A DNA stretch of 64,000 bases from a virus: the IMG/VR virus record IMGVR_UViG_3300033153_010139, positions 1 through 64,000 of that record; one strand, given 5' to 3'. The notes under the pieces were generated by a model. The model searched no databases, was not told where the DNA came from, and saw nothing but the letters and a program-made list of their open reading frames with translations. Below are positions 1 through 64,000 of the stretch, piece by piece. Each line of letters opens with the position of its first letter. Position 1 is the first letter of the stretch. Both the position numbers and the translations under genes were made by a program.

Positions 1-14
1 CAGAGGTCAACACG

Positions 15-1100
15 ATGCCCACCGACTACCGCAAGTTCACCGCCCGTGACCAAGGCCGGTGGAACAAGAAGATCGCCAGGTCTGCGGTAGACCAGCTTGC
101 GCGCCCAGACGCCTGTGTCCTGTGGACGGCCGGCACGAACACGCGCGGTTACGGCGTGTTTCGGCTGCCGCCGCGCACCGTGCTCGCGCACCGCGCGGCC
201 TACGTGCAGGCACGTGGGCAGATCCCGGACGGCCGGCTGGTGCGCCACACGTGCGATACGCCAGCGTGCGTGAATCCGCGGCACCTGGTGCTGGGCACGG
301 TCGCCGAGAACTCGGCGGACATGGTCGCGCGCGGGCGGAACCTTGGGCTGCGCACTGGCGAGAAGAACGGGCGCGCCAAGCTCGACTGGCCCAAGGTGGA
401 CGAGATTCGCGAGCGCTTGGCCGCGGGTGAATCAGGCCGGTCGCTGGCTCGCGAGTTTGGCGTGACCCAGGCGACGCTTTCCGAGATCAAGCTCGGGCGT
501 ATCTGGCAGAAGCCGGGCGCGGCGATCGTGCCCAAGAAGCCGGGGAAGCCTCGCGGCATAAACCACTCGAAGCGCCGGCCCGTTGCCGATCTCTTCTGGG
601 CGAAGGTCAAGAAGGCCGGCCCAGACGACTGCTGGGAGTGGCAGGCCGGCAAGACGCCGGGCGGCTACGGCGCGTTCCGCTATCATCGCGCCGTTCGTGC
701 GGCCCATCGCGTCGCCTTCAAGCTGGAGCACGGGCGGTGGCCAGTGGATGACGCTGCACACACCTGCGCGAACCGCGCGTGCGTGAACCCCGCTCACCTC
801 GAAGACACGACGCGCACCGCCAACATGCAGAACGAGCAGACCCGCAAGCGGATCGCCTCGAAGGCCCGCGGCGGCCGGCGGAACACCAAGCTCACGGACG
901 ACCAGATCCGCTACGCGAAGGAGCGCTTCCGCGACGATCTTCTTCTATCCGCTCGCAGGCTCGCGGCTGAGATGGGGGATGTTGTTACGCCCGAGTGCCT
1001 GGCCAACATCAGGAAGGGGAAGACCGGGCGGCACGTGAAGGTCAAAGGCTTCCGGGCGCGGAAGGTGACTCCGAAGCAGATCGCGCGGATGCGGGCATGA
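15..1100 (+). CDS. HNH homing endonuclease with two HNH domains and HTH DNA-binding segments
   Basis: Two phage HNH motifs: GYG...LAHR...VRHTCDTPACVNPRHL and GYG...AAHR...AHTCANRACVNPAHL, each followed by an HTH-like segment (SGRSLAREFGVTQATLS). Confidence 0.85.
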   Translation: MPTDYRKFTARDQGRWNKKIARSAVDQLARPDACVLWTAGTNTRGYGVFRLPPRTVLAHRAAYVQARGQIPDGRLVRHTCDTPACVNPRHLVLGTVAENSADMVARGRNLGLRTGEKNGRAKLDWPKVDEIRERLAAGESGRSLAREFGVTQATLSEIKLGRIWQKPGAAIVPKKPGKPRGINHSKRRPVADLFWAKVKKAGPDDCWEWQAGKTPGGYGAFRYHRAVRAAHRVAFKLEHGRWPVDDAAHTCANRACVNPAHLEDTTRTANMQNEQTRKRIASKARGGRRNTKLTDDQIRYAKERFRDDLLLSARRLAAEMGDVVTPECLANIRKGKTGRHVKVKGFRARKVTPKQIARMRA

Positions 1101-1318
1101 GCGATCCGGGGGCGATTCTGGCTGTTGGAGACATCGTCCTCGACGCCCACTACGGCGCCTGCGTGGTCGAACACGGGCCCGGCTACGGCGGCGCGCTCAC
1201 CGTGCGCGTCCTGGCATCCGGCAGGACGCTGCGCCAGCACCAGAGCTGGTTCAAGCCCGCGCCCGACGCGATCACTGCGCTCGGATGGCTGCGGCCAGCT
1301 GACGCCAAGGCCGGGTAG
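1097..1318 (+). CDS. small SH3/KOW-like protein with C-terminal tag
   Basis: ATG overlaps the upstream stop (ATGA); LAVGDIVLD near the N-terminus; ends DAITALGWL. Confidence 0.55.
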   Translation: MSDPGAILAVGDIVLDAHYGACVVEHGPGYGGALTVRVLASGRTLRQHQSWFKPAPDAITALGWLRPADAKAG

Positions 1319-1345
1319 TCTGCGATGCGCGGGTAGAACGTTGTT
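1298..1345 (+). promoter_or_regulatory. GCTGACGCC box plus GGGTAGAAC -10-like motif (probable leaderless promoter)
   Basis: GCTGACGCC at 1298-1306; GGGTAGAAC at 1331-1339, 6 nt before ATG 1346; the motif recurs at 1908, 5838, 8276, 9932 and inverted at 8249, 9905. Confidence 0.6.
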
Positions 1346-1858
1346 ATGAGCAACTCAGGCGATAGTTTGGTTCGGGACATCAAGCGTGTCCTGTGTCTCT
1401 ACGGGCACAATAAGCGCGCAGAGGCCGCGCTTCGGAAGAAGCAAGCCGGGCGCATGGCGGTAAAGCTGGAGACCGTGCTCGGTCGGGTTGCTATCGATCG
1501 CGGGGTGTTCGCCGCGCTGCTGATGGCGCTCGCTCGCGGGCCGGTAACCGACGACGCGTGGCGACGCGCGACGAGCCAGCGCGGGACATCATCGCGCATC
1601 ACCAAGCGGGCCTCGTTCGACGCCTTCACCGCGATGCAGATGCCAACGTGCAACGTGAGCCCGCACAGCCAACGGATTGTCACTATTCGGGAACGGTGCG
1701 ACGCGAAGGTGATGAGGAACGTCTTGCTGTGGCTGCTGGACCACAACGCCGACCTGCTAACGACCAAGACCCGCCGCGCGGCGTTGCGGCACGTGTGCCG
1801 ATTCGGCGCGCTCGCTGGCGTGTCGGCCATCGATCAGCTCGCCGCGCTCGGCAAGTAG
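1346..1858 (+). CDS. hypothetical protein with C-terminal SAIDQLAALGK tag
   Basis: ORF directly after the promoter motif; carries the shared tag. Confidence 0.65.
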   Translation: MSNSGDSLVRDIKRVLCLYGHNKRAEAALRKKQAGRMAVKLETVLGRVAIDRGVFAALLMALARGPVTDDAWRRATSQRGTSSRITKRASFDAFTAMQMPTCNVSPHSQRIVTIRERCDAKVMRNVLLWLLDHNADLLTTKTRRAALRHVCRFGALAGVSAIDQLAALGK

Positions 1859-1943
1859 TGCTCGTTACCGTTCCATGTGAAGTTTCTCGGAAATTCTCGG
1901 GAGACGCGGGTAGAACGTTAACCAACCCGGAGGCGAGGTAGTC

Positions 1944-2432
1944 ATGAGACAGGAAGCACTGGTCGAGCTGGAGCGGATTCGGAGCGAGGACCCGGACGGC
2001 AAGCTGCACCCCGAAGCGGTCGTGGCCGGGGCCCGGCCCGCAGCCTCACCGCTCCACAGGCACTTCACTTGGGGTAACGACGAGGCAGCGCGGCGCTGGC
2101 GGCTCCACCAAGCGGGCAAGATGATTCGCATGGCGATCACGGTGCTGCCATCGGACAACACGATACCAGTGCGAATGTTCGTCTCGGTCGGCAGCGACCG
2201 AACGGCATCGAGCCCGGTCGGCAGCGGCGGCGGCTACCGCAGTGTCGTGAACGTGATGAGCAGCGAGGAGCTGCTCGCGGAGCTGCTCGACGACGCTCTC
2301 CGCGAGATCAACAATTTCCGCAGGAAGTATCGGCGGCTCACGGCGCTGGCGCCCGTGATCTCCGCAATGGACGACGCTATGGAACTCCTCGGCGATGGAG
2401 ACGACGAGGACGACGAGGACGACGAGGACTAG
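1944..2432 (+). CDS. conserved-looking phage protein upstream of the RAMP-like genes, acidic tail
   Basis: GGAGG RBS; LHPEAVV..ARP..SPLHRHFTW..DEAARRWRLHQA motif; GGGTAGAAC at 1908-1916. Confidence 0.75.
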   Translation: MRQEALVELERIRSEDPDGKLHPEAVVAGARPAASPLHRHFTWGNDEAARRWRLHQAGKMIRMAITVLPSDNTIPVRMFVSVGSDRTASSPVGSGGGYRSVVNVMSSEELLAELLDDALREINNFRRKYRRLTALAPVISAMDDAMELLGDGDDEDDEDDED

Positions 2433-2485
2433 GCTTTGCGATTCACCAGGACGGATAACCAACACCACCGGAGGCGAGTGGACAG

Positions 2486-3244
2486 ATGATCGGGACAGTG
2501 GAAAAGAAGGTCAAGAAGAAGGTCAAGAAGGCGGCCAAGAAGGCCAAGAAGAAGGCGAAGAAGAAGGCGGCCAAGAACGGGACCGGCAACGGCGCTGATC
2601 CCGGGTCCAAGGCACTGGCCATCCTCCCGCCAAACTTCCAGTGGATCGAAGTCCCGATCGTGGGCACGACGGTCTACGTGCAGCACAAGTGGAGCGAGAA
2701 GGCCAGGAAGGCCATGCGCGACGCCCAGGCGGCCGGCTCGTCGGCCAAGCGGAAGGGCGGGAAGCGCGCGCCCAAGGACTTCAACGCGCTCTACAAGGAT
2801 GCGATGCACCGCACCACCGACGGTGGCTACGGGATTCCAGCTGGTGCCTTCTTCAAGGCGCTCGTCTCGGCCTGCAGGCTGTGCGAGTTCAAGATGACGA
2901 TCGCGCGGCAGGCCCTCTACATCCAGGCCGACGCCGAGAGCGCCGATCCCGGTGACCGAGGCGGGCTCGTGCGCATCACGAAGGGCAAGCCGTCGCAGTT
3001 CGAGACGGCGGTTCGGATCCAGCAGACCACCGACATTCGCGTTCGGCCTCTGTGGGAGCCGGGCTGGAAGGCCACCGTCAGGGTGCGCTTCGACGCCGAC
3101 ATTCTCTCGATGGCGGACATCGCCAACTTGTTCATGCGGGCCGGGATGCAGGTCGGCGTCGGCGAGGGCCGCCCGGACACGCCGAGCGGCGGCATGGGCT
3201 GGGGCTTGTTCGAGGTGCTGACGCCGCAAGCGGCCAGCGCGTAA
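2486..3244 (+). CDS. RAMP/Cas7-like RNA-binding protein (paralog 1) with Lys/Ala-rich N-tail
   Basis: YGIPAGAFFKALVSA resembles the RAMP IPxSxxKG(A)LR motif; C-terminal Gly-rich loop GVGEGRP..GMGWGLFEV; GGAGG RBS; adjacent to the repeat array. Confidence 0.7.
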   Translation: MIGTVEKKVKKKVKKAAKKAKKKAKKKAAKNGTGNGADPGSKALAILPPNFQWIEVPIVGTTVYVQHKWSEKARKAMRDAQAAGSSAKRKGGKRAPKDFNALYKDAMHRTTDGGYGIPAGAFFKALVSACRLCEFKMTIARQALYIQADAESADPGDRGGLVRITKGKPSQFETAVRIQQTTDIRVRPLWEPGWKATVRVRFDADILSMADIANLFMRAGMQVGVGEGRPDTPSGGMGWGLFEVLTPQAASA

Positions 3245-3245
3245 G

Positions 3246-3860
3246 GTGAGAGCGGGTCTGAAAGCGCGCAGGGCGAAAGCCCGCAGGAAAGCCGCCCTGA
3301 AGAAAGCGTGGGCGGACAGCTCGAAGACGTGCACTTTCAAGATCAGGGGAACTGCGCGCTACGTGCAGTTCCCCTGGTGCAGCATCGCTCGGCGCTGCTC
3401 TTGCACTAGCCGGATGGTCAGAACGCACGTCGATCCCGAAAAGGGGTTCGACAGCTACGTCAGTCGGGAAGGCTGGGACGGGATTCCGTGGAGTGCGTTC
3501 CTCTACGCCCTAGTTGGGGCGGCATCGCTCGCGGGACTGTCAAAAGTCGCGGCTTATAATCGTCTGGTCGTGAACGCCGACGGGATCGACGCGTTTTACG
3601 AGAAGCCTCTGGTGAGGATCACCAAAGGCACGCCATCGGGTTTTGAGATGATGGGTCGTGTTCTCGCCGCGTGGGAGGCGGGCTGGGAGGCTACCGTCAG
3701 GATGCGCTACGACCCGGAACGCTTCACGTTGGAAGACGTTTTCAATCTGCTCGCGCGGGCGGGAATGCAGGTCGGGATCGGCGAAGGTCGTCCCGGCAGA
3801 CCGGACGGCGGCTGCGGCTACGGCACGTTCGAGGTGCTGACACAGCAGGCCGGCGCGTAG
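3246..3860 (+). CDS. RAMP/Cas7-like protein (paralog 2)
   Basis: Aligns by eye with paralog 1: LVRITKG, WEAGWEATVRMRYD, AGMQVGIGEGRPG..GCGYGTFEVLT. Confidence 0.7.
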   Translation: MRAGLKARRAKARRKAALKKAWADSSKTCTFKIRGTARYVQFPWCSIARRCSCTSRMVRTHVDPEKGFDSYVSREGWDGIPWSAFLYALVGAASLAGLSKVAAYNRLVVNADGIDAFYEKPLVRITKGTPSGFEMMGRVLAAWEAGWEATVRMRYDPERFTLEDVFNLLARAGMQVGIGEGRPGRPDGGCGYGTFEVLTQQAGA

Positions 3861-3872
3861 AGATACAAACCA

Positions 3873-3919
3873 GTAGAGGCTGCGCGGCGTGCGCTCCTTC
3901 ACGTCGCGCGGCTCTCTGC
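3873..3919 (+). other. stem-loop in the leader of the array
   Basis: GTAGAG-GCTGCGCGGCGTG pairs with CACGTCGCGCGGC-T-CTCTGC using G-U pairs; 8-nt loop. Confidence 0.6.
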
Positions 3920-3930
3920 CGGTGTGACAT

Positions 3931-5544
3931 GGCAGGCTAGGTTCGGCATGGCGCGGCTAGGTCCGGCCAGGCCCGGCGCGGTCAGGCACGGCAGGCAGGG
4001 TTCGGCGCGGCAGGGTTCGGCCCGGACGTGGCGGGGCAAGGCAGGCTGGGCAGGGCCAGGCTCGATTCGGCGTGGCTCGTTGCGGCGCGGCGGGGCAGGC
4101 ATGGCAAGGCCGGGACGGGTGCGGCGGGGCTAGGACTGGACTGGCAGGCACGGCGCGGTCGGCTCGGAGCGCTACGGTCAGGTCCGGCTCGGTCCGGCAG
4201 GGACTGGCCAGGCAGGCATGGCAGGGCAGGCGCGGTGTGGTCAGGTCCGACAGGGCTGGGCGCGGCGGGGCCAGGCAGGCTTGGTGTGGTAAGGCCCGGC
4301 TTGGCATGGTCTGTCGAGGACCGGTCAGGCGCGGCGCGGTCAGGCAAGGCAGGCAGGGTTCGGCAGGGCCGGTCGGGGTGTGGTCGGGCTCGGTACGGCA
4401 CGGCAGGCAAGGTTAGGCGCGGCTGGGCGCGGTTCGGCACGACTTGGCAGGCATGGCTCGGCAGGACTAGGCGGGGTCCGTCCTGGCCCGACGCGGTTGG
4501 GCAGGCGCGGCGTGGCTGGGCACGGTATTGCTCGGTTTGGCGGGGCTCGGCAGGGCAGGCGGGGTGTGGCCCGTCGAGGTAGCGCAGGGTCAGGCACGGC
4601 CAGGCCCGGTTCGGCAGGCGAGGACAGGTTCGGGACGGCTAGGCACGGCAGGCACGGCAGGCATGGCAGGGCCGCGCTAGGTTAGGCGTGGCGTGGCGAG
4701 ACCCGGCAGGCGTGGCTCGGCAAGGTTCGTCAGGTTTCGGCACGGCCGGGTTCGGCAGGGCAGGCAGGGTAGGGCCGGGCAGTGCGCGGCAGGGTCCGGT
4801 GCGATTCGGCTGGGCAGGCAGGGTCCGGCGCGGTTGGGCACGGTAAGGCACGGCTAGGCTCGGTCCGGTATGGCCGGGCAGGCAGGGTTAGGCATGTCGA
4901 GGCGTGGCGCGGCGCGGCAGGGTTTGGTGCGGCAGGCGAGGTTCGGTTAGGTCGGGCAGGGTTCGGCGCGGCCAGGCCGGGCCGGGCCGGGCAGGCAAGG
5001 TGAGGCACGGCGAGGCGAGGCTGGACCTGGCTGGGTCCGGCAGGCAAGGCTAGGCGCGGTTCGGTACGGCTTGGCGAGGCAGGCATGGTGAGGCCGGGCT
5101 AGGTCGGGAGCGATTTGGCAAGGTTCGGCAGGCATGGTTTGGCTCGGCCAGGTACGGCAAGGCACGGCCTTGGCACGGCCCGGCGCGGCAGGCAAGGTTT
5201 GGCAAGGCCGGGCGCGGCACGGCCTGACGGGGCTCGGCAGGCGTGGCGGGGCTCGGTTCGGCGTGGTCAGGCTTGGCGCGACGCGGCGCGGCAGGCGAGG
5301 ACAGGTTCGGGACGGTTAGGCGCGGCAGGGTCCGGCCAGGTCCGGCAGGCAAGGCTCGGTTAGGCAGGTCATGGCGCGGCAAGGACCGGCTCGGTACTGC
5401 GCGGCAGGGCAGGCAAGGTTTGGCACGGCACGGCATGGCGGGACGGGGCTTGGCTTGGCGAGGCAGGCGGGGTCCGGCATTGCCCGGCGTGGACAGGCAA
5501 GGCATGGCATGGTGAGGCGGGATTCGGCACGGCAGGCAAGGCAA
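3931..5544 (+). repeat. GGY-NN pentamer array, about 30 units delimited by 4-nt GGCA (putative guide-RNA array)
   Basis: Hand parse gives GGCA at 3931, 3990, 4040, 4094, 4143, 4211, 4225, 4274, 4348, 4402, 4446, 4500, 4554, 4613 and onward to 5462 and 5531; most are followed by 8-12 GG(C/T)NN pentamers; strong G skew; no credible ORF. Confidence 0.9.
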
Positions 5545-5557
5545 GGAGAACATCAGC

Positions 5558-5827
5558 ATGGACGATCCGGCCGACCTGCAAGGTCCGCCGCGCTACAAGC
5601 GCGGTGATCGCGTCGTGGGCTACTACGACGAACTGGGCGCTGGTGAGGTTACCGAGTTCACCGGCAGTGCGTACGGCGGTCGGTTCGGCGATTTGGCGCA
5701 CGCTTATCGCGTCTTGTGGGATCCAGTGGAGGACTGGGCCTTCGAGGGGGCGGTATTCGACGACGAGATCGAACCAGAGGGTGCCATCGACGGCCTGGCC
5801 GCGCTGGGGCGGCGAACGGCCAGCTGA
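5558..5827 (+). CDS. small SH3-like protein with C-terminal tag
   Basis: AAGGAG RBS at the end of the array; YKRGDRVV; ends GAIDGLAALGRRTAS. Confidence 0.7.
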   Translation: MDDPADLQGPPRYKRGDRVVGYYDELGAGEVTEFTGSAYGGRFGDLAHAYRVLWDPVEDWAFEGAVFDDEIEPEGAIDGLAALGRRTAS

Positions 5828-5854
5828 CGCCAAGCCCGGGTAGAACATTGGTAC
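5823..5854 (+). promoter_or_regulatory. GCTGACGCC-N8-(GGG)TAGAAC promoter motif
   Basis: GCTGACGCCAAGCCCGGGTAGAAC, 8 nt before ATG 5855. Confidence 0.65.
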
Positions 5855-6475
5855 ATGAGTCGGACCGCAAAGAACCTGTCCTCGGCGCAGGTCGAACGCC
5901 TGTTTCGAGCGGGCGAGAGCACTGTCGAGGAGGAGCGAATCGCCAGGGCGAGACTGCAGCCGTCCAGACGCGGCAGTATGCCCACCGCCGCTCGCGACCT
6001 CGCGCTGGCCCGGCTCGCCACCGCCGGATTTCGGCCCGCCGAGATGGCTCACATGGTGGTCGGGGACCTTGGCGACGCGTCCGTGCGCGTCGTGACGCGA
6101 ACACCGGGGCATGAGGTTGAGGGGCGCGCGGAGTTGAACCAAACGACCGCCGCATGGATCGGCAGGGCCATCCGCGAGACAGGTGTAGCGGGTGACCCAG
6201 AGGCGCCCTTGTTTCCGAGCAGGCACAGCCGCAAGCCGATGAGTACTCGCGCGATTTGGGACTCGATCAAGAAGCTCCTCAAGCGTGCTCGCCTGCGGAA
6301 CCACAGCGCGGAGGATTTGCGGCGGTTCTATCTGAGGCGTGTTGTTGAGGATTTGCGCCAGGAGCCGGGACCGTTCGACCTGGTAAGGTTCGCTGTTCTT
6401 GGCCGCTTCCAGTCGCTCACGCACGCGTTGCGCCACGTCGAGCCGGTGCTGCGCGCTGACGCCAAGCCGGGCTAG
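5855..6475 (+). CDS. tyrosine recombinase-fold protein with degenerate active site
   Basis: RDLALARLATAGFRPAEM, PLFPSR, HSAEDLRR, VLGRFQSLTHALRH; catalytic His, His/Trp and Tyr positions substituted. Confidence 0.7.
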   Translation: MSRTAKNLSSAQVERLFRAGESTVEEERIARARLQPSRRGSMPTAARDLALARLATAGFRPAEMAHMVVGDLGDASVRVVTRTPGHEVEGRAELNQTTAAWIGRAIRETGVAGDPEAPLFPSRHSRKPMSTRAIWDSIKKLLKRARLRNHSAEDLRRFYLRRVVEDLRQEPGPFDLVRFAVLGRFQSLTHALRHVEPVLRADAKPG

Positions 6476-6527
6476 TCAGCGCTGGCAGCATGCGCCTCTT
6501 GGTAGCATGGCCGACCAGAGGTCGATC

Positions 6528-7427
6528 ATGTCGCTCTACAACCGCATAGTCCTGTCCGAAGGCTCCGGCGACGAGCTGAGCGCCAAGGTAAAGGCGGTGC
6601 TGCACGGCCGCGATCACAAGGCTGCGCACGAGCTGGCCAAGTGGTTCGCCGCCAAGTTCCATATCAAGGTCGGCCGCACCCCCCGCGGCGGCAAGCAGCT
6701 CAAGAAGGACGCCGATGCGTTCTGGCACTTCCTGAGCACGAGCTGGAGCGTCTTTGGTGGCGTGAAACTACATGACCGCCAGCTCGGCGGTCGGGCGATA
6801 ACGAACGACAACTGGAAGGAGATCGAGCGCCGCTGGAAGGCGGACATCGAGCCCAACCTCCCTCAGCTGGTCAAGCTGTTCACCGACGAGGGCGGAACGG
6901 CGGTGCCCAGCGAGCTGAAGGTTGGCCGGCGGATCTACCGCAATCCGCAGGGCTTTACCGAGAAGAAGCTCAAGAGCCTGATCGCAAAGCTGGAGCCGGT
7001 TTGGAAGCAGGCCAAGGGGCGGCGTTCGCACGCGTTCGATGGCGATCTGGTCGTGGTGCTCCAGCGGCCGAAGGAGTTCCGGGGCACGGCCAAGGGCGTC
7101 TACAAGGGGCTGCTCGATGAGCTGTGGGTGCGGGCTACGCCGAAGGTGATGAAGCAGATGGGGAGCTACGGCGCGCTCGACTACATTCTGCTGCACGAGC
7201 TTGGCCACCGCTTCGAGAAGAAGGCGAAGGCGCACATGCCTCCGGTAGACTTCGATCGACCGGAGTGGCACACGACCAAGTACTCGCGCACGGACAGCAT
7301 GGCGGGTAGCGAGTCGTTCGCCGAGCTTTTCGTGCTGGGCATTCGCGACTGGCCGCACACGAACTGGGCCTCATCCGAGGCGGATGGCAAGGAAGTCATC
7401 GCCAGGTTCGAGAAGCTGATGCTTTAG
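6528..7427 (+). CDS. zincin-like (HExxH) metalloprotease-domain protein, possible internal head protein
   Basis: LLHELGHRF plus downstream ESFAELF; N-terminus MSLYNRIVLSEG. Confidence 0.7.
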   Translation: MSLYNRIVLSEGSGDELSAKVKAVLHGRDHKAAHELAKWFAAKFHIKVGRTPRGGKQLKKDADAFWHFLSTSWSVFGGVKLHDRQLGGRAITNDNWKEIERRWKADIEPNLPQLVKLFTDEGGTAVPSELKVGRRIYRNPQGFTEKKLKSLIAKLEPVWKQAKGRRSHAFDGDLVVVLQRPKEFRGTAKGVYKGLLDELWVRATPKVMKQMGSYGALDYILLHELGHRFEKKAKAHMPPVDFDRPEWHTTKYSRTDSMAGSESFAELFVLGIRDWPHTNWASSEADGKEVIARFEKLML

Positions 7428-8242
7428 ACCACCAGGTTCTCGCGCCGCTCCTCTTCAACCGAGATCACCTTCCGCACCCGCTCCCAATCGTCCACGTGCA
7501 TGAGCCGGTGGCTGAAGAAGCACGGGCAGCCGTTGATCGAGCGCGGGGCCGCCGTGTCCGTGTACTCGTAGATCAGGCCGACTTTCTCGGCGTAGTCCTC
7601 GGGTATCGGCGGCATCAGCGTGAGGCACATGAAGACCAGTGGCATCGACTCGGGCGCGCAGTGCCGGTGCGAGAAGACGCGCCGGTCCATCCAGGCCAGC
7701 ACGAACTGGCGCAAATCGTCTTCGGTACGCCGGCCGGGCTCCTCTGGGTAGCAGGAGGCCAGGACGGCCTTGTGGAAGCACTCGGCGCAGAGCTTCGCTT
7801 TCCTCGCCAGGTCAGCGCTGCCTTCGGGCAGCTGGCGCGCATCAAGAGGCCGGCTGCGGTCTGCGAGGTCCAGGTCGGTCGCGGTATCGCGGAGCAGCGT
7901 GGACCACACGTCTTTCGCGCGCGCCCTGGCCGCGTGGTGCGACACCAAGGGGTCGAGCGGGCGCAGCTCGGCGCCATCGGAGTCGAGGCCGCCGCAGTAG
8001 CACGCCTTGGCGTCATCGCCGATCAGGTGGTAGAGATCGGGCGGGACCTCGGCGAGCCGATCCACGGCCGAGGTGCGCTTTGCGCCGGCGGGCAGCATCT
8101 TGGCGGGCCCGTCCAGGCGCCCCAGGTCGTCGTATGGGCGGACGCCGAGGGCATTCCCGCTTACCGCGACAACACGCCCGCGCTTGCGGTCCGCCTTGTC
8201 GCGCCACTCGATTTCATCGCCCGGTCGGAACGTCTCGGTCAT
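7424..8242 (-). CDS. hypothetical protein (SH3-like N-domain, internal SAVDRLAEV tag, Cys motifs)
   Basis: FRPGDEIEW; GGGTAGAAC on the minus strand 6 nt before the ATG. Confidence 0.7.
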   Translation of the reverse strand: MTETFRPGDEIEWRDKADRKRGRVVAVSGNALGVRPYDDLGRLDGPAKMLPAGAKRTSAVDRLAEVPPDLYHLIGDDAKACYCGGLDSDGAELRPLDPLVSHHAARARAKDVWSTLLRDTATDLDLADRSRPLDARQLPEGSADLARKAKLCAECFHKAVLASCYPEEPGRRTEDDLRQFVLAWMDRRVFSHRHCAPESMPLVFMCLTLMPPIPEDYAEKVGLIYEYTDTAAPRSINGCPCFFSHRLMHVDDWERVRKVISVEEERRENLVV

Positions 8243-8248
8243 GTGGTT

Positions 8249-8284
8249 GTTCTACCCGGCTCTGTCGCATCGGCAGGGTAGAAC
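8249..8284. promoter_or_regulatory. divergent back-to-back GGGTAGAAC promoters
   Basis: GTTCTACCC (8249-8257) and GGGTAGAAC (8276-8284) lie between divergent genes. Confidence 0.65.
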
Positions 8285-8304
8285 ACGGGCATGGAGGTGG
8301 CACG

Positions 8305-8832
8305 GTGCACGCGAAGCGAATGAAGCAGGTGAAGACGAAGATGCCGCTCGGGTACAGATATGCGCCCCGGAAGGGCTCTATTTCCGCGGGCATGCCGCTC
8401 ACCAAAGACGACCTGGTCGCCACGCTGTCCGCGGCCTCGGACATCACGATCGCGGCGGACGAGATCGCCGGGCGGGGCTTGCCCCGAGAGGTGATCGACG
8501 GCCTGCCGCCCGAGTTGCGTAGCGGCTTGCAGCAGTGGCACGCCGAGCTGCACCGGTGGGTGTCGGTCGGCGTCGAGCGGCGCGAGCGCCTCGTGCCTCT
8601 GCTGCGACAACTGCACAAGCTGGTGCGCGCCGAGCACCTGACCGGCGCCAAGTTCCAGATCGGCGATCCCGTGGAGACGCCGCTCGGGCGGGGCATCGTG
8701 CGGGACCTGCTGCGCGACGAGGACTACGATGACAGAACCTACGTGGTGGACGGGCGCATCTGGCCGGAGGACCAGCTCCAGCCAGTGGCCGCCGTGGACC
8801 AGCTGGCGGATCTGCACGGAACGCCGGAATGA
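8305..8832 (+). CDS. hypothetical protein, C-terminal SH3-like domain plus tag
   Basis: GGAGG then GTG 8305; FQIGDPVETPLGRG; ends AAVDQLADLHGTPE. Confidence 0.6.
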   Translation: MHAKRMKQVKTKMPLGYRYAPRKGSISAGMPLTKDDLVATLSAASDITIAADEIAGRGLPREVIDGLPPELRSGLQQWHAELHRWVSVGVERRERLVPLLRQLHKLVRAEHLTGAKFQIGDPVETPLGRGIVRDLLRDEDYDDRTYVVDGRIWPEDQLQPVAAVDQLADLHGTPE

Positions 8833-9233
8833 GCGCCGACAAGATCGTTGTCGTGGGCCTGCATGCGGACGAAACGGGCATTCTCGTTCAGCAGCGCCTG
8901 GTCGGTTCCCACCTCGGCGGCCTGTGGGAGCTGCCCGGCGGCGGCGTCGAAGAGGGGGAGACCATGCGCGAGGCCCTCGCGCGGGAGTGGTTGGAGGAGC
9001 TGGGCCTGCGCATTGAGGTCGGCAACATCCTGACGATCTGCGAGCTGACCTTCCCGGGCATCGGCAACGTGTTCCTCCCGCTGTTCGAGGTGTTCTTCGG
9101 GGAGCAGCAGACCCCCGAGAGCCGGCTCGGCCAGGTGGTGCGGAGGGTGACGTACGAGGAGATGGTCGCGCTGCCGGGAGTGCCGACGATGAAGCGCTAC
9201 GCCGACACCATCCTGCGCTACACCGCTACTTGA
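8829..9233 (+). CDS. Nudix hydrolase (MutT-like)
   Basis: Nudix box GLWELPGGGVEEGETMREALAREWLEELGL. Confidence 0.9.
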   Translation: MSADKIVVVGLHADETGILVQQRLVGSHLGGLWELPGGGVEEGETMREALAREWLEELGLRIEVGNILTICELTFPGIGNVFLPLFEVFFGEQQTPESRLGQVVRRVTYEEMVALPGVPTMKRYADTILRYTAT

Positions 9234-9456
9234 CCAGGGCCGCCAGCTCGTCGATGACTGTCCACAGCCGGAGCTTGTCGGCCGTTGGCGATGCGGCGTA
9301 CTCGTGGCCATCGCCCCACCTGATCCACGGCCAGGCGTTAGACATGAGATGAAGCACCGTGCCCTTGCGCCTCCGCTCGCGGTCCTCCATCGGTATGAGC
9401 GGGCCGAAGCACGGCCGGATGTCGTAGACGCGGTCTCCGGGCGAGAACTGGATCAC
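9226..9456 (-). CDS. small SH3-like protein with tag
   Basis: GTG overlaps the upstream stop; FSPGDRVYD; ends TVIDELAALVK. Confidence 0.6.
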   Translation of the reverse strand: MIQFSPGDRVYDIRPCFGPLIPMEDRERRRKGTVLHLMSNAWPWIRWGDGHEYAASPTADKLRLWTVIDELAALVK

Positions 9457-9686
9457 AGCAGCTCCAGCGTCTTCCACCACTCGAACTCGACGTAGTGCTC
9501 CTCGTCCGGCGGGCTGCACGGGAACTTGCCGATGTGCTCGGGGTCGAGGCGCACGGTGACGGAACCGTGCTCGGTGGCCGGGTTCTCGGGGCTGGCTGCG
9601 ATAACCTCGGTCACCGTGCCCGTCATTCCGAGCAGGTAGACCGTGTCCTCGACGCGGTCCCCGACCTCCAGCTTCCGCCCGGCCAT
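9453..9686 (-). CDS. small SH3/KOW-like protein
   Basis: MAGRKLEVGDRVEDTVYLLGMTGTV; GAGG RBS; coupled to the upstream stop. Confidence 0.6.
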   Translation of the reverse strand: MAGRKLEVGDRVEDTVYLLGMTGTVTEVIAASPENPATEHGSVTVRLDPEHIGKFPCSPPDEEHYVEFEWWKTLELL

Positions 9687-9898
9687 TAGCCCTCCTCGCT
9701 GGCCAGGTCGCCCAGCTCCTCGATGGCAGACACGTCCTTGGCGTCGCGAATCGCGTATTCCACCCGCCGATTGCAGTCGAGCAGGTAGTCGGCGTCGGCG
9801 TGCTCCAGGCCGCCGCAGCGGGCCACGTGCTGCGCGGCATCCAGCAAGGCCCCCACGGACTCTGCCACCAGCTCGGCAGCTCGCATCGATTTGCTCAT
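9686..9898 (-). CDS. small protein with tag
   Basis: Minus-strand GGGTAGAAC 6 nt upstream; ends SAIEELGDLASEEG. Confidence 0.6.
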   Translation of the reverse strand: MSKSMRAAELVAESVGALLDAAQHVARCGGLEHADADYLLDCNRRVEYAIRDAKDVSAIEELGDLASEEG

Positions 9899-9904
9899 GT
9901 TGCT

Positions 9905-9940
9905 GTTCTACCCCGCGCTGACGCCTAACCAGGGTAGAAC
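9905..9940. promoter_or_regulatory. divergent GGGTAGAAC promoters with central GCTGACGCC
   Basis: GTTCTACCC 9905-9913, GCTGACGCC 9917-9925, GGGTAGAAC 9932-9940. Confidence 0.7.
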
Positions 9941-9947
9941 ACACACC

Positions 9948-10202
9948 GTGAGCGATGTAGCCGAGAACCCATGCTGGACGGCCCGCGATGGTCGGGTGAT
10001 TCTGATCACCGAGCTGGCCGACGACCATCTGCAGGCGATCTTCGCGATGATCCGGCGCCGCTGCCGGTTCAACTTCGAGATCTTCGACGAGATGGCCAAG
10101 CGCGGGCTCTGGGCAGCCGATCGCGCCGTGCTCTCGCGCTGCGCGTTCAAGGCGCTGCTGAGCGGCGCGCCGACGACCCGGAACGGGACGGTCCTTGAAT
10201 GA
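9948..10202 (+). CDS. hypothetical protein
   Basis: GTG 7 nt after the motif; WTARDGRVILITELADDHLQAI. Confidence 0.6.
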   Translation: MSDVAENPCWTARDGRVILITELADDHLQAIFAMIRRRCRFNFEIFDEMAKRGLWAADRAVLSRCAFKALLSGAPTTRNGTVLE

Positions 10203-10855
10203 CTGAGCCACGGCAGACGCTACTGGCCTACTGCAGAGACCTGGAAGCGCGCAAGAATCTGGGCGTAGTCCTCTGCGTGAAGACCGATCGCCGGACCAGC
10301 GGCATCGTCTGCTGCGATGAGGCCACCGACACCGAGTGGATCGCCGGGCTCGTGGAACTGGCTCTGGCCGGCGCCGCTTGCCCCGAGGGATGGTGCGGCG
10401 GCAGCGGCAGCATCATGGACCACGGATTCTGCCCTCGCTGCAAGGGCAAGGGCGGGGTCGGGTCTCCCCTGGTCCGCATCGCGCTGGCCGTAGCCTGGGC
10501 AACCTTCAAGAAGTGGCACCCGTTCCGGCCCCGCTCCGAGGCGGGACAGGTCGATGCCGTGCTGAAGGCATGCGACGCCTATCTGGAGAACCCGGAGAGC
10601 CCGGCGAACGTGGACTACTGGACGGCGTTCTTGGACTCGGATGGTGGCGGGGCGATCTCCAGCAACATGGTGGCTACGCCGCTGGCGTGGTGGCTTGCGG
10701 TGCAGACGCTCGTCCTGCACGACAGCATGCTGATTCCCGAGTACGCGGGGGCCGGGGCGGACGGAGCGTTCCGCTACGCGCTCACGAGCGCCAGCTGGAC
10801 GCTCGGATTCGATGAGGTTCGCGAGGCCGTGCTAAAGGAGGTGCAATCGTGGTGA
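10199..10855 (+). CDS. hypothetical protein with DnaJ-type CxxCxGxG-like motifs
   Basis: WCGGSG...CPRCKGKG; coupled start. Confidence 0.6.
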   Translation: MTEPRQTLLAYCRDLEARKNLGVVLCVKTDRRTSGIVCCDEATDTEWIAGLVELALAGAACPEGWCGGSGSIMDHGFCPRCKGKGGVGSPLVRIALAVAWATFKKWHPFRPRSEAGQVDAVLKACDAYLENPESPANVDYWTAFLDSDGGGAISSNMVATPLAWWLAVQTLVLHDSMLIPEYAGAGADGAFRYALTSASWTLGFDEVREAVLKEVQSW

Positions 10856-10995
10856 GATGCGACGACCCCGAGCCGGAAGCCGAGGAGCAGCCCGACTGCC
10901 AGGATCCGGCCAATCCGTACGACCACTACTACGAGAGCGACGACCCGGACGAAGTCGGCTACTACGACTCGGCCGGACGACTGCGACGGAGGTAG
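10849..10995 (+). CDS. very acidic 48-aa peptide (not in the ORF track)
   Basis: AAGGAGG RBS; VVRCDDPEPEAEEQPDCQDPANPYDHYYESDDPDEVGYYDSAGRLRRR. Confidence 0.5.
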   Translation: MVRCDDPEPEAEEQPDCQDPANPYDHYYESDDPDEVGYYDSAGRLRRR

Positions 10996-10999
10996 GCGC

Positions 11000-11254
11000 G
11001 TGGTGGACATCGGTGCCGGCCTTCGGCTGCAGACCAGCGTGTCTCGCATGGACGAGTGGGATACCCGGCGGATCCAGCGTGCCAGCGAGGAGGGCAGCGG
11101 TGGTTGGCCGAGCGACCACGACCGGCACTACCTCATCTGGCTCGCGACCCACGGTCCTGAGATCCTGGCCGAGCTGAAGAAGCGGCGGGAGAGCGCGTGT
11201 CCCGAGTGCGCCGACATCGCCCGGGTCAACGACAAGGATGGCCCCGATGGCTGA
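11000..11254 (+). CDS. hypothetical protein
   Basis: GGAGG RBS; operon-like packing; CPEC. Confidence 0.5.
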   Translation: MVDIGAGLRLQTSVSRMDEWDTRRIQRASEEGSGGWPSDHDRHYLIWLATHGPEILAELKKRRESACPECADIARVNDKDGPDG

Positions 11255-11510
11255 CCTGTGCCGGTGCGGCAACCCGACCGCGGTGGACGAGGCCGTGCGC
11301 CTCAGCGAGGAGCGCGGCGACGGGCTCTGGGCGCAGATTATGGCCGGGATAGACGCCCAGGTCATCACCGGCCTCGCCGGGAAGGACGGGCCGGGCCTCT
11401 GTCGGGCCTGCTTCGAGGATGCCGAGTGGCTCAACGACGAGGACGACCCGGCTTTCCGGGCGGCCATGGAGAAGGCCGAGAACAGCGAGAATGTGGAGCC
11501 ATGGCCGTGA
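11247..11510 (+). CDS. hypothetical Zn-binding protein
   Basis: CRCG...CRAC; overlaps its neighbours. Confidence 0.5.
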   Translation: MADLCRCGNPTAVDEAVRLSEERGDGLWAQIMAGIDAQVITGLAGKDGPGLCRACFEDAEWLNDEDDPAFRAAMEKAENSENVEPWP

Positions 11511-11863
11511 TCGGCCAGGAACCGGAGGACTACCGGGTGAGAGGCTTCAAGCACCCCGTCTGGCAGGACAACCGCCGCCTAGTGAAGACCTGCAAGGCTG
11601 TGCCTCACGCTGTCCTGGCCGTCGTCGTTCGCTCGCTGTTCCACGACGGGGCGGTGAAGGTCGTGGTCGAGGACGAGAAGCCGATCGCCCAGCTCGAACA
11701 GGAGGAGGCGATCGAGGATGGCACCTTGTGTCCTACGACGCTCAAGGAGAACTGCGGCGCGTGCTCGGGCGAGGCTTGTTTCCTCTGCGGCGCGGGCTGC
11801 TGGGACGCCTCGGTCCGCAACTGCGAGCACGACGTCATCGAACGGCACCAGGAGAAACCATGA
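11501..11863 (+). CDS. hypothetical Cys-rich protein
   Basis: CGACSGEACFLCGAGC. Confidence 0.5.
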   Translation: MAVIGQEPEDYRVRGFKHPVWQDNRRLVKTCKAVPHAVLAVVVRSLFHDGAVKVVVEDEKPIAQLEQEEAIEDGTLCPTTLKENCGACSGEACFLCGAGCWDASVRNCEHDVIERHQEKP

Positions 11864-12078
11864 GCTGCGCCGGCCACTGCCCGACCTGCAACGGACATCT
11901 CGGCTTCTGCTCCGAGCACACCGGCGGTCATCGCCCGTGCGGCTGTCCGCCCGTGGGCTGGACCTGTCCGGTATGCAAGCGCGGGCTCGCGCCGGCAGTC
12001 AAGACGTGCGATCACGGGGCGGCGCAGCTGCAGGATCCGGTCCCGCGCCATGGCTACATATTCAAGACCTTGATGTAA
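11860..12078 (+). CDS. small Cys/His-rich protein
   Basis: AGGAG RBS, ATGA overlap; CPTC, CPVC. Confidence 0.5.
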   Translation: MSCAGHCPTCNGHLGFCSEHTGGHRPCGCPPVGWTCPVCKRGLAPAVKTCDHGAAQLQDPVPRHGYIFKTLM

Positions 12079-12092
12079 AGGCAGCGCTGACC

Positions 12093-12245
12093 GTGGCCGA
12101 ACAAACCGAGTGCCTGATCGATGGCTGCTGCGCGTCCGCGACGTTCTGCAACTTCCATGCTGATCCGTGCATGACCGCGGAGATCGCGCGCCTGCGGGAG
12201 CAGGTCGCCCGGTTGCAGGCCGAGATCGCGCGGCTTCGCTCGTAG
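12093..12245 (+). CDS. small coiled-coil protein (start uncertain)
   Basis: EIARLREQVARLQAEIARLRS heptads. Confidence 0.35.
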   Translation: MAEQTECLIDGCCASATFCNFHADPCMTAEIARLREQVARLQAEIARLRS

Positions 12246-12291
12246 CCGCCACCGTGCTTGATCGGTAGGATGGGGCGAGGAGACTCGCCCT

Positions 12292-13143
12292 ATGACCGCA
12301 GAACCTCCCGTTCCTGGTCCGAACGGACTGACGCCCATCTCCGGGCGCGGCCGGACTGAAGAAGAGATGTGGCGCTGGTGCCTGCGTCGGCTGGGCGGCG
12401 GGGTCGTGGACATCGAACTAACCTCCCGCGGGGATACGGATCCGCTCACCGGCAACCCGTTCGCGCCCGGCGAGACGCACCAGGACGACTGCATCGACGA
12501 CACCAAGCGGTGGTACAGCCACCGCGTCGGCTTCAAGCGCGTGCTGCAGATCACGCTCGGCAACGGGCAGGGCGCCTACCTCATGGGGCCCACCGTGACC
12601 GAGGTAATCTCGGTCTGGCTGCCCAGCTTCCAGCTCCCGACGCTGGACGCCGATCAGTACTCCTACACCTACTTCTCGCTCCTCTTCGGGCAGTGGACGA
12701 ACCCGAACGTCGCCCCCATGCCCTATTCGGATCTGGTGCAGCGGCTCCAGTACCTCGAAGAGATCGGACGGATCTTCTCCAGCGACCGCGACTGGCGCTG
12801 GACCAAGGAGACGCGCACGTTGGAGATCCTCCCACCGCCTTCGGCAGGCGGCTCGCTCTATGGAGGATCGGCCAATGTCTCGGCGCTGGTGACCGTGTGG
12901 GATCGCCAGATCGACACGCGGCAGCTCGACCCGATGGAGGAGGACTTCTTCCAGCGCAAGATGCTGGCGGAAGCCTACAAGCGGCTCGGCTCGATTCGCA
13001 GTACGCTTACGTCCTGGCCCTCGATCGGCGGCGAGAAGGACTTGAGCGGCGATCTCTGGTACGACCGGGCGACCGAGATCGAGGACCAGCTCAAGGAGGA
13101 CATCCTCAACTGGAAGCGGCCCCTGGGCATCATCATGGGATAG
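12292..13143 (+). CDS. neck protein (T4 gp13-like)
   Basis: WCLRRLGGGVVDIELT..DCIDD N-terminus resembles gp13-like neck proteins; first gene of the structural block. Confidence 0.7.
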   Translation: MTAEPPVPGPNGLTPISGRGRTEEEMWRWCLRRLGGGVVDIELTSRGDTDPLTGNPFAPGETHQDDCIDDTKRWYSHRVGFKRVLQITLGNGQGAYLMGPTVTEVISVWLPSFQLPTLDADQYSYTYFSLLFGQWTNPNVAPMPYSDLVQRLQYLEEIGRIFSSDRDWRWTKETRTLEILPPPSAGGSLYGGSANVSALVTVWDRQIDTRQLDPMEEDFFQRKMLAEAYKRLGSIRSTLTSWPSIGGEKDLSGDLWYDRATEIEDQLKEDILNWKRPLGIIMG

Positions 13144-13146
13144 CGC

Positions 13147-13614
13147 GTGTCGAAGCAGCCGCCGAAGAAGCTCGATCCTTACGTGCTGCTCCGTGACCCG
13201 GACAGTCTCCCGAGGCTGGTGCGAATGGGGATCGTCGATCTGCTGCGCCGCGAGAAGGGAGGGGGCGACCCCAACGAAGAAGACATGATCAAGTCGTTCA
13301 ACGTGATCTGCTGGTCGCTCCTCACAGCTGGGCCGCAGCGCAACGGCGCAAAGCGTCGGATCAAGGTCAGCCCCAACAACCAGAGCACGGTCGTGCTGAC
13401 GAACCTCGGTGAGATGATCGAGCGCGAGCGGGTGAAGAAGCCGAAGAAGAAGAAGAAGACGACGACGAAGCCCAAGGGCAAGACCGTGCTACCGTGGATT
13501 CCGTTCGCCAAGAAGGCGGCGATGTTGCGGCGGTGGGCCAAGACGGTCTACGACAAGGACCCGGTCAAGTACTCACAGACCTGGTGGGAGGCGAACACGA
13601 ACCGTGCCACCTAA
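13147..13614 (+). CDS. hypothetical basic protein
   Basis: Packed between the neck genes; Lys-rich run. Confidence 0.55.
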   Translation: MSKQPPKKLDPYVLLRDPDSLPRLVRMGIVDLLRREKGGGDPNEEDMIKSFNVICWSLLTAGPQRNGAKRRIKVSPNNQSTVVLTNLGEMIERERVKKPKKKKKTTTKPKGKTVLPWIPFAKKAAMLRRWAKTVYDKDPVKYSQTWWEANTNRAT

Positions 13615-14380
13615 CGTGCGACCCCCGAACGCGACGACTTACGACTACGGCCAGTTCAAAAGCGCGCCCGGCACGATAGGCCCGCCGGGCGTGCCCGACA
13701 CCTTCCTCGGTCCGCGGAACAAGGCGTACGCTGACTTCATCGCACGGCAGATTACGCGAGTGCGCGGCACGAACGCTTACTACTACGTGCTCGACGACAT
13801 GAGCGAGCGCGTGGACGGTGACCGGCCGCTCTCCGACGCTGACCGTCGCGGGCGCGTGGGCGCGGCCGAGGGCAGCGCTGACCTCACGCACGAGGAGGTC
13901 TTCGCGCGCAAGAAACACGCGGGCATGGCGCTCTACGGTGAGCATGTGATCGTGAAGCGGCGCCTCGATTCGGTGCGCCGGGAGATCCAGCCGGACTGGC
14001 CCTACCTCGACCCGATCCTGGTGCGCGGGCTCGTGGACGCCACCGAGCACGAGGACGAGCCGGACGAGCGCGGGACGATTCGCATTCGCCGTTGCGAGTA
14101 CCGGCTTGCGCGCGTGTTGTGCGACCGCGAGTGGGATATGCAGCCGAGGGCCGGCGACGTCGTCCGTTTCCCCAAGCTCCTCGACCAGTACATGGACGTG
14201 GAGAGGGCGGAACGAGAAGAAGCCCGCTTCGGCAGCACCGGCTTCTTCGTGGAATACAAGCTCACGCTGGTCAAGACATCCAAGTTCGAGCCGCAGCGGA
14301 AGATCGCCGAGCGCAAGCTCGCCGACGAACCGCCACCAACCGGGGCGCCCGACGACCCGAGTCCGGGAGATCTCTCATGA
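13604..14380 (+). CDS. neck/head-closure protein (gp14-like)
   Basis: Synteny; PRAGDVVRFP...FFVEYKLTL. Confidence 0.5.
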   Translation: MPPNVRPPNATTYDYGQFKSAPGTIGPPGVPDTFLGPRNKAYADFIARQITRVRGTNAYYYVLDDMSERVDGDRPLSDADRRGRVGAAEGSADLTHEEVFARKKHAGMALYGEHVIVKRRLDSVRREIQPDWPYLDPILVRGLVDATEHEDEPDERGTIRIRRCEYRLARVLCDREWDMQPRAGDVVRFPKLLDQYMDVERAEREEARFGSTGFFVEYKLTLVKTSKFEPQRKIAERKLADEPPPTGAPDDPSPGDLS

Positions 14381-14733
14381 GCCTTTACGATCGCGTGCTG
14401 GTTGAGGCCAAGACCGCCGGGGCCAAGGTGCCCGCCGCCGAAAGGCGGAAGGTCAACGCCAAGCTGGCCAAGCTGACGAACTACTTCACCAAGCCCGGCG
14501 CCGGACTGGCGTCGGTCGCTCAGGTGCTGAACGGCTTCGGGCTGGAGCTGGACAGCAGCGTCACGCTCGGCGAGCGCGAGGCGAAGACCCGGCTCTACAA
14601 GTTGGACATCGCCAGGTCCGACCCGAAGGACTCGTTCTCGCCCGTGCTGATCACCAACACCCTGCTGGTGCTCTCTGTTCACTACAAGGGCGAGGGCGCG
14701 CACGCCTACGAGGTTTTCGGCCACCTGTCGTGA
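14377..14733 (+). CDS. putative internal head protein
   Basis: Starts MSLYDRVLVEAK (shared leader); GGAG RBS, ATGA overlap. Confidence 0.6.
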   Translation: MSLYDRVLVEAKTAGAKVPAAERRKVNAKLAKLTNYFTKPGAGLASVAQVLNGFGLELDSSVTLGEREAKTRLYKLDIARSDPKDSFSPVLITNTLLVLSVHYKGEGAHAYEVFGHLS

Positions 14734-15491
14734 AGTTCAAGGTCACGAAGAAGGTCCGCGGCCCGAAGAACTTCAAGAGGGAGGTCCAGCGACGCGTTCG
14801 CGCGGCTGCCACCATCGCCGGGCGCGCGATTGCCGATGGCGTGCGCGACACTGTGCTGACGCGAATCCCGCCCGGCGAGAAGTGGCTCGATCTCTACAGA
14901 GAAGCGATCCAGTACCTGGAGTCGCGCGACCACGACGCCTGGGCCGTTGCAGGACTATCGCCGACAGCGCTGACCACGGTTCCAGCGGAGAGTACCCAGA
15001 TCAAGATCAAGGGCGGCATCGACGCGCACGTCGTAGCCAACATCCTCGCGCAGCACAATCCGTGGACTGTGGACACGCTGCCGGCGGTCTCGGGCGGAAT
15101 TCCCGGGGAGGCCGAGGTGCGCCCGGCCTCGGTTAGCGAGATGGACTCCCACCGGCAGCGGCTGGCCGCCGTCCTTGCCGCGGTCATCGACCAGCTCCAG
15201 GCGGCTGGGGCGCAAATCACCGGCGACTTCCCGGAGGTGAGCGGCCAGGTGTTCATCGACCTGGTGTTCCTCCAGATGCGCTTGGAGCACGGTCTGGGAG
15301 GGTTCCCGCGGGTGCCGCACTGGCTCCCGGCGGCGCGGCAGGCGGCTAATCGGGCGCGGGAGTGGGTAGGCGCCGAGCAGCGGGCCATCGAGGACGCTCT
15401 TGCCGGCAAACCGATCGCAGATCCCGAGCAGGAGATGTCCAGAGCGCTGGAGACCAGGCTTGAGAAACGCAGGGCTGAGGGCTGGTCGTAG
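14730..15491 (+). CDS. virion morphogenesis/tail completion-like protein
   Basis: Synteny; LEHG...PHWLPA C-terminal motif reminiscent of the HK97 gp10-like family. Confidence 0.45.
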   Translation: MKFKVTKKVRGPKNFKREVQRRVRAAATIAGRAIADGVRDTVLTRIPPGEKWLDLYREAIQYLESRDHDAWAVAGLSPTALTTVPAESTQIKIKGGIDAHVVANILAQHNPWTVDTLPAVSGGIPGEAEVRPASVSEMDSHRQRLAAVLAAVIDQLQAAGAQITGDFPEVSGQVFIDLVFLQMRLEHGLGGFPRVPHWLPAARQAANRAREWVGAEQRAIEDALAGKPIADPEQEMSRALETRLEKRRAEGWS

Positions 15492-15531
15492 TTTATGGCG
15501 GCCATAGGGCCCTCGCCGTAGAATATCCCCC

Positions 15532-16356
15532 ATGCCCTCCCGCGAGTTCGGCCACCGTACCGGCAACATCGACCTGCTCGACTACGACCAGGCGGTCGTC
15601 GAGGGCCTGGGCGCTGTCATGGACACGGAGAAGAACCAGTACTGGCTCTCGCTCGCGGACAAGAACGGCAACGGGATCTTCGTCAAGCCGGGGGGCGGCA
15701 CGGAAGCGCCAATCGAGATCACCCGCGCCCAAGTCCGCTTCAAGCAGGCCGAGCCTGCCCGCGACGAGTGGGATCTGCCGTGCGTCTTAGTTCTGCGCGA
15801 CGACTTCACGCCTGCCCAGGCCCGGTTGATGGGCATCACCGAGAGTTATCGGGTGCCGGCAGAGGGCGCGACGCCCGTGGTCATCGGCGGAAGTCTTGGT
15901 TGGACGGCCTACGAGACCAAGCCGCAGGAAGATCCTTACGACTTCACCTACACCATCGAATGCTGGAGCCGCTACCGAACCGTGGCTCAAGTGCTTCTCC
16001 AGATCGCCTTGGCGCGGTATCCTCTCTTTGGCAAGGTGACGGTGACGGACGGGCTTGGTGTGGAGCGTACCTACCACGCTTATCAGGAGGGGACCGCTGA
16101 TCTCACCGAGATCAACTCGATGGTCGATCGCGTTTGCGGCTTCAGCCTCTCGGTACGCATCGAGGGCGAGATGACGCTCGGGAACACGCCCATCATCACG
16201 CCGGGCTTTACCGGCCCGACGGTGCCCTACGACCCGAACAACCCCGGCAACCCGTTCGAGCCGGGCAACCCGACCGAGCCGAATCCAGGACCCGGTGGCC
16301 TCTACGGTGACGGCCAGCCAGCAAAACGAGTGACCGCCATAGGGAGCGACGAATGA
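15532..16356 (+). CDS. tail terminator/completion protein
   Basis: LPCVLVLR...PYDFTYTIECWSRY; lies upstream of the sheath gene. Confidence 0.55.
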   Translation: MPSREFGHRTGNIDLLDYDQAVVEGLGAVMDTEKNQYWLSLADKNGNGIFVKPGGGTEAPIEITRAQVRFKQAEPARDEWDLPCVLVLRDDFTPAQARLMGITESYRVPAEGATPVVIGGSLGWTAYETKPQEDPYDFTYTIECWSRYRTVAQVLLQIALARYPLFGKVTVTDGLGVERTYHAYQEGTADLTEINSMVDRVCGFSLSVRIEGEMTLGNTPIITPGFTGPTVPYDPNNPGNPFEPGNPTEPNPGPGGLYGDGQPAKRVTAIGSDE

Positions 16357-16655
16357 GGACCCAGTACTACCAGGTGACAGGCCGCGGCCCGTTGGCCATC
16401 GACTACCCCGGCGGCGTCGCCAAGGCGCACCGCCCCGGCGAGACCATCGGCCCGATCAGTCCGTCAAACAAGGGCGTGCAGCGCGGGCTGCGCGCGAAGC
16501 GCTTGCGCAAGCTCTCGAAGCGCGAGGCCGATGCGCTGCGCGCGCACGCGACTGTGGTCACGCCAAAGCCGCTCGCCGCGCAACCTGCGCCGACCTCATT
16601 CCGTGACGATACACCAGTCGTTATCGTGGACGACCAGCCGCCTGCGTCGCGGTAG
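16353..16655 (+). CDS. hypothetical protein
   Basis: ATGA-coupled; directly before the sheath gene. Confidence 0.55.
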   Translation: MRTQYYQVTGRGPLAIDYPGGVAKAHRPGETIGPISPSNKGVQRGLRAKRLRKLSKREADALRAHATVVTPKPLAAQPAPTSFRDDTPVVIVDDQPPASR

Positions 16656-16696
16656 AATGGCCCCCCAGAGAAACACCAGAGCGTAGGAGCACCACT

Positions 16697-19441
16697 GTGG
16701 CCCAGCTTGAAATTCTGTCCCCCGGTGTCTACGGCTTCGAGAAGGCACCGAACAGGACCCCCGAAGGCATCTCCCCGGCCAAGGCCGCGCTCGTCGGCTG
16801 GACCGACGAGGGCCCGAGCCATACGCCGATCGAGCTTCGGTCCTCCATCGAGGCCGAGAAGGTCTTTGGTCCCATCTCCACACTCGGGCTCGTGCCGATC
16901 TCGTGGCGCGCGTTCTTCGGCAACGGAGGCGAGCGCGTCTACGTCGTGCGGACGCCGGCTGCCGACGCCGTGTCCTCCTACGCGGACATCGACCCGACCC
17001 CTGGGCCGACCAAGTGGACCTTCACCATGTTAGGTGAGGGCCTCTGGGGCAACGTCACCAGGGTCCGCATCAAGGGCAACCGCAACTTCCTCGACCGCAC
17101 GGCCGGGGCCGAGGCGTGGTCGAAGTTCGATCTGCTGATCCTTCGTCCTTCGGAGTACGACGCCTCCATCTACGTCTCCGAGGAGCGCTACGAGGCGGTC
17201 CAGTTCGCCGATCCCGACGCCGGCGACTACATCGGGAACGTGCTGAGTGACCCGCGCAGGCCGTCGATGCTCGTCACGCTGACGGAAGGCGCCGGCGGCG
17301 TTCCCAGCGATCTGGTGGCCGCCTACCGCGCTGACGAGGTTCTCGTCGCCGGGGGCAGCGTCAACGGCATCGACACGCAGTTCGTGGCCTCGTTCGCCGA
17401 GTCCGTTCTCGACGGCGCGCTGCGGATCACCGCTGCCGAGGCCGCCGTGGACGACGAGGTGCAGACCACCACGCCAACGCCCATCGACGGCATCGAGACC
17501 AGCTACGCGATCACGCTGCCGACCATTCCGGTGCTCGACGGCAGCTTGCGGTTGTTCTACGCCCAGCTGGGCGACCAGTTCGACAACCTGGGACCGGGGC
17601 CGTTCGCGACCGGCACGATCAACGGCGGGGACACGGTCTTCCAGATCGCGGCCAGCGCCCTGACGGCGCCCGTCCATCGCGAGAACACCGTCTTCAGGAT
17701 GCGGTTCGCCAAGACCAACGTGGCGGCCGAGCTGATCCACACGGACGGCGGCGGCGGACTGCCCTACGACTTCGTCACCACGGCGCTGACGACCTCGCCG
17801 GTGCACCCTGGCACGGTCGCGATCTCGCTCGACATCGGCGCCGGCGTTGTCGTCGTCCTCGACGACGGGCTCGGCAATCTGGTCGATCCGGGCGGTGTCT
17901 TCGTCGGCGCGGCCACGATCGACTACGCCACTGGCGCCATGACCGGCGTCACCGTCGCGCTGGCCACGTCCTCGACCGTCGTGGGCAACTACGACGTGTC
18001 CGGGACGATCACCAAGGCTGTCGTCACGCTCGGCGACAACATGGAGCAGGGCACCTTGCTCGCGGGCAACGTCACGTCCGGCACGATCGACCACGTTGAC
18101 AGCCTGACTGCCCCGACCGGCAGTGGCGTGATCGATCTCGTGGCCGACAGCGCGCCTCTCGCCGGCACCGATCTCCTGGCGGACTACGTGCCGCTCGGGA
18201 TCGTGGACGGCGATGTCGCCGGAGCGCTGACCGAGCTGGGCGGCGCAGCTGGCGCAGCCGGAACGGCCGATTACGTGTCCGGTGCGGTGGCCCTGACCGC
18301 GCTGGTCGCGCCGCGCGCAACCACCACGATCGACGCCGACTACCAGTCGGGCCAGGTCGCGACCGACGACGGTCTCGGCAATCTGGTGGGCGACGTGGAT
18401 GCGGCCGGCAACAACACGATCGACTACGACACCGGCGCCGTGGACGTCACCTGGGATTCCGCGCCGCCAGCCGGCACGGACATCCTGGCCAACTACACGA
18501 ACCTGGCCGACTACGCCGAGTACAACCTGGCCGGCGGGCTGAACGGATCCGCCGTCAGCCGTGCGGACATCTCGGCGGCGGCTCTGGAGGCGGACAAGAA
18601 GGGCATCTACGCCCTGGACCTCGTGGAGGAGCCCCTCAACGTGGTCGTGCCCGACTTCGAGGGCAGTGAGTTCGTGCAGTTCGATCTGGTGCAGTTCGCC
18701 CGCAACCGCCCGGACATGCGCTACCTGCTCATGGGCTACGCGAACGGGACGACCAGGGACGAGGCGATCAAGTACGTCCAGGTCGAGCAGGCGTGGGACG
18801 AGAAGCTCGGGGCGATGTACTACCCCAACATCTACTACGTCAACCCGCTGACCGACTACCCCGAGCTGGTGCCTTGCACCCCGTTCGTGGCCGGCGTCTA
18901 CGCGCGCACCGCGCGCAACAAGAACGTCGGCAAGGCGCCAGGCGGCGTCGAGGACGGCCAGATCAATGCTCCCGGCGTGGTCGGGCCAGAGTTCAAGCTG
19001 GACCTGGCCGATCGCAACAACCTCTACCAGTCGCGGGTCAACCCGATCCTCAAGAGCGATGCGGCGGGGTTGGCGGTGTGGGGCGTTCGGTCGCTCTCGC
19101 TCGAAAAGCGCTGGAAGTACATCAACACGCGCACCCTGCACAACTTCCTGATGCACGCGATCAGCATGAAGCTGCAGTGGGCCGTGTTCGAGAGCAACGG
19201 GCCGCCGCTCTGGGTCAAGATCGAGACCGCGCTCAAGGGCTACATGGGATCGCTGTTCACGCTCGGCTACTTCTACGGGGAGATCCCCGAGGACGCGTAT
19301 TTCGTCACCTGCAACGGGACGAACAACAACGCGACCACGATCTCCGAAGGCAAGGCGATTGTGGACGTCGGGTTCACGGCCAACACGCCTGCCGAGTTCG
19401 TCACCTTCACGCTCCAGCAGCCTGTCGGCCAGACCGGGTAG
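16697..19441 (+). CDS. contractile tail sheath protein with large insertion
   Basis: N-terminal LSPGVY; C-terminal FVAGVYART, KAPGG, VNPI, VWGVRSL, YINTR, PAEFV. Confidence 0.93.
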   Translation: MAQLEILSPGVYGFEKAPNRTPEGISPAKAALVGWTDEGPSHTPIELRSSIEAEKVFGPISTLGLVPISWRAFFGNGGERVYVVRTPAADAVSSYADIDPTPGPTKWTFTMLGEGLWGNVTRVRIKGNRNFLDRTAGAEAWSKFDLLILRPSEYDASIYVSEERYEAVQFADPDAGDYIGNVLSDPRRPSMLVTLTEGAGGVPSDLVAAYRADEVLVAGGSVNGIDTQFVASFAESVLDGALRITAAEAAVDDEVQTTTPTPIDGIETSYAITLPTIPVLDGSLRLFYAQLGDQFDNLGPGPFATGTINGGDTVFQIAASALTAPVHRENTVFRMRFAKTNVAAELIHTDGGGGLPYDFVTTALTTSPVHPGTVAISLDIGAGVVVVLDDGLGNLVDPGGVFVGAATIDYATGAMTGVTVALATSSTVVGNYDVSGTITKAVVTLGDNMEQGTLLAGNVTSGTIDHVDSLTAPTGSGVIDLVADSAPLAGTDLLADYVPLGIVDGDVAGALTELGGAAGAAGTADYVSGAVALTALVAPRATTTIDADYQSGQVATDDGLGNLVGDVDAAGNNTIDYDTGAVDVTWDSAPPAGTDILANYTNLADYAEYNLAGGLNGSAVSRADISAAALEADKKGIYALDLVEEPLNVVVPDFEGSEFVQFDLVQFARNRPDMRYLLMGYANGTTRDEAIKYVQVEQAWDEKLGAMYYPNIYYVNPLTDYPELVPCTPFVAGVYARTARNKNVGKAPGGVEDGQINAPGVVGPEFKLDLADRNNLYQSRVNPILKSDAAGLAVWGVRSLSLEKRWKYINTRTLHNFLMHAISMKLQWAVFESNGPPLWVKIETALKGYMGSLFTLGYFYGEIPEDAYFVTCNGTNNNATTISEGKAIVDVGFTANTPAEFVTFTLQQPVGQTG

Positions 19442-19483
19442 TCGGGAACGAGAACCAGGCACACAGGAATCTAGGAGACCACC

Positions 19484-19969
19484 ATGGCTCGCTCAGCAAG
19501 CACTGACCCTTACCTGAACATGCGGTTCCACCTGGTTGATCCGGGTGGCGGCAATCTCGATCCGATCGCGGGCTTCACTCAGGTGACCACGCCCAACATC
19601 ACCGTGGAGCCGGCAGAGTACCGCGAGGGGGTCTACCGCTGGACGCGGAAGTTCCCTGGTATCACCACCGTCGGCGAGGTCCAGTGCATGACCGGCACCG
19701 TCAAGCGGGAGTCGGCCTTCTACGACTGGATCATGAAGGTCGCCCGCGGCGGCGTCGCCGAGTACCGCACCGACCTCATGATCATGGAGTACCACATCAC
19801 CGACGAGTTCGGGATCGATGGCGCTCCCTCGCGGATCATGCGGATCAAGGAAGCATTCCCCACGGACGTCAAGGCGATGGCCGACAAGGACGCCACCGGT
19901 TCCGAGGTCTCCATCCAGGAGATGACTCTAACCCTAGAAGAACTCGAAATCGAGTTGGTGACCGCTTAG
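19484..19969 (+). CDS. tail tube protein (gp19-like)
   Basis: DPYLNMRFHL..AGFTQV..EYREG..RKFPG..AFYDWI. Confidence 0.9.
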   Translation: MARSASTDPYLNMRFHLVDPGGGNLDPIAGFTQVTTPNITVEPAEYREGVYRWTRKFPGITTVGEVQCMTGTVKRESAFYDWIMKVARGGVAEYRTDLMIMEYHITDEFGIDGAPSRIMRIKEAFPTDVKAMADKDATGSEVSIQEMTLTLEELEIELVTA

Positions 19970-20030
19970 TAGCCCTTGACTTAGGGCGCCCCAGCCGCCA
20001 CTATCGACTAAAGATAGAAGGGCGGTGGCG

Positions 20031-21125
20031 ATGGCTGAGGCGTTCTGGGTCTACACGGGCCGGTCGTCAGCTGGTGTTGTGATCCTGGCGGGGTACACGC
20101 GGATCAAGCACGCGAGCACGGTGCGCTGCAACATCGAGCAGCGCGCGTTCAAGGGCGCGAAGGGCGAACACATGAACGCCGTTCGCGCCCTCCTCGCATC
20201 AGGGCAAAATCTCCAGATCCACGTCGAGGCGCGGGACCTCGCGAAAGAGGGGGCCAAGCGCCTCAAGACGGAGCTGCAAAAGGGGCACAGCTTGCATGGT
20301 CGGCGCGGTTTGCCTTACCGGCGCGTGCACCAACAGAAGGCGCCCAACTCCCCCTACCTCGACCCGAGCCCCGTCTACTACGTCTACGAGCTGGTCAGGC
20401 CGGACACTGGCGCCGTGTTCTACGTGGGCAAGGGTTCCGAGAGGCAGCCGCCACGGGTGGACGACCACGTCAGGCACGCGAAGAACGGGAAGCGCGGCCA
20501 CAAGTTCTCGGTCATCCGCAAGCTCCTGCGCGCCGGGCTGTCGCCCGAGGAGCGTCGCGTGAGCGAGCACCAGTCGGAGCGGCAAGCCCTGCTCGAAGAA
20601 CGCAGGCTGGTCAAGGCGCGCGGCCTCGACCAGCTGACCAACGACGCGCCGGGCGGCCAGAGCCCGCCTACCGGCGACGACCACTGGACGCGCAAGCACC
20701 CCGAGAAGGTCTTGCGGGGGGACAAGCACCCGGCGCGGGCGAATCCAGAGCTGCGGCGCAAGCTGGCCGAGCACTGCCGAACCATGGATCCTGCCTGTCG
20801 CGCTCGCGGCGAGCGTCACGGCATGGTCAAGCTCTCCGACGCGCAAGTGGCCGACCTGCGCGCTCGGTTCAAGGCCGGCGGGGCAACACGGGCAGCTCTG
20901 GCCGAGGAGTTTGGCGTGTCCCCGCGGCACGTAGGCCGTCTGGTGCGCGCGAAGAACCGAGGCGGGCAGGCCGTAGCCGGACCGCAGCACGGCAACGCCA
21001 AACTCAGCCCGGAGCAGCGTGCCGAGATCCGCGAGCGACGGAACGCCGGGGAGAGCGGGCGCGCTTTGGCGAACGCTTTCGGCGTTAGTCCCAGCCTGGT
21101 AAGCTGTATTGCGCATGAGGGATAG
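20031..21125 (+). mobile_element. free-standing GIY-YIG (LEM-3-like) homing endonuclease with HTH repeats
   Basis: YYVYELVRPDTGAVFYVGKGS..RVDDH..LTN; C-terminal LAEEFGVS and LANAFGVS HTHs; flanked by a duplicated tube-gene C-terminus. Confidence 0.8.
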
Positions 21126-21219
21126 CTGGAGATCGAACTCGTTACCGCGTAACGGTTTCTATCTCTCTTAGTTCTGCGCAGAACGCGAGTCAGCGCTGAC
21201 TCACCTGTTGGAGGCCGAC

Positions 21220-21501
21220 GTGAGCTTGTTCAACCGATTGACTGAGGCAAAGTCGGGCGGCGCGTCGCTGCTGCGGGCGGCCAAGGATCTGGAGCAAGCT
21301 GCCAAGGAACTGCGCGGGCTTGCCAAGAGCCATCCCGAGTACTCGATGACCTCCACCGCTCCGCACTCCGGGCTCTACGTCGTGACGCGCTCGGGCGACC
21401 GGATCGCGCGGAGCGCCATGGGCGGCGTCGCCGCGGCTCGGCAGATCGCCTACGACGCGACCGAGGGCGGCAAGTCGCGCAAGGCTCTGTCCGGGAAGTA
21501 G
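21220..21501 (+). CDS. putative internal head protein
   Basis: GGAGG then GTG; starts SLFNRLTEAK. Confidence 0.55.
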   Translation: MSLFNRLTEAKSGGASLLRAAKDLEQAAKELRGLAKSHPEYSMTSTAPHSGLYVVTRSGDRIARSAMGGVAAARQIAYDATEGGKSRKALSGK

Positions 21502-21505
21502 CCCG

Positions 21506-22414
21506 GTGCTGGCCTCGCTCTACGAACGCATCGTTCCGCCGGCCGCCCAGCTGCTCCACGAAGGCGTCTTCGATCCGCACATCCTGAAGGCGATCTTCCT
21601 CGGCGGGGGCATGGGGAGCGGCAAGAGCGCCGTCGCCGGCTGGGTGTTCGGCAAGTCCGGCGGCAAGACGGTCCCCGGCGGGCTCAAGCCGCCGAAGGCG
21701 ATCGTTGGCCGGCTCGGCTCGTCGTTCGGGCTCAAGAGCCTGAGCGTAGACGAGGTCTTCGAGCTGCGGGCGGCGCAAATGGGGCTCGATACCAAGACCG
21801 CGTTCCACGAGCCGACCGAGCACCCGGACTACGCTTCGCGCGGGCACGAGGTCCACGACGCGGCCTGGTACACGATGATGAAACAGCGGGACCACTTCAG
21901 CCGCGGTCGGCTCGGGCTCCTCATCGACGGCACGGCCAAGGATCCGGCCTACATCTTGCGCAGCAAGAAGGCCCTGGAGGAACTCGGCTACGACTGCTCG
22001 ATGGTCATGGTGACAACGCCGCTGGGCGTCGCGCGAGCGCGTAACCAGGAGCGCGGGCGCACGGTCACGGACGCGGACCTGAAGGCGTCGCACGACGCGG
22101 TTCGCCGCGCAGCCAATACCTACAAGAAGACGTTCGGCAACCGCTACTACGAGATCGAGAACGCCAGCTCCTACGACACCGGCGGTCGCGCGTTCCGCGC
22201 CGAGGTCGAGTCGTCGTTTCACCGCTACGCCATGAAGATTCTCGCCAAGCCGCTCGCGAATCCCAAGGGCAGGGCGTGGGTCACCCGGCAGCTCGAAGGC
22301 GCGCCGGCCCACCTCAAGAAGAAGGTCTGGCAGGGGCTCGGCGTACGCTGGCGACCGAGCGCTGTGGACAAGCTCGGTGCGCTGGGAAGGCGCACGCTAA
22401 AGACGCCCCGGTGA
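21506..22414 (+). CDS. P-loop kinase (AAA_33/zeta-toxin-like)
   Basis: EGVFDPHILKAIFLGGGMGSGKS; GLLIDGT; ARARNQERGR; carries both the N-leader and the C-tag. Confidence 0.8.
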   Translation: MLASLYERIVPPAAQLLHEGVFDPHILKAIFLGGGMGSGKSAVAGWVFGKSGGKTVPGGLKPPKAIVGRLGSSFGLKSLSVDEVFELRAAQMGLDTKTAFHEPTEHPDYASRGHEVHDAAWYTMMKQRDHFSRGRLGLLIDGTAKDPAYILRSKKALEELGYDCSMVMVTTPLGVARARNQERGRTVTDADLKASHDAVRRAANTYKKTFGNRYYEIENASSYDTGGRAFRAEVESSFHRYAMKILAKPLANPKGRAWVTRQLEGAPAHLKKKVWQGLGVRWRPSAVDKLGALGRRTLKTPR

Positions 22415-22428
22415 GCTAGGATCGGGCC

Positions 22429-22956
22429 ATGGCGAGATCCCAGAACAGTGATCCCCTTTTATCTCACAATTTCAGTCTGCTTGATGTCCCTGTACCCGGC
22501 GCCCTGCCGCTCGCGTTCTCGATCAAGGCTGCGGAGAGCGCGGTCAGCGGCGGCAACTTCATTGGCGCAAAGTCGGTGACGTACCCGGACGTCACGCTGG
22601 AGATGCGGACGATCAAGGAGGGGACTTCGCACGAGGTTCACCAAACGCCGACCGGCTACGTGACGACCGGCGACGTCACGATCGAGTGGGCGCTGTTCAA
22701 CACCAGTCTCGACATGTGGGCCTGGATGCAGCAAGCGATCCGGGGCAGGATCGCGCCGCGGCGCTCGCTGATTGTCGTGCACACCCGCAACGACAAGATC
22801 GTACCGCAGCGCATGGCGTTGCTGCACGGCTGTCTGCCGACGATGTGGAAGCCGTCGGGCGACATGGACGCGACCGCGTCCGAGGTCTTGCTGGAGTCGC
22901 TGACCCTGCACGTGCACAAGATTTCTCCCATCGCGCTGCCGATCCCACTCTCTTAG
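22429..22956 (+). CDS. second tail tube-like protein
   Basis: MARSQNSDPL parallels the first tube; GCLPTMWK..DMDATASEVLLESLTL. Confidence 0.8.
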   Translation: MARSQNSDPLLSHNFSLLDVPVPGALPLAFSIKAAESAVSGGNFIGAKSVTYPDVTLEMRTIKEGTSHEVHQTPTGYVTTGDVTIEWALFNTSLDMWAWMQQAIRGRIAPRRSLIVVHTRNDKIVPQRMALLHGCLPTMWKPSGDMDATASEVLLESLTLHVHKISPIALPIPLS

Positions 22957-22980
22957 GTTGTGCTTGCGAATTGCCGCGAG

Positions 22981-23008
22981 TAGGATTGCCTCAACAGCCG
23001 AGGCAATC
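22981..23008 (+). promoter_or_regulatory. TAGGAT -10 with overlapping inverted repeat (putative operator)
   Basis: GATTGCCTC-N7-GAGGCAATC at 22984-23008, just upstream of the RHH gene. Confidence 0.45.
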
Positions 23009-23014
23009 AGACTC

Positions 23015-23482
23015 ATGCACCGCATCAACTACGTGATCCCGGGCGCGCTGGACGACCAGCTGATCGCCTACTGCGAGCGCACCAGCCGCTCGGCCAGCGA
23101 CGTGGTCCGACAGCTCATCGTGGAGTGGGTCGAGGGGGACCGAAAGCTCCCGGCTCTGGCGAGGGCCCATCCGGTCGGCAGGAGGACCAACGTTGGCCTC
23201 TCCGACGCCGCCAGAGCCGCCCTGGAGGCCAAAATCGAGGAGGAGGGGCACGGAACCGTTGCCGCAGTCGTGGCGGCGCTCCTGGGCCCCTTCTTAGCTC
23301 ATCGGGCCGGCGCCGGAGGGACCACGACCGTGCGTGTCTCGCTCCCCGAGGCGGTCTACACCAACCTGTTCATCTTCTGCGAGAAGTGGAACTGGTCCGT
23401 CGCCGACGGGCTCCGCTTGCTCGCCGAGTCACCCGGCGCCTTCGAGCGCCTGGCCGAAATCGCTCTGCAAAGGGAGGCATAA
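23015..23482 (+). CDS. tandem ribbon-helix-helix (CopG-like) DNA-binding protein
   Basis: RINYVIPGALDDQLIAYCERTSRSASDVVRQLI plus two further beta-helix-helix repeats. Confidence 0.6.
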   Translation: MHRINYVIPGALDDQLIAYCERTSRSASDVVRQLIVEWVEGDRKLPALARAHPVGRRTNVGLSDAARAALEAKIEEEGHGTVAAVVAALLGPFLAHRAGAGGTTTVRVSLPEAVYTNLFIFCEKWNWSVADGLRLLAESPGAFERLAEIALQREA

Positions 23483-24385
23483 GTGCCTGGTATTGTTGAC
23501 GTTCCTGGTGTCGAGATCTTCGGAAAGGGGAGGGGGTTTTATGATTTGCCCTGTGGGCTGATCACCGACGACGGCGTTGCCCACCGAACTGTTGTCCTCC
23601 GGGAGATGACCGGCGAGGAGGAGGACATGATGGACGACGACGAGCTGCTGGTGCACGACAGGACGACCGGTGTCCTGGCGGCCTGCTGCGAGAAGATCGG
23701 CACCATCGACGACAAGACGACCATCCGCGAGGCGATCGGGGGCAACCTCAAGAGCGGGCATCCGCTGACCAGCGCTGACCGGATCGCCATGCTGATCTAC
23801 CTGCGCCGCGTGAGCGTGGGGGACATGTACCACTTCGAGCGCCGCTGCCCGCGGTGCGGCTACGTGAACAAGGGCAAGCACCTCGACCTGCGCCAGCTCA
23901 AGATCTCGCGCGTGCCCAGCGAGCGTGTCGCCAAGCGCAGGGTGAAGATCACGCTCCCGCGTTCCGGGCGCGAGGCTGTTGTGCGCGTGCTCACGGGCGA
24001 TCAGGAGCACAAGATCACCGGACTGCGGATAAACCAGAAGGATCTGCGGTCTGCGGCCATCCTGGCGCGGCTGGAGTCCATCTCGGTCGAGCAGCCGGAG
24101 CTGGACGGCGAAGGCAAGCCGACTGGCAAGGCGAAGATGGTCCAGCAGCTGCTCGACGAGCCGCAGCGGGACATGGCGATCGTCAAGGCACTGCCGGCGC
24201 TGGATCGCGACTACCTGCGCCGCGTCTACGATGCCATGGAGGCCGAGGTGGACACGAAGGTAGAGGTCGTCTGTTCCGGCAGGATCTGCAACGCGGAGTT
24301 CAGTTTCCCGCTCGATCTGGGGCAGGCTTTTTTCTCGAATCTGGGGGCCAAGGACGTTTCTGTCGAGGCGCTGAACTGGTTGTAG
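23483..24385 (+). CDS. tail/baseplate assembly chaperone (gp26-like)
   Basis: LREMTGEEED, DRIAMLIYLRRVS, CPRC; directly before the tape measure gene. Confidence 0.75.
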   Translation: MPGIVDVPGVEIFGKGRGFYDLPCGLITDDGVAHRTVVLREMTGEEEDMMDDDELLVHDRTTGVLAACCEKIGTIDDKTTIREAIGGNLKSGHPLTSADRIAMLIYLRRVSVGDMYHFERRCPRCGYVNKGKHLDLRQLKISRVPSERVAKRRVKITLPRSGREAVVRVLTGDQEHKITGLRINQKDLRSAAILARLESISVEQPELDGEGKPTGKAKMVQQLLDEPQRDMAIVKALPALDRDYLRRVYDAMEAEVDTKVEVVCSGRICNAEFSFPLDLGQAFFSNLGAKDVSVEALNWL

Positions 24386-24633
24386 GACCACGATTCCATG
24401 CCTTCTTGCCGTTGGGCTCCCGCGCCAACGTAGAGCATGATGTCGTGTTTCTGTTCGAGGCTTACAATCAACCCTACATGGACGTGATGCAAATGCCTTC
24501 GTCGCGACGGCACCGGTTGGTGAAGATCAGGGAGGAGATCGTGCGTTCCCGCAAGCGCGGGCCGGCGGCCCCGCCCTCTTACCACACCGGTTCCTCGCAG
24601 GCGCAGGCTGTCACGCCGCAACCGGGGACGTAA
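24328..24633 (+). CDS. -1 frameshift extension of the chaperone (or separate small gp51-like gene)
   Basis: Slippery T-TTT-TTC at 24328-24334; -1 frame open to 24633 (EHDVVFLFEAYNQPYMDVMQMPSSRR). Confidence 0.6.
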   Translation, partial: FFLESGGQGRFCRGAELVVGPRFHAFLPLGSRANVEHDVVFLFEAYNQPYMDVMQMPSSRRHRLVKIREEIVRSRKRGPAAPPSYHTGSSQAQAVTPQPGT

Positions 24634-24637
24634 GCGC

Positions 24638-27600
24638 ATGGCCGAACTCTATAATTTGGGCATAGGTCTCAGCGTTATCGACTCAGCGTCAAAGCCTGTC
24701 CAGGCGGTGGACGCGGCGCTGGTGGCGATGTCCAAGTCCACCGGCCTGGCCGGAGACGCTGCTCGGTCTATCGGCGGCGACCTCGACGGGTTCGCGGCGA
24801 CGCTGCGCGGCGCGACCGCAACGGCCAGCGACTTTGACATGGTCCTGACCGGCAACTCGGTAGACGAGTCGCTGTACGCGGTGGGCGAAGCGGCTGACGA
24901 CACCCAGGACGAGATTGAGGAGCTGACCGGGGCTGCCAAGGAGGCTGTCACGGCGTGGAATCAGTTTGGGCAGTCGCTCGGGCTGGTCGGCTCGCGCATG
25001 GGCGAGATGCAGCAGCACCAGCTCCAAATGCGCGATGCAGCTGGGCGGTTCACGTCGGTCAGGCTGGACGGGTCGCTGGACTCCATTGCGGCGTCGGCGG
25101 CCAACGTCATCGACAAGACGCGCACGATGTTCAGCGAGCTGGGGGGCGGCAGCGGGTTCGCGATGCTCGGGCAGCGGCTCTCTGGCCTGGGCGCCGCGGT
25201 CGATAGCACGGTCAGCAGCTTCGAGTCGCTCCAGTGGCTCGGCTCGACGATGCAGGAAACGTTCCTCGGGTTCGAGGACTCTACGCAGAAGCTGGCAATG
25301 GGGTTCGGCGGCACCTCCGAAGATGCTCACGAGCTGCGGTCAGCCATGCTGGATTTGGGGCTCGACACTCAGTACAGCCTGGGGGAGATTTCCAAGCTCA
25401 CCGGAGAGCTGGCCGAGGCCGGCGTAGACCTGCGCGATGTGGCGAAGGAGGATCAGGCCGCTTTCATATCGCTCAATTCGACGTTCGGCGTCTCTGGCCA
25501 GGACATCGCCGCCATGAGTTCGACCATGCGGTCGTTCGGCGGCAGCATGAAACAGACGCTGGACGAGGCGACGGCGTTCCAGAGGGATTTCGGCATCCCC
25601 GGGGTGTTCGCGGAGCTGCCGGGAATCATCAGCGGCGCGCAAACGGCGGTAATCCAGTTTGGCGAGGCGGTGAAGACCTCGTTGCCGGACATCGAGCGCA
25701 ACGTCATGCGGACAGCGGGCATATTCGCGAAGGCGTACGGCAAGACCATGCGCGACGCGGTGCAGTCCGCGCAGCAAGACTTCAACCGCTTTGCTCAGGG
25801 TAGTCGTCAGCACGAAGACGTGTTCCTCGGCCTGGCCGATAGCTTTGATCCGATACAAATCTCGCTGATGAAGGTCGGTCGGACGCTGGAGGAGTCGAGC
25901 CGGCTGCTTCAGTTGGGCCAGAAGGACTCGATGGCCTACGCCGAGGAGATGCGGGGCGTCTACCTGAGTCTGGGCGAGGGCAGCTTCCAGGCGCGCCTGT
26001 TCCGTCGCGAGATGGAGCAGTCGGGGATGTCGGAAGCGATGATGGGCCTGATCTTTACCGAGAACAAGCTCACGGAGGCGCGGGCCGCGGCGACTGCCGC
26101 AAAAGAGGAGGCGGCTCGCGCTGACCGCGTGGGCATCAAGTCATTCGACGACCTGACCAAGGGAATGCTCTCCACGGTCGATGAGACCAGGAAGATGTGG
26201 CTGAACGTCAAGGAGCTTGGCAAGGCGTTCCTGACGCAGACCGGTCTGACCGATGTGCTCAGGGAAGCATTCGCCGGCGCGAAGGACACGATTACGGGGC
26301 TCGCCAAGACCGTAAAAGGGTTCGTTGACAGCGAAAAGATGCGCGAGTGGGGCAAGACCCTCACACCGATTCTCTCGACAGTCGGCAAGTGGTTCCTGAT
26401 CCTCGGCACGGCGGCTGGCGGCGCTCTCGGGGCTGTGGGGAGCATGGTCAGCGCGATGGGGTCGCTGCGCGGCGCCAAGGCCGGGCTGAAGGCGCTCGGC
26501 AGCGCGGCAGAGCGCTTGCCGATGATCGGCAAGGCGTTTGGCCCAATCACCAAGGGCATCGGCGGCATCACCAAGTTGTTCAGCCGGGCGCTTCCAGGCA
26601 TTGGTACGGTCGTCGCCGCGTTCTCCGGGATCACCACAGCCGTTAGTGACATGGGCGAAGTCCTGAGCAGCCCGCACGCGACGGGTCTCCAGAGGTTCCA
26701 GGCGATCTTCCGCGGCGTACTCAAGGGTGTTGGCTCAGCGTTCAACAGCTTGCTGCTCGGAATCCCCGGGTGGGTTGCCGATCAGTTCTTCCCGGACCTG
26801 GAGGAGAAGTTCAACCAGGGCATCGCTGACCTGTTCGACTTCGACTACGGGCGCTGGGGCCTGGAGAAGCTGCTCGGACTCAAGCAGCTGCTTGTGGACA
26901 ACCTGCCCGACTGGAAGGAAGTGGCAAGCGACTGGGGCAAGGGCATCGGCGGCGCTATTGGCGGGATTGCCAAGACGATCGTGGACTTCATGGTCTGGGG
27001 GCTCAAGAACCAGCTCAGCATGATCCAAGGCACCATCAAGTGGCTGTTCTCCGGCGGCATGTCCGGCGCTAGCGCCGGCATTGAGGACTCGACTAGCGTC
27101 ATTGGCGATGCGCTGTGGAGCGTGCTCGATAGCGCCACCAGGATCGCCAAGGAGGCGCTGGTCGGGCTTGCCGAGGGCTTCGTCGGCGCGTTCGGAACTT
27201 CGCTGAAAACGCTGGGATTCGAGTGGCAACTCATCTGGAGCCACATGCAGGAGTTCGCCCACGTCACGTTCTTGGAGTTCGAGAGCTACGTTGGCTCGCT
27301 ATTGGTCACTCCGATCAAGACGGGGCTGTCTCACGCGCAATTCGCGTTTGAGAGCTTGTGGGTCGGTATCAAGTTTGGCGCCAAGGCGGCTTGGGCCGGC
27401 CTTAATGACGGGCTTGACGACGCCTTGTCGGGCATAAAGATAGCTCTGTTGGGGATTCCCAAGGTTGCACTGGAGATGGTCAGCAAGATCGCCGGCGCCC
27501 TGAACCTGCTTCCTACCGTGGACATCGACACTTCTGGTCTGAAGGAAATGGAGGATGAATTCAAGGCGCAGATCCAGACCGAAAAAGACCTGATGGCGAA

Positions 27601-28288
27601 TCGCGAAAGCGGCGTCGCGAAGGTCGGGCACGAGGCTGTTCTCGCGATTGCGGCGCTCAAGAAGGAGGATGAAATCAGAATCGCCGGCTACGAGTCGGAC
27701 GACCGACGCCAGGAGCGACGGATCGCCGCCGCCAAAGAGCAGTACGCTATCGAGCAGGCCGGAATCACCGCAGAGATGCTCGGACACGAGCAGAACCAGG
27801 TCGAGGCCAACCAGTTCCGCGACCAGTCGGTCAGCGCGATCGATCAGGCGCTCATCGGACTGGCAAAGGGGGCGAAGGGGGAAGAGTTCGACAAGGGACA
27901 ATCGGCTGCGGCCGAGAAGGCGCTGCGCGGCCACATGGACGCCTCGCTGCGCACGCTCGTGAAGCGCATCGGTGCCGGCGAGATCGAGATGGACGAGGCC
28001 ACCAAGGAGCTGGAGGCGGCAAAGAGCGCAGCGCTGCAGAAGGCGCTGAAGGCGGGCCGGGAGACGCAGCGCAAGGCGGGCGATGTCGGCAAGGCCGCCA
28101 AGGGCAAGGACGGGAAGACGGAAGCGGAGAAGAAAGAGTTCGCTTCGATGATGGCGCAGTTCTCGCAGAGTCTCGCGGCCAATCGCCGGCAATCGATCGA
28201 GGTCCGGTTCGCAGATCGCACGGGCGACGCGATCTCGCGCGACATGGCGCGCCGGTCGAGCGTTGCCCAGGCCAGCAAGGGACTGTAG
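24638..28288 (+). CDS. tape measure protein
   Basis: 1216 aa, Ala/Gly-rich and helical; LGIGLSVIDSAS start; position. Confidence 0.88.
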   Translation: MAELYNLGIGLSVIDSASKPVQAVDAALVAMSKSTGLAGDAARSIGGDLDGFAATLRGATATASDFDMVLTGNSVDESLYAVGEAADDTQDEIEELTGAAKEAVTAWNQFGQSLGLVGSRMGEMQQHQLQMRDAAGRFTSVRLDGSLDSIAASAANVIDKTRTMFSELGGGSGFAMLGQRLSGLGAAVDSTVSSFESLQWLGSTMQETFLGFEDSTQKLAMGFGGTSEDAHELRSAMLDLGLDTQYSLGEISKLTGELAEAGVDLRDVAKEDQAAFISLNSTFGVSGQDIAAMSSTMRSFGGSMKQTLDEATAFQRDFGIPGVFAELPGIISGAQTAVIQFGEAVKTSLPDIERNVMRTAGIFAKAYGKTMRDAVQSAQQDFNRFAQGSRQHEDVFLGLADSFDPIQISLMKVGRTLEESSRLLQLGQKDSMAYAEEMRGVYLSLGEGSFQARLFRREMEQSGMSEAMMGLIFTENKLTEARAAATAAKEEAARADRVGIKSFDDLTKGMLSTVDETRKMWLNVKELGKAFLTQTGLTDVLREAFAGAKDTITGLAKTVKGFVDSEKMREWGKTLTPILSTVGKWFLILGTAAGGALGAVGSMVSAMGSLRGAKAGLKALGSAAERLPMIGKAFGPITKGIGGITKLFSRALPGIGTVVAAFSGITTAVSDMGEVLSSPHATGLQRFQAIFRGVLKGVGSAFNSLLLGIPGWVADQFFPDLEEKFNQGIADLFDFDYGRWGLEKLLGLKQLLVDNLPDWKEVASDWGKGIGGAIGGIAKTIVDFMVWGLKNQLSMIQGTIKWLFSGGMSGASAGIEDSTSVIGDALWSVLDSATRIAKEALVGLAEGFVGAFGTSLKTLGFEWQLIWSHMQEFAHVTFLEFESYVGSLLVTPIKTGLSHAQFAFESLWVGIKFGAKAAWAGLNDGLDDALSGIKIALLGIPKVALEMVSKIAGALNLLPTVDIDTSGLKEMEDEFKAQIQTEKDLMANRESGVAKVGHEAVLAIAALKKEDEIRIAGYESDDRRQERRIAAAKEQYAIEQAGITAEMLGHEQNQVEANQFRDQSVSAIDQALIGLAKGAKGEEFDKGQSAAAEKALRGHMDASLRTLVKRIGAGEIEMDEATKELEAAKSAALQKALKAGRETQRKAGDVGKAAKGKDGKTEAEKKEFASMMAQFSQSLAANRRQSIEVRFADRTGDAISRDMARRSSVAQASKGL

Positions 28289-28297
28289 GAGGACGGC

Positions 28298-28621
28298 ATG
28301 GGACGTATCGCGCGACGAAATCCGAACGGGCCGCTGCGGTTCTCGCTGCTCCGCGAGATCGGCGAGTGCAGGTGGTGGGACAAGACCAGGCCACCGGACA
28401 TCGCGCCGCGCGACGACGACTTCGACCATCTGATCCAGATGGACGAGGCGTACGATGCGCTCGCGTTGCAGGAGCTGGGCGATGACGCCGTCGGGCACCT
28501 GATCATGCACAGGAACGACACCGACGATTACACCTGCCGACTCTGGCCCAACGACTTCGTGCCCGGCAGAACGATCCAGATTCCGACGCGCGAGAGCCTG
28601 AGCCGGCGCAGGATTCTCTAA
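28298..28621 (+). CDS. small baseplate protein (gpX/LysM-like)
   Basis: YDALALQELGD...PGRTIQIP; follows the tape measure gene. Confidence 0.6.
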   Translation: MGRIARRNPNGPLRFSLLREIGECRWWDKTRPPDIAPRDDDFDHLIQMDEAYDALALQELGDDAVGHLIMHRNDTDDYTCRLWPNDFVPGRTIQIPTRESLSRRRIL

Positions 28622-28623
28622 GC

Positions 28624-30303
28624 ATGTCCGAATGGGGTGCGGACGGAACGTCACCGAGCGAGCAAGCGGAGCGCCCGCGGAACCCGTTTTCGAGCGCGCC
28701 TCCGGTTGGTGACTTCTTCGCCCCATTCTTTACGGTCGAGTTCACGAATCACGAGAAGCAGGGCAAGGTTCAGGGCAGCGGTGGCGAGACGCTCTACAAG
28801 TTCAGCGACGGGCCGCAGCTGCGCAGTTTCGCGAGCAGTCTGGAGGTTGTAAACGTGGGCGACGGCATGTGCACCGCCACGCTCACGCTGGAGCCCCCCT
28901 ACTACGAGGCGGTCCACATCGTCGAGGCGAAGGTGATCCGCCGCAACTCGATCATGTCGTGCCAGTGGGGTTACCTGCCGGGCGGATCCGGCTCCAAGGC
29001 AATCGTCAGCCGCGTGCACCACTTCACGCTCACGGACACGCCGAGGGTCGATGTGGCCGGCACAGACGTGAGCATCACGATCGTTGGTGTTGACACGTTC
29101 AGTAATGCGGCAATGCAACGCGAGGACCGGACCGCCTACGCGCGCAACAAGAGCGCCTACGACAAGAAGCAGGAGGCGACCGAGGCTAAGACCGAGCACA
29201 AGGGGACGCGCGGGAGCGGTAGCGCGACTGGCGGTAGCGCGACTGGCGGCGGTAACGGTGCGACCGGCGCAACCGACGCCGGGGCGACAACGGTCGGCGC
29301 GGTCGGGGCGGATGGCGCCGAGGCCGGCGGCGGCTCCGCGGCCAAAGACCACCACATGCAGGAGGGCGTATTCGAGACCGATCTCAAGATCCTTGAGCAT
29401 CTGGTGGCGAAGGTCGGCATGACGGTAAACACGTCGCTCGTGCCAGCAAGTTCTCAGCTGCTGAAGGAGCGCCCGCTCGAAGGCGAGGAAGACGTACTGG
29501 AACAGGACAAGCTGGACTGGGCGTTCTTCATAGCTCTGTGCAAAAGCAACGGTTGCAATTTCTTCACCGAAGGCGGCGTGGTCTATCTGGTAGACACGAA
29601 CTACATGAAGGTGCAGCAGACGTCGTACCGGCTGCTGCTCATGCAGCAGCCAGAAACGGACCGGGACATCCCGATGCTGGCGTTCTCGACCAACGCGCTG
29701 GAGAATCTGTTCTCCACGCCCGAGGCTGTCGAGGTTCGTGGGGTTAGTGTTGACATGGACAGCGGAACTGTCGTGGACCTCACGATAGATCCGGCGGCCA
29801 CGGACACGCAGGAGTTCCTCGGCAAGCTGACGAACGCGGGTCGCCAGCTGGCGTCCGGGCGCGAGATCAAGCTCTCGGACGACACCTCGCTAATCCCGGC
29901 CCCGGGGTTTTCCGCAACGGAAACCGGCAGACACGTGCCAATACCGCACGGTCAGGAGAATCGCGACAAGCATGTGGAGCAGCTCACGCGCGAAGGCGCT
30001 TTTGCTGTGAACACCGACGCCCAAGCGACCATTCCCGGAGTGCCGTCGCTCATTCCGTTGATGCTCGTGGAGGTGTCGGCCGGGTTTCCGACAACCTTCG
30101 ACGGCCCTTACATAGCCATGAAGGCGACGCACCGCATCGGGACGGACGGATACGACATGGAGCTTGCGCTGCAGCGCGACACGACGTCGGCATCCGCTGA
30201 AGGCGCCGGAACGAGGCCGGCTACCGGCGGGAACACGCCAGATCAGCAGTCGAGCGGCGCCGAAGGTGTTGGTAGCGTAGATGCGGACGGAAAGAAGACA
30301 TGA
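28624..30303 (+). CDS. baseplate hub (gpD/gp27-like)
   Basis: Q..LDWAFFIALC; IPGVPSL; FDGPYIAMKATHRIGTDGY. Confidence 0.75.
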   Translation: MSEWGADGTSPSEQAERPRNPFSSAPPVGDFFAPFFTVEFTNHEKQGKVQGSGGETLYKFSDGPQLRSFASSLEVVNVGDGMCTATLTLEPPYYEAVHIVEAKVIRRNSIMSCQWGYLPGGSGSKAIVSRVHHFTLTDTPRVDVAGTDVSITIVGVDTFSNAAMQREDRTAYARNKSAYDKKQEATEAKTEHKGTRGSGSATGGSATGGGNGATGATDAGATTVGAVGADGAEAGGGSAAKDHHMQEGVFETDLKILEHLVAKVGMTVNTSLVPASSQLLKERPLEGEEDVLEQDKLDWAFFIALCKSNGCNFFTEGGVVYLVDTNYMKVQQTSYRLLLMQQPETDRDIPMLAFSTNALENLFSTPEAVEVRGVSVDMDSGTVVDLTIDPAATDTQEFLGKLTNAGRQLASGREIKLSDDTSLIPAPGFSATETGRHVPIPHGQENRDKHVEQLTREGAFAVNTDAQATIPGVPSLIPLMLVEVSAGFPTTFDGPYIAMKATHRIGTDGYDMELALQRDTTSASAEGAGTRPATGGNTPDQQSSGAEGVGSVDADGKKT

Positions 30304-31592
30304 ACGCGTTTGACCTTCTCCTGAAGGTGCGGGACTACGGGCTGGAGGTGGCGCTCGGGCGCTACTACGCCAAGTACGCGGCGACCGTCGAGGACGCGGC
30401 GGATCCGCAGGGTCAGGGGCGCGTGCGGGTGTCGAGTCGCGTGGCGACCGGGCGAACGAACCCGATCGCGAAGTGGGCCTACCCGAGCGCGGACTACGGC
30501 GGGCAGGACAAGGGCATCTTCTTCCCGCCGGACGAGGGCGACCTGGTGTGGGTGTGGTTCGATCAAGGCAAGACCTCGGAGCCGCGCTACTCCGGCGCGT
30601 GGTGGGGGAGCCGCGCCAAGGACGAGAAGAAGCCGGACGACAGCCACGTCCCGGCCGAGTTCCGTCCAGGCGACACGGCGCCCACGAAGCGCGGAATCAA
30701 GACGAAGGGCGGCCTGGGCCTCCTCTTCGATGACACCGAGGACGAGGTCAAGATCGAGCTGTGGACCGGCGAGCAGAAGGAGGCCGGGGCTGCGGCCGAG
30801 CGCAAGCATCTGTTCCAGCTGGACAACACCAACGAGTCGGAGCAGATCGTCATCCTGTCGGAGAGCGGGCACGCGTCCAGGTGGGTTGACATCGCCGGCG
30901 AGGAGCGGATCGAGCACATCACCGCCAAAGAGCACGAGATCATCATCTCGGACAAGGACGACAAGATCACGCTCAAGTGCAAGGACGGGTTCGAGCTGGT
31001 CATCGACCAGAAGAACCAGAAGATCACGGCCGCGACGGCGGCTGGGCAGAAGATCGAGATGCTCGATTCGGGTACCAAGATCAACATCGAGGACTCGACC
31101 GGGAACAAGGTGACGCTCTCGCCAACAGGTGTGGACGTAACGTCCGAGGTTGCCTTGAACGTAACAGCGAAGGCTGCTGCCACGATCCAGGCGCAGGGCG
31201 CCGCCACGGTCGATGCTGGCGGGGCCCTCACGCTTACCGGGGCCAGTCTCGCCTTGTCCTCCAAGAGCGGCACGACATCGCAGACGTCCGCCGGCGCCGC
31301 GACCGGCACCTTCACCGGGATCAAGACGGACACCTACAGCGGCGGCCTGTTCCAGAACGTGACCGGGCTGTTCTCAACGGTCGCGACTAGCGTCATCCTC
31401 GCGGGGCAAGCCGCTGGCGCCGTGCTGGTCGGAAGCGTCGCCGGCGCGAAGTTCAAGCTGGTGGACGAGCGGGCGCTGACCTGGCTTGAGGCGCATACGC
31501 ACACGGCGATCGGGCTCGGTGCGCCCACCTCGAAGCCTATTGAGCCGATCATCGCCGAAGTTCTCACCACCAGCTACCTGAAGGCGGACTGA
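30300..31592 (+). CDS. baseplate central spike (gpV/gp5/VgrG OB-fold)
   Basis: DPQGQGRVRV, FFPPDEGDLVWVWF, beta-helix repeats, C-terminal HTH metal-binding His pair. Confidence 0.88.
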   Translation: MNAFDLLLKVRDYGLEVALGRYYAKYAATVEDAADPQGQGRVRVSSRVATGRTNPIAKWAYPSADYGGQDKGIFFPPDEGDLVWVWFDQGKTSEPRYSGAWWGSRAKDEKKPDDSHVPAEFRPGDTAPTKRGIKTKGGLGLLFDDTEDEVKIELWTGEQKEAGAAAERKHLFQLDNTNESEQIVILSESGHASRWVDIAGEERIEHITAKEHEIIISDKDDKITLKCKDGFELVIDQKNQKITAATAAGQKIEMLDSGTKINIEDSTGNKVTLSPTGVDVTSEVALNVTAKAAATIQAQGAATVDAGGALTLTGASLALSSKSGTTSQTSAGAATGTFTGIKTDTYSGGLFQNVTGLFSTVATSVILAGQAAGAVLVGSVAGAKFKLVDERALTWLEAHTHTAIGLGAPTSKPIEPIIAEVLTTSYLKAD

Positions 31593-31975
31593 TGGCGAAG
31601 CGCATCAAAGGGCTCCACGTCCCCTACCGCATGACCGCCGCAGGCTACCCGGAGTCCTCGGAAGACACGGTGCTCCTCGGCCACTCCATCAGCGAAATCC
31701 TCAAGACCGGAATCGGCGAGCGCGTGCGCAACCGCCACTTCGGCTCCGGGCTCCAGCGCCTGCTGTTCGCCAACATGTCCCGGGCCGCGCTGGTGCGGGC
31801 CAAGACGGAGGCCAGGCGCGCCATCGAATTGTGGGAACGGCGTGTCGTGGTGGACGAGATTCTGATCTCATCGAGAGACAGTAGAATCGTGATCGAGGTT
31901 TACTGGCGGCCCAGGGGTGTGAACGCCGAGCCCATGGCCGAGCACGTACCATTCGACGTGGCTGGAACGATATGA
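31592..31975 (+). CDS. baseplate gp25/GpW-like protein
   Basis: ILKTGIGERV...FGSGL..LLF; AIELWERRV. Confidence 0.88.
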   Translation: MAKRIKGLHVPYRMTAAGYPESSEDTVLLGHSISEILKTGIGERVRNRHFGSGLQRLLFANMSRAALVRAKTEARRAIELWERRVVVDEILISSRDSRIVIEVYWRPRGVNAEPMAEHVPFDVAGTI

Positions 31976-33588
31976 GCAGCGGCATCTCCCTTTCGGTAAC
32001 TGCGCGGGACCTGGTCCGATCCGGGTTGTTTGGTAAGGATTTCGACACCAACGTGGCCGAGCTGGTCTCGTACGTCCAGCTCCGCTTCGGCCCCGAGAAC
32101 TCGTCGAACATCGAGGCGAGCGAGCAGGGCATCAAAGACATCGAGATGTTCGCCTTCGGGCTCGCGACCGCCAACTGGTTTGGCGACCGGCAGGCGGACG
32201 AGACCAACCTCCAGGACTCGCGCCTGCGCGCCTACTCGGTGTCCATTGCCAGGCAGCTGGGCTACAAGCCGTCGGCCGCCGTACCGCCGGCTGTGCAGAT
32301 CACCATGACCCTGGACGTTCCGGCACCGGCCAGGTTCACGATCGAGCGCGGGCGCAAGCTGCAGGGGCCCGGCGGCCTGTTCTTCGAGGTGGCGACCGAG
32401 GTCGTGTTCGACGTGGGCGAGAGCGGCCCCAAGAGCTTCGACGCGATCCAGGGCGAGACCAAGCACGCAACCTACACCTCCACCGGGCTGGCGAGCCAGT
32501 TCTTCTACGTGACGAACGTGCCGTCCGGCACCTCGATCTCGCAGGACTCGCCGCAGCTCTTTGTGGACGTTGCCGAGTGGCCCGAGAACAAATTCCTGAC
32601 GTACGAGCAGATCAACCAGTTCGAGTTCCAGTACGGCTTCGAGCCGACAAGGCTGGTGCTGGGCGATGGCGCGGCCGGCAACATCCCGGAGAAGGACGCC
32701 GAGCTGCGCTTGCAGTTCTTCGTGACCGCCGGCGCGAACGGCGCCGTTGCCGCGAACACGGTGACGGCCTTTACCGAGCCGGTCGTGTCCGGCACGGCCA
32801 TCGTTGATTACGTGCTCGTCCACAACGAGCCGTCCACGCCCGGCTCGCCCAGGGAGTCCATTGACTCCATCAAGGTGAACGCGCCGCAGGTCTACCAGAC
32901 GGCCCAGCGCGCGGTGACCCAGGCTGACCTGGACGGCTGGATCAACAGCTTCTCGGATCCGACGTGGGGTTCGGTAGCGATCGGGCGCGCGACTACGCCG
33001 AGGAGCGTGGAGCAGGACGCCGAGGCGCTCACGATCTTGCAGGAGCTGCGTGACGCCGGCGTTGCTCAGGACACCATCGACCGGCTCTATAACTACTGGA
33101 ACGACGTGCTGGCCTCCAACGGGCAGGCGCAGATCATCGTGGCGCAGGTCTTGGCGGCCGACACCGTGGGGCGCTACGTGCCGGCCTCGCAGGGGCTCGC
33201 CGAAGCGCTGGAGGCGTTCCTCGACACGAAGGCAGAGAGTACCGCCAAGGTGCACGTGTCCGACGGGTCGATCAACCTGCTCTCAGTGGACCTGACGGTC
33301 TCGGTCAAGGTGACGGAGGAGTACTCCAGCTCGGCAGCGCGCGAGACGGTGGCAGAGTCGGTCCTGACGACCCTGGAGACGGAGCTGCTCGGCCGGTCCT
33401 ACGGAGACTCGCTGCGGATCAGCGACCTCTACGCGCTCGTGGACGGGCTCGACGGCGTGGACTGGAGCAACATCGCCATCTCCGGCGATACTACTGCCCT
33501 GGCGCGCGTGAATTCGCACGGCGATCTGGAGATCGAGGACCACGAGGTCATCACACTGGGCCAGCTGCCGTCAATCGTGGTGACGTAG
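31972..33588 (+). CDS. baseplate wedge (gp6/J-like)
   Basis: KDFDT, ARQLGYKP, LGDGAAGNIP, RESIDSIK, RAVTQADL. Confidence 0.88.
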   Translation: MSSGISLSVTARDLVRSGLFGKDFDTNVAELVSYVQLRFGPENSSNIEASEQGIKDIEMFAFGLATANWFGDRQADETNLQDSRLRAYSVSIARQLGYKPSAAVPPAVQITMTLDVPAPARFTIERGRKLQGPGGLFFEVATEVVFDVGESGPKSFDAIQGETKHATYTSTGLASQFFYVTNVPSGTSISQDSPQLFVDVAEWPENKFLTYEQINQFEFQYGFEPTRLVLGDGAAGNIPEKDAELRLQFFVTAGANGAVAANTVTAFTEPVVSGTAIVDYVLVHNEPSTPGSPRESIDSIKVNAPQVYQTAQRAVTQADLDGWINSFSDPTWGSVAIGRATTPRSVEQDAEALTILQELRDAGVAQDTIDRLYNYWNDVLASNGQAQIIVAQVLAADTVGRYVPASQGLAEALEAFLDTKAESTAKVHVSDGSINLLSVDLTVSVKVTEEYSSSAARETVAESVLTTLETELLGRSYGDSLRISDLYALVDGLDGVDWSNIAISGDTTALARVNSHGDLEIEDHEVITLGQLPSIVVT

Positions 33589-33598
33589 GAGACGTAGG

Positions 33599-34582
33599 AT
33601 GGAATCTTCCCCCAGACTGCAGGTGCCGCTCCCGAGCCAGTTCGAGGAGCCCTACTACCAGACGGGCCACGACCGCGACCTGGCGTGGGATGCTGGGATG
33701 TTCGCCAACGCCGAGAACAGCCAGCTCCAGTTCATGTCCATAGGCGACGTCGGCTGGAACAAGGACGGGGCGCCGCCAAGCGCCGGAACCTTGTACTGGA
33801 CCGCGGACATCGAGATCTCCGCGTTCTTCTCGCCGTTCAAGGTGGTGATCGCCGGCGGCGTGTCGGTCGAGATGCAGGACGGCGAACTCCTGTTCTTCAC
33901 CGCGCCGCGACTGCTCCGGGACAACCAAACGGTCACGCTCTACCGCGCCAACAGGATCTTCCTGGAGAGCCAGCGCGCCTACGACTTGCGCCTGTTCGCG
34001 GCGCGCGTGGGGGACACGATCTACTTCCAGAACGGCGCCAGCCTGCTCGATGGCCAGCAGGGTGGCGTGTTCGGCGGCGGACTATTCCCGGCGACGTCCG
34101 TCCCTATTCACGAGCACGAGGACGCGCTGGTGATCGAGCCGCCGTCGGCCGGTATCAGCGCGCTGGACGTGCTCATGACCGGCCCGGACCTGCTCCGGGT
34201 GGACATCTTCCGTAACGGCCAGCTCATCGCCGAGCCGGCCGACTACAGCATGAACTACGTCTCCGGGATCGCCACGCTCGTCGTTCCGACGGCGAGCAGC
34301 GCCGAGCGGTTTGTCGTCTGGCGCGAGACGCGCGATGCGGTGAGCGTGACGCCCACGCACCAGCATCTCGCGCCGCTCGTGATCAACCCGGCGCCGGCAA
34401 CCGCCGTCCTCGACATGCTGGTGACTACGCCGGTACTCGACGCGGTGGACCTGTTCCGCAACGGCCTGCTGCTGTCCGAGCCCGGCGACTACACGCTGGT
34501 GCCGGCGACCGGATTCGTGACTCTGGTGATCCCAACCGTGCCAAGCGAGCGTTTCATGGCGCTCAGAAGGACGTTTGTTTAG
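33599..34582 (+). CDS. virion structural protein
   Basis: Two repeats of VD(I/L)FRNG..(A/S)EP.DY. Confidence 0.6.
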   Translation: MESSPRLQVPLPSQFEEPYYQTGHDRDLAWDAGMFANAENSQLQFMSIGDVGWNKDGAPPSAGTLYWTADIEISAFFSPFKVVIAGGVSVEMQDGELLFFTAPRLLRDNQTVTLYRANRIFLESQRAYDLRLFAARVGDTIYFQNGASLLDGQQGGVFGGGLFPATSVPIHEHEDALVIEPPSAGISALDVLMTGPDLLRVDIFRNGQLIAEPADYSMNYVSGIATLVVPTASSAERFVVWRETRDAVSVTPTHQHLAPLVINPAPATAVLDMLVTTPVLDAVDLFRNGLLLSEPGDYTLVPATGFVTLVIPTVPSERFMALRRTFV

Positions 34583-35509
34583 GTGGGCAGACCATCGGCA
34601 ATCGGCTACGGTTGGCAGCCTTACGGCCATCCGCAGAGCAGCAGCGCGCTGTGGCGCGCCGGTAATGCGCCGTTCCCGGTCAATGCCGGCTACGGCCGCG
34701 GCGACTGGGCCGAGTACGTCACCTGGCGAATCCTGCCGGAGCACACACGCAACGAGGATGGCGAAGGGAGCCTGGTCCCAGAGCCGCTGCGCGGCATGAT
34801 CGACTGCCTCAAGCCGCTCATGAACGAGTTGGTCGCCAAGTGGACGCTTTTCCCGACGCTCTGGGACGCGAACCTGTGCCCGATCGCGCAGCTCCCGAAG
34901 CTGGCCTACAACGTGGGGATCGCGCTCGACCCGACGAAGTCCGAAGCGCTGCAGCGCTCTGAGGTGCTGAACGCCTCCCAGCTGTTCCTGCACAAAGGCA
35001 CCGATCTCGGCTATACCATCGTCGCCGCGTTCGAGGGTCTGCTGGTCACGATCACGGCACTCTGGGCGGACGGGCAAGAGCCATCGTCAGCGCTGACCGA
35101 CGTCGATCCGACGACGTTCGTTGCGCAGTACGACGAAGTGGCGGCAGACGACATCCCGACCGACGAGGTCTTCGACGACCGCTACGCGCTGTGGCCGAAG
35201 AGTCTCTACGTGACCGGCCCGGTACGGACCATGAAGCTGCGGCTCGTGTTCTACCCGACGGCGGATCAGACACAGGACTTTGACCCGGACGTCGCGGACC
35301 GAATCGTCGCCAGGCTCCTGCGGTTCAAGCCCATCTATGTGGAGATCGATCGGATCACCTTCGATGGGCTGCGCGGGTCTAGCCAGACGTGGGTAGAAGA
35401 CATCAACGCCGGCGAATTGGCGGTAGGCATGTGGACTGCGCCAGTTACGGGCGCCAGCTATGCGGCCAGCGCGACGTGGACGGCTCCGGTCGTGGCGAGC
35501 ACGGTGTAG
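34583..35509 (+). CDS. baseplate wedge protein (P2 gpI-like)
   Basis: CPIAQLPKLAYNVGI; HKGT; RFKPIYV. Confidence 0.7.
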   Translation: MGRPSAIGYGWQPYGHPQSSSALWRAGNAPFPVNAGYGRGDWAEYVTWRILPEHTRNEDGEGSLVPEPLRGMIDCLKPLMNELVAKWTLFPTLWDANLCPIAQLPKLAYNVGIALDPTKSEALQRSEVLNASQLFLHKGTDLGYTIVAAFEGLLVTITALWADGQEPSSALTDVDPTTFVAQYDEVAADDIPTDEVFDDRYALWPKSLYVTGPVRTMKLRLVFYPTADQTQDFDPDVADRIVARLLRFKPIYVEIDRITFDGLRGSSQTWVEDINAGELAVGMWTAPVTGASYAASATWTAPVVASTV

Positions 35510-35518
35510 GAGAGATCA

Positions 35519-36934
35519 ATGGCGAAGCTACTGGCGTTCCAGCGAAACGTGGGCAAGGTTGTGACGATCGACACGATCAACAACACGCTCACGGTGCTCG
35601 GGTTGGTGCATCCCACCAATGTCGAGAACACGGACAGGTTCGGGCTCCGCACGCGCAACAACATTGCCGTGTTCAAGGGCGCCCCGTTCTTGCTCTACCG
35701 GGAGTCCGTGGCGATGGAGACGCGCGTAGCGCTCTACGCGACCGGGTTCTGGGTTGACCAGGCAAGCGCAACGCTGTCCGACCCGGCCACCGGCTACCGC
35801 TCGCCGACTGCGCTGCACGTTGAGCAGGACAAGCTCGTGTCCATCACGCAGATCAACCAGGACGGCACGGTGGACGCCATCGAGGCGATGACATCCACCG
35901 ACGGGATCGCTTGGACGGCCGCCGTGTCGCGCGCGATGCCGACGATGCCTGCCGACAGTCGCGGCGGGCACTCCATCAACTGGCGGAACGCCATTTGGGT
36001 CGCGACGCCCGACGGCCTGCTCTACTTCGACGTGGCCGGCAACGCGTGGACGACGACCTTCGATCCGGGCGACGACTCGGGCATCGCCGGGCAGGAAGTC
36101 CTGATGGGCTCCTTCGCCTTCTGGAACAACGACCTCTACTTCGCGCTGCCCGGCGCTTCCGTGCGGATCTACAAGCTGGCGTCCGACTGGGACCTGGCCG
36201 CGCCGGCACCGGCGCCTGCGTGGACGAACATCAGCGCGACGGGCATCGTGAGTGTGGGAACGTTCACGCCGGGCGCCGACTCCAGCGGCGTGTGCCTGTT
36301 CGTTGGGCCAGCTGACGACAGCCTCTACCTGCTCTACTCGGCGCAGCTCGGCACCATGATGGCGAAAACGACGGCCGCGGACTACCCGGCCTTCACGGAC
36401 GTTACGGATCCTTACGTGCCCGCCGCGCTCAGGTCAGAGACGCACTTTGACATCTCGCACTACGTGGACGACAGGCGCAGCGTCGCCGAGCTGCATTCGT
36501 TCCTGTTCCGGTCCCCGATGAGCGGCGACACCCGGCTTCTCTCGTGGGATGGCGTGTCTGAGCTTGACGTGCGTACGACGCTGTCCGGCATCTCGGTCAT
36601 GCCGCCGCACGAGCGGTTCGGCGCGCTGCGCACCTACACCGCGTGGCAGCCAGGCTGCTACATCCTATCGACGTCGGCCCCGTTCCCCGGGCGCGTCCAG
36701 ATTGAGTACGAGGTTCGCGACATCTCGTCGCGTCCGGTGGACATCTTCGGCGAGTACTCGATCGACGGCGACGAGTGGCTGCCCATGTCCCAAGGCGACG
36801 GAGACGACGGCAACGAGCAAATCTCCACCACGCCTCCCGGTCAGCACACGTTCTATTGGGATGCGTGGACGGATCTGACCGGCACCCACGACAATATGCG
36901 TATGCGCATCGTCGCCAGGATCTCTGGGGTCTAA
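35519..36934 (+). CDS. virion protein, beta-propeller-like
   Basis: Beta-rich with Trp/aromatic spacing; AGGAG RBS. Confidence 0.55.
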   Translation: MAKLLAFQRNVGKVVTIDTINNTLTVLGLVHPTNVENTDRFGLRTRNNIAVFKGAPFLLYRESVAMETRVALYATGFWVDQASATLSDPATGYRSPTALHVEQDKLVSITQINQDGTVDAIEAMTSTDGIAWTAAVSRAMPTMPADSRGGHSINWRNAIWVATPDGLLYFDVAGNAWTTTFDPGDDSGIAGQEVLMGSFAFWNNDLYFALPGASVRIYKLASDWDLAAPAPAPAWTNISATGIVSVGTFTPGADSSGVCLFVGPADDSLYLLYSAQLGTMMAKTTAADYPAFTDVTDPYVPAALRSETHFDISHYVDDRRSVAELHSFLFRSPMSGDTRLLSWDGVSELDVRTTLSGISVMPPHERFGALRTYTAWQPGCYILSTSAPFPGRVQIEYEVRDISSRPVDIFGEYSIDGDEWLPMSQGDGDDGNEQISTTPPGQHTFYWDAWTDLTGTHDNMRMRIVARISGV

Positions 36935-36958
36935 GATGGCGCTAATAGGAGGCCGACC

Positions 36959-37426
36959 GTGAGCTTGAGCATTCACCCTGGCGCCACGATGCCGCTGTCG
37001 CTGACCGTCGCCGACGGCGCCACCGGCAAGTACCCGCAGGCCGAGGTCTACGCGGACGACGGCACGCTGCTCGGTACCTACGACCTGACCCACCGAGGGA
37101 ACGGCCTCTACACCAACAACCTGCAGACGATGCCGACGTCCCACGAGTTCGTGACCGCCGTCTACGTCGTCTACAACGACGCCGGCCACACGGTCGAGTC
37201 CACGACGCACCTGCGCGCGTCGGACATCTTCGCGCCGGACCCCACTGTCCGTGGCACCGATGTCGTGGACGGCACCATCGACGTGATGGAAGCGCTGAAG
37301 CGCGGGAACGCGAACGCCGCCGGCAAGATCGTGCGGACGGCGGCGCACTACGCCTACAAGGCCGAAGACGGCGTCACGACGGTCTACGCGTTCGACGACA
37401 ACGACACCGAGCGAACGCCGGCATAG
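36959..37426 (+). CDS. virion structural protein
   Basis: GGAGG RBS; clean ORF in the structural operon. Confidence 0.55.
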   Translation: MSLSIHPGATMPLSLTVADGATGKYPQAEVYADDGTLLGTYDLTHRGNGLYTNNLQTMPTSHEFVTAVYVVYNDAGHTVESTTHLRASDIFAPDPTVRGTDVVDGTIDVMEALKRGNANAAGKIVRTAAHYAYKAEDGVTTVYAFDDNDTERTPA

Positions 37427-37437
37427 GGAGAATCTGA

Positions 37438-39012
37438 ATGGCAACTGCTGGCATAGTCGGCGGCGCTGGCGGCGGCGGCGGCTGGATCATGATCAGGGAC
37501 ATTACCCCGACGACCACCGGGGCCGTCGGCACGAAGACCTACCAGACGCCGGAGAACGACGTTCTCCAAACGGCCGTCAGCAGCACGCTCGACATGGACG
37601 TGCTCGTCAACGCAACCGGCCCGAAGGTCACGGTCAATGGCGTCGTCGGGAACCTGACGAAGATCGCCAGCGAGTCCTACTACGCTGGCACCGTGTCCAT
37701 CTCGGTCACCGGCTCCGGCAACGTGGTGGCGATCCAGGTGCTCCCGGACGACTCGAACGGGGCCGAGGCGAGTGTTGTGGTCACGGTCCAAGCCGGGCCG
37801 GTTGTTCTGACCTGCACGTTCGGCGGCGGCTACCCAGGCGGGCAGACCGAGCTGAAGGCCGGCGACACTTTCCAGATCCTCGGCACGACCGACATAGCGG
37901 CCAACCTGATCGAGATCTCGGACTTCGGGGCGTGCGTTTTCGCCTCCATCGCGGTCGTGTCCGGCACCGCCTTCAACATCACCGGCACCATCGCGGATCG
38001 CGGCACGACCGTTCAAGACCTCGCCGCGCGCGTGAGAGCGCGCAACGCCTCGCTCGCGTTCGGCGCCACGTTCGACACGAACACGGCCGGCAGTACCGAC
38101 GGTGTTCACACGGTGAAGTGCAACAACCGCTACCCCGCCTTCACCGACAACGGCACGACGTTCCCCGGCGGGCAGACGGCCTTCAAGGGTACCGAAGCTG
38201 GCAGCCAGGACACGTCGGTCTCGTACTTCGACACGCTCGCCTACTCGTCACCGCATGGCGACTTCGCGATCGGTTCGCCGACGGCTTACGTACAGAACAA
38301 GCCGATCACCTGCACGAACCCTGGCGACTACAACGACTCGGCAACGAACTTCACGATCATCGCCACGCGCTCGGCCAACGCGGCGGTCTCGGTGTTCACC
38401 AAGACGATCGAGGTGGCCGACGTCGCTCCGGTGGTCACGGTCGCCCAGCCAGCTGCCCGCTTGCGCAGCGGCGGGAACGACAGCACGGCGGCCCAGAACC
38501 ACGTGATCACGGCGACCAGCAACCAGAACCTCGCCGCTGCGCCGCCTCTCACCGTGCCGGTTGCCGGCACGTGGCAAGGCGGCGGCTTCGTCGGCGGTCC
38601 CAAGGTCTGGACCAGGACGATCCAGATCCACGACAACGACGCGAAGGGTACGGCGGCGTGGGCCTTCACCGCGCCGCCGGTGAACAACGCCGGAACGTCG
38701 GCGACCATCGCCGGTAACCAGGTCAACGGCGGCTTCGTGGTGCGCAACGTGACGTTCGCCGCGTTCAGCCAGACGGCAACGATCGGCGCCGAGGTCGTCA
38801 CGTACACCAAGCTCACGGCCGGGATCTTCACGGCCACCAGCAACGCCTCGATACGGAACGCTGTCCAAGGCAACACGTCGGACCTCTTGGACACCTACAC
38901 CGTGCTGGCGCTTGCCGTGAACCCGACCACGGTTCACTGGAACGACGTCGCCGCCGCGTCCTCGAACAGCGGCGGCACGGCGCAGCTCCTATCGCTTGAG
39001 GAGGCTGTGTGA
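37438..39012 (+). CDS. virion protein, Ig-like and Thr-rich
   Basis: Thr/Ala/Gly beta-rich; repeated (Y/F)PGGQT. Confidence 0.6.
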   Translation: MATAGIVGGAGGGGGWIMIRDITPTTTGAVGTKTYQTPENDVLQTAVSSTLDMDVLVNATGPKVTVNGVVGNLTKIASESYYAGTVSISVTGSGNVVAIQVLPDDSNGAEASVVVTVQAGPVVLTCTFGGGYPGGQTELKAGDTFQILGTTDIAANLIEISDFGACVFASIAVVSGTAFNITGTIADRGTTVQDLAARVRARNASLAFGATFDTNTAGSTDGVHTVKCNNRYPAFTDNGTTFPGGQTAFKGTEAGSQDTSVSYFDTLAYSSPHGDFAIGSPTAYVQNKPITCTNPGDYNDSATNFTIIATRSANAAVSVFTKTIEVADVAPVVTVAQPAARLRSGGNDSTAAQNHVITATSNQNLAAAPPLTVPVAGTWQGGGFVGGPKVWTRTIQIHDNDAKGTAAWAFTAPPVNNAGTSATIAGNQVNGGFVVRNVTFAAFSQTATIGAEVVTYTKLTAGIFTATSNASIRNAVQGNTSDLLDTYTVLALAVNPTTVHWNDVAAASSNSGGTAQLLSLEEAV

Positions 39013-39278
39013 GCGCTGCGGCTCCGATTTACACGGCCGGATGGTTCGGCGTCTCGGACAATGCTCTGACCAGCTCGGCGCTGGCCATCTACACAGAAGG
39101 GTGGTTCCTGCAGCCGCTCCAGCTTCGGCCGATCTGCCCGGGAAACCCGCTTGACGAGATCAACGAGGAGCGGAAGCGTACCGGGCAGCTCAAGGAGTAC
39201 ATCACGCCAGGCACCGGCTCAACGGAGAGTCCCGGGATCATGGGCAGCAGCACCGGCGAAGACCAGGTGGTGCTGTAG
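39009..39278 (+). CDS. hypothetical protein
   Basis: GTGA-coupled; IYT(A/E)GWF repeated. Confidence 0.5.
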   Translation: MSAAAPIYTAGWFGVSDNALTSSALAIYTEGWFLQPLQLRPICPGNPLDEINEERKRTGQLKEYITPGTGSTESPGIMGSSTGEDQVVL

Positions 39279-41206
39279 TGCCCCTACCCGCACACGCGTT
39301 CGACAAGACAGAGATCAAGGTCCGCTACGGCGAGCGGTACGTTTCTCAGGCCGTGAACAAGAAGTTCCTGGGCTTCCCGTTCGGCGTCTACCGTGGCTTC
39401 ACGCCCGCGACGACGGCCGGTTCGCTGGTGCTCAGGCTAGAGCCGGACGGCATCACCGGCACCTCCCTCGCGCGGGCGCAATCGACGACCGAGCTGGTCT
39501 CGGTGGACATCGTGATCGATGCGGTCGTCCAGCTGGACTTCAGCGACCACGACTTCGGCACCGAGCCGACGGCCTATGCCATGGTCCGGGCCGCGGCGTC
39601 GCTCGGCGGGGCAACGTCCGGCGAGGTGTTCACGCGCGCGACGGGCCCGGCCGACCTGACCGAACAACTGCTCTGCGTTGTCACGAAGCCGGCGGCCGAT
39701 CTGGAGATCGCTGCCGATCCGGCGGCAGGCCCGGCGGTGGAGAGGGATACCCCCTACGCTTACGCTGGCGCTCCGATGGGCTACGGGTTTATGGCCAGCG
39801 GCGCGGTCGAGCAGATCAGCGCTGCGGTCGCGATGGTCGGCGAAGTCGAGGACAGCCGTACCGATCTTGACGACGTCTACCACGACTGGGATCCGCTGGA
39901 CGTGACCCCGCCGCCAGGGGTCGAGCTTGGCCTGGCGGATCGAATCGTGGCCGACCTGCAACCGGACGCGATAGCTGGCCGACTTGGGCTCGTTTACCGG
40001 GTGGTTCGCAGCAACGAGCACACGACGGCGATCGAAACCAGCGAGGTCAACGTGTCGTCGTCGTTCACGGAGACGGCCAGGCTCCGTCTTCCGGTGCTCA
40101 CGCTCGACGGCGGCGGCTCCGAGACGCAAGTCGGAGTTGTCACCGACGACGACGCCGAGGCCAGGAACGTCTGCTTCGTTGCGGAAGCCGGCACGAACAA
40201 CCGGCCGGTGGACAACGAGCGGCGCGTGGCTTTCGGTCGTCTGGAGTACGCGCAGCTCGATCTCACCGGAACGCTCACGTTCAGCGCCGTGTCGGCAACC
40301 GTAACCGGCAACGGCACCGACTTCGCCGATCCGACTCAGATTCAGATTGGCGACAGCGTGCAGGCGCCGGACGGCCTCCACTACACGGTCATCAACGTTG
40401 TAAATCCGGTCACGTTGACGCTCGACCAGATCCCGACCGCCGGCGGCGTGGCGCTCTCGACGTTGAGGCGACGGTGGCTGCTCAAGCTGTTCACGAGGTC
40501 GGAGTTGGGCGAGTCTCCGTTTTCGCTTGCGGCGGGCCTGACGATTCGGTTCTTCTGCGGCGCGTGGTTCGGCATCGGCGCATCGGTCTACGACGCGACG
40601 CTGGAGATGTTCGAGGGTGGCGAGGACGAGCCGCTGCCTTCAGCGGCACCGAGCATTGAGGGAAAGGTGCAGATGTACCCCGGACTGACGGGGGCCAAGG
40701 CCGGGGCGATCCAGAACATCCAGATTCGCGGCGCTGCAGTCGGGTCCGGCGTTCCGGTGCATTCGCTAGGCTTCGATGGAGCGGCCGATGCAGCCGGCGG
40801 CGTCGTGGACGTCACGATGACCGGCGAAACCGGGGACCAGGGAGATCAGGGAACCGGCACAGGGCCGCCAGGCGATCCCGGCACGCCCGGCACTGGCCTG
40901 AGTACCAGCACGCTGTTCAACGCGGTGTACTTTCCAGGAGGAGGCGACGCGGCGCACGCGCTAACGCACTCGGTCAACTTCGGCGCGCCGATCAAGTACC
41001 TCCACGGCGGGCCATGCTTCTGGCAGCGCTCTGTGGCGTGGCCCGGCGGTCCGGTGGTTTACTGGTGGCGCGGCTCGGACTACTTCGACATAACGTCGGT
41101 CTACAGGACGGGCACGAGCAATGAGATTGGTGTGGTAGACGACACGTATCACGCTACGCAGTGGGGCGGGACCTTCCGAGGTCTGTACCTTAACGGGGCG
41201 ACGTAG
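39278..41206 (+). CDS. tail fibre-like protein, paralog A
   Basis: Shared N-domain (PFGVYRGF) and RNVCF motif; short collagen G-X-Y run; distinct C-tip. Confidence 0.65.
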   Translation: MPLPAHAFDKTEIKVRYGERYVSQAVNKKFLGFPFGVYRGFTPATTAGSLVLRLEPDGITGTSLARAQSTTELVSVDIVIDAVVQLDFSDHDFGTEPTAYAMVRAAASLGGATSGEVFTRATGPADLTEQLLCVVTKPAADLEIAADPAAGPAVERDTPYAYAGAPMGYGFMASGAVEQISAAVAMVGEVEDSRTDLDDVYHDWDPLDVTPPPGVELGLADRIVADLQPDAIAGRLGLVYRVVRSNEHTTAIETSEVNVSSSFTETARLRLPVLTLDGGGSETQVGVVTDDDAEARNVCFVAEAGTNNRPVDNERRVAFGRLEYAQLDLTGTLTFSAVSATVTGNGTDFADPTQIQIGDSVQAPDGLHYTVINVVNPVTLTLDQIPTAGGVALSTLRRRWLLKLFTRSELGESPFSLAAGLTIRFFCGAWFGIGASVYDATLEMFEGGEDEPLPSAAPSIEGKVQMYPGLTGAKAGAIQNIQIRGAAVGSGVPVHSLGFDGAADAAGGVVDVTMTGETGDQGDQGTGTGPPGDPGTPGTGLSTSTLFNAVYFPGGGDAAHALTHSVNFGAPIKYLHGGPCFWQRSVAWPGGPVVYWWRGSDYFDITSVYRTGTSNEIGVVDDTYHATQWGGTFRGLYLNGAT

Positions 41207-43365
41207 TGGCCATATTCCCACAGCAGTACTTCACGCGCGACAATGTGCCGATGCGGACCGGTCCGCGTGGCGAGCGCGAGTCGTTCAATTCGGCGGCGCT
41301 CGCTCGCAAGTTCGCCGGACCGCCGAAAGGCGTTTACGTTGGATTCACGCCGACCGCGCTCGGCAGCGTGCTAACGCTCGCGCCGGATCCGACGATGGGC
41401 TACTCGCTGCTGAAGGTCCACTCGTCGGAGGATCCAGCTGGCGTGGACATCGTGATTACCGGCTCGATTACGCTGGACTTCGCGACCGCGTCGCCGTCGG
41501 ACTTCCTCCCCGATGGTGTGCAAGTCGTCGCGCAAGCGGCCTATCGGGAGGCCGCCGAGGCAACGGCTGACATCACGACGCGCCCCAAGACGGCGACGAC
41601 GCTTGAGGCGACCATCGGCGCGTCGGACGCGGCCTTCGATCTGGACTTGGTGTCGGACCTGGCCACGGCGCCGGGCTCCATCAGCATTTCTGTCGTCATG
41701 CCGGGGCCAATCGCGGACACGATTACCGACGACGGGCTCGGTAACCTGGTCAGCGCTGGCGTAGCGCTACCAAGCGGCGGAACGATCGACTACCAGACCG
41801 GCGCGATGACTGGCGTGACGGCTCTGCTCGCCGCCCTCTCGCCGGTCTACCTTACGCGCACGCAAGCTGTTCGTCGTGACGAGGTCTTGCTCTGCCGGAT
41901 CACAGGCATTCCTGGCGCGATCGTTGTGCACAGCACGCTGGCCACGGACCGGGACAGACCGCTGGCGGCCGGTGCGGCGGACTTGGAGTTCGGGTTCATG
42001 CCGCCCACGAGCATGGAAGCGCTCGCCGCCGCAGTCGAGATCGTGAACGAAGTCGGCGATGCTCGTGTTGACCTGCAAAATACGACGCACGCGAGCCTCA
42101 AGGAGCGGATCGACTACGATCTCGGCGCCGAAGCAATGGGCCTGCGGCTCGGGAAGGTGGTCAAGCTCATCCGCAGCAACGCCTATTCTGCTCCGGCTGG
42201 CGCGCCACAGGTCAACATCTCCGGGTCCATGAGCGAAGTCAACCGCGACTACGAGCCCAAGCTCACGTTTGCGGGCAGCGGCTCGGAAACGTCGGCCGGA
42301 GTGATCACTGCACCGGACGATGCCGTGCGGAACGCGGCAATCGTCGTGGATGCCGGAACAGGTGAACGGCTCATCGACAACGCCACCGACAGAAACATCG
42401 TGATCGGCAGAATCGAGCAGGCCGACGACGAGGTGCTCGACGGCGTACTGACATTCACGAACGCGCTGACCATTGTTTCAGGCGACGATTCCTCGGCGTT
42501 CACGGCACAGCTCGAAGCCGGAGACACGATCCAAGGACCGGACGGTCGGCTCTACGAGGTCGGCGCCGTCATCGACGACGGTCAGCTGGTCTTGCGGGAC
42601 GCTTACCTGAGCGCCACCGCGTCAAGCGCGAGTCTGCTCAGGCGACGCTTCCTGCTCAAGTTCATTTCGGCGGCCACCGGCGCGGAGATGGAGCACGAGC
42701 TGGAGGCGGCGGCCACGCTTGAGCTGTTCTTCGCGGTGTTCATGTCGCACGCGCAGGCCAACTTCCACAACGCGCTCGTGATGCAACGATCCGGCGCGCG
42801 TCCGCCTGTGCCGGACGCGTCGCTAACGGTGCCCGGCAAGGTCGAGCTGGCCGGGGCCGTGTCGCCCTACGCCGGCGCCGTCAACCTACAACAGCGCGGC
42901 GCGGACGTCGCGCCGGGCGGGCAGTTCCACACGCTCAACTTCACGGCCGCTGAAGCGCAGCTTGCTGAGCTGTCCGAGGGCAGTGTCGAGGTGCTGGGGA
43001 TCGGGCCGAAGGGGATCAAAGGGCTCGGCGGCGGGCCTGGGCCAAAAGGCCCGGACGGAGACCCCGGCCTGTCTTACAACAACATCTCCACGCTCGTGAC
43101 GAGCGAGGAGCACTATCTCTCCGGCACAGCGACCAGCTCGGTTAGTCTCACGCAGGATTTCGGATTCAACATCGGCATGTTGTCCGGTGGTATTGCTAGA
43201 TTCCGTTCCGGGAACGTCTACACCGGTGGTGACTGGGTTGAGGTTCTCGATATACGGATCGAGAACAACGGGAACGGTGATCCGCAGATCGGCGTAATTG
43301 AGGCGCGAGGCAACGGTGACACCTACGCCGTGCTCTACTTGGATGCGGCGGGATACACAGCCTGA
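41206..43365 (+). CDS. tail fibre-like protein, paralog B
   Basis: PKGVYVGF; FHTLNF; GPKGIKG..GPKGPDGDPG. Confidence 0.65.
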   Translation: MAIFPQQYFTRDNVPMRTGPRGERESFNSAALARKFAGPPKGVYVGFTPTALGSVLTLAPDPTMGYSLLKVHSSEDPAGVDIVITGSITLDFATASPSDFLPDGVQVVAQAAYREAAEATADITTRPKTATTLEATIGASDAAFDLDLVSDLATAPGSISISVVMPGPIADTITDDGLGNLVSAGVALPSGGTIDYQTGAMTGVTALLAALSPVYLTRTQAVRRDEVLLCRITGIPGAIVVHSTLATDRDRPLAAGAADLEFGFMPPTSMEALAAAVEIVNEVGDARVDLQNTTHASLKERIDYDLGAEAMGLRLGKVVKLIRSNAYSAPAGAPQVNISGSMSEVNRDYEPKLTFAGSGSETSAGVITAPDDAVRNAAIVVDAGTGERLIDNATDRNIVIGRIEQADDEVLDGVLTFTNALTIVSGDDSSAFTAQLEAGDTIQGPDGRLYEVGAVIDDGQLVLRDAYLSATASSASLLRRRFLLKFISAATGAEMEHELEAAATLELFFAVFMSHAQANFHNALVMQRSGARPPVPDASLTVPGKVELAGAVSPYAGAVNLQQRGADVAPGGQFHTLNFTAAEAQLAELSEGSVEVLGIGPKGIKGLGGGPGPKGPDGDPGLSYNNISTLVTSEEHYLSGTATSSVSLTQDFGFNIGMLSGGIARFRSGNVYTGGDWVEVLDIRIENNGNGDPQIGVIEARGNGDTYAVLYLDAAGYTA

Positions 43366-45287
43366 TGGCGAACTTCCCTACATACAGCTTCTCGGAAGAC
43401 AGCGTGGAAGTTCGCTTTCGCGAGCAGCGAATGTCCGACTCTGTGGGCCGCCGCTGCTTCGCGCTACCGCACGGCGTCTACGTCGGCTACGAGCCGCAAG
43501 TTCAGTCGGGTTCCCAAGTGCTCTCGCTGGCGATCGACTCCCGAGTCGGCTTCTCCAGCTTGAAGGTCGGTTCGCAGAGCCTCCCGGTGCAGGTGGACGT
43601 CTTCACGAAGGAGACGGTCACACTCAACTTCACCGGCCACACGCAGTTCCCCGTCTTCGTGATCGCCCGCGCTGACTGCGCAAAGGACTCGCACACGCAG
43701 GGGCGCATCCTCACGAGAACCGCAGGCGCCGCAGGTCCGCAAGAGATCAACATCTGCAAGGTGGACAAGCCGGACGCCGACCTGACCCTGGACGTGTCCA
43801 TTCCAGCGAGCCGCCACTTGCCGGTTGCTCACGAAGGGCAGGCGTTCGGCTACATGCTGCCCGGATCGGCCGAAGACATCATCTTCGCCCAGTCGGTGAC
43901 CGCCGAGGTCATTCGCTCGCGCTACTCGCTCGCGACGCCGGATCCGCTCCCGCCCACTCCACCGCCAGCTGGACAGAAGCTCAACGACCGCTTGGCGCTT
44001 GACCTGTCCGCCGACTACCTCGCATCCCAAATGGGGTTGCGGAACAACATTCTCGTGGCCAACGCTAAGACGCTGCCGGCCGGCGGCAGCTCGGCAAACG
44101 TCTCCGGGTCATTCGCGGGCACCAGCCGCGAGTTCGAGCCGAAGATGACGCTAGCCCCCGGCGGGTCCGAATCCGCCGAGGGCGCGATCACCGCTCCGGC
44201 CGACGCCGTCCGCAACGTCTGTTTCCTGGTGAATGACGCGACCGGTCTGCGGGTCATCGACGCCGGCCGTCACCCGGTCTACGGGCGCCTGTCTGCATCG
44301 GCTGTAACACCGTTCTCCGGCACGATAACGTTCACGAACGCGCAGACGGCCGTGGTGGGCGTGGCGACGAGTTTCCAGACGGAGCTGGAGGTCGGTGACA
44401 TCATTGTCGGCGACGACGGCGTGTGGTACGAGATCGAGGCGATCCCGTCGCAGACCGATCTGGAGCTGTCGGCCGCTTACCAGGGCGTGACCGTGGCCGG
44501 CGTCGGTTCGAGCTACAGGCGCTACACGCTCTCGTTCTTCTCGCGCGGTACCGGGTCTGAGGCGGTGCATACGCTGGCCGAGCCGGTGAACATGCGGTTC
44601 TTCTTCTCCGCTTGGAACCGCGTTGATCGCCCGGCGTTCGACGCTATCGCGTTCATGCACCGCACCGGTGAACGTCCAGTGCTCGGCGAAGCGTCTGGAA
44701 CGCTCGCTGGGCGCATTCTGCTGGCTGCCGCGGGCGCCAAGGCCGGGGCCATCCGCACGGTCACGGACGACCAGGTCTCGGTCGGCGACAACTTCCACAC
44801 GCTCAATTTCTCGGCGGACAACGCGGTAGTCACGCCGGCAGGCACAGGCGTTGCGAACGTCGTTGTGCAGGGCGACCAAGGTCCGCTCGGCCCGGGATCG
44901 ATAGAGGGCCCGCAGGGTCCAATCGGCACAGCCGGACCAGGCATGATCCAGTGCATTCCGTTCGTGGTTTCGTCAGATCTGGCCCACGACCCGGGCGGTC
45001 CACTATCCCCGGAAATTCCAGGGGTAATCGGGCTCGGCGGTTCGGGCAAGCAGGGCACTTATACCGTGGACTTCTCGGCAACTACGCCAACGCTCGCTGG
45101 CGAGATCGTACATGCCGTAGGCGGGTTCGCGCTGCTCAGGGCCGGCGGCGACATTCTGGGCTACTGGTACGATGCCGCCGCGTGGCGCATTGATTCCATC
45201 GTTAAGACTGGTCCACTGGTCGTGACGCTAACGTACAGCTTGGGCGGCGCGTCGTCGGCCAGGTTTTTCATAGGAGCATGTGTGTGA
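43365..45287 (+). CDS. tail fibre-like protein, paralog C
   Basis: PHGVYVGY; RNVCF; FHTLNF; GDQGPLGPG. Confidence 0.65.
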   Translation: MANFPTYSFSEDSVEVRFREQRMSDSVGRRCFALPHGVYVGYEPQVQSGSQVLSLAIDSRVGFSSLKVGSQSLPVQVDVFTKETVTLNFTGHTQFPVFVIARADCAKDSHTQGRILTRTAGAAGPQEINICKVDKPDADLTLDVSIPASRHLPVAHEGQAFGYMLPGSAEDIIFAQSVTAEVIRSRYSLATPDPLPPTPPPAGQKLNDRLALDLSADYLASQMGLRNNILVANAKTLPAGGSSANVSGSFAGTSREFEPKMTLAPGGSESAEGAITAPADAVRNVCFLVNDATGLRVIDAGRHPVYGRLSASAVTPFSGTITFTNAQTAVVGVATSFQTELEVGDIIVGDDGVWYEIEAIPSQTDLELSAAYQGVTVAGVGSSYRRYTLSFFSRGTGSEAVHTLAEPVNMRFFFSAWNRVDRPAFDAIAFMHRTGERPVLGEASGTLAGRILLAAAGAKAGAIRTVTDDQVSVGDNFHTLNFSADNAVVTPAGTGVANVVVQGDQGPLGPGSIEGPQGPIGTAGPGMIQCIPFVVSSDLAHDPGGPLSPEIPGVIGLGGSGKQGTYTVDFSATTPTLAGEIVHAVGGFALLRAGGDILGYWYDAAAWRIDSIVKTGPLVVTLTYSLGGASSARFFIGACV

Positions 45288-45874
45288 GGCACCTATTCAG
45301 CTACGGCGCGAATGGCACCATCATCGGCACCCACGCGTACCAGCAGGCTTCGACCGGCCTGCGCGGCTGGCCGGACCACTACGAGTGCGACAATCCGAAC
45401 ACGGAGCAGCCAGACTCTCGCGCGTGGCTTGACGCGCTAACAATGAAACCGGCCGGCGGGTTCATCTTCTACGAATGTCCGCATTCGGGGGCAGAGGACC
45501 CGTGCGTGTGCGCGGCCGAACAGATGGCCGATCACTACGTTGAAGGGAACCTGTTCGTACCGCTTCCAACTGTTGTCGTTCAGCTGAGCGGTGTTGCTGT
45601 AGCAGCGAACACCGTGGTCAGCTATCCAGTCGGAACATTGCTCAAGCTGCAAATCTCTTGTGCCGGGTCTGCCGCTACGGCGGTAGTGGTAGCACAGAGC
45701 AAGAATCCGCAGGTTCTCGATACTACAGAAGCCTGCGTTGAGGCGGTCATGGCCAACGGCATGGCCGAGGAGATCGACGTCTACGCCCCCGCCCAAGGCA
45801 TGGTGGGTGCGCTGTCTATTTCAGGCAGTCGCTTCCGCTCGTTCAATTTCAGCATTCGCGGCTGGGGCTCGTAG
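45278..45874 (+). CDS. hypothetical protein (possible fibre assembly chaperone)
   Basis: Directly after the fibre genes; AGGAG RBS. Confidence 0.5.
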   Translation: MCVRHLFSYGANGTIIGTHAYQQASTGLRGWPDHYECDNPNTEQPDSRAWLDALTMKPAGGFIFYECPHSGAEDPCVCAAEQMADHYVEGNLFVPLPTVVVQLSGVAVAANTVVSYPVGTLLKLQISCAGSAATAVVVAQSKNPQVLDTTEACVEAVMANGMAEEIDVYAPAQGMVGALSISGSRFRSFNFSIRGWGS

Positions 45875-45906
45875 CCCCAGCAACCGCTCAACCGACGGAG
45901 GAAGAA

Positions 45907-46224
45907 ATGAGACGACTCGGAGTAGCGGTGCTCGCGGCGGCGCTGCTGTTGTTCCCAGGCTGTTGTGCCTCGGTCAGCGCAGTCCACCCCGACACCAATG
46001 TGAGCATCGGGAGCTACGTCAAAGCGCTCAAGAAGATCAAGGAGAACGTCGCGACAATGCGCGGCGATCACAAGACGGCGTTGGAGCGCGCGCAGCCACC
46101 GTACGTGCCGGAGCTGGTAGAGGCCGAGCTTGGTCTCTACGACACGACGAACACGCTCTGTGACGACGCGCTGAACGGCACCGAGGACGCGGCGCCGTCG
46201 CCGACCGAAGGCGGTGACGAATGA
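45907..46224 (+). CDS. predicted lipoprotein
   Basis: Signal peptide MRRLGVAVLAAALLLFPGC with lipobox-like Cys. Confidence 0.6.
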   Translation: MRRLGVAVLAAALLLFPGCCASVSAVHPDTNVSIGSYVKALKKIKENVATMRGDHKTALERAQPPYVPELVEAELGLYDTTNTLCDDALNGTEDAAPSPTEGGDE

Positions 46225-46670
46225 GCGCGGACTTCGACAAGCAGGTTCGTGAGATTGCCGAGCCCAAGGTCATGGCCGCGTTGGACCGAGCCAAGACCGC
46301 CTACATGGCCGAGTTCGGGGACTTCGTGGAGGGCATCCACAAGGACGAGCTGGCCGAGCACTTCCAGAAGGCCGGCGAGTGCAAGCTCAAGGCGCTCTTG
46401 GAGTCGGACAAGACCGTGGCGGCTCAGTACGCCAAGGCAGCCGAGCGGCACATGGATTCGATCGAGACGCTGGGCGTTGGCGCCGTGATCATCGCCAAGG
46501 CGAAGACGGCCAGCGTGCTCCGTGTGACAGCTGGCATCATCCTCGACACGCTCGGGGACGTGGCGCTGGCGGTCATCAAGACCGTGGCCGAAGGGCTCGT
46601 GGACGGGCTGATCAAGGGCTTCATGCCCGAGGGAGGGATTGCTGGCGAAGCCGGCAGCTTTCCTGGTTGA
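46221..46670 (+). CDS. hypothetical protein, amphipathic C-terminus
   Basis: ATGA-coupled to the lipoprotein gene. Confidence 0.55.
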   Translation: MSADFDKQVREIAEPKVMAALDRAKTAYMAEFGDFVEGIHKDELAEHFQKAGECKLKALLESDKTVAAQYAKAAERHMDSIETLGVGAVIIAKAKTASVLRVTAGIILDTLGDVALAVIKTVAEGLVDGLIKGFMPEGGIAGEAGSFPG

Positions 46671-46746
46671 GACTCTGCTCGGCGACAAGGACAAGGACAA
46701 GGACGAATCAACCCCGCTCAGTTCCGAATGGAAGAAGGAGAGAACA

Positions 46747-47073
46747 ATGGCGGAATGGACGCAGGCTCAGTTGAAGGAGATGGCCGGAGGGGTCATCGGG
46801 CTGTTTGACGACGGGTTCCAGTTCAGCGACATCTTCGAGATCGTGCCGAAGGTCATGGAGGTCGTGGCTTTGGTGAAGGACACGACGGGCCCCGAGAAGA
46901 AGGAGCTGGCGATCATGCTCGGTGAGTACATCATCGATGAGACCGACTTCCCCTGGCTCCCGGACGCTCTCGTGGATCCGATCTGCAAGAAGTTCCTGCC
47001 CGGCGCGGTGCAGATGGCATGGGACGCTTCCAAGGGCAAGTTCGCTTTCGGCGGCAACGACGCGAGCGAGTAG
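46747..47073 (+). CDS. hypothetical protein (possibly lysis-related)
   Basis: AAGGAG RBS; TGPEKKELA motif. Confidence 0.5.
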   Translation: MAEWTQAQLKEMAGGVIGLFDDGFQFSDIFEIVPKVMEVVALVKDTTGPEKKELAIMLGEYIIDETDFPWLPDALVDPICKKFLPGAVQMAWDASKGKFAFGGNDASE

Positions 47074-47106
47074 CCACAAGCACTTGGGAACGTTTTTCGG
47101 AAAGCG

Positions 47107-47135
47107 TTGACTTCGTGTCGGTGAATCCGTAAAAC
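47107..47135 (+). promoter_or_regulatory. sigma70-like promoter
   Basis: TTGACT-17 nt-TAAAAC. Confidence 0.6.
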
Positions 47136-47141
47136 AGCTCT

Positions 47142-47452
47142 CGCTCAACGAGGTTGGGTGTCGCAGTCAGCAGCGCTGGCGCGAGTCACAGGCGGGACGG
47201 CCGGGGTCTTTCGGGACCTTGGAGAGAGCGGCTGGGCTAGAGGACAACGGCCACCCTGACGGTTGGAACCGGGTCCGAAGGTCGCCGAGCAAGTGCTCGG
47301 TAGGCGCGCGGTGGTGAGGTCGGCAGCTTGGCTGGAGGGGAAACCTGAAGGCCGAGGCGGCGCACGACAACGAATGGGTAGGGTCATTCGCTTCTTCACG
47401 GACGGTGATCCAGGGTAAGGCGGTTCAAGAGTTCGCTCTTGGCCGCCTTTGC
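47142..47452 (+). ncRNA. candidate structured non-coding RNA
   Basis: No credible ORF; several hairpins, including UUCG loops at 47201-47222 and 47417-47449. Confidence 0.5.
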
Positions 47453-47524
47453 TCATCCCAGAGAAGAGTAGTCGCTGGTGCTTGTCGCATTCGTGGCCCA
47501 TAATGGTGCGCGGAGGCGCGGCTT

Positions 47525-48250
47525 ATGGCGTGGGATCGCCTGGAACAGCTCAACCGGTTGCTGGGGACTGGCCCACCGGCGAGCGCCTACATCTTCCCCG
47601 AGATGCCAGGAACCTTCAGCCGCACAACGGCGCGGTCGAGCGACGAGATCTTCGTCTTCCAGTACTGGCCCGAGTCGGTAGAGGCCGCCTACACGGTCAA
47701 CTACGCGCAGAAGTCGGTCCCAGGAGGCTCCCACGACCTCCAGCAGTGGACCGGCGGCAGCGGCCGGGACATTACCTTCCCCGTCGTGTTCACCGCTGAG
47801 GTCAGCGCTGACGTGCGCGGCTTGCTTGGCGTGTCGCCGCCCGTGGAGCTGCTGCCATCCGTGCGCTACACCGTAGACGTGCGCGGCGCCGTGTCCTACC
47901 TCCAGTCGCTCATGCTCGGCAGCTACGGCAAAGAGAGACAAGCGGGCGGCGGGCTCAACAACCTCGCGAGGCCGCCAAAGAAGATCTGGCTTGTGCTCGA
48001 AGGCACTGGGCTCGGCGGCAACAAGGACGAGGTGCTGGTCATTCTTCGATCCGCGCCGGTCACTTACGAGGCGTGGTTTCCAAACGGGAAGCCGCGTATC
48101 GTAGCGATGTCGCTCACGTTCACGGAGATCGTGCAGCGGTCAACGGCAACGCAAGGCAAGTCGTCCATCCAGTTCATCGGGCGCGAGGTGTTCGAGCGCG
48201 ACGGCGAGTTCTACAACTACCGAGGCACCGTCGATCGGGCGCTGGGTTAG
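47525..48250 (+). CDS. tail tube initiator / CIS tube-like protein
   Basis: FQYWPES..YTVNYAQKSVPGGSH..QWTGGSGRDITF; FPNGKPR. Confidence 0.7.
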   Translation: MAWDRLEQLNRLLGTGPPASAYIFPEMPGTFSRTTARSSDEIFVFQYWPESVEAAYTVNYAQKSVPGGSHDLQQWTGGSGRDITFPVVFTAEVSADVRGLLGVSPPVELLPSVRYTVDVRGAVSYLQSLMLGSYGKERQAGGGLNNLARPPKKIWLVLEGTGLGGNKDEVLVILRSAPVTYEAWFPNGKPRIVAMSLTFTEIVQRSTATQGKSSIQFIGREVFERDGEFYNYRGTVDRALG

Positions 48251-48260
48251 GAGAGTCTGA

Positions 48261-48584
48261 GTGGCAGGCACAGGCGAAACGAGCATTCGCTCCTACAACT
48301 ACTACAAGGATGACGTGATCGCCGGCACCGGGGTCTATACCGATGCCGGAAACATCCTCACGTTCGTGGACCAGGACACGACCAAGCCGTTCACCAGCCA
48401 CTCGATCATGCTGGCGAACGACGCGGCGTCCGACATCTACTTCCGAGTCGCGCCGGACGGTGGCGGCGCGCCGGACCACGGTCGCGTGAAGGCTGGTGAG
48501 GTGCTGGTGCAGGACTTCAGGAGGCTCAAGGCGATCTACCTCAAGGGCACTGCTGGAGCCGCCTATCGTTTTTGGGCTTGGTAG
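48261..48584 (+). CDS. hypothetical virion protein
   Basis: AGGAG RBS; clean ORF. Confidence 0.55.
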   Translation: MAGTGETSIRSYNYYKDDVIAGTGVYTDAGNILTFVDQDTTKPFTSHSIMLANDAASDIYFRVAPDGGGAPDHGRVKAGEVLVQDFRRLKAIYLKGTAGAAYRFWAW

Positions 48585-48589
48585 TCGTC

Positions 48590-49129
48590 GTGAGCGGGCT
48601 GGGCAAACGCGGACCGGGCGGCTTCACCGTAGGCGCGCTCCAAGGCGTCCACGGCGGCGAGCGCATCTTCGTGCCCGACATGTTCCAGGCGCCGGAGGCA
48701 GCTTGGCCGGTGCCGACGGTTGCGCCAGTCGCGTCGGACGTGCCTTACTCGGCGACCGGTCTCGTGCGCGCCTACGTGGACTCGGGCGAGACCAGCATCG
48801 GGTTCTCGCTCAAGATCCCAGCTGGCGTGACGACGATGGTCATGCGGATGCCGGGCCGTGCGGGAGACGCGCCGGCAGCTCCGGGCCAGGTCGTCATGCG
48901 CCTGCACGCGCGCGTTGGCGTCGGCGCGTGGATCGGGCCGACGGCGCTGGGCGTGTTAGCCGTGCCCAATGACCTGGCGCAGAGCTGGTCCTTCTCGACG
49001 ACGCTCGCCGGTCTTGGCTTGGGCGCCGGCAACGACGCGCAGTTCATTCTGAGCAGGAATCCAGGATCGGCTTCGGATACCCTGGTGGGGCGCTGGTTCC
49101 TGTACGAGCTGGGGGTCAACTTCGCATGA
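48590..49129 (+). CDS. hypothetical virion protein (start uncertain)
   Basis: Beta-rich; operon packing. Confidence 0.5.
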   Translation: MSGLGKRGPGGFTVGALQGVHGGERIFVPDMFQAPEAAWPVPTVAPVASDVPYSATGLVRAYVDSGETSIGFSLKIPAGVTTMVMRMPGRAGDAPAAPGQVVMRLHARVGVGAWIGPTALGVLAVPNDLAQSWSFSTTLAGLGLGAGNDAQFILSRNPGSASDTLVGRWFLYELGVNFA

Positions 49130-49749
49130 GCGCGCTCACCAGACCTGGCGGTGGCACCATCGGCACGCCGGTCGATCCGGCGTCGCCGTCCGGGATCCTC
49201 ATCGATCCCTACACCGAGATTGGCCAAACACCGCTGCTCGATGAGGTCATCAAGGGCGACGGGCTTGGCGGCTGGACGATCGGGCTTCCTCCGGGCGGTC
49301 CGCCGAGCGGCGTGGCGGGGGGCGACCTGTCCGGCACCTACGCTAATCCGACGGTCAAGACCAAGCGCCTGGTGCTGGAGTTCGCTTCTCCTGGGCGCGT
49401 GATGTCCGCCGGCGTTCGTTACTTGGACCGAGAGGCCATTGCCTGTTCGCTGATCCCCACGCTGCTGCACGCGGCCTGGAACCTCATCGGTATCTCGATT
49501 GTGGTCGATCTTGTTGACGCTTCGCGGACCTACGACGTCGAGGTCGTCAGCAACCCGCACACCGGATCGCCTGCGATCATCGGGACTGCGCTGACCGTGC
49601 CTCTGAGCACCTTGAGCGCGTCAACGCGAGCGCTCACGACCGCCGTTCCGGTGAACACGCTCTGGGGCGTGCGGATCGTGCGAGCTACCGGTTCGGGGCT
49701 GTCCACCTTCACGCGCGCTCGCGTGGAGATCGAAGTGGAGATGCCATGA
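49126..49749 (+). CDS. fibre/decoration-like protein
   Basis: PSGVAGGDLSGTYANP motif typical of fibre shafts. Confidence 0.55.
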   Translation: MSALTRPGGGTIGTPVDPASPSGILIDPYTEIGQTPLLDEVIKGDGLGGWTIGLPPGGPPSGVAGGDLSGTYANPTVKTKRLVLEFASPGRVMSAGVRYLDREAIACSLIPTLLHAAWNLIGISIVVDLVDASRTYDVEVVSNPHTGSPAIIGTALTVPLSTLSASTRALTTAVPVNTLWGVRIVRATGSGLSTFTRARVEIEVEMP

Positions 49750-50579
49750 GTACGCTCGTCATTCGCTCCAACGCCGATACGATCATTCCCGTTCTGATTG
49801 CCGACCTCGGGTTCCCGATCCCGCCGGCCGGCGGTCAGGAGACGCTGACCGACGACGAAGAGATTGCGGCAGCTGGGGAGTCGGGCAGCCTGGACGCGCT
49901 CACGCAGGACAGTGCCTACGTTGGCGGCGGCGACGCATCCGACCATTCGCTAATCTTGAACGACGGTGCGGCGGACATCACGCACGACGAATTGAAGGCG
50001 GTCGCCGGGACCGCTGTCATGGTCGGCGCCACGCCGACGGACGCCGGTATCCAGGGCCTCGTGCCCGGCTCGACGGCTGGCAGCGAGACCGCCGAGTTCT
50101 TGCGCAAGGACGGCTCATGGGCGCAGCCAGCTGGCGCCGGCACTGGCGATGTCGTTGGCCCGGCCGCCGCGTCCGATCGCGCTGTTGCGCTCTACGACGG
50201 CACGACCGGCAAGCTCATCCAGAACAGCCCGGTGACGGTCTCCGCTGGTGGCGACATCGCGACCGCCGGCACTGTGGACGGCGTGAACGTTTCCGCGCAC
50301 GCGCTGGACGCGAACGCTCATCACACGCGCTATCAGAATAGCGAGGCCGTCACGGCGATGGGCGCCAAGGCTGACGCGAACGCGCTGAACCACGATAGGT
50401 ACGCCAACACCGAAGCCCGTTCGGCAATGGGTTTTGCTGGGGTGTTTACTCAGGCTTCTGAGCCGACTATCGTGCAAGTTCCAAACGATCAGTGGGCCTT
50501 CTGGCTCAACACGACCAGCGGCAAGGATTACTTAGTGAGGCGTCGGGCCGGCGCTCTCAAGAAGGTTGAGATGCGCTAG
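49746..50579 (+). CDS. fibre-like protein
   Basis: FLRKDGSW, GDVVGP, DGTTGKLI motifs. Confidence 0.6.
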   Translation: MSTLVIRSNADTIIPVLIADLGFPIPPAGGQETLTDDEEIAAAGESGSLDALTQDSAYVGGGDASDHSLILNDGAADITHDELKAVAGTAVMVGATPTDAGIQGLVPGSTAGSETAEFLRKDGSWAQPAGAGTGDVVGPAAASDRAVALYDGTTGKLIQNSPVTVSAGGDIATAGTVDGVNVSAHALDANAHHTRYQNSEAVTAMGAKADANALNHDRYANTEARSAMGFAGVFTQASEPTIVQVPNDQWAFWLNTTSGKDYLVRRRAGALKKVEMR

Positions 50580-50596
50580 ACGCGCAAGGAGCAGAC

Positions 50597-51982
50597 ATGG
50601 CGATCAACACTTCCGGGACTACGACGGTCCAGCACGACAAGGACCACTACATTTCCGATCACAACCACGACGGCTCGGACGTCTTAGTCGGCGCCAGTGG
50701 CGGGAACCCGGCCGAGATCGACTGGTCGCACGCTGCGGCCACCGCGCTGACCGTCGCTATCCGCGACGCCAACGGCGATCTGATCGTTCCGGCGACCCCG
50801 ACCAACGACAACGCCGCGGTCTCCAAGGTCTACGCCGAGGGACTCGTCTCCGGTCTGCAGATCAAGGACGCCTGTAGCGTGGCGACCGCCGCCGCTCTCC
50901 CAGCCTACACGGGCGGCGGAACAGGTACGCTCACGGCAACCAGCGTTGGCGTCCTTACGATCGACGGCATTGCGACGGTGCTTGGCGACCGCATTCTCCT
51001 GAAGGACGGCGCCTCCGCGATCGACAACGGCATTTACGAAGTCACTACCGAGGGCACTGTCGGCGTCGCCTATGTGCTGACGCGTACTGCGGACCTGGAC
51101 ACCGGTGACAGCGCCGCCAACGCCTTCACGTTCGTCGGTCAAGGCACGGCCAACGGAGAGACCGGCTGGGCTTGCACCAGCGTGTCCGGTTCCGACACCG
51201 TGGACACCCACGCGCTGACCTGGGTCCAGTTCAATGGCGGCACGACGGTCACTGGCGGCGACGGTATCCGCAAGACCGGCACCTCACTTGACATCGAGCC
51301 GACCGACTTCGCCGGCAACGGCCTGACCACAACCGGCGCAGTTCCCGCGCAGGACATGCTGGTCGAGCACGACGTGACCACAGGCGGGAACATCCAGCCT
51401 GTCAACGTAGCCGCCAACGGCGTGGGTGTGGACATCAACGCCATTGCCGGCACGGGTATCGAAGCTGACGGCAGCGCGAACCTGCGCTTGGCGCTCCAGG
51501 GCAACGGTATCGCTGGCGGCGCCGGCAGCACGCTATCGGTGGACGCCGACACGGAAACCGGCGGGAACATCCAGGGCGCGAACGTCACGGCCAACGGCGT
51601 GGGCGTAGACGTCAGCGCCATTGCCGGCAACGGCCTGGCCGCAGACGGCAGCGCCAACTTGGACGTGAGCCCGGACACGACCGGAGGCGCGAACCTGGCC
51701 GAGGCCATCAACGTCAGCGCCAACGGCGTGGCCGTCAAGATCGATGACGTCGGCGTCAAGGAGAACGGGAGCGGCCAGCTGGTGGTGGCCGGATTCCATG
51801 GCTTCGGCGCCTACGCCGGCTCGAAGCCGACCTACACCGAGGCGCACACCACGCTGGGTATGGCTGCCGTGAACGACTGGGCCTTCTTCCTCAAGGCCGC
51901 CTCGAACAAGGTCTACCTGCTGATTCGCCAGTCGGTCGGGGCCTCCGACATCACCGACTTCAGCATGGTCCAGATGACCTAA
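50597..51982 (+). CDS. fibre/head-decoration-like protein with beta repeats
   Basis: GDRILLKD..NGIY; GNIQ..ANGVGVD..IAG repeats. Confidence 0.65.
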   Translation: MAINTSGTTTVQHDKDHYISDHNHDGSDVLVGASGGNPAEIDWSHAAATALTVAIRDANGDLIVPATPTNDNAAVSKVYAEGLVSGLQIKDACSVATAAALPAYTGGGTGTLTATSVGVLTIDGIATVLGDRILLKDGASAIDNGIYEVTTEGTVGVAYVLTRTADLDTGDSAANAFTFVGQGTANGETGWACTSVSGSDTVDTHALTWVQFNGGTTVTGGDGIRKTGTSLDIEPTDFAGNGLTTTGAVPAQDMLVEHDVTTGGNIQPVNVAANGVGVDINAIAGTGIEADGSANLRLALQGNGIAGGAGSTLSVDADTETGGNIQGANVTANGVGVDVSAIAGNGLAADGSANLDVSPDTTGGANLAEAINVSANGVAVKIDDVGVKENGSGQLVVAGFHGFGAYAGSKPTYTEAHTTLGMAAVNDWAFFLKAASNKVYLLIRQSVGASDITDFSMVQMT

Positions 51983-52027
51983 TCGTCCTCGGGCGACGGT
52001 AGGAGGTAGCCCGGCTCAGGAGGCTCT

Positions 52028-52717
52028 GTGTCACACGACGATCATGCTGAACAGGTGGGAGTGGCGAACGGACTCGCCACCCTCGGCGCCGGGGCCACGC
52101 ATCCTGCAGCCCAATACACCGAGATGGTCGGCGATTCAGGCGCTGGCGGCACCAAAGGGGCGGTCCCCGCCCCAGCCGCTGGCGATGCCGCCGCCGGCAA
52201 ATTCCTCAAGGCCGATGGGACGTGGGCGGCTGCCGGCAGCGGCCCGCGAACCGATTACGGCGCTCTGGCGGCCGACCCCGGCGGTACCCCGAGCGACGGC
52301 GACATCTACTACAACACGGCGCTCGACATGGAAATGCGCTACGACGCCGGGCGCACGAAGTGGTTGAGCATCGAGTCCCAGGTCTTCCAGTTCGGTCGGA
52401 GCGGTAACACCGCTGATGGCGCCTATTACAAGCACGTCGATGCGATGACCATGTCGGCGACGGCAGGGTTCATGGTGCCGCACAATGGCACGCTGATCGG
52501 CGTCGGCTATACGCGTACGGACACCGACGCGGCCACGTTCGAGATTCAAGACGACGGCGTTAGCCTTGGAACGCTCGCGTCTGCCGCTGTAGCCGGGTCC
52601 GTTATGGCTCTGAATGGCGATTTTGCCGCGAGCAGCGTTCTTTCCGCGTTGAACCAAACGGGGAGTGCTACCACAAGCGGCGTGCTCGGTTGGTTCAAGG
52701 TGAAGTGGAGGGCGTAA
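52028..52717 (+). CDS. fibre-like protein
   Basis: GTKGAVPAPAAGDAAAGKFLKADGTW; GDIYYNT. Confidence 0.6.
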   Translation: MSHDDHAEQVGVANGLATLGAGATHPAAQYTEMVGDSGAGGTKGAVPAPAAGDAAAGKFLKADGTWAAAGSGPRTDYGALAADPGGTPSDGDIYYNTALDMEMRYDAGRTKWLSIESQVFQFGRSGNTADGAYYKHVDAMTMSATAGFMVPHNGTLIGVGYTRTDTDAATFEIQDDGVSLGTLASAAVAGSVMALNGDFAASSVLSALNQTGSATTSGVLGWFKVKWRA

Positions 52718-53509
52718 GTGGCAGCCACAATCATCGCCAAGAACCAGACGGCGGGGGACCTGGCCCTCACCCAGCTGATCGCGCCGGACCGGAAGATCCC
52801 GGCCTCCGGCCAAGTCCAGCTCACAGACTGGAACACGGTTTCTGAGATCCAGAGCGACAAACAGCTCAAGGCTTACATCACCAGCGACGACGTTCTGCTC
52901 AATATCAACGGAACAGATCAGAACAAGGCGCAGAGCCTTGCCGAGGGTATCGCTTCCGTTGCGCCTGTTGCTGACGGAGTTCCGCGAGCCGATGACGGCG
53001 CCGAGCTGGCCGCCGCGTGGCTCAAGAATTTCGTCGGAGACTCTGGATCCGGCGGTACCAAGGGCGCCGCGCCCGCCCCAGCCGCTGGCGATGCCGCCGC
53101 CGGCAAATTCCTCAAGGCCGATGGGACGTGGTCAACCGCGCCCAGCGGCGGGTCGCCGACAAGCCAGCTCGTGGCCGCGACGGCTGGCGCGACCACCACC
53201 TCGACAGATCCTGTCCTGGTTCCGGGCGCAACGATAACACCAGCAGCTGGCACCTACCTCGTATGGTTCACCGGCTCTGCCGCGCAGTCCAATAAGAACA
53301 ACAGTGCGTGGACGTCCGTGCATTCTGGTGGCGTGATCGAGCAGGCGTCAGAGCGACTACTCGACTTTGCCGGAGCCTTGCAGTACGTGCCGTTCTCTTG
53401 TGTGGCCCGCGTAACGGTCGATGGCGCGCAGGCGATCGAAGGCAGGTGGCGGGTCGATGGCGTCCAGGCGACGCTTGCCGAAGCAACCCTCGCGATTCTG
53501 AGGACGTAA
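52718..53509 (+). CDS. fibre-like protein
   Basis: Same KFLKADGTW module; N-terminus resembles the 49746 protein. Confidence 0.6.
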   Translation: MAATIIAKNQTAGDLALTQLIAPDRKIPASGQVQLTDWNTVSEIQSDKQLKAYITSDDVLLNINGTDQNKAQSLAEGIASVAPVADGVPRADDGAELAAAWLKNFVGDSGSGGTKGAAPAPAAGDAAAGKFLKADGTWSTAPSGGSPTSQLVAATAGATTTSTDPVLVPGATITPAAGTYLVWFTGSAAQSNKNNSAWTSVHSGGVIEQASERLLDFAGALQYVPFSCVARVTVDGAQAIEGRWRVDGVQATLAEATLAILRT

Positions 53510-54765
53510 TGGCGGAACACACCTATACCTACAGCAAGGCAACCGACTTCGGCGGCGCGATCAACTCGCACACGCTTGAGACCGCGATTTACGCGTCATC
53601 CATCGAAACCGCGCTGGCCCGGATCGACACCGCCGGCGACGTCGTCGAGGTCGTCTTCAAGGCGCAGCCGTCTCAGGCCGACAAGACGACGCTGGACGGC
53701 GGCGCATCGCAGACCGAGGAATCTCCCCCCGCGGCCGACAGCCTGCTCGACGAGCACGACGGCTCTGTTGTGACGATCCCCGACCAAACGCTGATCGTCA
53801 ACGAGGACGAGACGAAGTGGTACCAGCCGCAGACGAGCAACAAGACGCCGATCGTGAACCCGGACACGATCCCGCCCGGGTATATGCTCTACCTGACCGG
53901 AGCCTTCGACGACCTCGAAACCGGGAAGCGAGGAGTAGGTGCTCAGATAGAGAAGGCGGTGACCAACGACGCAGGTCCGATCACGGAGTACGTCGAGGGG
54001 CAGTTCTGCGAGCACGCCTATATTGTTGGGGGCGAGTTTGGCGTTCAGAACGACAACTTCGGCGACTGGGTCTCGATGCTCGCCTACGCTCCCGCGTCGG
54101 CGCCTACGAACGTGCCCACCGGAACAGGCAACGCCAACAAGGGTGGCGTGCTCGCCATCGACAACAAGAACGGCACCTTCCAAGCCGGTGACGTACTGAC
54201 CGGGGGAACGTCAGGGCATACAGCGGCAGTCGCAGCGGTACTGGCGGACACCGAGCTGCAGGTAGCGCACATCGGAACCGGCGCGTTCGAGGACGACGAA
54301 GAGGTGACCGGGAGCATCAGTAGCGCTACGGCCGACGTGGACGGCCTGATAGCCGGCAACATGTTCGTGCCGGCCGCGGACAACGGCTTCTGGAACGTGG
54401 ACGGCTCGGCGCTCACGGTGGGCGAGATCAACGAGAACCTCGTGCCTGTTCCAAACCCCGGCACGCCACAAGCGGGCTTCTGGAACTGGGATCCCGATGT
54501 GGACCCGTCGATTACGCCAGCTCCTAGCCAAGACGGAAGCTACGACCTCTACGACATCGACATTCCGCTGGTGCGCCAGGCGAACCGGATCAGCGTGCTC
54601 ATGCACGAGAAGGGGTGTTGCCCGCCAAACATCAGAGGCAAGAAGCTGCTTCCGCATTGGATATTCCGCTTCTACGTGCACAGGGAAGCGGCCGGGCCCG
54701 TTTCCGTCGCTTTCGTCATGAAGTTCGGTCGCCGCAGTACTGTCAACTCCACTGACCTGCTGTGA
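53509..54765 (+). CDS. hypothetical virion protein
   Basis: TAATG-coupled start MAEHTYTY; FQAGDVLTG and FEDDEEVTG repeats. Confidence 0.6.
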   Translation: MAEHTYTYSKATDFGGAINSHTLETAIYASSIETALARIDTAGDVVEVVFKAQPSQADKTTLDGGASQTEESPPAADSLLDEHDGSVVTIPDQTLIVNEDETKWYQPQTSNKTPIVNPDTIPPGYMLYLTGAFDDLETGKRGVGAQIEKAVTNDAGPITEYVEGQFCEHAYIVGGEFGVQNDNFGDWVSMLAYAPASAPTNVPTGTGNANKGGVLAIDNKNGTFQAGDVLTGGTSGHTAAVAAVLADTELQVAHIGTGAFEDDEEVTGSISSATADVDGLIAGNMFVPAADNGFWNVDGSALTVGEINENLVPVPNPGTPQAGFWNWDPDVDPSITPAPSQDGSYDLYDIDIPLVRQANRISVLMHEKGCCPPNIRGKKLLPHWIFRFYVHREAAGPVSVAFVMKFGRRSTVNSTDLL

Positions 54766-55322
54766 TCGTCGTTGTCCTGTCAACGCCGTCTTCCCCCAGC
54801 CTGGTGTCCTGGCTGATCCGAAAGATCACCCGGTTTAAGGCCACCCACGCCTCGATTCACATCAAAGGGCGCGGCATGTTCGCCGGCTCGCGGCTGATCT
54901 TCGAGAGCACGTCGCACGGCGTCAGCCTGGTGCACCCTTCGACCTGGGACAAGAACAACCGCGCCGTGTTCGCTTACGAGATGGTCGGCGAGAACGAGGC
55001 CGGCGCAGTGGGGCTCCGCGAGACGTGGAAGCTCCTGGGCGCGGACTACGACTACCTGGGGTTGTTCCACTTTGGCTGGAGGATGCTCATGGACCGCATC
55101 TTCGGCGTGAAGGTGGACGCTCCCATCACCCAAGACACGTTGTTTTGCAGCGAGCTGGTCGCGCGGTGGCTGAACGAGGTGAAGACACAGCTCGGTATTC
55201 CTCTTGGAACGCTCCGACCCGACGAAGTGTCGCCAGCTGGGCTGTCGATCGAGCTGGAGCGCTCCGACCTGTTCAGGAGCCTGCCGTGCGAGGAACTCTC
55301 ATTGTCAGCGATCTTCACTTAG
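54762..55322 (+). CDS. permuted papain-like (NlpC/P60, YiiX-type) protein
   Basis: ATHASI (His), LGADYDY, LFCSELVA (Cys after His, the permuted order). Confidence 0.75.
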   Translation: MIVVVLSTPSSPSLVSWLIRKITRFKATHASIHIKGRGMFAGSRLIFESTSHGVSLVHPSTWDKNNRAVFAYEMVGENEAGAVGLRETWKLLGADYDYLGLFHFGWRMLMDRIFGVKVDAPITQDTLFCSELVARWLNEVKTQLGIPLGTLRPDEVSPAGLSIELERSDLFRSLPCEELSLSAIFT

Positions 55323-55975
55323 GGGCGCCCAGCCGTTACCCGCAGGCCGACGGCGAACTGTGCCGGATCCTCTGGCAGCCCTGGGAGCGCATTATCCTGG
55401 CCGGCGACGTCTTCGACCTGTGGCGCTCGTCCTACTGGGCGATCCGCAAGGTCCACACGACCGTGCTGGAGACCATCGCAGCGGCCAAGTGCCCGGTAAT
55501 CTTCATCCCTGGGAACCACGATGACGTATACCGCGGCGTGACCGACCTCGAAGGCATGGAAGTCGTGTGGCCCAGCTACACGTTCACCAGCGGCGGGAAG
55601 AAGGTCACCGTCTGCCACGGCGATACCTACGACACCGCCAGCCCGGCGCTGTCGGGTTTCGGGGCTTGGCTGGGTAACGCGGCCGACCGGATCGCGACCT
55701 GGCTCGCCGGTCCGGGGGCGTCGATCCAGCGGTCGGTGCGCCACTCATTCGTAGACCGTGGCCCAGGGCGCGAGCGCTACGCCAGACCAATCCTGGAGGC
55801 CGCGGCGCGCGATATTGACGCCGATCTGGTGGTGCTCGGCCACACGCACCTCCCGAGCGGGCCGGAGGAGATTGCCGGCAAGATCGTAGTCAACTCGGGA
55901 GACTTCGGCTCCGAGCACATGACCTACGTGGTGGTTTCTGAGGGAAAGGCAGAGCTTCGTGACCTACAGGCATGA
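55286..55975 (+). CDS. calcineurin-like metallophosphoesterase (LpxH-like)
   Basis: SDLHLG, LAGDVFD, IPGNHD, CHGD, LGHTH, NSGDF. Confidence 0.88.
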   Translation: MRGTLIVSDLHLGAPSRYPQADGELCRILWQPWERIILAGDVFDLWRSSYWAIRKVHTTVLETIAAAKCPVIFIPGNHDDVYRGVTDLEGMEVVWPSYTFTSGGKKVTVCHGDTYDTASPALSGFGAWLGNAADRIATWLAGPGASIQRSVRHSFVDRGPGRERYARPILEAAARDIDADLVVLGHTHLPSGPEEIAGKIVVNSGDFGSEHMTYVVVSEGKAELRDLQA

Positions 55976-56011
55976 TGCCGTAGAATGTCGTGGAGATAGG
56001 CGAGGGAGCTG

Positions 56012-57988
56012 ATGACGACTACCAAAGCGGTCCTCGACATTCAGTCGGATCTCGACCAGCCCAACGCCCCGTCGGTCGCGACCGACGTGGCGAACAAGGG
56101 TTACGTGGACTCGGTCGCGGGCGGCGTGGACGCCACTTCCGCATCTGGCGGCGGAATCAAGGGCAAGGCCACGTACGACGAGGACAAGGGGCTTCTCGTT
56201 GCGGCGGGCATCGCCGAGGTCAAGGTCGATACGGCGGCCGGCGTCGAATTCAACGGCTCGGGCGCGATCAGGGCCAAGGTCTCGCCGACAGAGGCCATCG
56301 AGTTCAACGGCAGCGGGGAGATCAGGACCAAGATCGACGGCAGCTCGGTCACCTTGAACGGCTCTGGCCAGCTGGCCGTCCCAGAGGCTGCCGCGGCGTC
56401 CGGTGGCGGGGCCAAGGGGCTGGCGACCTACGATTCCGATAAGGGCATTGCCGTGACGTCTGGGGTCGCCGAGGTCAAGCTCGACTCGACGCTCCACTTC
56501 GACGGTCTGGGCCGAGTGGGAATCGTCGGCGCCGGAGGCGGTGGCGGCGCGATCGGCACCGTGTCGCAGCGGGCGCAGGTCATTCGGACCATCACAGCCA
56601 TTACCCCGGCCACGCCGATCACGATCGGAACCGGGATCGACGCCCTGTCGCACCCGAACGGCTCGATCACGGGACAACGAATCGAGGTGGCTGTTCCGCC
56701 CGACTACTACACGGGTACGCTGGACCTGCGGCTGACCTACCGCATGTCGTCGGCAGTCGGAGGTCCGAACAACCAGGTCCGGTTGAGCCTGGCAGCCGAG
56801 ATCGCCCAAGTGACCACCGGGCTGATCGACTTCACGTCGTACCCAGACACGGGCCAGGATCTCATCACGCCGACGAACACCGACATCGTGCGGCAGTTAG
56901 TGATGTCGCTGACCGCCGGCTCGTTCGATACCGGGGCCACGATCGCGTTCTACGTGAAGCGTCTGGGCACGCACGCGAACGACCTGCACACGGGCGCCCT
57001 CGACATCATCGCCTACGAGTGGGCCTACACGTCGATCGTCGATTCGCGGATGGCTACCCAGACCCTTGACGTGCTCGTGGCCGCGCCGCCCGAGGCGGCT
57101 ACCACGCCCAACACGCTGGGCTCCGGGATCGACGCGTGGGACTTCGTGACCGGCACGGACAACTCACTGAAGGGCTCGTTCATCGTCCCGGAGAACTGGG
57201 ACGGGGTGACCGACGCGATCATCTACGCCACCTACGCGATGTCCTCCGGGTCCGCTTCGGTGGTGCGGCTGGAGACGAGCGGGGAGATCGCCAACGTCAC
57301 GACCGGCGCCATAGACGTGGTGGTGGCCCAGAACTACGACGTGGGCACAACGGCGGACACGAACGTCCACAAGGCCGCGATCCGTTCGATTCCGGCGTCG
57401 GCGCTCCAGACCGGGAGCCATATCACTGCGAAGCTCGTGCGGCGCGTGTCCGTGGGCAGCAACCACCCCGGCAGCTTCCAGCTGATCGGGCTGTCCGTCG
57501 CCTTCAGCACGGCGCCGGTCTCCGGCTTCACGGCGATCACGACCGAGGAGCACTTCATCGACGAGTTCGGGTTCAACATCATCACGACCGACGGCGTCTG
57601 GGGCGACTCGGAGTATCCGAGCTTCGCTACAACCTTCGACCAGTACGTCAAGATGAACTCGACCGTCTCGTCCGGCCGACTCGACGTGGCCTTCTCCGGC
57701 CGACTGATGAGTGCGCAGGCCACGGTCGCCCAGGTGAAGATGAACATCATGGGCGTCGGGGCCACGCCGAGGCACAAGCTGCTGATCTACGCGGAAGGTT
57801 CGGGGGCCACGGCCGTCTACGACTCCGGCCTTGTGCCGTCGCCGGTCGCGCCGACCGAGTACGTCATTACGGCTGCTATGATGTCGGCCCAACCGCTCGT
57901 GCAGAAGCGTTTTCACGTGGTCGTGGAGGCGTATATCGACTCGGGCGAGGTGGTCAAGTGTAGCCTTCCGTTCGTGCGGCAGGAGTAG
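56012..57988 (+). CDS. virion fibre/decoration protein
   Basis: DVANKGYVD; repeated KGxATYD; VPPDY and VPENW domains. Confidence 0.6.
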   Translation: MTTTKAVLDIQSDLDQPNAPSVATDVANKGYVDSVAGGVDATSASGGGIKGKATYDEDKGLLVAAGIAEVKVDTAAGVEFNGSGAIRAKVSPTEAIEFNGSGEIRTKIDGSSVTLNGSGQLAVPEAAAASGGGAKGLATYDSDKGIAVTSGVAEVKLDSTLHFDGLGRVGIVGAGGGGGAIGTVSQRAQVIRTITAITPATPITIGTGIDALSHPNGSITGQRIEVAVPPDYYTGTLDLRLTYRMSSAVGGPNNQVRLSLAAEIAQVTTGLIDFTSYPDTGQDLITPTNTDIVRQLVMSLTAGSFDTGATIAFYVKRLGTHANDLHTGALDIIAYEWAYTSIVDSRMATQTLDVLVAAPPEAATTPNTLGSGIDAWDFVTGTDNSLKGSFIVPENWDGVTDAIIYATYAMSSGSASVVRLETSGEIANVTTGAIDVVVAQNYDVGTTADTNVHKAAIRSIPASALQTGSHITAKLVRRVSVGSNHPGSFQLIGLSVAFSTAPVSGFTAITTEEHFIDEFGFNIITTDGVWGDSEYPSFATTFDQYVKMNSTVSSGRLDVAFSGRLMSAQATVAQVKMNIMGVGATPRHKLLIYAEGSGATAVYDSGLVPSPVAPTEYVITAAMMSAQPLVQKRFHVVVEAYIDSGEVVKCSLPFVRQE

Positions 57989-57992
57989 GCCG

Positions 57993-58448
57993 ATGAGCGC
58001 CTTCGAGGACTTTGTTGCTCTTGAGCTGCCCAGGCGCTCGACGCTGCTCACCAAGGCGATCACCTCCTACGATGCCGATCCGAACCTCGGCGGCGCGCCG
58101 GCCATCGTCCAGAGCGCGCCGCTCGGCACCTGGTTCTACGAGGAGACCGCAAACAAGTGGTGGCGAAGGCGCGGGGCGGCGCCGACGACGTGGTCCGACC
58201 AGACGTCCGGTGGCGCTGCGACCTTCGACCGCCGAGAGGAGACCTTCGTTCCGACGCTTGGGCAGACGGTGTTCACTTTGTCGGCCACGCCGGCAACACC
58301 GAACGACACGAGCGTGTTTGTGAACACGGTCAAATACATCTACGGGACCGACTTCTCGGTCGCCGGCAATCAGGTTACTTGGATCCCCGGCGCCGCCGGG
58401 TTTGCGCTGGACGCGCTGGACGTGGTGGAGATCATCTACTTCGTCTAA
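57993..58448 (+). CDS. virion structural protein
   Basis: GQTVFTLS..VFVN..YGTDFSV..DVVEIIY. Confidence 0.6.
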   Translation: MSAFEDFVALELPRRSTLLTKAITSYDADPNLGGAPAIVQSAPLGTWFYEETANKWWRRRGAAPTTWSDQTSGGAATFDRREETFVPTLGQTVFTLSATPATPNDTSVFVNTVKYIYGTDFSVAGNQVTWIPGAAGFALDALDVVEIIYFV

Positions 58449-58495
58449 CGGACGGCGGCTTTCGCAACACACCACGCAGGGAGTTTTAGGAAGAC

Positions 58496-60964
58496 ATGGC
58501 AATCCGAGCAAAGCAAATGCTGTCGAGCACTTTCGACAGCACCCAGGTCACCCGGCTGTTCGCGGCACAAGCAATCGCCGGCTCCAAAATCGCCAATGGC
58601 GACATCACCGGAACGCAGTTAGCGACGTCGGTGGCCGGCTCCGGCCTGACCGGCGGCGGCGGTTCGGCGCTGGCTGTCGAGCCCAACGTTACCGACAACG
58701 GCCAGGTTCCCGGGCTGGAGGCCGCGGCCAACGGCGTACGGATCGCGGCTGCGGCAGCTGGCAATGGCCTCGCGGGCGGCGGTGGCACGGCGCTGTCCGT
58801 GGATGTGGACTCGGAGACGGGTTCCAACATCCAGCCGGCCAATCTCACCGCCAACGGCGTGGGCGTGGACATCAACGCCATCGCCGGCACCGGTGTCGAA
58901 GCCGACGGTTCCGCCAACCTGCGCCTCGCAACCCAAGGCAACGGTATCGCCGGCGGCAACGGTTCGACCCTGAGCGTGGACCCGGACTCCGAGAGCGGCG
59001 GCAACACCGAGCCAGTGTCCGTGGGCGCCAACGGCGTCGGGCTCAACGTGTCCGGCATTGCCGGCACCGGCATCGAGGCCGATGGGTCGGCGAACCTGCG
59101 CCTCGCCGCACAGGGCAACGGCATTACCGGTGGCGCCGGTTCGACCTTGTCGGTCGATCCTGACACCGGCATTGCTGTTGGCGCGAGCGGCGTTGCCGTC
59201 GATGTCGGATCGACGGTGGACTTCTCCGGCGACACTCCAGTCTGGACATTCGGCAACGAGACCACGGCCGAGGGGCTATTCGTCACAGGTACGCCGCAAG
59301 ACGCCAACCACGTGCCCAACAAGAGCTACGTGGACAACGCAATCACTGGACTCACCTGGCTGCCGCCGGTGCATGTCAAGGAGATGATCGGCTCGGACGC
59401 TGCGCTGGACATCGAGGGGTTCTCCCCAGCTGCCGGCGACGCCTACGTGATCGACACGGCCAACGGCGCCGGCGTGCTCGCCGGTGCGACAGTGGGCGAC
59501 ATCTGGGAGTACAGCGGATCCGCGTGGGCGCTGATCATCGCCGGCGACGGCGGCTATGTAGCCAACGGCTACCGAGCACTCGCCTCGATCCAGACGGCGC
59601 TCAACGGTTCCATCGGGTTGGTGAACGACACCGACGACGGCAAGGTGTTGGAGTGGGATGGCACGAGCCTGACCCCGGCCAAGACCTCGCCGTCCAGTGG
59701 CGACGCGGCCCTGATCACAGATCAGGACGCGGACGGCGACTCGATCTACGCCAACAGCGCCTTCACGTTCGAGGGCGCGGTCCCGACCGGAACGTGGATC
59801 CAGTTCTCTGGCGCGGGGTCGATCAACGCTGGCGCTGGCCTCAGCAAGGACGGCAACACGATCAACGTTGGCGACGCCAACAAGGGCGTCCAGGCTAACG
59901 CGGACGACCTGGAAATCGCCGCCAGCGAGATCGTCAGCAACGGTCTTGGCGTAGGCGCCAGCTCACACCTGCTGGCCGTCAAGCCGAACACCGCCGACAA
60001 CGGTGGTGTTCCTGGCGTGGAGGTCGCGGCCAACGGGCTGAGGCTCGCGGCTGCGGCAGCTGGCGATGGCCTGGCCGGAGGCGCGGGCGACGCGCTCTCG
60101 GTGGATTCCGACACGGAGACCGGCGGAAACATCCAGGGCGTCAACGTCACAGCGAACGGCGCTGGGCTCGATGTCTCGGCCGTTGCCGGTACTGGCGTTG
60201 AGGCGGACGGTTCCGCGAACCTGCGCCTCGCGACGCAGGGCAACGGCATCGCCGGCGGCAACGGTTCGACGTTGAGCGTCGATTCCGACACGGAAACTGG
60301 CGGGAATGTCCAGGGCGCCAACGTCACGGCCAACGGCGTAGGTGTAGACATCAACGCAATCGCCGGCACCGGTCTCGAAGCCGACGGCAGCGCGAACCTT
60401 CGTCTGGCGACGCAGGGCAATGGCATCTCCGGCGGCAACGGTTCGACGTTGAGCGTGGATCCCGACACCGGCATTGCCGTCGGCGCCAGCGGCGTCGCTA
60501 TCGATGTCGGCTCGACGGTGGACTTCTCCGGCGATACGCCGGTTTGGACCTTCGGCAACGAGACCACTGCTGAGGGGCTATTCGTCACCGGCACGCCGCA
60601 AGACGCCAACCACGTGCCCAACAAGAGCTACGTGGATACCGCTGTCGGGAACGTCAACACGGCGGCCCTGACCGCATCCGACAAGGCCAGGATCCCGTCG
60701 TCCGCGACGTCCGGGAACTACTCAACGACTGGCCTCACGATTTCGGCCACGCCGCTCGGCTGGGTCGGGATCTACGTCAACGGTATCCTCTACGAGCTGG
60801 GCGCCGACCGCACGAAGGCGTGCTACTTCAGCTCGGACGGCGGCACGACCGCCAAGGCGATTGCGGCCATCGCCAGTGGCGACACGCTCTACTGGAACGG
60901 TTCGATCATTGGCTGGGAACTCGACGACTCCACCGACGTGGTGGACATGGTTTACGAGACCTAG
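58496..60964 (+). CDS. repeat-rich fibre protein
   Basis: Multiple GTGxEADGSANLRLATQGNGIAGG repeats; duplicated PNKSYVD segment. Confidence 0.7.
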   Translation: MAIRAKQMLSSTFDSTQVTRLFAAQAIAGSKIANGDITGTQLATSVAGSGLTGGGGSALAVEPNVTDNGQVPGLEAAANGVRIAAAAAGNGLAGGGGTALSVDVDSETGSNIQPANLTANGVGVDINAIAGTGVEADGSANLRLATQGNGIAGGNGSTLSVDPDSESGGNTEPVSVGANGVGLNVSGIAGTGIEADGSANLRLAAQGNGITGGAGSTLSVDPDTGIAVGASGVAVDVGSTVDFSGDTPVWTFGNETTAEGLFVTGTPQDANHVPNKSYVDNAITGLTWLPPVHVKEMIGSDAALDIEGFSPAAGDAYVIDTANGAGVLAGATVGDIWEYSGSAWALIIAGDGGYVANGYRALASIQTALNGSIGLVNDTDDGKVLEWDGTSLTPAKTSPSSGDAALITDQDADGDSIYANSAFTFEGAVPTGTWIQFSGAGSINAGAGLSKDGNTINVGDANKGVQANADDLEIAASEIVSNGLGVGASSHLLAVKPNTADNGGVPGVEVAANGLRLAAAAAGDGLAGGAGDALSVDSDTETGGNIQGVNVTANGAGLDVSAVAGTGVEADGSANLRLATQGNGIAGGNGSTLSVDSDTETGGNVQGANVTANGVGVDINAIAGTGLEADGSANLRLATQGNGISGGNGSTLSVDPDTGIAVGASGVAIDVGSTVDFSGDTPVWTFGNETTAEGLFVTGTPQDANHVPNKSYVDTAVGNVNTAALTASDKARIPSSATSGNYSTTGLTISATPLGWVGIYVNGILYELGADRTKACYFSSDGGTTAKAIAAIASGDTLYWNGSIIGWELDDSTDVVDMVYET

Positions 60965-60994
60965 CAGAGCGGGTTAGGGTAGAGGTCCAAGCGC

Positions 60995-61528
60995 ATGAAA
61001 CAGCTGAAACCTGGACAACGCGGGCTCAAAGCTGCGCAGATTCGCAACGCACCGGACTTCCCGGTGCAGAACCTCTACCCGTGCGCCCAGGGGCCGGAGC
61101 CGTTCGTGGCCTGGCTCCTGGGAGATCTGCAGCTCGCCGAAGGCATCCTGTTCCGCTCGGACGGCTACGTCTCTTACGTTCCGGCAATGATCGCCAGAAT
61201 GAAGATCAAGCGTGTTCTCGTCATCGCCCATGTCGATGGTTTCGACGAGGAATGCGAGTACCGGCTTCGGCTGGTCTACACGAGCAAGACGGGTGAGTAT
61301 TTCGAGATCGTTTCGGTCGTGCTTCGTGCCGCCGAAACCGAGCGCTTCCCGTTCGAGATTCCGCTGGAGCACGTGGATCCGGCAGGCTGGCTCACATGCG
61401 CGCTCAACGTCGAGCTGCTCACGCCCATGCCGGCTGGACCCGCCTATGACGCTGCTGTCGCCATCGGCTGCGAGGCTCCCCATATGCCTGTGAGCATTCG
61501 CGGTTCTTACTTGGAGATCACCGGATGA
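60995..61528 (+). CDS. hypothetical protein
   Basis: Clean ORF between structural genes. Confidence 0.55.
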   Translation: MKQLKPGQRGLKAAQIRNAPDFPVQNLYPCAQGPEPFVAWLLGDLQLAEGILFRSDGYVSYVPAMIARMKIKRVLVIAHVDGFDEECEYRLRLVYTSKTGEYFEIVSVVLRAAETERFPFEIPLEHVDPAGWLTCALNVELLTPMPAGPAYDAAVAIGCEAPHMPVSIRGSYLEITG

Positions 61529-61538
61529 GGAAACGGTA

Positions 61539-62006
61539 GTGCCAGGTCCAAGGCAAAAGCAGCTCCGCGTCCAGCACTACCTGCCATTGGGCATTTACGG
61601 CATCGTTTCGGAGAGCGGCATCACCGTCGATTCGCAAGCTCCGAGCTTGGCTGGCGACTTCGAGATCTACGACCGCTTCACGGCCACAGAGGACTCTCGC
61701 CGGGCTGATGTCTACTACCAAGGGAGTCTTGAAGCGAGCGAGGGGAAGATCGCCGAGATCAAGATCCCGATCAAGGGCAGCAGCACCAACGCGCAGTACC
61801 GTGTGCTCGTCTACGCCGAGGGCTCTGGCGCTTCGGCGGTCTACGACAGCTCACTGTCGGCGGCGTCAGTCACACGGACGGTCACGACGATCACGTCATT
61901 CTCCGCGCCTCCCACCGGGGAGAAGCGTTACCATATCAAGGTCGAAGCGCACCTGGACACCGGCGAGATTCTCTACGTCGGCCGACCGCGCGTCAGGCAC
62001 GGGTGA
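61539..62006 (+). CDS. virion protein paralogous to the C-terminus of the 56012 protein
   Basis: VYAEGSGASAVYDS..KRYHIKVEAHLDTGE versus IYAEGSGATAVYDS..KRFHVVVEAYIDSGE. Confidence 0.65.
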   Translation: MPGPRQKQLRVQHYLPLGIYGIVSESGITVDSQAPSLAGDFEIYDRFTATEDSRRADVYYQGSLEASEGKIAEIKIPIKGSSTNAQYRVLVYAEGSGASAVYDSSLSAASVTRTVTTITSFSAPPTGEKRYHIKVEAHLDTGEILYVGRPRVRHG

Positions 62007-62010
62007 TCAC

Positions 62011-63399
62011 ATGCCGCTTACCGTAGGGAACCAGAACATCCGCACCAGCCGCATGGTCTCGGCCAACATCACCGAGGCCACGCACGGGTTTACCGTTGGC
62101 GAGCCCGTCTCCTACGACGGCTCCAACTGGGTCCAGGCTAAAGCGGACGACGTCACCACAGAGGCCCTCGGCCTCGTCTACGAGGTAGTCGATACCAACA
62201 CGTTCACCTACCTCAGTCGCGGGAGCTTCTCGCGCACAACGCCGCAGTGGGACGCGCTCGTCGGCACGACCGGCGGCCTGGTCGCCGGCTCGGACTACGC
62301 CGTGTCGCAAACCACGGCTGGCCAGTACGAAACGACGGAACCGACGTCGGGCGTCATTCAGTTCATGTTCCGCGCGATCAGCACGACCGAGGTCGAGGTC
62401 TATTGCGCCACGCCGAGGTTCAACTCGTGGACCGGTGCGCACGTCCACGACGCGAATCTCGGCGGCTTTTCGACCGTGCTTCCGGCGGGCTCCTCGTACG
62501 CCGAGGTGCAGGCGGCGCTGGACGCCTACCAGATCGTCTACCTGCAACAAGGGGAATACAACACCTGGGGGACCGGCTACCTCCGGCTCCGCATCCCGAG
62601 CTACACACACCTGATCGGCCTGTCCCTCGGCTACCAGTACATAACCAGCAGCTACACGCCTCGGATAACCTTGTCCGGGTCCAACCAGGGCGTAGAGCTG
62701 CAAGCCGGTGCGTCGATCAGGAACGTAGGCTTCTACTGCAGCTACAGCGGCACGTCGTCCGCGTCAGCCCTCTTCACCTGCAGCTACAGCAGCCGGAACT
62801 TGATCAAGAACTGCTGGGCGGACTTCGCCAACCAGTGCGCACAGAACTTCCTTACGGCGAATGGGCCGTGCCGTGTGGAGGACTGCACGGCTTACCGGCT
62901 TCCGAACACCTCTAGTCCGGGCGGCTACGTGATCAGCATAGCGGGTTACAGCGCCGCGACGCTGGTTCCGTACCACGGCGTCCACAACTGCCGCATTTAC
63001 TTCACCAGCTCGCCGACGCTCGGGAGCAGGGGCGGGATCAGCTGCACCTACGGCGGGCAGATCAAGGACACCCTCGTATTCAATGCCCCAGGTCACGGGT
63101 TCTACATGACCTCGTCCAACGGGTACCAGCCGGGCCAGATCAACGGCTGTTACGCCTACAACTGTGGGGTTTCCACCGCCTACCACGGGTTCTATATGCT
63201 CGGCGCCGGGGATGCGAGCTGGCTTACCTGTATCAACAACAAGGCGGCTGATTGCAACGGTTGGGGGTTCTGGTTTCCGTCCGGTTACTCCGGTAGCCAC
63301 GGCGGCGCTGCGACCAACAACCACTCACATCAATGCCCGGCCGGCGCTTATCAATTCAGCGGCAGTTTCCTAAACAATAACGGGAACCACAGCAACTAG
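62011..63399 (+). CDS. tailspike/receptor-binding protein with right-handed beta-helix
   Basis: VQAALD..VYLQQGEY; Cys/Asn-laddered parallel beta-helix repeats. Confidence 0.65.
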   Translation: MPLTVGNQNIRTSRMVSANITEATHGFTVGEPVSYDGSNWVQAKADDVTTEALGLVYEVVDTNTFTYLSRGSFSRTTPQWDALVGTTGGLVAGSDYAVSQTTAGQYETTEPTSGVIQFMFRAISTTEVEVYCATPRFNSWTGAHVHDANLGGFSTVLPAGSSYAEVQAALDAYQIVYLQQGEYNTWGTGYLRLRIPSYTHLIGLSLGYQYITSSYTPRITLSGSNQGVELQAGASIRNVGFYCSYSGTSSASALFTCSYSSRNLIKNCWADFANQCAQNFLTANGPCRVEDCTAYRLPNTSSPGGYVISIAGYSAATLVPYHGVHNCRIYFTSSPTLGSRGGISCTYGGQIKDTLVFNAPGHGFYMTSSNGYQPGQINGCYAYNCGVSTAYHGFYMLGAGDASWLTCINNKAADCNGWGFWFPSGYSGSHGGAATNNHSHQCPAGAYQFSGSFLNNNGNHSN

Positions 63400-63403
63400 G
63401 GGA

Positions 63404-63694
63404 ATGGGCATGAGTACATTCGCTTGCCACTGCGGCGGGATCGTCACGGGAACCTCCGATCCCGACCCGGAACGCGACGACAACCCTACCTGGACCTTCG
63501 CCTGCAACGATCACCGGGGCGCCGGTCCGCGCGAACTGCTCATTGTTCGCGTCAGCGGAACGCCGACCGGCGAGAGGGCTCTTGCGCTGACCGAGGAAGA
63601 TCGCATGGCGGTCATGAAGGACGCCATCGACGTTAACGGGCAGTGGTTGCTCGACAACCCGACGACTCCGCTCACATCAGACGTGATACTGTGA
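63404..63694 (+). CDS. hypothetical protein
   Basis: CHCGG; follows the tailspike. Confidence 0.45.
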   Translation: MGMSTFACHCGGIVTGTSDPDPERDDNPTWTFACNDHRGAGPRELLIVRVSGTPTGERALALTEEDRMAVMKDAIDVNGQWLLDNPTTPLTSDVIL

Positions 63695-63697
63695 CAC

Positions 63698-64000
63698 ATG
63701 CCCAGACTTGTTGTTGACGGAACGATCCCAGGCAGCGGTGGCGCCGGCAGCGTACAGGTCACCGGCTCCATTTCGCACCTCGTGCCGTTCACCGAGAACA
63801 TCCCGACGGTTTCGGCACCGACCCTGGGGACAGCGGGAACCGCTACCGGTACGTTGGACCACCCAGACGCTGCCACGACGGGCCAGAAGTTCGAGATCAC
63901 CGTCCCGGACGACTACGATTCCGGCAATCTGACCGTCAGCATCACCTACGCCATGTCCACGTCGTACTCCGGCAACGTGCGGCTGGAGACGACCGCCGAG
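63698..64000 (+). CDS. virion protein, truncated by the window end
   Basis: LDHPD..GQKFEITVPDDY..TYAMS, the same domain as in the 56012 protein. Confidence 0.6.
   Translation, partial: MPRLVVDGTIPGSGGAGSVQVTGSISHLVPFTENIPTVSAPTLGTAGTATGTLDHPDAATTGQKFEITVPDDYDSGNLTVSITYAMSTSYSGNVRLETTAE

What the first reader, a model, noticed from the sequence alone, without database searches (positions are those of the whole stretch)
1944..5544. Phage RAMP/Cas7-like gene pair plus a GGY-NN pentamer array: candidate non-CRISPR RNA-guided system
Seen: two paralogous genes with RAMP-type IP(x)xxxKAL and Gly-rich loop motifs are followed directly by 1.6 kb of GG(C/T)NN pentamers. A 4-nt GGCA breaks the phase about every 44-64 nt (most often GGCA + 10 pentamers = 54 nt), giving about 30 units. 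Established: Cas7/Csm3-type RAMPs polymerise on RNA with fixed periodicity. Inference: each unit is a guide; one protomer grips each invariant GGY and presents the variable NN, and GGCA marks processing or unit boundaries. No Cas1, Cas2, Cas3 or nuclease is adjacent, so the output may be silencing of DNA or RNA of competing phages or the host. I recall recent reports of viral GGY/NN repeat-guided RAMP systems (VIPR) that this resembles, but I cannot verify that here.
Basis: partly seen in the sequence, partly recalled or inferred. Interest (0 to 1): 0.96.

Follow-up and report, generated by a model that had tools for sequence, protein, structure and literature searches.

The report
Phage VIPR locus with extra RAMP
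This large uncultured phage carries a genuine VIPR system (a CRISPR-related, RNA-guided DNA-silencing device first described in 2026) with about 31 five-letter-coded guide RNAs, and its one unusual feature is a second, stripped-down copy of the guide-holding protein.

Summary
Window 3931-5555 is a 1.6 kb tract of GGYNN pentamers, the only one in the 119 kb virus record. 32 GGCA tetramers cut it into 31 units. Two paralogous genes precede it (39% identical).

This is a VIPR system, described in 2026 bioRxiv preprints:
- A family profile hits the solved SUSP1 Vipr at E 8.8e-07, the only significant hit among PDB sequences.
- In 123 of 136 related loci a same-strand pentamer array lies within 2 kb. 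122 of 136 also carry a homologue of the upstream 162-aa gene, so that gene is the vap accessory gene.
- The 4-nt GGCA break is the family's normal guide junction: 574 of 612 junctions. It fits the paper's "staggered arrays" with 1-nt overlap.

What differs here is ViprB (3246-3860), a tandem duplicate seen in 0 of 136 relatives. It has lost the thumb arginines and the strand-1 His/Asn but keeps the G-loop.

Targets, transcription and VIPR type remain unknown. This scan has already noted VIPR-type loci on other DNA (477 notes, at least 360 genomes).

The parts
1908..1916 (+). Promoter-like core GGGTAGAAC upstream of vap. The next + strand copy is at 5838-5846, after the array.
   Evidence: 8 exact copies in the window against 0.09 expected; 0 of 100 shuffles reach 8. 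Copies lie just upstream of gene starts at 1346, 1944 and 5855. Function is inferred, not shown.
1944..2432 (+). vap, the Vipr-accessory protein: 162 aa, winged-helix-like N-terminal part, helical hairpin, acidic DEDDEDDED tail.
2486..3244 (+). viprA, a full Vipr RAMP: 252 aa, Lys-rich N-terminal helix, RRM core, thumb hairpin, G-loop GVGEGRP.
3246..3860 (+). viprB, a tandem, fast-evolving Vipr paralogue: 204 aa from a GTG one base after the viprA stop. Truncated thumb, G-loop kept.
   Evidence: 39% identical to ViprA. A 9-residue gap removes D183, R185 and R187. F42 replaces the His/Asn of strand 1. GIGEGRP is kept. No orthologue: the best non-self hits are 44% identical or less. Terminal branch 4.26 against a median of 0.57. 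The ViprA+ViprB clade is not rejected and scores 21.7 lnL better than the free search. A second copy is found in 0 of 136 related loci. The source's own gene call is only 148 aa (P0271), so the start is inferred.
3866..3926 (+). Leader hairpin between viprB and the first guide.
   Evidence: RNA MFE -40.1 kcal/mol, z -4.46; 0 of 200 shuffles fold as well. It is not a general feature of relatives: 10 of 130 arrays have an upstream z below -2. Role unknown.
3931..5555 (+). Staggered vrRNA array: 31 units bounded by 32 GGCA tetramers. Each unit runs from GGC(A/G)N to GGCAG, whose last G is the first G of the next unit.
   Evidence: The last pentamer is GGCAG in 28 of 31 units and the first is GGC[AG]N in 28 of 31. 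All 23 well-flanked junctions are GGCA. There is no GC3 contrast inside the array's longest ORF (0.71/0.77/0.75), against GC3 0.76-0.91 in the neighbouring genes. No Rfam family reaches its threshold.
5558..5827 (+). 89-aa ORF directly after the array, inside the same promoter interval. Probably not part of the system.
   Evidence: GC3 0.76 against GC2 0.49. No Pfam or PHROG hit. No homologue in 136 related loci.

Best explanation
The locus 1908-5555 is a VIPR system (Viral Interference Programmable Repeat) of the kind with a vap gene and a 'staggered' guide array, carried in the early region of a large contractile-tailed phage.

Shown here:
- the protein fold;
- sequence homology to the characterised SUSP1 Vipr;
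- the pentamer code;
- family-wide linkage of gene, vap and same-strand array;
- the conserved junction.

Taken from print for the homologous SUSP1 system: one Vipr protomer binds each pentamer, two neighbouring protomers lock GGY and expose NN, and the filament binds double-stranded DNA in which every third base is skipped, repressing transcription.

Inferred for this locus:
- vap, viprA, viprB and the array are transcribed together on the + strand from the promoter-like element at 1908.
- ViprA polymerises on the transcript.
- At each GGCAG|GC junction the register slips by one base, so a filament cannot continue across it. That slip, not a separate tail or ribozyme, marks where one guide ends and the next begins.
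- About 31 guides of mostly 9-13 pentamers result, each reading roughly 27-40 bp of target.
- The targets are most likely coding sequences of competing mobile elements or of the host, read at codon positions 1-2.
For: - Homology: a 75-sequence family profile hits 'SUSP1 Vipr protein' 36pp_D at E 8.8e-07. The only other hit, CopZ, is at E 0.086.
- Contact residues: SUSP1 R138 (thumb), R179 and D177 (G-loop) and H17 (strand 1), named, align with R187 (42 of 42 family members), R229 (42/42), E227 (42/42) and H/N67 (38/42).
- Array.
- Linkage: 123 of 136 loci have a + strand array within 2 kb. Array density is 11.6% near the gene against 0.27% further away and 0.07% on the other strand. vap is present in 122 of 136.
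- Junction: 574 of 612 junctions in 136 loci are 4-nt slips, and 505 of those 574 read NGCA. This matches the legend of fig. S18 ('1 nt overlapping positions').
- Viral context: tail sheath, tape measure and baseplate genes, and an IMG/VR virus record.
- One transcription unit: GGGTAGAAC lies at 1908 and next at 5838, with none between.
- No self-targeting above shuffled guides, as the paper reports for its systems.
- NN composition fits 'antisense to codon positions 1-2' better than the other frames (lnL -533.6 against -563 to -623; the best-strand pos1-2 model beats pos2-3 and pos3-1 in all but 1.1% and 0.05% of unit bootstraps).
Against: - No target was found. [quoted passage not shown]
- The codon-composition support is thin: a uniform model gives -540.7, only about 7 log units worse than the best model.
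- Transcription and processing are untested, because no sequencing run was listed.
- SUSP1 W178, which stacks on G2, is Gly in all 42 family members examined, so GG recognition must differ in detail.
- The paper says staggered arrays, unlike two other architectures, were not confirmed by small-RNA sequencing.
- The register-slip mechanism for guide boundaries is my inference.
- The VIPR type (I-VII) could not be assigned, because figures and supplements are not held.
Confidence: 0.9

Rival explanations
1. ViprB is a decaying duplicate with no role of its own, and the system works with ViprA alone like its relatives.
For: - 0 of 136 related loci have a second copy, yet they have the same staggered arrays.
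- ViprB lacks D183, R185 and R187, which are present in 42, 40 and 42 of 42 relatives. R187 aligns with SUSP1 R138, whose alanine substitution abolished silencing.
- No orthologue exists in 5.8 billion proteins.
- GC3 is 0.76 against 0.91 for viprA.
- The source gene caller gives only 148 aa.
- The branch is 7 times the median.
Against: - The frame is open over 204 codons.
- Homology to ViprA runs in frame from about residue 27 to the end with no frameshift, despite 61% divergence.
- The G-loop and its flanks are nearly unchanged (RAGMQVGIGEGRP against RAGMQVGVGEGRP) while the losses are concentrated in the thumb and strand 1. That looks like selective remodelling, not uniform decay.
- The GTG start lies one base after the viprA stop, which suits translational coupling.
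Confidence: 0.4
2. The guides are aimed at host genes such as anti-phage defence or DNA-modification genes, and not at rival phages or satellites.
For: - No match above chance in the 80 viral of the 136 related VIPR loci or in the phage itself, so relatives of this phage are not evident targets.
- Unchecked notes of this scan on other genomes read some VIPR guides as spelling conserved motifs of restriction, CBASS or methylase genes. One such claim partly fell on later checking (same call).
Against: - The three preprints (abstracts, and Results of 720920) find targets mainly in satellites and prophages.
- No host genome is known for this record, so nothing here tests the idea.
Confidence: 0.3
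3. The RAMPs act on RNA like type III Csm3/Cmr4 (guide-directed RNA binding or cleavage), not on double-stranded DNA.
For: The closest solved folds are Csm3, Cmr4 and type VII Cas7, all of which are RNA-targeting backbones.
Against: - Sequence homology is to SUSP1 Vipr, which binds dsDNA by the 1-nt skip rule in vitro and in vivo.
- A GGY/NN guide leaves only two pairing bases per five, which does not fit contiguous RNA pairing.
- No Cas10, Csm or Cmr partner is present.
Confidence: 0.04
4. The pentamer tract is not a guide array but a low-complexity coding region or a structural DNA repeat (for example G-quadruplex-forming) that happens to lie beside the RAMP genes.
For: - Gene callers do call ORFs on such tracts. 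Several frames are open here.
- In Mycobacterium phage Donkeykong the array lies under an annotated CDS.
- The tract is G-rich, with GC skew 0.26.
Against: - A 5-nt period with a 4-nt slip every 50 nt or so cannot keep a reading frame.
- There is no codon-position GC contrast.
- The strand-specific linkage to vipr in 123 of 136 loci across many phyla, and the variable NN against fixed GGY, are what a guide code predicts.
Confidence: 0.01

Closest known systems
VIPR systems with staggered vrRNA arrays (bioRxiv 10.64898/2026.04.26.720920; Results, methods sections 18, 20 and 26, Discussion and figure legends read; figures and supplements not held)
   Same: A single small RAMP gene, a vap gene, GGY/NN pentamer guides of 9-16 repeats, no cas genes, a viral carrier, and guides that abut with a 1-nt overlap and have no separate tail.
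   Different: A second, thumb-less Vipr paralogue sits between vipr and the array, vap lies upstream instead of downstream, and the array is long (31 units). The type number could not be assigned. The paper states that this architecture was not confirmed by small-RNA sequencing.
Type II VIPR of Escherichia phage SUSP1 (PDB 36pp; cryo-EM preprint 10.64898/2026.04.26.720927, abstract and section 5 read)
   Same: Homologous protein (profile E 8.8e-07). The thumb Arg, the G-loop Arg and acidic residue, and the strand-1 His are conserved. The GGY/NN code is the same.
   Different: SUSP1 has four separate guides of about 100 nt, each with a structured 3' tail (pseudoknot). Here there is no tail or spacer, only a register slip. 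SUSP1 W178 is Gly here. vap shows no detectable similarity to any solved protein. Similarity between ViprA and SUSP1 Vipr is too low for a single-sequence search (no SUSP1 hit).
Cas7-family backbone subunits of Class 1 CRISPR effectors (Csm3, Cmr4, type VII Cas7)
   Different: No CRISPR repeat-spacer array, no Cas1, Cas2, Cas5, Cas6 or Cas10, a 5-nt instead of 6-nt register, and only 2 of 5 guide bases pair.
The Cas5/Cas7 division of labour in Class 1 complexes (an analogy for ViprA/ViprB, from general knowledge)
   Same: Two diverged RAMP paralogues are encoded side by side next to the guide array. One is the repeating backbone and the other is modified in its RNA-contact elements.
   Different: Nothing shows that ViprB joins the complex. 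The complex prediction gave no verdict. There is no homology-based assignment to Cas5.

Membership tests
VIPR | Sequence homology to an experimentally characterised Vipr | tested here: met
   A profile of 75 family members against all PDB sequences hits SUSP1 Vipr 36pp_D at E 8.8e-07, 31.8 bits; the next hit is at E 0.086. A narrower profile gave E 0.12.
VIPR | Residues that grip GGY in SUSP1 (H17, R138, D177, W178, R179) are conserved | tested here: met
   ViprA has H67, R187, E227 and R229, so 4 of 5 are kept or conservatively replaced. W178 is G228 in 42 of 42 family members. The mapping rests on HMMER alignments, not on a superposition.
VIPR | The same residues in the second paralogue, ViprB | tested here: not met
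   F42 stands in place of the His/Asn. The thumb D183, R185 and R187 are deleted. Only E180, G181 and R182 of the G-loop are kept.
VIPR | Adjacent vrRNA: at least 4 tandem YNNGG units, GGY fixed and NN variable, on the gene's strand | tested here: met
   325 pentamers: G in 96%, G in 90%, Y in 93%, and positions 4-5 variable. The + strand only.
VIPR | Co-occurrence of protein and array across homologues | tested here: met
   123 of 136 loci have a same-strand array within 2 kb, a 43-fold enrichment over the distal flanks.
VIPR | A vap accessory gene in the operon | tested here: met
   A homologue of 1944-2432 is present in 122 of 136 loci. The winged-helix-like fold is only weakly supported.
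VIPR | Staggered array: guides abut with a 1-nt overlap | tested here: met
   32 GGCA tetramers, and GGCAG closes 28 of 31 units. 574 of 612 junctions in relatives are 4-nt slips. Compared with the fig. S18 legend only, because the figure is not held.
VIPR | vrRNAs are transcribed, processed and bound by Vipr | not testable with these tools
   No sequencing run could be listed. Wet-lab work is needed.
VIPR | Guides match natural targets by the 1-nt skip rule | tested here: inconclusive
   No enrichment over shuffled guides in the own record or in the 80 viral loci. Composition modestly favours the wobble-skip frame. Large collections were not searched with guide patterns.
VIPR | Assignment to one of types I-VII (Vipr phylogeny, vap class, array architecture) | not testable with these tools
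   The definitions are in Fig. 5A, figs S16-S18 and data S4, which are not held.
CRISPR-Cas (Class 1) | A repeat-spacer array and the cas genes (Cas1/Cas2, Cas5, Cas6, a large subunit) | tested here: not met
   The array period is 5 nt, with no 25-40 nt repeats. The neighbours are an HNH homing-type endonuclease, unknowns and an integrase-like fragment. There is no Pfam or PADLOC cas hit on the three system proteins.

The most novel reading that the evidence does not exclude
ViprB is a working, specialised second subunit. It would be a RAMP that has given up the thumb and strand-1 contacts used to grip an in-register GG, kept the G-loop, and now caps or terminates ViprA filaments, or reads the out-of-register GGCAG|GC junction.

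That would make this a natural two-RAMP VIPR. [quoted passage not shown]

Probability: 0.25. Interest if true: 0.7.

Novelty: new member of a known kind. Interest (0 to 1): 0.4.

Why it matters

This locus adds three things:
- A clean, long example of the staggered array type, which the paper did not confirm experimentally. Family-wide counts show that a one-base register slip at NGCA|GGC is the conserved punctuation.
- A vap-first gene order inside one promoter interval, which gives a defined 3.7 kb fragment to express.
- A tandem Vipr duplicate that has selectively lost its GG-gripping thumb. If it is functional, it bears on how single-RAMP systems became multi-RAMP complexes.

Tried and rejected
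- Pfam gave no hit for vap, ViprA or ViprB. PADLOC gave none. Rfam gave only two far sub-threshold chance rows and no ribozyme.
- Sequencing runs: none was listed for 1944-6400, so expression could not be examined and read laying was not used.
- Complex prediction of ViprA(45-252) with ViprB gave no verdict: scores 0.30 and 0.21 against a mark of 0.32, and the controls were not run. This is no evidence either way.
- Target scans with skip 0, 1, 2 and 3 against the own record and the 80 viral loci gave means equal to shuffled guides. The 56 genome loci were not scanned this way.
- The single 19-of-20 match at skip 0 in L076 was set aside. It is one hit among about 100 unit-by-skip tests and it does not follow the published rule.
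- No guide is shared with any of the 136 loci.
- A pre-array hairpin is not a family feature: 10 of 130 arrays have z<-2 and 1 of 130 has z<-3. The median printed as NaN because some windows gave zero variance.
- The full 23-nt promoter pattern at 2 mismatches is not enriched: 8 found against 3.59 expected, and 3 of 100 shuffles reach 8. Only its 9-nt core is enriched.
- 'Largest array' was rejected as a general claim. It holds among the 137 loci I parsed (23 well-flanked junctions against at most 16), but notes of this scan mention arrays of about 40 and about 57 guides elsewhere.
- Supplements and figures of the VIPR papers were not seen. They may already list this clade, its type and loci with two Viprs. 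The text gives 670 Vipr proteins in 667 systems.
- Print check for a second Vipr: the word 'paralog' occurs 0 times in the three VIPR preprints by the listing. The terms 'two Vipr' and vap2-6 gave 0 hits in 720920.


Full report
**What is there.** The window is the first 64 kb of a 119,266-base linear IMG/VR virus record, estimated 43% complete. GC content is 65%, and 59 of 62 predicted genes lie on the + strand. It carries contractile-tail genes: tail sheath E 1.5e-41 and 1.3e-101, tape measure, and baseplate wedge.

The early region reads in this order:
- an HNH endonuclease (15-1100)
- an unknown ORF (1346-1858)
- a 162-aa gene (1944-2432)
- a 252-aa gene (2486-3244)
- a 204-aa gene (3246-3860)
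- a 70-nt leader
- the pentamer tract (3931-5555)
- an 89-aa ORF (5558-5827)
- an integrase-like fragment (5855-6475)

**The array.** Autocorrelation peaks at lag 5 (0.541) and returns at lag 54 (0.533). It is the only such tract in the whole record, on either strand. A dynamic-programming parse finds 33 four-base breaks (32 GGCA, 1 GGTC) and 3 six-base breaks. Runs between breaks are mostly 9-12 pentamers, and 10 is the commonest (11 of 36 runs).

The 32 GGCA breaks bound 31 units, of which 28 are exact multiples of five when the unit is read through the next GGCAG. GGCAG closes 28 of 31 units and GGC[A/G]N opens 28 of 31. So the '4-nt GGCA' is better described as a GGCAG pentamer whose last G is also the first G of the next unit.

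Across 325 pentamers, positions 1-3 are G (96%), G (90%) and C/T (93%), and positions 4-5 vary. The tract shows no codon-position GC contrast (0.71/0.77/0.75), and a 5-nt period with one-base slips cannot hold a reading frame. Rfam finds nothing, including no ribozymes.

**The proteins.** The two downstream genes are paralogues (76/194 identical, E 4e-37). Both hit phrog_4652 and have no Pfam family.

ViprA belongs to a large family: 2,248 clusters at 50% identity with E<=0.001.
- With a 43-row alignment it folds confidently (pLDDT 83.5).
- All 35 Foldseek matches at E<=0.001 are backbone subunits of type III and type VII CRISPR effectors.

The RAMP claim therefore holds.

**It is a VIPR system.** A literature search found three bioRxiv preprints of 2026 on VIPR. 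I read the following:
- 10.64898/2026.04.26.720920: abstract, Results, Discussion, three methods sections and figure legends
- 10.64898/2026.04.26.720927: abstract and section 5
- 10.64898/2026.10.15.759431: abstract
- 10.64898/2026.10.21.760802: passages only

These papers define VIPR as follows:
- a minimal RAMP (Vipr)
- usually one accessory gene (vap)
- vrRNAs of 9-16 YNNGG repeats
- one protomer bound per repeat
- two neighbouring protomers locking GGY
- the NN bases pairing with DNA in which every third base is skipped
- transcriptional silencing of competing mobile elements

Seven types and several array architectures are named. One is 'staggered arrays' whose vrRNAs derive from '1 nt overlapping positions'.

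Direct evidence of membership:
- A profile of 75 diverse family members hits 'SUSP1 Vipr protein' (PDB 36pp_D) at E 8.8e-07. This is the only significant hit among 177,635 PDB sequences. A narrower profile had given E 0.12.
- In those alignments SUSP1 R138 (thumb; its alanine mutant is dead), R179, D177 and H17 fall on ViprA R187, R229, E227 and H67.
- In the family these positions are R in 42/42, R in 42/42, E in 42/42 and N or H in 38/42.
- SUSP1 W178 is Gly throughout this family, so one contact must differ.

**Linkage.** I fetched 80 viral loci (the best 80 of 497 confirmed) and 56 loci from cellular genomes and MAGs of many phyla. The nearest cellular copies are in Planctomycetota MAGs, at 55-56% identity.
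- 123 of 136 loci have a same-strand pentamer array within 2 kb of the gene.
- Arrays cover 11.6% of the near flanks, against 0.27% of the distal + strand and 0.07% of the - strand.
- A homologue of the 162-aa gene is present in 122 of 136 loci: 117 downstream of vipr and 5 upstream as here. It is therefore this clade's vap.
- The HNH gene, orf170, the 89-aa ORF, the integrase-like gene and orf342 have homologues in 0 of 136 loci.

**Junctions.** Of 612 junctions flanked by at least five in-phase pentamers on each side in the 136 loci, 574 are 4-nt slips. Of those 574, 505 read NGCA (GGCA 378, CGCA 104, AGCA 12, TGCA 11), and the next pentamer starts with GGC in 475. All these loci have a single vipr.

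The register slip is thus the family's conserved punctuation and needs no second protein. My inference is that a filament with a strict 5-nt register cannot cross a 4-nt step, so filaments end there and the junction is where guides are separated. The papers give no processing mechanism. They also say that the staggered type, unlike two others, was not confirmed by small-RNA sequencing.

**Transcription signals.** GGGTAGAAC occurs 8 times in the window against 0.09 expected, and 7 of the 8 lie between 1.3 and 10 kb, next to gene starts. One copy is at 1908 before vap, and the next + strand copy is at 5838 after the array. So vap, viprA, viprB and the array lie in one interval.

The leader hairpin (3866-3926; -40.1 kcal/mol, z -4.46, 0 of 200 shuffles) is real but lineage-specific. 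Both leads came from earlier notes of this scan.

**ViprB.**
- None of the 136 loci has a second vipr.
- ViprB has no orthologue. Its best non-self hits are ordinary family members at 44% identity or less, among 634 hits.
- It sits on a terminal branch of 4.26 against a median of 0.57.
- The tree that joins it to ViprA scores 21.7 log-likelihood units better than the free quick search and is not rejected (p-AU 0.84). A local tandem duplication followed by fast change is the simplest history.
- The changes are not uniform. A 9-residue gap removes the thumb tip with D183, R185 and R187. The strand-1 His/Asn is Phe, seen in 0 of 42 relatives. K68 is Pro and W239 is Tyr. Part of the basic linker is gone.
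- The G-loop and its flanking helix are almost unchanged.
- The frame is open and homologous to ViprA from about residue 27 to the end, although the source called only 148 aa.

I rate 'functional, specialised' and 'decaying' as nearly even. The complex prediction gave no verdict, and I give it no weight either way.

The word 'paralog' does not occur in the three VIPR preprints (listing). The discovery paper counts 670 Viprs in 667 systems. Its Discussion invokes RAMP duplication and diversification as the later step towards Class 1 CRISPR. Unchecked notes of this scan describe stripped-down second Viprs in other phages.

**Targets.** Using the published conversion (GGY replaced by one wildcard), 25 regular guides of at least 8 pentamers do no better than shuffled guides.
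- Rest of the record: 0.718 against 0.717.
- The 80 viral loci with their arrays masked: 0.748 against 0.754.
- No guide is shared with another locus.

The absence of self-matches agrees with the paper.

As an indirect test I compared 195 internal NN dinucleotides with codon-position dinucleotide frequencies from 73 genes of this phage.
- 'Antisense to positions 1-2' fits best: lnL -533.6, with the other five models at -563 to -623.
- With the better strand chosen per unit, the wobble-skip frame beats the other two frames in all but 1.1% and 0.05% of bootstraps.
- A uniform model gives -540.7, so the support is modest.

I did not run collection-wide scans with guide-derived patterns (see Tried and rejected), so the targets are unknown.

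**Verdict.** The thing is a genuine member of a kind that has been in print since April 2026 and has been seen often in this scan (477 notes, at least 360 genomes).

Its own points of interest are:
- the tandem thumb-less paralogue
- the clean 31-unit staggered array
- the vap-first operon layout
- the family-wide junction statistics

Noticed in passing
window 1331-1339, 1908-1916, 5838-5846, 8249-8257(-), 8276-8284, 9905-9913(-), 9932-9940, 35248-35256(-): GGGTAGAAC occurs 8 times against 0.09 expected. 7 of the 8 lie in the early region just upstream of gene starts, and two are divergent pairs. This is probably a phage-specific promoter element.
   Followed up: partly
L140 (Mycobacterium phage Donkeykong, NC_051648.1) 2431-2845: A GG-pentamer array lies directly upstream of the Vipr homologue gp49, with a vap homologue gp50 after it. 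It coincides with the annotated 'hypothetical protein' CDS gp48 (locus 2456-2842). That CDS is probably a mis-called vrRNA array. 27 mycobacteriophage records hit ViprA.
   Followed up: partly
L139 (Cyanophage Cy-LDV1, BK059895.1) 2980-4590: A cultured-host cyanophage has vipr (g34, 47% identical to ViprA), an array, vap (g33) and a second array, between the cI-type repressor and the excisionase. The GGCAGGC junctions are the same.
   Followed up: partly
window 4229-4278 and L076 9349-9368 (- strand): The ten NN dinucleotides of one guide, joined without any skipped base, match 19 of 20 bases in another phage's locus, about 2.7 kb from its vipr. 0 of 1000 shuffled guides come that close, but about 100 unit-by-skip tests were made and the match does not follow the published 1-nt skip rule.
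   Followed up: partly
window 4617-4651 and 5294-5348: Two guides share their first seven pentamers at 13 of 14 NN positions. This is a trace of unit duplication within the array or of redundant guides.
   Followed up: partly
window 15-1100: A 361-aa protein with two HNH_3 domains and an HTH between them (Pfam E 4.5e-20; phrog_1872 E 1e-58). It looks like a homing-type endonuclease and is not linked to VIPR in any of 136 loci.
   Followed up: partly
window 5855-6475: A 206-aa ORF with a partial Phage_integrase match (E 1.6e-07, profile positions 18-135 of 172). It is short for a tyrosine recombinase.
   Followed up: no
protein P0051 (family member): Its called N-terminus (VRLGLARQGAARLGPARQG...) is a translated pentamer array. 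This is another case of gene callers running into vrRNA arrays.
   Followed up: no
window 60104-60468: A 177-nt tandem repeat, 2.1 copies, 79% matches, inside a large late gene (58496-60964).
   Followed up: no

What the first reader, a model, noticed from the sequence alone, without database searches (positions are those of the whole stretch)
3931..5530. Variable NN dinucleotides decode as antisense codon positions 1-2: guides may skip the wobble base
For each unit I took the NNs, reverse-complemented them and added one free base per pair. Unit 4813-4876 gives CGn ATn GGn GAn TAn GTn TTn GTn CAn GCn GGn CTn = R-I/M-G-D/E-Y-V-F/L-V-H/Q-A-G-L, like the metallophosphatase FVHAG or HypC GDYVLVHAG motifs. 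Unit 4554-4612 gives D/E-G-W/C-V-W/C-L-L-S-G-T-P, like SF2/SNF2 helicase motif III. Unit 4274-4347 gives F/L-C-A-A-C-G-S-R/S-I/M and unit 3931-3989 gives V-C-A-G-C-G-Y-A-I/M, both CxxC knuckles if TGn is Cys. Others read LDPKEIVQTA, LAVDGFAILYDF and RRRWAELRYDS. The second N looks C-enriched by eye, as expected for the complement of G-rich codon position 1. Inference: targets are gapped NN-x-NN-x sites in conserved coding motifs, which would be largely immune to synonymous escape. Caveat: any dinucleotide yields a residue and I chose among ambiguous residues post hoc.
Basis: partly seen in the sequence, partly recalled or inferred. Interest (0 to 1): 0.92.

Follow-up and report, generated by a model that had tools for sequence, protein, structure and literature searches.

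The report
Phage VIPR guide-RNA array

Summary

It is a "staggered" vrRNA array of a VIPR system. A vap-like gene (1944-2432), a lone Cas7-like Vipr gene (2486-3244) and a truncated Vipr paralog (3246-3860) lie upstream.

Three 2026 bioRxiv preprints already report that the NN pair with DNA under a "1 nt skip" rule, that the skipped base falls on the codon wobble position, and that this blocks mutational escape. So the inference is correct but not new.

I tested it here. Unit 4813 without its constrained first NN (22 specified bases, NNx) gave:
- 66 exact hits in metagenome contigs;
- 83 exact hits in 185,579 species genomes;
- 0 hits for a shuffled version in the same genome collection.

All 149 sites lie in open frames with x at codon position 3.

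Three other guides (3931, 4931, 4554) gave nothing where I could search. The true target (host gene or a rival element's homolog) is open.

This scan has noted VIPR arrays before on other DNA (478 notes in at least 361 genomes).

The parts
1944..2432 (+). vap-like accessory gene (162 aa, phrog_15946, acidic C-tail)
   Evidence: A homolog lies beside vipr in 71 of 81 related loci, on the same strand. The AF2 model has pLDDT 85. Its best Foldseek hits are forkhead winged-helix DNA-binding domains, but the best E is 0.095 and none reaches 0.001. No Pfam or PADLOC family matched.
2486..3244 (+). vipr gene: lone RAMP/Cas7-like protein (P0001, 252 aa, Lys-rich N-tail, G-loop QVGVGEGRP...GMGWGLF)
   Evidence: It matches phrog_4652 at E 4e-17 and has more than 1324 unnamed homologs. 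The AF2 model has pLDDT 80. Foldseek against PDB gives 67 hits at E<=0.001; the listed top hits are chains of type III Csm/Cmr and type VII CRISPR effector complexes, best E 1.2e-5.
3246..3860 (+). second, diverged vipr paralog (P0002, 204 aa, 40% identical to P0001) with internal deletions, one in the long beta-hairpin
   Evidence: It matches phrog_4652 at E 6e-6, C-terminal part only. Alignment A1 shows the G-loop kept and two internal stretches missing. None of the 81 related loci has two vipr copies.
3873..3919 (+). leader hairpin between the vipr paralog and the array
   Evidence: RNA fold of 3858-3940 gives a 19-pair stem, MFE -40.1 kcal/mol, z -3.3 against 200 shuffles. Its function is not shown.
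3931..5545 (+). staggered vrRNA array: 32 units, each ending GGCAG, whose last G is the first G of the next unit (GGCRN...)
   Evidence: The same architecture lies beside vipr homologs in 72 of 80 IMG/VR loci, and in Gordonia phage UmaThurman and Mycobacterium phage Mattes. It matches the legend of fig. S18 of 10.64898/2026.04.26.720920. There is no Rfam match.
4813..4876 (+). guide unit whose NN series is the antisense of codon positions 1-2 of R-I-G-D-Y-V-F-V-H-A-G-L
   Evidence: The 11-NN NNx pattern gave 66 exact hits in metagenome contigs and 83 in genome contigs. A shuffled pattern gave 0 in genome contigs, and the real pattern gave 0 in IMG/VR. The full 12 NN are matched in 15 of 66 and 18 of 83 sites.

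Best explanation
The region is the guide array of a VIPR (Viral Interference Programmable Repeat) system carried by an uncultured high-GC myovirus.

Inferred from the published systems: the + strand is transcribed together with, or just after, vap-vipr-vipr2 and cut into about 50-nt vrRNAs at the 1-nt-overlapping GGCAG/GGC junctions. One Vipr protomer binds each pentamer, hides GGY and presents the NN. The NN pair with two consecutive bases of one DNA strand while every third target base is flipped out. The bound complex blocks transcription.

Because the period of the target is 3, guides aimed at coding DNA in the right phase read codon positions 1-2 and ignore the wobble base, so synonymous changes do not free the target.

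Shown here:
- the anatomy of the array;
- the RAMP fold of the protein;
- the gene-array linkage across relatives;
- no self-target in the phage genome;
- for unit 4813, exact phase-locked matches to the RIGDYVFVHAG(L) motif of PPP-type metallophosphatase genes.

Not shown: transcription, processing, binding, repression, and which gene in which genome is the natural target.

My odds for the target of unit 4813: a homolog carried by a rival phage or other mobile element not in the databases 0.55; the host's own chromosomal phosphatase gene 0.25; other or none 0.2.
For: Array anatomy:
- 32 units; 242 of 296 pentamers are GGY; positions 4-5 are near uniform.
- Only the first NN of a unit is constrained (GGC-R-N).

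Protein:
- Foldseek top hits are chains of type III Csm/Cmr and type VII CRISPR effector complexes, E 1.2e-5; 67 hits at E<=0.001.

Linkage:
- 72 of 80 IMG/VR loci with a homolog carry a same-strand pentamer array within 1.5 kb.
- The vap homolog is present in 71 of 81 loci.

Literature:
- The VIPR definition, the 1 nt skip rule, skip bases at the wobble position, staggered arrays and no self-targets are reported.
- Cryo-EM shows one protomer per repeat and a pocket for the skipped base.
- Codon periodicity is stated to prevent escape (abstract).

Direct test:
- Unit 4813 NNx (22 bases) gave 66 hits and 83 hits.
- The seeded shuffle gave 0 hits in the same 596-Gb collection; 0.04-0.07 hits are expected by chance.
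- All sites lie in open frames of 73-493 aa (metagenome) or at least 101 aa, median 304 (genomes), in the phase that puts x on codon position 3.
- 9 of 9 long ORFs scanned are PF00149 and 4 of 4 short ones are PF01455.
- The sites comprise 50 and 73 distinct 32-mers that differ only at x.

NN spectrum:
- In the window, antisense codon 1-2 is the best of six phase models: -920 bits against -963 to -1049.
- In 45 related loci, a phase 1-2 model is best in 39.

Self-targets:
- None above shuffles under skip 0-3.
Against: - Only 1 of the 4 guides I searched outside the phage gave hits. Units 3931 and 4931 gave 0 in IMG/VR. Unit 4554 gave 0 in IMG/VR, 0 in 5 genomes, and 1 real against 2 control hits at up to 2 mismatches in 401 genomes.
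- The two large collections were queried with unit 4813 only, so generality within this array is untested.
A Markov bound still gives p<=0.0008 per guide and <=0.03 after allowing for 32 units.
- Unit 4813 has no hit in IMG/VR. In 3 of 3 loci examined, its hits have chromosomal neighbours and not mobile-element ones. That is not the target class the preprints describe.
- For the window's NN, a uniform model (-932) is only 12 bits worse than antisense 1-2, and a fitted independent-position model (-911) is better.
- Per-unit strand coherence is not significant (p 0.13).
- There are no RNA data for this phage.
- The skip rule was shown experimentally for type II systems (SUSP1, P. fulva). tblastn with P0001 listed no Escherichia phage among its 33 records, so this Vipr is a distant clade.
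Confidence: 0.88

Rival explanations
1. It is a VIPR array, but it is used against the host. Guides such as unit 4813 silence chromosomal host genes (here a PPP-family or ApaH-like metallophosphatase of an alphaproteobacterium) as part of host takeover, and do not silence rival mobile elements.
For: All named hits of unit 4813 are bacterial chromosomes or MAG contigs, mostly Alphaproteobacteria. The full 12-NN match occurs in 18 of 83: Kiloniellaceae, Pelagibius, Thalassobaculum, Rhodospirillales, two Novosphingobium and one Planctomycetota, with GC 0.61-0.71 against about 0.67 for the phage. Neighbours are ordinary chromosomal genes in 3 of 3 loci. There are 0 hits in 2.9 million IMG/VR contigs.
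Against: The host is unknown. No other guide matched the 149 fetched loci above shuffles. A very conserved motif will be hit in many genomes whoever owns the true target. An earlier scan claim of this kind partly fell on later checking (e1-5205340). The phosphatase is not a known defence gene (PADLOC 0 of 5).
Confidence: 0.25
2. The guides act on RNA. The array's NN are mostly antisense to coding strands, so the complex could bind mRNA and not DNA.
For: In the window's NN spectrum, antisense 1-2 beats sense 1-2 by 42 bits. Unit 4813 is complementary to the sense strand in all 149 hits. The fold neighbours, type III Csm/Cmr complex chains, belong to RNA-targeting complexes (that last point is recalled, not tested).
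Against: The preprints show dsDNA binding and silencing on either strand. In 30 of 45 related loci the sense 1-2 model fits best, which an mRNA-only mode would not give.
Confidence: 0.06
3. The peptide-like readings are pareidolia. The array is a guide array or a structural repeat whose NN have nothing to do with codons, and the unit-4813 match is a coincidence.
For: Any dinucleotide gives a residue. Three of four guides gave no hit. A near-uniform NN composition fits almost as well.
Against: 66 and 83 exact hits against about 0.05 expected, and 0 for the shuffle. All hits are in one frame of two recognised protein families. The family-wide NN spectrum favours phase 1-2.
Confidence: 0.03

Closest known systems
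VIPR systems with staggered vrRNA arrays (bioRxiv 10.64898/2026.04.26.720920, fig. S18 legend; supplements not readable here)
   Same: A lone RAMP (Vipr) gene plus a small accessory gene. A GGY/NN pentamer array sits on the same strand. Adjacent guides share one nucleotide at their junction (here GGCA-G-GC). The system is phage-borne and has no self-targets.
   Different: This array is the largest among the 81 loci compared: 296 pentamers and 32 units, against at most 217 pentamers beside vipr in the relatives. It has a second, truncated vipr paralog, seen in none of the 81 relatives. The vap gene is upstream, not downstream (4 of 70 relatives). Which of the seven published types this is could not be decided, because the figures and tables are not held.
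Type II VIPR of Escherichia phage SUSP1 and the Pseudomonas fulva prophage (same preprint; cryo-EM in 10.64898/2026.04.26.720927)
   Same: GGY-NN code. NNx target periodicity with x on the wobble position. RAMP fold with G-loop and thumb.
   Different: SUSP1 vrRNAs are about 100 nt with an invariant 3' tail and pseudoknot, whereas here the units are 44-74 nt with no tail. tblastn with P0001 listed no Escherichia phage among its 33 records. The published targets are satellites and prophages, whereas here the only matches found are chromosomal bacterial genes.
Class 1 CRISPR effector backbones (Cas7/Csm3 filaments on crRNA)
   Same: One RAMP subunit per fixed step of the guide; a thumb that breaks the duplex periodically. 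The listed Foldseek top hits are chains of type III Csm/Cmr and type VII effector complexes.
   Different: The step is 5 nt with 3 guide bases hidden and 1 target base skipped, against a 6-nt step with 1 flipped base (the 6-nt step is stated). There are no repeat-spacer array, no cas1/cas2 and no other cas genes in the neighbourhood.

Membership tests
VIPR system | Lone RAMP-fold Vipr protein (RRM core, G-loop, thumb) | tested here: met
   AF2 model pLDDT 80. Foldseek against PDB: 67 hits at E<=0.001; the listed top hits are chains of type III Csm/Cmr and type VII CRISPR effector complexes, best E 1.2e-5. A conserved Gly-rich C-terminal loop is seen in 30 of 30 aligned homologs.
VIPR system | vrRNA genes made of tandem GGY/NN pentamers with conserved GGY and hypervariable NN (9-16 repeats in the SUSP1 and P. 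fulva vrRNAs) | tested here: met
   242 of 296 pentamers are GGY. Positions 4 and 5 are near uniform. Units hold mostly 8-14 pentamers.
VIPR system | Array lies beside the vipr gene, and the linkage is kept across homologs | tested here: met
   72 of 80 IMG/VR loci carry a same-strand array within 1.5 kb. The same holds in UmaThurman gp39 and Mattes gp52.
VIPR system | Accessory vap gene beside vipr | tested here: met
   A homolog of 1944-2432 is present in 71 of 81 loci, always on the vipr strand. The DNA-binding (winged-helix) nature is only hinted at: best Foldseek E 0.095.
VIPR system | Targets follow the 1 nt skip rule (NNx) | tested here: inconclusive
   Met for unit 4813: 66 and 83 exact hits against 0 for the shuffle. 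Nothing was found for units 3931, 4931 and 4554. In the phage's own genome all four rules equal the shuffles.
VIPR system | Skipped base falls on codon position 3 of coding targets | tested here: met
   149 of 149 sites of unit 4813 lie in an open frame in that phase. 13 of 13 ORFs scanned belong to a Pfam family. The sites differ only at x.
VIPR system | No self-targeting of the source contig | tested here: met
   For 28 units, best matches in the 119-kb genome equal shuffles.
VIPR system | vrRNAs are expressed, processed and bound by Vipr, and the complex silences DNA targets | not testable with these tools
   No sequencing run was listed for this DNA. This needs bench work.
Type II VIPR (SUSP1 clade) | Invariant 3' tail with pseudoknot after each repeat tract; detectable sequence similarity to SUSP1 Vipr | tested here: not met
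   Units abut with a 1-nt overlap and have no tail. tblastn of P0001 against 50,697 phage records gave 33 hits (27 Mycobacterium, 5 Gordonia, 1 cyanophage) and no Escherichia phage. Whether SUSP1 is in that collection was not checked.
CRISPR-Cas | Repeat-spacer array plus cas1/cas2 or a multi-subunit effector operon | tested here: not met
   There are no long direct repeats, only the 5-nt period. Neighbouring genes are HNH, an integrase-like gene, NUDIX and unknowns. There is no PADLOC hit.

The most novel reading that the evidence does not exclude
A lytic-looking environmental myovirus uses part of its 32-guide VIPR array against its host and not against rival elements. Unit 4813 would silence the host's chromosomal PPP-family (ApaH/PrpE-like) metallophosphatase by reading only codon positions 1-2 of its most conserved motif, which the host cannot change synonymously. 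The duplicated, thumb-truncated Vipr paralog would be a dedicated capping or processing subunit, a first step towards multi-subunit CRISPR-like effectors.
Probability: 0.2. Interest if true: 0.6.

Novelty: new member of a known kind. Interest (0 to 1): 0.3.

Why it matters
The principle is new to biology: programmable guides that read two of every three bases and are therefore blind to synonymous change. It was published in 2026, so this locus adds an example and not a concept.

What it adds:
- An independent, purely computational confirmation of the wobble-skip rule in a Vipr clade far from the one tested at the bench.
- A very large staggered array.
- A second truncated Vipr gene.
- A guide whose only database matches are chromosomal phosphatase genes of Alphaproteobacteria, which hints that such arrays may also be turned on host genes.

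It also flags that well-studied actinophages carry the same system under 'hypothetical protein'. Examples are Mycobacterium phage Mattes gp52 and Gordonia phage UmaThurman gp39, where bench tests would be easy.

Tried and rejected
Coding reading of the array: the region has only short ORFs on both strands (the longest + strand ORF is 184 aa). A 5-nt period is not a coding period. Rejected.

Self-targets: 28 units against the 119-kb genome under skip 0-3 gave mean best match 0.73-0.74 for real and shuffled alike. The gene-frame codon scan was also null.

Cross-targeting among relatives:
- 710, 508 and 346 guide windows (K = 8, 9, 10) against 1.3 Mb of loci gave at most 1 exact hit, the same as shuffles.
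- Window guides against 82 VIPR loci, and 152 foreign guide segments against this genome, gave nothing above shuffles.

Other guides against the 66 and 83 loci fetched with unit 4813: none above shuffles.

IMG/VR exact scans: units 4813 (12 NN and 11 NN), 3931, 4931 and 4554 gave 0 hits each.

Unit 4554 in 5 genomes gave 0 hits. In 401 genomes of the class of G001, at up to 2 mismatches, it gave 1 real against 2 backwards-control hits.

Host or relatives:
- blastn of 8 kb gave no match in the phage collection.
- The sheath protein has only distant hits of 33% identity or less.

Sequencing runs: none was listed, and no RNA holder was listed.

Other nulls:
- Rfam gave nothing relevant.
- The sigma-70 and terminator scan gave nothing useful.
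- PADLOC gave no family for 5 target ORFs, both Vipr proteins or vap.
- NCBIfam gave only below-cut-off ApaH, PrpE and Ser/Thr-phosphatase matches for 3 target ORFs.
- Per-unit sense/antisense coherence was not significant (p 0.13).
- The vap fold search had no match at E<=0.001.
- The phage's own two Metallophos genes are of another kind and carry no site.

The type (I-VII) of this system could not be assigned. Figures and supplementary tables of the preprints are not held, and supplements are closed; they may list this clade or its targets.

A claim that host-gene targeting is not in print rests only on the Results of 10.64898/2026.04.26.720920 and on the abstracts seen. [quoted passage not shown]
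Full report
What is there. Window 3931-5545 is a 1.6-kb non-coding, G-rich stretch (GC 0.73-0.75, GC skew 0.22-0.32) with a 5-nt period. The heptamer GGCAGGC occurs 32 times in it, against 13 times in the other 62 kb of the window. Of the 31 spacings, 28 are 4 mod 5, so each unit is GGCA followed by whole pentamers. Of 296 pentamers, 242 are GG[CT]NN. Position 1 is G in 285 and position 2 in 265. Positions 4 and 5 are near uniform, except that position 5 is C-rich. Within a unit only the first pentamer is constrained (always GGC, then A or G in 23 of 26 units). Read differently, each unit ends with GGCAG, and that last G is also the first G of the next unit.

A script reproduced every decoding in the finding. 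G at codon position 1 in 112 crudely called genes of this phage is also 40%.

The neighbourhood. Upstream on the same strand lie:
- a 162-aa gene (1944-2432, phrog_15946);
- a 252-aa gene (2486-3244, P0001, phrog_4652);
- a diverged 204-aa paralog (3246-3860, P0002).

None has a Pfam or NCBIfam name. P0001 has more than 1324 unnamed homologs. These share an invariant Gly-rich loop, QVG[IV]GEGR...G.GWG.F. An AlphaFold model (pLDDT 80) matches chains of type III Csm/Cmr and type VII CRISPR effector complexes (best E 1.2e-5, 67 hits at E<=0.001). The protein is therefore a lone RAMP. A 19-pair hairpin (3873-3919, z -3.3) precedes the array.

Linkage in relatives. Eighty IMG/VR loci encoding homologs were fetched. 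Of these, 72 carry a same-strand GG-pentamer array within 1.5 kb of the gene. A homolog of the 162-aa gene is present in 71 of 81 loci, and none has two RAMP copies. Isolated phages have the same set under 'hypothetical protein'. Examples are Gordonia phage UmaThurman gp39 with an array directly after it, and Mycobacterium phage Mattes with an array directly before gp52. tblastn finds 33 phage records: 27 Mycobacterium, 5 Gordonia and Cyanophage Cy-LDV1 at 47% identity.

What is known. A literature search led to bioRxiv 10.64898/2026.04.26.720920. I read its Results, its Methods sections 20, 26 and 27, and figure legends found by search. It describes VIPR systems:
- a Vipr RAMP, a vap gene and vrRNAs of GGY/NN repeats;
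- NN that pair with dsDNA under a '1 nt skip rule';
- targets on both strands and no self-targets;
- seven types, and 'staggered' arrays in which adjacent vrRNAs overlap by 1 nt.

A companion cryo-EM preprint (10.64898/2026.04.26.720927; abstract and sections 5-6) shows one protomer per repeat, GGY sequestered, and a pocket that takes exactly one skipped target base. A third preprint (10.64898/2026.10.15.759431; abstract only) states that the code 'matches the codon periodicity' of a target gene, 'preventing mutation-based escape'. A fourth recovers 99 VIPR-like clusters from intergenic DNA (passages). This scan has itself logged 478 such notes in at least 361 genomes.

Testing the inference on this array.

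(a) Own genome. For 28 units under skip 0-3, best matches equal those of shuffled units. In-frame codon matching is also null. The preprint reports the same for source contigs.

(b) NN spectrum. For 233 NN (first pentamers and out-of-register units dropped), the antisense codon 1-2 model scores -920 bits. The other five phase models score -963 to -1049. However, a uniform model scores -932 and a fitted independent-position model scores -911, so this is supportive only. Across relatives, 45 of 80 loci were usable; the rest had too little long-ORF sequence or fewer than 15 NN. For 2100 NN, a phase 1-2 model is best in 39 of the 45 loci (sense in 30, antisense in 9). Totals are sense 1-2 -8327, uniform -8400, and all phase 2-3 and 3-1 models -8766 or worse.

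(c) Exact pattern scans. Full units 4813, 3931 and 4931 gave 0 hits in IMG/VR. After dropping the constrained first NN, unit 4813 (11 NN, 22 specified bases) gave 66 hits in metagenome contigs. In the 596-Gb species-genome collection, a seeded shuffle of the same 11 NN gave 0 hits and the real pattern gave 83. The chance expectation is 0.04-0.07. By Markov's inequality, p is at most about 0.0008 for one guide and 0.03 after allowing for all 32 units.

What the hits are. All 149 sites lie in an open frame on the strand complementary to the guide, in the phase that puts x on codon position 3. Frames are 73-493 aa in the metagenome set, and at least 101 aa with a median of 304 in the genome set. 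The peptide is RIGDYVFVHAG in 79 of 83 genome hits. Nine of 9 long ORFs scanned are calcineurin-like phosphoesterases (PF00149). The 4 short ORFs with YVLVHAG are HupF/HypC (PF01455). The sites comprise 50 and 73 distinct 32-mers that differ only at the x positions, which shows in practice that one guide covers many synonymous variants. The complete 12-NN guide (adding Leu after HAG) is matched in 15 of 66 and 18 of 83 sites.

Who owns the target. The named genomes are mostly Alphaproteobacteria: many Novosphingobium and other Sphingomonadales, Hyphomonadaceae, Kiloniellaceae and Rhodospirillales. The 12-NN matches come chiefly from Kiloniellaceae, Pelagibius, Thalassobaculum and Rhodospirillales, plus two Novosphingobium, at GC 0.61-0.71. 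In 3 of 3 loci examined the neighbours are ordinary chromosomal genes: EAL, cytochrome c, CopD, a GluQ-like synthetase and hydrolases. The phosphatase is not a PADLOC defence family, and IMG/VR holds no site. This could mean a host gene is the target. Equally, the true target may be a homolog on an unsampled rival element that shares a very conserved motif. No other guide matched the 149 fetched loci, so there is no convergence to decide it. An earlier scan claim of the bold kind partly fell on later checking, so I keep the host-gene reading at about 0.2-0.25.

Limits. Unit 4554 (the 'SNF2' reading) found nothing. The CxxC readings remain untested guesses. The phage is an IMG/VR record, estimated 43% complete. 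It is a myovirus by its sheath gene, with no close relative in the phage collection and an unknown host.

Verdict. It is, however, the published VIPR wobble-skip code. The locus is a new, large, staggered-array member of a known kind, with three small peculiarities worth a note:
- a truncated second Vipr paralog;
- an antisense-biased guide set;
- a guide whose only matches are chromosomal phosphatase genes.

Noticed in passing
window 3246-3860: There is a second vipr paralog (P0002), 40% identical to the first. It keeps the G-loop but lacks two internal stretches, one at the tip of the long beta-hairpin of the model. None of the 81 related loci has two copies. It could be a capping or processing subunit, or a decaying duplicate.
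   Followed up: partly
L001 (Mycobacterium phage Mattes NC_051681.1, 36730-37711) and L002 (Gordonia phage UmaThurman NC_031249.1, 32723-33670): Well-known actinophages carry the same Vipr gene (phrog_4652; Mattes gp52, UmaThurman gp39) next to GGCAGGC-punctuated GGY-NN arrays. Both are annotated as hypothetical proteins. In all, 33 phage records (27 Mycobacterium, 5 Gordonia, 1 cyanophage) hold a homolog. These would be convenient bench models.
   Followed up: partly
window 3931-5545 versus L003-L082: The window's NN fit the antisense of codon positions 1-2, whereas in 30 of 45 related loci the sense orientation fits best. The guide-strand preference seems to differ between phages.
   Followed up: partly
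window 4613-4646 and 5290-5343: Two units start with nearly the same series (GGCGA GGACA GGTTC GGGAC GG[CT]TA GGC[AG]C). This is a trace of duplication within the array.
   Followed up: no
window 15-1100: An HNH endonuclease gene (PF13392, E 4.5e-20) lies at the window start. A homolog is present in 4 of the 81 VIPR loci.
   Followed up: no
window 5855-6475: A short (206 aa) tyrosine-recombinase-like ORF (Phage_integrase, E 1.6e-7) lies just after the array. It is not conserved beside vipr in any of the 81 related loci.
   Followed up: partly
G000:C1:55298-55852 and 76562-77116: The phage encodes two calcineurin-like phosphoesterase domains of its own. The one inside the window, read, lacks the GDYVFVHAG motif, and no site for unit 4813 was found anywhere in the phage genome.
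   Followed up: partly
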